10,632 nucleotides of DNA, from positions 1 to 10,632 of the forward strand of contig JBHLOI010000088.1 in NCBI GenBank assembly GCA_048940645.1. Direction: 5' to 3'. The position numbers and the translations under genes are program-made. The notes under the pieces are model-generated. The model searched no databases. It was given only the letters and a program-made list of their open reading frames with translations, and was not told where the DNA came from. This DNA is from Promethearchaeota archaeon (GTDB lineage Archaea; Asgardarchaeota; Lokiarchaeia; Sigyniarchaeales; SOKP01). Shown here piece by piece: positions 1 to 10,632 of the stretch (position 1 is the stretch's first letter; each line of letters starts with the position of its first letter).

Positions 1-87
1 AATTAGAAGTATGGTATTTATAAAATTCCAAAATATAATATAAGATAATAAAAAATCATTTTTTCTTAAGATTTGATTAACAACCCA

Positions 88-1500
88 ATGGATTCTCAAG
101 AAGTTAGGAATCGTAGAAAATTTGGAATGCATTTAACATCCAAGGACATATTTTATAAGTACATCTATCCAGAGATAGATCAGGTTATAAATAACTATAT
201 TTGGGTTGATCTTTATGCTGGTGAGGGAAACTTAGTTTTACCGATTTTAGATTTTATATCTCCAAATGAGAGATATGATTTTTTCTTAAACCACATTTAT
301 TTATTTGATATACAAAAAGAAATGGTAAATAAATGTATTAAAAATGCTGAATCTTATGGAATATCCGATGTAATTGCAAAACAAAATATTCTGATTAGGG
401 ACAATCTTGAAAATTTTCCAGAATTTCTAAAACAAAAGAAATTTCCGGTTTACCATATAACTAATCCACCATATCTTTATTTGGGGTACATTAAAAAACA
501 TCCTGAAACTCAAAAACTACTTCATTATTTTAAAAAAAAAAATATTGGTTATCAAGATTTATATCAAATTGCAATGATAAATGATTTACGAAGTGGAATT
601 GAAAATCTAGTATACATCCTTCCCTCAAATTTTTTATATGGGGCTTCAGTATCCAACAAATTCAGATTAGATTTCTTGAGGTACTATAAAATTCTTAAGA
701 TGGTTATTTTTGAGACAAAGATATTTGAATTCACTGGTACAAATATATGTATTTGTTTCTTTGAAAAAAAGAAAAGACCCAAAATAGAGGATTTAAAGTT
801 TTCAGGGATGAAATTAAAAAAACAAAATAAAATAGTCCATAAAGATTATCTTTTAAAGTTTGATTATAAATTTAGAGCAGGATATGAATTTGATGAATTT
901 TTAAAGAAATACCGTAAAAAGTATCCCTTGAAAGTGAAATACTATTTACTTAAGGATAAGGTGTTAGAGAATTTAGGGAATAACGAAATTGACGTAATTG
1001 ATGCTAATCAATATAACAGTAATAAGTATAAAAAGCTAAAGCTTAAAGTTAACGAAAAATTGAAACAAAAATTAGAGTCAAACATATTATATATAAGGAC
1101 TGTTGATACAGGTTCATATCATGGAAGAGTTGGGTTAGGTATCATTAAAGCTGATTTTAATGTTAATGGAATTCTGGTATCTGGAAATACATACCGAACC
1201 CATCCAATTCAAATATTTTTAGAACCACAACTTTCATTAGAAGATCAGATTTTACTTAAGGATTATTTTAATTATATTTTAGAATTATTTAGAGAGCATC
1301 TGGATAGTGAATTTCTTACTACTTATAAGTATTCAAACGCAGATTATACAAGAAAGTATTTAGGTTTGACTCAAACGAGGAAATTAATTGAAACCTTCCC
1401 ATATAAGAATTTAACGACTAATAAAAAAGAAAGCTTGAAAAAATTCATAAAAAACAACAAGTTTAATGAAATTCTACAAATATTAACTCATTTTAGGTAA
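88..1500 (+). CDS. SAM-dependent amino (probably N6-adenine) DNA methyltransferase, gamma-type motif order, with C-terminal putative target-recognition region
   Basis: Motif X-like RRKFGMHLT, motif I WVDLYAGEG, acidic FDIQ after strand 2, catalytic motif IV ITNPPY, then YQDLY, YILPSNF and motif VIII-like IFEFTGT. ATG at 88; an in-frame TTG at 73 is an alternative start. Confidence 0.85.
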   Translation: MDSQEVRNRRKFGMHLTSKDIFYKYIYPEIDQVINNYIWVDLYAGEGNLVLPILDFISPNERYDFFLNHIYLFDIQKEMVNKCIKNAESYGISDVIAKQNILIRDNLENFPEFLKQKKFPVYHITNPPYLYLGYIKKHPETQKLLHYFKKKNIGYQDLYQIAMINDLRSGIENLVYILPSNFLYGASVSNKFRLDFLRYYKILKMVIFETKIFEFTGTNICICFFEKKKRPKIEDLKFSGMKLKKQNKIVHKDYLLKFDYKFRAGYEFDEFLKKYRKKYPLKVKYYLLKDKVLENLGNNEIDVIDANQYNSNKYKKLKLKVNEKLKQKLESNILYIRTVDTGSYHGRVGLGIIKADFNVNGILVSGNTYRTHPIQIFLEPQLSLEDQILLKDYFNYILELFREHLDSEFLTTYKYSNADYTRKYLGLTQTRKLIETFPYKNLTTNKKESLKKFIKNNKFNEILQILTHFR

Positions 1501-2374
1501 TCTTTATACTTGCAAGCAAGAAAGCTATTAACCCTAAAAATGCACCAATTTTTAGAAGTAGACTAATTTTTTTGAAGTTTTCTTTAATTAATTTAGAAGA
1601 AATCATTAATATTATCGCATATCCCACATCGACTAATCCAAAGAACATAGAAATCAAAAATAAAAAGGGATTTATAATTGGAGTAAAATATGGCAGAATA
1701 AAAAACAATATTGCAGCAAGCGAAAAAATTAGAGCAATTATTGTAGATTTTTTGATACCAATTCTAATTGCCAAGGTTTTAACGTTTTGTTCTTTATCTC
1801 CTTCAATATCTTCACACCCCTTTATAACTTCTCGTGAAAGCAGTAAAAAAAATGAAGTTAAAAAGAAGAAATAGATATAAGGAGGAATATTTGAATTGTT
1901 TAATATAGCTCCATAAATTAAACCTATAGAGAAAGAAATACTAACTATAATATTTCCAAGAAAGCCACTTTTCTTTCCCCATTTTGCATAGACCCATCCA
2001 ATAAATCCAAAGAATACAGCAAGGATGATATTTAGAAATCCTATATTAAAGAAAAAACTATGAAAGATAGATAGTCCTACTCCTATTCCATAAGTTGTTA
2101 AAAAAATTATTTTTGCTTGCTTTATAGTAATTCTCCCGCTTGGAATTGGTCTTTCGGGACGATTAATTTTGTCTATTTCAAGATCATATATGTCATTAAT
2201 AACCATCCCTGAACCAGCAACAAAAAAGTAAGTTATTACTCCAAGAATTATATTCATTATAACAAGATAAGCTGATATATTAGTTCTTGTATTTAATATG
2301 CCAATAATAACTGTTAGGCTACCCATAATATCATTTATCGGGCGGAGTATTTCAATTATATCCTTGATTTTCAT
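1493..2374 (-). CDS. Digeranylgeranylglyceryl phosphate synthase (DGGGP synthase), UbiA prenyltransferase family
   Basis: Multi-TM protein with N-terminal LRP.N, first Asp-rich motif INDIYDLEIDKINRPERPIPSG, YAKWGKKSGFLGN and second motif REVIKGCEDIEGD...VKTLA. Lies directly downstream of GGGP synthase. Confidence 0.92.
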   Translation of the reverse strand: MKIKDIIEILRPINDIMGSLTVIIGILNTRTNISAYLVIMNIILGVITYFFVAGSGMVINDIYDLEIDKINRPERPIPSGRITIKQAKIIFLTTYGIGVGLSIFHSFFFNIGFLNIILAVFFGFIGWVYAKWGKKSGFLGNIIVSISFSIGLIYGAILNNSNIPPYIYFFFLTSFFLLLSREVIKGCEDIEGDKEQNVKTLAIRIGIKKSTIIALIFSLAAILFFILPYFTPIINPFLFLISMFFGLVDVGYAIILMISSKLIKENFKKISLLLKIGAFLGLIAFLLASIKIT

Positions 2375-2397
2375 TCCAAGTATAACCTTCTTAAACT

Positions 2398-3216
2398 TTA
2401 TTTTAATGGGTAGCTCTTTTTACAGTTTTTACCTGTATCTTTTATCGCATCGATTATAGGTTTTAAGGAGGAGCCATTATCTTTTAAAATATGGTTTTCT
2501 AAATATGTACCCATTACTATGATGCCCGCTCCTGCTTCAACAAAATCTCTAGCAACATCTTTATTAGTAACTCCACCTCCCACTATGATAGGAATATTTA
2601 ACATATTAGAACAGAGGCGAATAGTTTCTGAAGGTATTCTTTCACTTCCAGAACCAGCTTCTAAATATAGTAATTTAAAGCCAATCATTTCTGCTGCTAA
2701 GGCGTAAGCTGCTGTTAATTTTGGTTTACTTCTGGGAAGTAATTTAGCTCTGCCAATCCATCCAGCAGTTCCTCCAGGTTCAATTATTAAATAAGCAGTT
2801 GAGATAGGTTCAATATCTAATACCCTAATTGTATAGGAAGCGAGTGCTTGACTTCCAATAATATTATTTGGATCTTCAGAATTTAAAAGAGACATAAACA
2901 AAATAGCATCTGCCTCTTTAGAGATATTACTTATTCCACCAGGAAATATAATTATTGGTAGGTCGATCTTTTCTCTTATTGCAATAATTGTATCATCAAC
3001 AAACCGCTGATCGAAAACAGTACTTCCTCCAATGAGAATTGCATCAGTACCTGCTTCGTGAGCATATTCTGCCATTTTAGCTGCCTTTTTCGGATGTTGT
3101 TTAACTGGATCGGGATCAATTAAAGAAAAGTGTAAAGCACCTTCTTTATTGATTTTATTAATAAGGTATTCATAGGTGCTCATCTCTAAAGATTTACTTG
3201 TCAAAATATCAGCCAT
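2398..3216 (-). CDS. Geranylgeranylglyceryl phosphate synthase (GGGP synthase), group II
   Basis: Motifs HFSLIDPD, GTDAILIGGS, IIFPG, ADAILFMSLLNS, YLIIEPGG, YLEAGSG and IVGGG. ATG at 3216 is preceded by AAGTGAA; alternative starts are GTG 3225 and ATG 3183. Confidence 0.95.
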   Translation of the reverse strand: MADILTSKSLEMSTYEYLINKINKEGALHFSLIDPDPVKQHPKKAAKMAEYAHEAGTDAILIGGSTVFDQRFVDDTIIAIREKIDLPIIIFPGGISNISKEADAILFMSLLNSEDPNNIIGSQALASYTIRVLDIEPISTAYLIIEPGGTAGWIGRAKLLPRSKPKLTAAYALAAEMIGFKLLYLEAGSGSERIPSETIRLCSNMLNIPIIVGGGVTNKDVARDFVEAGAGIIVMGTYLENHILKDNGSSLKPIIDAIKDTGKNCKKSYPLK

Positions 3217-3235
3217 ATAATTCACTTTTTATTAA

Positions 3236-4630
3236 TTAATTTACTTTTTTAGTATTTATTAACATTTTTCTAATTTTATCATAAACTTGTGTTACTTTAT
3301 TTTTCCATTCTTCAAATTCATGAATATTTTTAGGAAAGTTCCTATATAACTTTGAAATTTCTTTCATTCTAATTCTTAAATAATTTAAATCTAACAATAA
3401 ATTGGGTTGAGCAATTCCTTTGATTGCTTTATTTACCATATTTAAAAGCGATAAGTCCAAACCTCCAGTTGATGAGATTTCTAAGATTTCTTCTCCACTT
3501 AATAAATCTTTTTCTAAGCCAAAATTTAATTCAGAATTAGTCATAACTTGTAAAGTCATTCTAAGTAAATCTAATGCCGCAAATTCTGCTCCAAAGCTAG
3601 TCATAACCTTATGATTGTAATCCCATAGAGAATTAATAGTGAAATCTCCATTTTCAATGGTGTTTATAGCAGTTTCTGCCGCAAAGAAGCCAGCCCTCAT
3701 TGAAGGATCTATACCCCCACCATGCAATGGATTAACTTGGCAAGCAGCATCTCCTATAAGCATTATTCCATTAGCTGTGCAGGACCAAAGCGGCCTTCTT
3801 ACAGGCACTAGACCTCCCCCAGAAGAGATTATCTCATAATTAGATGTTAATATGAATTGATTAAAAACATTTTTCTTATAATAATCTTTTATTTCACTTT
3901 TGTATTCAGTAAAGGTGCCTAAACCTATATTTACAGAAGATTCATTTTTAGGAAAATACCAGATATACCCACCAGGAGCTTTTTCTTGATCTAAGATGAT
4001 TGAAATATACTCTGGATCTTGAACTTGAAGATTTTGCGGGGAAAATTTAACTATTTCTCTGAAACATAAAATTGTATCATCACGAGAAATTGTTTTTTCG
4101 ATTAATTCGCTACTTATTTTTTTCCTTAAAGGTGAATAAAAACCAGATGCATCGATTAGGATTTTAGATTTTAACTCTGCCTTTTCTCCATTTTTTAATT
4201 TAACTTTTACACCAGATACAGTATCTTGTTTATACAATAAGCCTAAAGCCATTGTTTTATCTAGAAATTGCTTTATTCCCGCATCTAATGCTTCATTTAG
4301 GAGTCTTTGTCCAAATTCTAGTCTATTCACAATATAACCTGCTTGTTTTGGATCAAATAGATCAATACATTTTTTTAAATTAGGTGAATATAATTTAGCC
4401 CCCTTGATATGACAAGAAAGCTCTTCTCCTTTTGGGGCATTTATTTTAAGGAATTCAAATACTTCAGTCCCTACAGCATCCCCGCATATCTTATCACCAA
4501 TTTTATCTTTTTCTTTAGTATCAAGGAGACAAACCTCTAATCCTTTTTTAGCAGCAAATCTAGCTGCTGTAGCACCTCCAGTTCCAGATCCAACAACGAT
4601 TATATCAAAAGACTTTTTAATTGGTTCCAT
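3236..4630 (-). CDS. Geranylgeranyl reductase / digeranylgeranylglycerophospholipid reductase (FAD-dependent)
   Basis: Dinucleotide-binding DIIVVGSGTGG, DKICGDAV (active-site Cys region), IDASG, GGYIWYFPK (YxWxFP), IGDAA and VNPLHGGGI. Adjacent to GGGPS and DGGGPS. ATG at 4630; TTG 4639 is an alternative start. Confidence 0.9.
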   Translation of the reverse strand: MEPIKKSFDIIVVGSGTGGATAARFAAKKGLEVCLLDTKEKDKIGDKICGDAVGTEVFEFLKINAPKGEELSCHIKGAKLYSPNLKKCIDLFDPKQAGYIVNRLEFGQRLLNEALDAGIKQFLDKTMALGLLYKQDTVSGVKVKLKNGEKAELKSKILIDASGFYSPLRKKISSELIEKTISRDDTILCFREIVKFSPQNLQVQDPEYISIILDQEKAPGGYIWYFPKNESSVNIGLGTFTEYKSEIKDYYKKNVFNQFILTSNYEIISSGGGLVPVRRPLWSCTANGIMLIGDAACQVNPLHGGGIDPSMRAGFFAAETAINTIENGDFTINSLWDYNHKVMTSFGAEFAALDLLRMTLQVMTNSELNFGLEKDLLSGEEILEISSTGGLDLSLLNMVNKAIKGIAQPNLLLDLNYLRIRMKEISKLYRNFPKNIHEFEEWKNKVTQVYDKIRKMLINTKKVN

Positions 4631-4683
4631 TATATGCAATTATTTGTTATTTGGGTTATATGAAATAAAAAGAATAATTTGAA

Positions 4684-5424
4684 TTATATTAAAGTTAATA
4701 GAAATATGATTAATGTTGTTAAAATTGGCACCGTCAAATCATCCCAGGTACTTGGAGATAAAAGTTCAATTATAGTCGCTAATGCACTAGTAATTAATGA
4801 TAATATTAAAGCATATTCGATGGAAAGATGTACTTGAGTTATTGGATTTGTAACCCCTAGTACAGTAAAAGCAATAAAGCATATGATAAAACCACTTACA
4901 AAAAAGGTTAAAGAGCCTTCTAAAGTTCTGGTAGAATTTATCCATGGTATTGTTATTTTTATCTTTCCAAATCTTTTTCCTATTAGAGAAGCAAGGGTAT
5001 CAGAAATTATCATTAACATTATCCCTGCTATTGGAAAATAAAGTTGATTAGGGAAAAAAATAACGAAAATTGTTATTAAACCTAAAATAGATAGACAATA
5101 ATGAAATGGTCCTTGGAGATAACCAACTTTTTCTTCTTCTTCTTCTCCAATTGAATCATATAATTCTTTTAATTGTTTAATTTTAGATTTTTTTGAGCTA
5201 AATAGTACCAAAACAGTAAGAGTACCCGCAATTATAACTGGCCACCATTTCCAAATAAAGTAAGGACTTGAAAACACAGATAATCCAGCAAATAAGTGTA
5301 CTGCCTTTCTAGCCTGAAATTTTGAAATCTTTTCTCTTTTTTTTAACTGAATAGGTATAAGAATAGTAGCAAATATGTAGAGATAAGTAATTAATACAAT
5401 TAGTAAATCGAATAAAATATCCAT
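4684..5424 (-). CDS. SEC59/DGK1/VTE5-family CTP-dependent membrane lipid kinase (phytol/dolichol/diacylglycerol kinase-like); substrate unknown
   Basis: Multi-TM protein with family motifs ARKAVH, GP.HY, SDTLASLIGKRFG, RTLEGS and C-terminal IIE...DDLTVP. ATG at 5424; TTG 5433 is an alternative start. Confidence 0.85.
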   Translation of the reverse strand: MDILFDLLIVLITYLYIFATILIPIQLKKREKISKFQARKAVHLFAGLSVFSSPYFIWKWWPVIIAGTLTVLVLFSSKKSKIKQLKELYDSIGEEEEEKVGYLQGPFHYCLSILGLITIFVIFFPNQLYFPIAGIMLMIISDTLASLIGKRFGKIKITIPWINSTRTLEGSLTFFVSGFIICFIAFTVLGVTNPITQVHLSIEYALILSLITSALATIIELLSPSTWDDLTVPILTTLIIFLLTLI

Positions 5425-5471
5425 TGAAATCAAGGAGATTTTTAATTATTATTTTAATTATGCCAGAAAAA

Positions 5472-5494
5472 ATTTTATTTTTTAAAAATAAAAT
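5472..5494. repeat. Perfect 11-bp inverted repeat ATTTTATTTTT-T-AAAAATAAAAT upstream of the lipid cluster; possible operator or TATA region
   Basis: Read directly from the sequence; lies 48-70 bp upstream of ATG 5424. Entirely A/T, so its function is uncertain. Confidence 0.35.
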
Positions 5495-5681
5495 CCCACT
5501 AACTATAATATTAAGTGTTACAATTATGATGAGAATAAAAACCTAACCAATGAAGGGAGAAATCAATACACTTCCTATTAAATTTTACCAATTTAACCGA
5601 TAAATATGTTTTTTTGATACTCAATAAATATTATTTTCTTTGAAATATTTTGAAAAAATATAACATTTCGAGGAATTATTA

Positions 5682-5954
5682 ATGGAAGAAGAGATCTCGG
5701 AGGAAGAATTGAAAATATTGCCTTTTATCAATTCTAATCTTGATTTAGAAGAGAGAGTATATTATTTATTACAAAGATTAACCAAAGAAGAGAAATTTAA
5801 ACTCTGTTCAGAAATTCATGGATTTGAAACAAATAAAATTAAAAGATTAAGGATTAAACATTTTAAAATGACTGATAGGGCTCATGGTATCTCGTATGAT
5901 AGTTCGGGTACTGAATTAGGAATAAATTTTCCAACAGCAAATTGTAGAGATTAA
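5682..5954 (+). pseudogene. Truncated N-terminal fragment of a glycoside hydrolase family 3 beta-glucosidase/xylosidase
   Basis: LEERVYYLLQRLTKEEK...IKRLRI...MTDRAHG...NFPTA follows the GH3 N-terminal pattern (LLxxMTLEEK, IxRLGI, DGPHG, FP) with degenerate residues. It stops after 90 aa, whereas full GH3 enzymes are several hundred residues. GAGGA SD-like site at 5670-5674. Confidence 0.75.
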
Positions 5955-5975
5955 AAGAAAAAGTCAAACAGAATT

Positions 5976-7184
5976 ATGAGACCGTTTTCATTATTGATTA
6001 AACCTGCTTCTGCTGACTGTAATTTAAGATGTGATTATTGCTTTTATATTGATCATCTAAATGATGTTAAGCCAAAACCACGTATGCCAGAAGAAGTACT
6101 TGAGCAGTTAGTTACTACTTATATGGAAACCAATCAAAATGGCCATTACATTTTTGGTTGGCAAGGTGGAGAACCGACAATTATGGGTTTGACTTTTTTT
6201 AAAAAGGTTATTGGGCTTCAAATTAAATATGCTCCTCGAGGAGCCATCATAAGTAATGGGCTTCAAACTAACGGAACTCTTATTACTAATGAATATGCAA
6301 AATTTTTCGGTGAATATAAATTTCTTCTCGGAGTTAGCCTAGATGGTCCAGCGGATTTGCATGATTATTATAGAAAAACAATAGGCCAAAAAGCTACTCA
6401 TACATTAGTTATGCGTGGAATTGATCGTTTAAGGAAATATAATGTTGAATTCAATATTTTAACTTTAGTTAATAATTTAACAGTAACTAAAGGAAGAGAA
6501 ATATATCATTATTTAAGAGATCATGGTTTTCTCTTTCATCAATATATCCCTTGTGTTGAGTTTGATGATGATAATAAACTTTTACCATATTCCATAACTG
6601 GAGAGGATTGGGGTAGGTTTCTTTGTGAAATATTTGATGAATGGATTAAAGAGGATATCAATAATATTTCCATTCGTTTGTTTGATTCTATCCTAGGCTA
6701 CTTGATTCATAAAAGATATAATGTGTGTCATATGGGAGAAAATTGCTGCCAATATTTTGTAATCGAATATGATGGTAGCGTATATCCTTGTGATTTTTTT
6801 GTAAGAAATAATTTACTACTTGGAAATATTCTAAATAATACTTGGGAAGATTTATTAAACTCCAATAAATATCTTCAATTTGGGAACCAAAAAGCCAATT
6901 GGAATAAAGTGTGTAATTCTTGTCCATATCTATATTTATGTCATGGAGATTGTCAGAAATTCCGACCTGAGGTCATCCAAAACAAAAATGCGTTAAGTAT
7001 ACTATGTAAAGGCTGGAAAAAGTTTTATACCCATTCATTACCATATTTTAAGTCAATAGCAAAAGAAATAATGGAATCTAAGTCCTTAGGCACTCCATTA
7101 TCAGGTCAAACAAAAAAAATTGGGAGAAATGAACTCTGTCCATGTGGAAGTGGCAAAAAATATAAGAATTGCTGTATGCATTGA
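5976..7184 (+). CDS. Anaerobic sulfatase maturase-like radical SAM/SPASM enzyme with C-terminal SEC-C metal-binding motif
   Basis: IKPASADCNLRCDYCFY (CX3CX2C), WQGGEP, LQTNGTL and GVSLDG; SPASM cysteines CHMGENC...YPCDF...CNSC...CHGDC...LC; terminal GRNELCPCGSGKKYKNCC. Confidence 0.9.
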   Translation: MRPFSLLIKPASADCNLRCDYCFYIDHLNDVKPKPRMPEEVLEQLVTTYMETNQNGHYIFGWQGGEPTIMGLTFFKKVIGLQIKYAPRGAIISNGLQTNGTLITNEYAKFFGEYKFLLGVSLDGPADLHDYYRKTIGQKATHTLVMRGIDRLRKYNVEFNILTLVNNLTVTKGREIYHYLRDHGFLFHQYIPCVEFDDDNKLLPYSITGEDWGRFLCEIFDEWIKEDINNISIRLFDSILGYLIHKRYNVCHMGENCCQYFVIEYDGSVYPCDFFVRNNLLLGNILNNTWEDLLNSNKYLQFGNQKANWNKVCNSCPYLYLCHGDCQKFRPEVIQNKNALSILCKGWKKFYTHSLPYFKSIAKEIMESKSLGTPLSGQTKKIGRNELCPCGSGKKYKNCCMH

Positions 7185-7196
7185 GATTTATATAAA
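7184..7196 (+). promoter_or_regulatory. Archaeal TATA-box-like element (AGATTTATATAAA) upstream of oxidoreductase A
   Basis: TTTATATA matches the archaeal TATA consensus and ends 58 nt before ATG 7255. An identical 13-mer precedes the paralog. Confidence 0.45.
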
Positions 7197-7254
7197 ACTT
7201 TATAATTTTAAGAGAATTTGATAAAGTATCAATATTAATTCTTCTTAAAGGATT

Positions 7255-8526
7255 ATGCTAAGAGTAGGTATAATTGGATGTGGAGATATCGCCAATTTAA
7301 ATGTATTAGGATACTTGGGGTCTCAAGACACTGAACTTATTGCTGTTTGTGATACTGATATTAGAAGTGCTGGAGAAAAATTAGAACGATGGGGATTAAG
7401 ATCCATTAAAATATATAAAGATTATAAAAAGATGATAGATCATGAGGATTTAGATATTGTAGAAATTTTAACACCGCACCATCTTCATTTTCCAATGACA
7501 GAATACTGTGCTCAAGCAGGTGTTCCAGGTATTTCAGTACAAAAACCATTAGCACATACTATTACAGATTGCGAGAAAATGATCCATGTTTGTAAACAAG
7601 AAGAAGTAAAATTAAAGTTATATGAGAATTTTAGGTTCTATCCGATTTTCCTAAAAGCAAAAGAACTTCTTGATCAAGGAATTATTGGAGAATTGCTTAA
7701 CTTCAGAATAAATACTATTGTAACGGCAGGTCCTGCTATCACCATATTTTCGAGAGGTTTAAAATCGCTTATATGGAGAATGAAAGTGGAAACCTGTGGG
7801 GGTGGCCTCCTTATTTATGATGATGGAATACATAAATTTTCAATGGCACTTTGGTTAATGGGAGAACGATACGTCGAGAAAGTTTATAGTTGGATAAATT
7901 ACTTTACAGGATTGGCAGATATTCCAAGTTATATTTTTTGGAAATATCCTAGTAAAAATTCAGATGAACCTCCAAAATATGGCTCAATGCAGTTTACGTA
8001 TGCTCCAAATTTGTATTATCCTAGTAATTATTATGATTGCGACGAATATATTGAAATTTCGGGAACTAAAGGTATAATGTGGTTGAATCAGTGCACTTCA
8101 GCAGGAAATTTTGTTTCTAGAAGCCCACAGTCTCCACCTGTGGTTGTATATTTGGATGGAGAGGTGAAATCATTTGGAGAAAATCTACCGAGAGACTGGA
8201 GATATTCATTTATTAATTCTACGGAGCATTTTATTAACGTCATGAAAAGTGGTGGAAAGCCCATTTATACAGGAGAAGAAGGGAAAAATCTATGCATTTT
8301 TGCTAAAATGCCCTATATTTCTCAACAACAAAAGCGTCCAGTTCATTGGGAGGAAATTACTGTTGAAAGTGAGCAAAATGGGGAGTGCGTTGTAAAACAA
8401 CCCGAAATTCAGGACATGAGTGGTTTATCAAAATTTAATAGGATGAAAAAAAGAGATATGCGTAAAGGTATTAGAGATGGATTGAAGCATCAACAATTCA
8501 AATTCCAATATGATTATGAGGTATAA
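7255..8526 (+). CDS. Gfo/Idh/MocA-family NAD(P)-dependent oxidoreductase (paralog A, C-terminally extended)
   Basis: Rossmann motif VGIIGCGDIA, DIVEILTPHHLH, SVQKP, ENFRFYP, IIGEL and GGGLLIYDDGIH (DxxxH). Confidence 0.9.
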   Translation: MLRVGIIGCGDIANLNVLGYLGSQDTELIAVCDTDIRSAGEKLERWGLRSIKIYKDYKKMIDHEDLDIVEILTPHHLHFPMTEYCAQAGVPGISVQKPLAHTITDCEKMIHVCKQEEVKLKLYENFRFYPIFLKAKELLDQGIIGELLNFRINTIVTAGPAITIFSRGLKSLIWRMKVETCGGGLLIYDDGIHKFSMALWLMGERYVEKVYSWINYFTGLADIPSYIFWKYPSKNSDEPPKYGSMQFTYAPNLYYPSNYYDCDEYIEISGTKGIMWLNQCTSAGNFVSRSPQSPPVVVYLDGEVKSFGENLPRDWRYSFINSTEHFINVMKSGGKPIYTGEEGKNLCIFAKMPYISQQQKRPVHWEEITVESEQNGECVVKQPEIQDMSGLSKFNRMKKRDMRKGIRDGLKHQQFKFQYDYEV

Positions 8527-8545
8527 TTTAAACAAATTTCATGGA

Positions 8546-9649
8546 TTACATATCATCAAGTAAAATTTCTTTTCCCAATTCTGTTGAGTTGATAGCAGCT
8601 AGGTTAAATTTCAAAATCTTTCTTGCATATTCTCCAGATAAATTTGGTTCTCTATATCCTTTTACTGCTTCAATAAAATGGTGAGTTGCATTTATAAAAC
8701 TAAATTTCCAATCATTATCAAAATCTCTATAGGTTTCTACTTTACCATCTCTTATTATACTAACAGGAGGAAAAGTTTCTGAATCAGTCATAATGTTTCC
8801 TATTGAAGTTCCTTGATTAATACGCATTATTCCTCTGCTTGCTATTATTTCAATAAATTCATCAGTTGGATAATATTTTGAAGGGATTGTCATATCTGGC
8901 ATTAAAGAGAATTCCATATGACCATATTGGGGGATAAGATGTTCAATACTTTGTTTATATTTAAACATAACATATGCGGGAGCATCCCTACCTTGATATG
9001 TGTCTGTCCATGCAAACACTTTCTCAATCTCTTCATTAAACAACCAATGGGCAAGAACGAACGCATGCCATCCATTATCAAGTAAAACTGGAGATCCTTT
9101 TCGAGCCCCACCAACCTTTTTAGGACTTTTTCTCCAAATTTCAGCACTTTCTGGCGTTTTCCAACCTCCCTTTGCACCTATCGCAATTTTAATTCGTATA
9201 GATGAGGGGTCTCCAATATAATCTTGATCGATTAATTCCTTTGCTTTTCTAATATGCGGAGCAAAAATAAAATTCTCATAAATGGATAATATCGATCCAA
9301 ATTCTTTACATGTTTCAATCATCGAGTTGGCTTCTTCTAGAGTCAATGCCATGGGTTTTTGAACAGAAATACCTTTAACACCACTTTTAGCTGCTGTGAT
9401 TGTTGCTTCAGCATGTAAATGATGAGGAAGAAGAATTTCAACAATATCTAATTCTTCTTTTTTTAACATTTCTCTATAATCCGAGTATAGAGTAATGTCT
9501 TTCCCTAAATTAAATTTTTTAATTTTACTTTTTGCTTTTTCTATTGTTCTATTACATAATGAGACAATTTCTATTTCCTTATTATCTAAGTATCCGAGGA
9601 TATTTAAATCAAAAATTACACCTGTTCCTATGAAACCTACTTTGAACAT
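8546..9649 (-). CDS. Gfo/Idh/MocA-family NAD(P)-dependent oxidoreductase (paralog B)
   Basis: VGFIGTGVI, DIVEILLPHHLH, SVQKPMA, ENFIFAP, YIGDP and VLLDNGWH (DxxxH). Confidence 0.9.
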   Translation of the reverse strand: MFKVGFIGTGVIFDLNILGYLDNKEIEIVSLCNRTIEKAKSKIKKFNLGKDITLYSDYREMLKKEELDIVEILLPHHLHAEATITAAKSGVKGISVQKPMALTLEEANSMIETCKEFGSILSIYENFIFAPHIRKAKELIDQDYIGDPSSIRIKIAIGAKGGWKTPESAEIWRKSPKKVGGARKGSPVLLDNGWHAFVLAHWLFNEEIEKVFAWTDTYQGRDAPAYVMFKYKQSIEHLIPQYGHMEFSLMPDMTIPSKYYPTDEFIEIIASRGIMRINQGTSIGNIMTDSETFPPVSIIRDGKVETYRDFDNDWKFSFINATHHFIEAVKGYREPNLSGEYARKILKFNLAAINSTELGKEILLDDM

Positions 9650-9675
9650 AACGATTATTAAAGTGGTTTATTAAA

Positions 9676-9688
9676 TTTATATAAATCT
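9676..9688 (-). promoter_or_regulatory. Archaeal TATA box for oxidoreductase B (AGATTTATATAAA on the minus strand)
   Basis: TTTATATA ends about 26-28 nt upstream of ATG 9649, the canonical spacing for a leaderless or short-leader archaeal transcript. No SD sequence is evident. Confidence 0.6.
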
Positions 9689-9753
9689 AAAATTTCCAAT
9701 CAGTTGATTTTTCTCTATTTGGATCAGATTGAAGAGTGAAAATTGCATAAGTG

Positions 9754-9761
9754 TTTATAAA
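9754..9761 (+). promoter_or_regulatory. Candidate TATA box (TTTATAAA) for the DDAH gene
   Basis: Consensus-like TATA ending 45 nt upstream of ATG 9807 in the divergent intergenic region. Confidence 0.4.
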
Positions 9762-9806
9762 GAACTATTGGTTTTCATCTAATAGTTAAGTAAATAGTAA
9801 GAAATT

Positions 9807-10568
9807 ATGTTCGAATACGCCATTGTTAGAAAACCTTGTAGAAACTTTAAACATGGTCTTAAAGATGCAGATTTAGGAATCCCTGATTACAAAAAAGCTC
9901 TTTCTCAACACAATATTTATGTTCAAGCTTTAAAAAGGTGTGGAATTCAAGTTATTGAATTGAAAGCAGATGAGAGGTATCCAGATTCCACATTTGTAGA
10001 AGACACTGCTATTACAGATAAAGGATTTGCGATAATTTTGAACATGGGCGCACCAAGTAGAAGGGGAGAAGAAATTGAAATAGAAAATGTATTAAATAAT
10101 TTCTATGATAATATTGAGAGAATTTATCATCCTGGAACCGTTGATGGTGGAGATGTTATGAAGGTTGAGAATCATTACTATATAGGAATATCAAGAAGGA
10201 CTAATTTGGAAGGAGCAAATCAATTAGTTAAAATCTTTAAAAAAAATAATTACTTATGCTCTAAAATTCCATTAATTAATTTACTCCATCTGAAAACAGG
10301 GATATCATATATTGGGGATAATAATGTTATAGCTGTTGATAAATTTAGAAAGCTACCCCATTTTAAAAGATTTAATATAATTTATACTAATGAAAACGAA
10401 CAATATGGGGCAAATAGTATAAGAGTTAATAAATATGTTCTAATCCCTAAGGGTTGTAATATTTTAAGCAACTCCTTAAAATCATTAAAATATAAATTAT
10501 TAGAGTTGGATCTTTCAGAATTTAGAAAAATGGATGGAGGTCTTTCTTGTTTATCACTTAGATTCTAA
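9807..10568 (+). CDS. ddah: N(G),N(G)-dimethylarginine dimethylaminohydrolase (amidinotransferase superfamily)
   Basis: 253 aa with PDSTFVEDTA, SRRGE, DGGDV, RTN, LHLKTG (catalytic His) and C-terminal KMDGGLSCLSLRF (catalytic Cys). Length and termini resemble Pseudomonas-type DDAH. Confidence 0.88.
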   Translation: MFEYAIVRKPCRNFKHGLKDADLGIPDYKKALSQHNIYVQALKRCGIQVIELKADERYPDSTFVEDTAITDKGFAIILNMGAPSRRGEEIEIENVLNNFYDNIERIYHPGTVDGGDVMKVENHYYIGISRRTNLEGANQLVKIFKKNNYLCSKIPLINLLHLKTGISYIGDNNVIAVDKFRKLPHFKRFNIIYTNENEQYGANSIRVNKYVLIPKGCNILSNSLKSLKYKLLELDLSEFRKMDGGLSCLSLRF

Positions 10569-10632
10569 AATTGCATAAACTAATTTTATTTGAATGAACT
10601 TTTTAAGAAATATTAAAATAGTAAAATTATAA

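Follow-up and report, generated by a model that had tools for sequence, protein, structure and literature searches.

The window analyzed here is a 10,632-nucleotide stretch of contig JBHLOI010000088.1 from a Promethearchaeota archaeon, a host whose Asgard affiliation, raised conditionally in an earlier note on this DNA, is supported. Four co-oriented genes lie on its minus strand, in the order kinase-like gene, GGR, GGGPS, DGGGPS. The first of these (4684–5424; ATG at 5424) encodes a putative Sec59/VTE5/Dgk1-like protein of 246 aa, the same length as its homologues. Downstream are a geranylgeranyl reductase of the digeranylgeranylglycerophospholipid reductase type (GGR; 3236–4630), a geranylgeranylglyceryl phosphate synthase of the PcrB family (GGGPS; 2398–3216), and a UbiA-family prenyltransferase of the DGGGP synthase type (DGGGPS; 1493–2374). 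The ORF listing, the sequence, and family models all confirm this arrangement as the earlier note had described it, with gaps of 53, 19, and 23 bp.

The 53 bp spacer between the kinase-like gene and GGR (4631–4683, minus strand) is AT-rich and includes TATA-like words as well as a T5 run. Its counterpart is 11–75 bp long in 30 of the 31 relatives that were measured; the sole outlier is L043, in which a broken kinase frame inflates the figure. With spacers of only 11 bp (L041) and 14 bp (L040), there is no room for a separate promoter in those two relatives. Upstream of the kinase-like gene, an AT-rich region of 257 bp (5425–5681, not assigned to a strand) ends at a divergent short ORF and is presumed to be the promoter region of the cluster. 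We infer that the four genes form one transcript in the host genome.

Family models identify the three downstream genes with differing precision. GGR scores 207.2 bits against TIGR02032 (cut-off 158.8) and is also above the cut-off of PF22578, while its 423 bits against NF041080 fall under the cut-off of 580; it is the top scorer among nine GGR-family matches in the genome. GGGPS scores 171.8 bits against PF01884, 235.8 bits against TIGR01769 (cut-off 161.6), and 291.6 bits against NF003198 (cut-off 247). DGGGPS scores 136.6 bits against PF01040 (cut-off 34.2), and its best NCBIfam models, PRK12884 (190.8 bits) and PRK12882 (168.4 bits), are both under their equivalog cut-offs (269–296). Elsewhere in the genome, six proteins match PF13685, and in NCBIfam all six resemble generic iron alcohol dehydrogenases; AraM-like G1PDH candidates have been reported in Lokiarchaeota (PMC6737245). 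A CarS-like gene is located on contig 7 (75.3 and 52.8 bits). Because CarS is encoded there, the kinase-like protein stands outside the canonical de novo pathway, in line with the earlier claim that this pathway needs no lipid kinase. The same gene rules out the kinase-like protein as a replacement for CarS (CDP-archaeol synthase).

The kinase-like protein has no Pfam or NCBIfam match at E ≤ 0.01. Against DUF92 (PF01940) it scores 13.3 bits (E = 0.052), which does not reach the gathering cut-off of 27.5 bits. PF01148 (CTP_transf_1; gathering cut-off 24 bits) does not match it at E ≤ 10 and matches just five of 40 relatives at E ≤ 0.01, and the CarS-like model PF01864 also gives no match. No fused forms of the kinase were found among proteins of 432–2000 aa, although this is weak evidence. 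A phmmer search of PDB with the single protein returned nothing at E ≤ 10; a profile of its family found 4q2e (E = 0.0045). The AF2 model (pLDDT 96) shows roughly eight long helices; the solved fold closest to it is likewise TmCdsA (4q2e; Foldseek probability 1.0; Z 8.8 over 188 residues), with ApCarS (5guf) aligning to the C-terminal half (Z 7.0 over 108 residues).

Homologues of the protein carry the source names dolichol kinase, phytol kinase, and diacylglycerol/polyprenol kinase family. Its invariant residues are R39, H43, D142, G170, E220, and D228. The first two belong to an R-K-x-x-H clamp (R39-K40-A-V-H43), are invariant in 40 relatives, and are seen in all Asgard orthologues aligned. 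In the prenol kinase PfPolK, a charged clamp of Arg29, Lys30, and His33 is found at the proposed CTP pocket (PMC10849223). The protein also has the motifs D..A...G...GK, R-T-x-E-G-S, and DD...P, and these, with DD/DN...P as the form of the last, are present in most of the 150 relatives listed. Homologue names and motifs thus point to a putative lipid kinase of the Sec59/VTE5/FOLK/PolK/Dgk1 type (COG0170) in the CdsA-fold superfamily; with the CdsA-like fold and the clamp, the Sec59/VTE5/Dgk1-like call of the earlier note holds at the family level.

The only solved relatives, TmCdsA and ApCarS, are cytidylyltransferases that share the catalytic-core fold of the window kinase, and the kinase assignment draws on homologue names and motifs. 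The protein might accordingly be no kinase at all, i.e., a divergent cytidylyltransferase (an analogue of CdsA or CarS) or a CTP-dependent transferase of another type whose substrate is an ether-lipid intermediate. We consider this very improbable: the genome encodes CarS at another locus, the protein stays under both PF01864 and PF01148, and it has the clamp of a prenol kinase (PMC10849223). Its C-terminal motifs differ from those of TmCdsA and ApCarS.

The association of the kinase gene with ether-lipid genes is conserved among close relatives. Across 36 species-level relatives, counting loci with enough downstream DNA, the kinase is followed by GGR in 32 of 34 loci and by both GGR and GGGPS in 31 of 33; the complete four-gene block is uninterrupted in 24 of 29. 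The linkage persists down to 46% kinase identity, and the arrangement is not due to chance. In L075, from one sister genus, the genes are rearranged to GGGPS-DGGGPS-kinase-GGR and are still together. By contrast, the ether-lipid linkage is absent in nine other Asgard families, outside one order, where kinase orthologues have housekeeping neighbors. The expectation that the neighborhood would be conserved therefore held for the family, held in part for the order, and failed in those nine families, which makes this a lineage-specific arrangement rather than a general archaeal system. Two departures concern the kinase itself. In L043, it has decayed beside intact GGR, GGGPS, and DGGGPS genes. In a sister genus, which includes a closed 4.4-Mb genome, the kinase is intact and there is no PcrB or DGGGPS match, so that the role of the kinase is independent of the operon partners.

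The wider distribution bears on whether the protein is simply a polyprenol or dolichol kinase of the arCOG01881 type, making dolichyl phosphate for N-glycosylation, with the ether-lipid genes beside it as a lineage-specific grouping of isoprenoid genes that share no pathway. A short kinase is near-universal: of the 301 Asgard genomes searched, 299 have one, and in some it is the sole family match. In two of the nine families that lack the linkage, a cis-prenyltransferase (UppS) gene lies 4–5 kb from the kinase orthologue, a hint that the wider family may act on polyprenol or dolichol. GGR-family enzymes are also numerous in the genome, and the confinement of the linkage to one order would fit this explanation. 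Short Asgard kinases are annotated as dolichol kinase (PMC5898192), and Sec59/DOLK and archaeal arCOG01881 proteins have a homologous catalytic domain. However, eukaryotic Sec59/DOLK has a long N-terminal domain (PMC11542857) that is absent from the 246-aa window kinase, and linkage to GGGPS and DGGGPS would be unexpected for a glycosylation enzyme of this kind. The genome encodes seven longer paralogues with a eukaryote-like N-terminal extension, and these could serve glycosylation instead (PMC11542857). Moreover, decay of the kinase in L043 would be odd for an essential step, and the cluster was kept together through the rearrangement in L075. Overall, we regard a dolichol-type function as somewhat unlikely, in part on phylogenetic grounds.

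The operon-linked kinases fall inside a clade with support of 1.00, separate from its sister group (0.95), the short kinases that other Asgard families encode without the linkage. This “DD” clade is marked by altered motifs: DD...P replaces DN...P, and [S/A]D[T/P] replaces GDG. The window kinase itself reads DD...P and SDT; in most relatives, the corresponding motifs are DN...P and GDG. Members of the clade also occur on unrelated contigs of higher GC content, at least one of them bacterial, where they adjoin GGGPS or UbiA prenyltransferases. In the first case (P0126), a GGGPS gene 12 bp downstream encodes a protein that is 37% identical to the window GGGPS and above the cut-off of TIGR01769; 59% GC together with Mur ligase and MMPL genes indicates that the contig is bacterial. 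In the second (P0130), a gene 8 bp downstream encodes a UbiA enzyme whose best NCBIfam model is homogentisate phytyltransferase. In the third (P0141), on a contig of 65% GC, the kinase gene has a 4-bp overlap with an upstream UbiA gene, which has no tblastn match to the window DGGGPS. Among the roughly 10 DD-clade contexts inspected outside Lokiarchaeales, only these three include a prenyltransferase neighbor. GGGPS, DGGGPS, and UbiA enzymes resembling homogentisate phytyltransferase have in common a prenyl diphosphate donor and differ in their acceptors. Bacteria are not, to our knowledge, makers of dolichol, so that bacterial clade members next to GGGPS or UbiA argue against a dolichol kinase.

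The same contexts weigh on a third possibility, that the enzyme is an archaeol or alkylglycerol kinase that re-phosphorylates free archaeol, DGGG-OH, or GGG-OH, yielding archaetidic acid or GGGP, with intact lipid cores, either sediment-derived or products of turnover, going back into phospholipid synthesis via CarS. The model for such a reaction is yeast Dgk1, which we take to be a member of the same family as the window kinase and which is placed in the same superfamily by annotation. Dgk1 uses CTP to phosphorylate DAG to phosphatidate (PMC2459266), i.e., it returns a dephosphorylated lipid core to the phosphatidate level, and an archaeol kinase would mirror this reaction on a diether isoprenoid lipid. 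The gene is indeed grouped with those for the synthesis and saturation of archaetidic acid, and the sister genus without a PcrB or DGGGPS match retains an intact kinase. Strain MK-D1 similarly lacks GGGPS in its genome, yet makes phytane and biphytane ether lipids (PMC7015854). The kinase-GGGPS pair on the bacterial contig would also be compatible with re-phosphorylation of a prenylglycerol. By contrast, two DD-clade members are coupled to UbiA genes, one of them most like homogentisate phytyltransferase, and for those two a glycerolipid substrate would make no sense. The kinase is not linked to an archaeol phosphatase gene or to any other gene for recycling, no partner resembling the Pah1 phosphatase was found, and no archaeol kinase activity is described in the literature we found. 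The contexts of relatives thus indicate prenyl donors rather than glycerolipids, and we judge this alternative to be unlikely.

The reading that we prefer, tentatively and at somewhat less than even probability, is that the window kinase is a C20 prenol kinase, acting on geranylgeraniol and/or phytol, that supplies prenyl donors. The DD-clade contexts, with GGGPS on the bacterial contig and UbiA on two others, favor prenol salvage over re-phosphorylation of archaeol. In the proposed scheme, the enzyme would phosphorylate free C20 isoprenoid alcohols, with CTP as the probable phosphate donor by analogy with characterized relatives. A further, presumed kinase would then phosphorylate the prenyl phosphate a second time, and the product would return to the pool of GGPP or phytyl-PP. 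The GGGPS and DGGGPS of the cluster would draw on that pool, and GGR would saturate the chains. We know of no case in which a prenyl monophosphate serves as donor for GGGPS or DGGGPS. Besides the DD-clade contexts, our analysis would count the R-K-x-x-H clamp and DUF92 fusions in distant relatives for a prenol kinase; in P0190, for example, the kinase is joined to DUF92, to which the plant phytyl-phosphate kinase VTE6 belongs (PMC5898192). Decay of the kinase beside an otherwise intact operon in L043 fits a salvage step, i.e., an accessory role.

Several observations run against a prenol kinase. The DUF92-type second kinase has no match anywhere in the 89.6%-complete genome. In the cluster itself, the kinase adjoins GGR and not a prenyltransferase. 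The gene is intact in the sister genus that has no match to either ether-bond enzyme, and in the nine other Asgard families its neighbors are housekeeping genes, with UppS nearby in two.

A prenol kinase would have close counterparts among characterized enzymes. VTE5, FOLK, and PfPolK are CTP-dependent phytol, farnesol, and geranylgeraniol kinases that share with the window kinase about eight TM helices, the R-K-x-x-H clamp, and a similar size, and “phytol kinase” (the activity of VTE5) is the source name of some of its relatives. The pairing of a kinase with a UbiA enzyme like homogentisate phytyltransferase in P0130 mirrors the VTE5-VTE2 pair of plants. Unlike these enzymes, the window kinase, compared with them by motifs, is found in an archaeal ether-lipid cluster and in a genome without a VTE6-like match. 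In archaea, geranylgeraniol kinase activity and a separate GGP kinase have been described for Sulfolobus acidocaldarius (Ohnuma et al. 1996, as summarized in PMC9385802 and PMC10849223). This archaeal prenol kinase, as those summaries present it, catalyzes the same reaction as that proposed here; the accounts that we found name no gene behind it. More generally, no gene for an archaeal prenol kinase or lipid-recycling step is named in the literature we found, and an incomplete search returned no description of a kinase-led ether-lipid operon.

Benthic archaea can build their lipids by recycling external archaeal lipids, according to a summary of Takano et al. 2010 in PMC9123169. A kinase that is retained in the ether-lipid cluster of the commonest sediment Asgard lineage is a concrete candidate for expression and assay, and it may serve to return recycled isoprenoid alcohols to membrane synthesis. 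Should phytol or geranylgeraniol prove to be its substrate, archaea that are limited in energy would be able to assemble membranes from relic isoprenoids or from chlorophyll-derived ones, and salvage would have to be considered when archaeal lipid biomarkers are interpreted by their isotopes. If the substrate is instead archaeol, archaea would have in this kinase their counterpart of eukaryotic Dgk1. By re-phosphorylation of whole ether-lipid cores (archaeol, DGGG-OH, or monoalkyl GGG-OH), Lokiarchaeia would be able to reach archaetidic acid without passing through GGGPS and DGGGPS; a lipid-core kinase would explain why the gene is intact in a sister genus that matches neither enzyme, and how membranes could be built from scavenged cores in Asgard archaea of this kind.

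The window is contig 44 of a 3.83-Mb genome (89.6% complete, ~30% GC). Four genes lie together on its minus strand: a 246-aa kinase-like membrane protein (4684–5424, an extent based on the ORF and the lengths of homologues), a 464-aa geranylgeranyl reductase (GGR; 3236–4630), a 272-aa PcrB-family GGGP synthase (GGGPS; 2398–3216), and a 293-aa UbiA-family prenyltransferase of the DGGGP-synthase type (DGGGPS; 1493–2374). GGR and GGGPS reach their family models; DGGGPS passes the UbiA family cut-off and does not reach equivalog cut-offs. With starts placed at the ATGs that give lengths in agreement with homologues, the arrangement described in the earlier note, i.e., four co-oriented genes separated by 53, 19, and 23 bp, is reproduced. 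A 475-aa plus-strand ORF (73–1500), which weakly matches N6-DNA-methylase (PF02384, 22.9 bits), is convergent with DGGGPS, the two stop regions overlapping by 8 bp, and occupies the same position in most relatives (58–89% identity). A 90-aa plus-strand ORF (5682–5954), similar only to the N-terminus of GH3 beta-xylosidase (NF041776, E=1e-6) and kept as a short ORF among relatives, precedes an anaerobic sulfatase-maturase-type radical SAM/SPASM protein (5976–7184, plus strand; TIGR03942, 406 bits) with a SEC-C zinc motif at its end.

Judging from its sequence, the first gene probably encodes a Sec59/VTE5/Dgk1-like protein, as previously proposed. Pfam and NCBIfam returned no match at E≤0.01, DUF92 being the sole weak one (13.3 bits). 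At E≤0.001, an exhaustive search yielded 1,286 cluster representatives, of which only 19 reached E≤1e-30. Homologues occur in Promethearchaeota, Lokiarchaeota, Hodarchaeota, and Hermodarchaeota MAGs, which places the host among the Asgard archaea, and public sources name them dolichol kinase, phytol kinase, or diacylglycerol/polyprenol kinase family protein. R39, H43, D142, G170, E220, and D228 are invariant in an alignment of 40 relatives, and R-K-x-x-H is the counterpart of what has been termed a “charged clamp” in PfPolK, a prenol kinase of Plasmodium (PMC10849223). Three further motifs are shared by most of the 150 relatives listed: D..A...G...GK, R/K-S/T-x-E-G-S, and D-D/N-x-x-x-P. AlphaFold2 models the protein with very high confidence (pLDDT 96). 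Among solved structures, the CDP-diacylglycerol synthase TmCdsA resembles the model most closely (Foldseek probability 1.0; Z 8.8 over 188 residues) and is also found by sequence with a profile of the kinase alignment (E=0.0045); the C-terminal half matches archaeal CarS (Z 7.0), and no Sec59/VTE5/Dgk1-type kinase is among the solved structures matched. CarS is encoded separately in the same genome, and the first gene is therefore not the pathway’s missing cytidylyltransferase. A non-kinase function seems very improbable.

Linkage was counted across 36 species-level loci from public genomes, taking as denominators the loci with sufficient downstream DNA. The kinase is followed by GGR at 32 of 34 loci and by GGR and GGGPS at 31 of 33; the full four-gene run is unbroken at 24 of 29, with kinase identity as low as 46%. 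The kinase–GGR spacer, measured in 31 relatives, is 11–75 bp in 30; in the other, a related MAG (L043), the figure is inflated by a broken kinase frame. The linkage is thus kept in the window’s family and, rearranged as GGGPS–DGGGPS–kinase–GGR, in one genus of a sister family of the same order (L075), but it is missing in nine other Asgard families. There, the corresponding short kinase (28–36% identity) sits among housekeeping neighbors, with a cis-prenyltransferase 4–5 kb away in two of the nine. A profile search found a short kinase in 299/301 Asgard genomes, and the window kinase is, by a wide margin, the best match in its genome to those of other families.

In a 91-sequence tree, the kinases of the window’s order fall inside a clade (support 1.00) distinguished by DD...P (instead of DN...P) and [S/A]D[T/P] (instead of GDG). 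This DD clade is sister to the other Asgard short kinases (support 0.95) and also contains sequences of quite different organisms. One member, P0126 (43% identity), has a GGGPS gene 12 bp after it, whose product shares 37% identity with the window GGGPS and exceeds the TIGR01769 cut-off; the contig is bacterial, given its 59% GC and its genes of the Mur ligase, MMPL, and peptidase M23 families. Two genes downstream of this pair lies a 571-aa FAD_binding_4/FAD-oxidase_C protein (L117:12568–14283, plus strand), from a family common to alkyl-DHAP synthases but with GlcD as its best NCBIfam match. A second member, P0130, has a UbiA enzyme 8 bp after it (best NCBIfam match, homogentisate phytyltransferase [HPT]), and a third, P0141, lies on a contig of 65% GC and shares a 4-bp overlap with the UbiA gene upstream of it; the remaining DD-clade members inspected have no lipid-gene neighbors. 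Among more distant relatives, P0190 (473 aa) is fused to a DUF92/VTE6-like domain (199 bits), and P0223 and P0234 (552 and 563 aa) carry a C-terminal, PRK13592-like UbiA-type prenyltransferase domain (150 bits). Plant VTE6 belongs to the DUF92 family, and a DUF92–Sec59-like fusion was noted earlier in Methanosarcina (PMC5898192). A plain dolichol kinase, which would suit both the near-universal short kinase of Asgard archaea and its annotation (PMC5898192), leaves unexplained the separate clade, the bacterial kinase–GGGPS pair, and a cluster that survives rearrangement; we consider it rather unlikely.

The earlier note had offered archaeol re-phosphorylation or geranylgeraniol/phytol salvage, and the contexts of relatives tilt the choice toward salvage. 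Because GGGPS, DGGGPS, and an HPT-like UbiA enzyme, the partners seen in these contexts, differ in acceptor and share an allylic prenyl diphosphate donor, we tentatively favor, at somewhat below even confidence, a prenol kinase. It would phosphorylate geranylgeraniol and/or phytol, in a manner like that of VTE5/FOLK in plants and PolK in Plasmodium; recycled C20 alcohols would then be channeled toward the prenyl donors on which the ether-lipid enzymes draw, and GGR would complete saturation. What most weakens this reading is the lack of a second kinase: no DUF92 match occurs in the genome, which is 89.6% complete. The genome does have seven longer paralogues of the kinase superfamily (described below) and presumably an isopentenyl phosphate kinase.

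In the related MAG L043, the operon kinase (309–1046, plus strand) has become a pseudogene: several stops interrupt its frame and its catalytic motif region is gone, and the downstream GGR, GGGPS, and DGGGPS are all intact. Both this decay and the kinase’s absence from the canonical pathway suit an accessory salvage step. Another sister-family genus, including a closed 4.4-Mb genome, has an intact kinase (45% identity) and no match to the window GGGPS, the window DGGGPS, or the PcrB family model. In line with this, the cultured strain MK-D1 has been reported to be without GGGPS yet to make phytane and biphytane ether lipids (PMC7015854). In the closed genome, a 570-aa radical SAM protein (L074:7888–9600, plus strand) is the kinase’s divergent neighbor across a 79-bp gap. 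A kinase kept in genomes without GGGPS or DGGGPS matches would suit a Dgk1-like archaeol or alkylglycerol kinase (PMC2459266), as would the operon setting, but the UbiA-coupled relatives would be left unexplained, and we rate this alternative as unlikely, below dolichol kinase.

Besides the operon kinase and CarS, the genome encodes seven longer paralogues of the kinase superfamily. Two form a tandem pair (402 and 406 aa; contig 88, L095:955–2163 and L095:2304–3524, plus strand), each with an N-terminal PlsY-type glycerol-3-phosphate acyltransferase domain (PF02660, 115 and 122 bits) and a C-terminal Sec59/CdsA-like domain bearing D...G...G and DN..P motifs. A paper discussing PlsY of Loki- and Thorarchaeota (PMC6737245) was not found to mention such a fusion. 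The other five (L094:778–1860 and L098:799–1977, plus strand; L097:1495–2526, L097:2590–3495, and L099:1495–2577, minus strand) are 301–392 aa with the catalytic domain at the C-terminus; a HAD-family phosphatase gene follows one of them. No convincing glycerol-1-phosphate dehydrogenase was found genome-wide (89.6% complete): the six PF13685 matches (378–437 aa) have generic iron alcohol dehydrogenases as best NCBIfam matches. The geranylgeranyl-reductase family model has nine matches, of which four exceed its cut-off and the operon copy scores highest.

The protein family itself is already known, and NCBI names these proteins as members. Three points are new, and a literature search found no paper on them: the kinase has a conserved place in the ether-lipid operon within one Asgard order, a DD subclade can be recognized, and members of this subclade are independently paired with GGGPS or UbiA enzymes elsewhere, in at least one case in a bacterium. 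Archaeal isoprenoid recycling has been inferred from sediment studies (PMC9123169), and no gene for it was described in the literature searched. The window kinase is a testable candidate for that gene.
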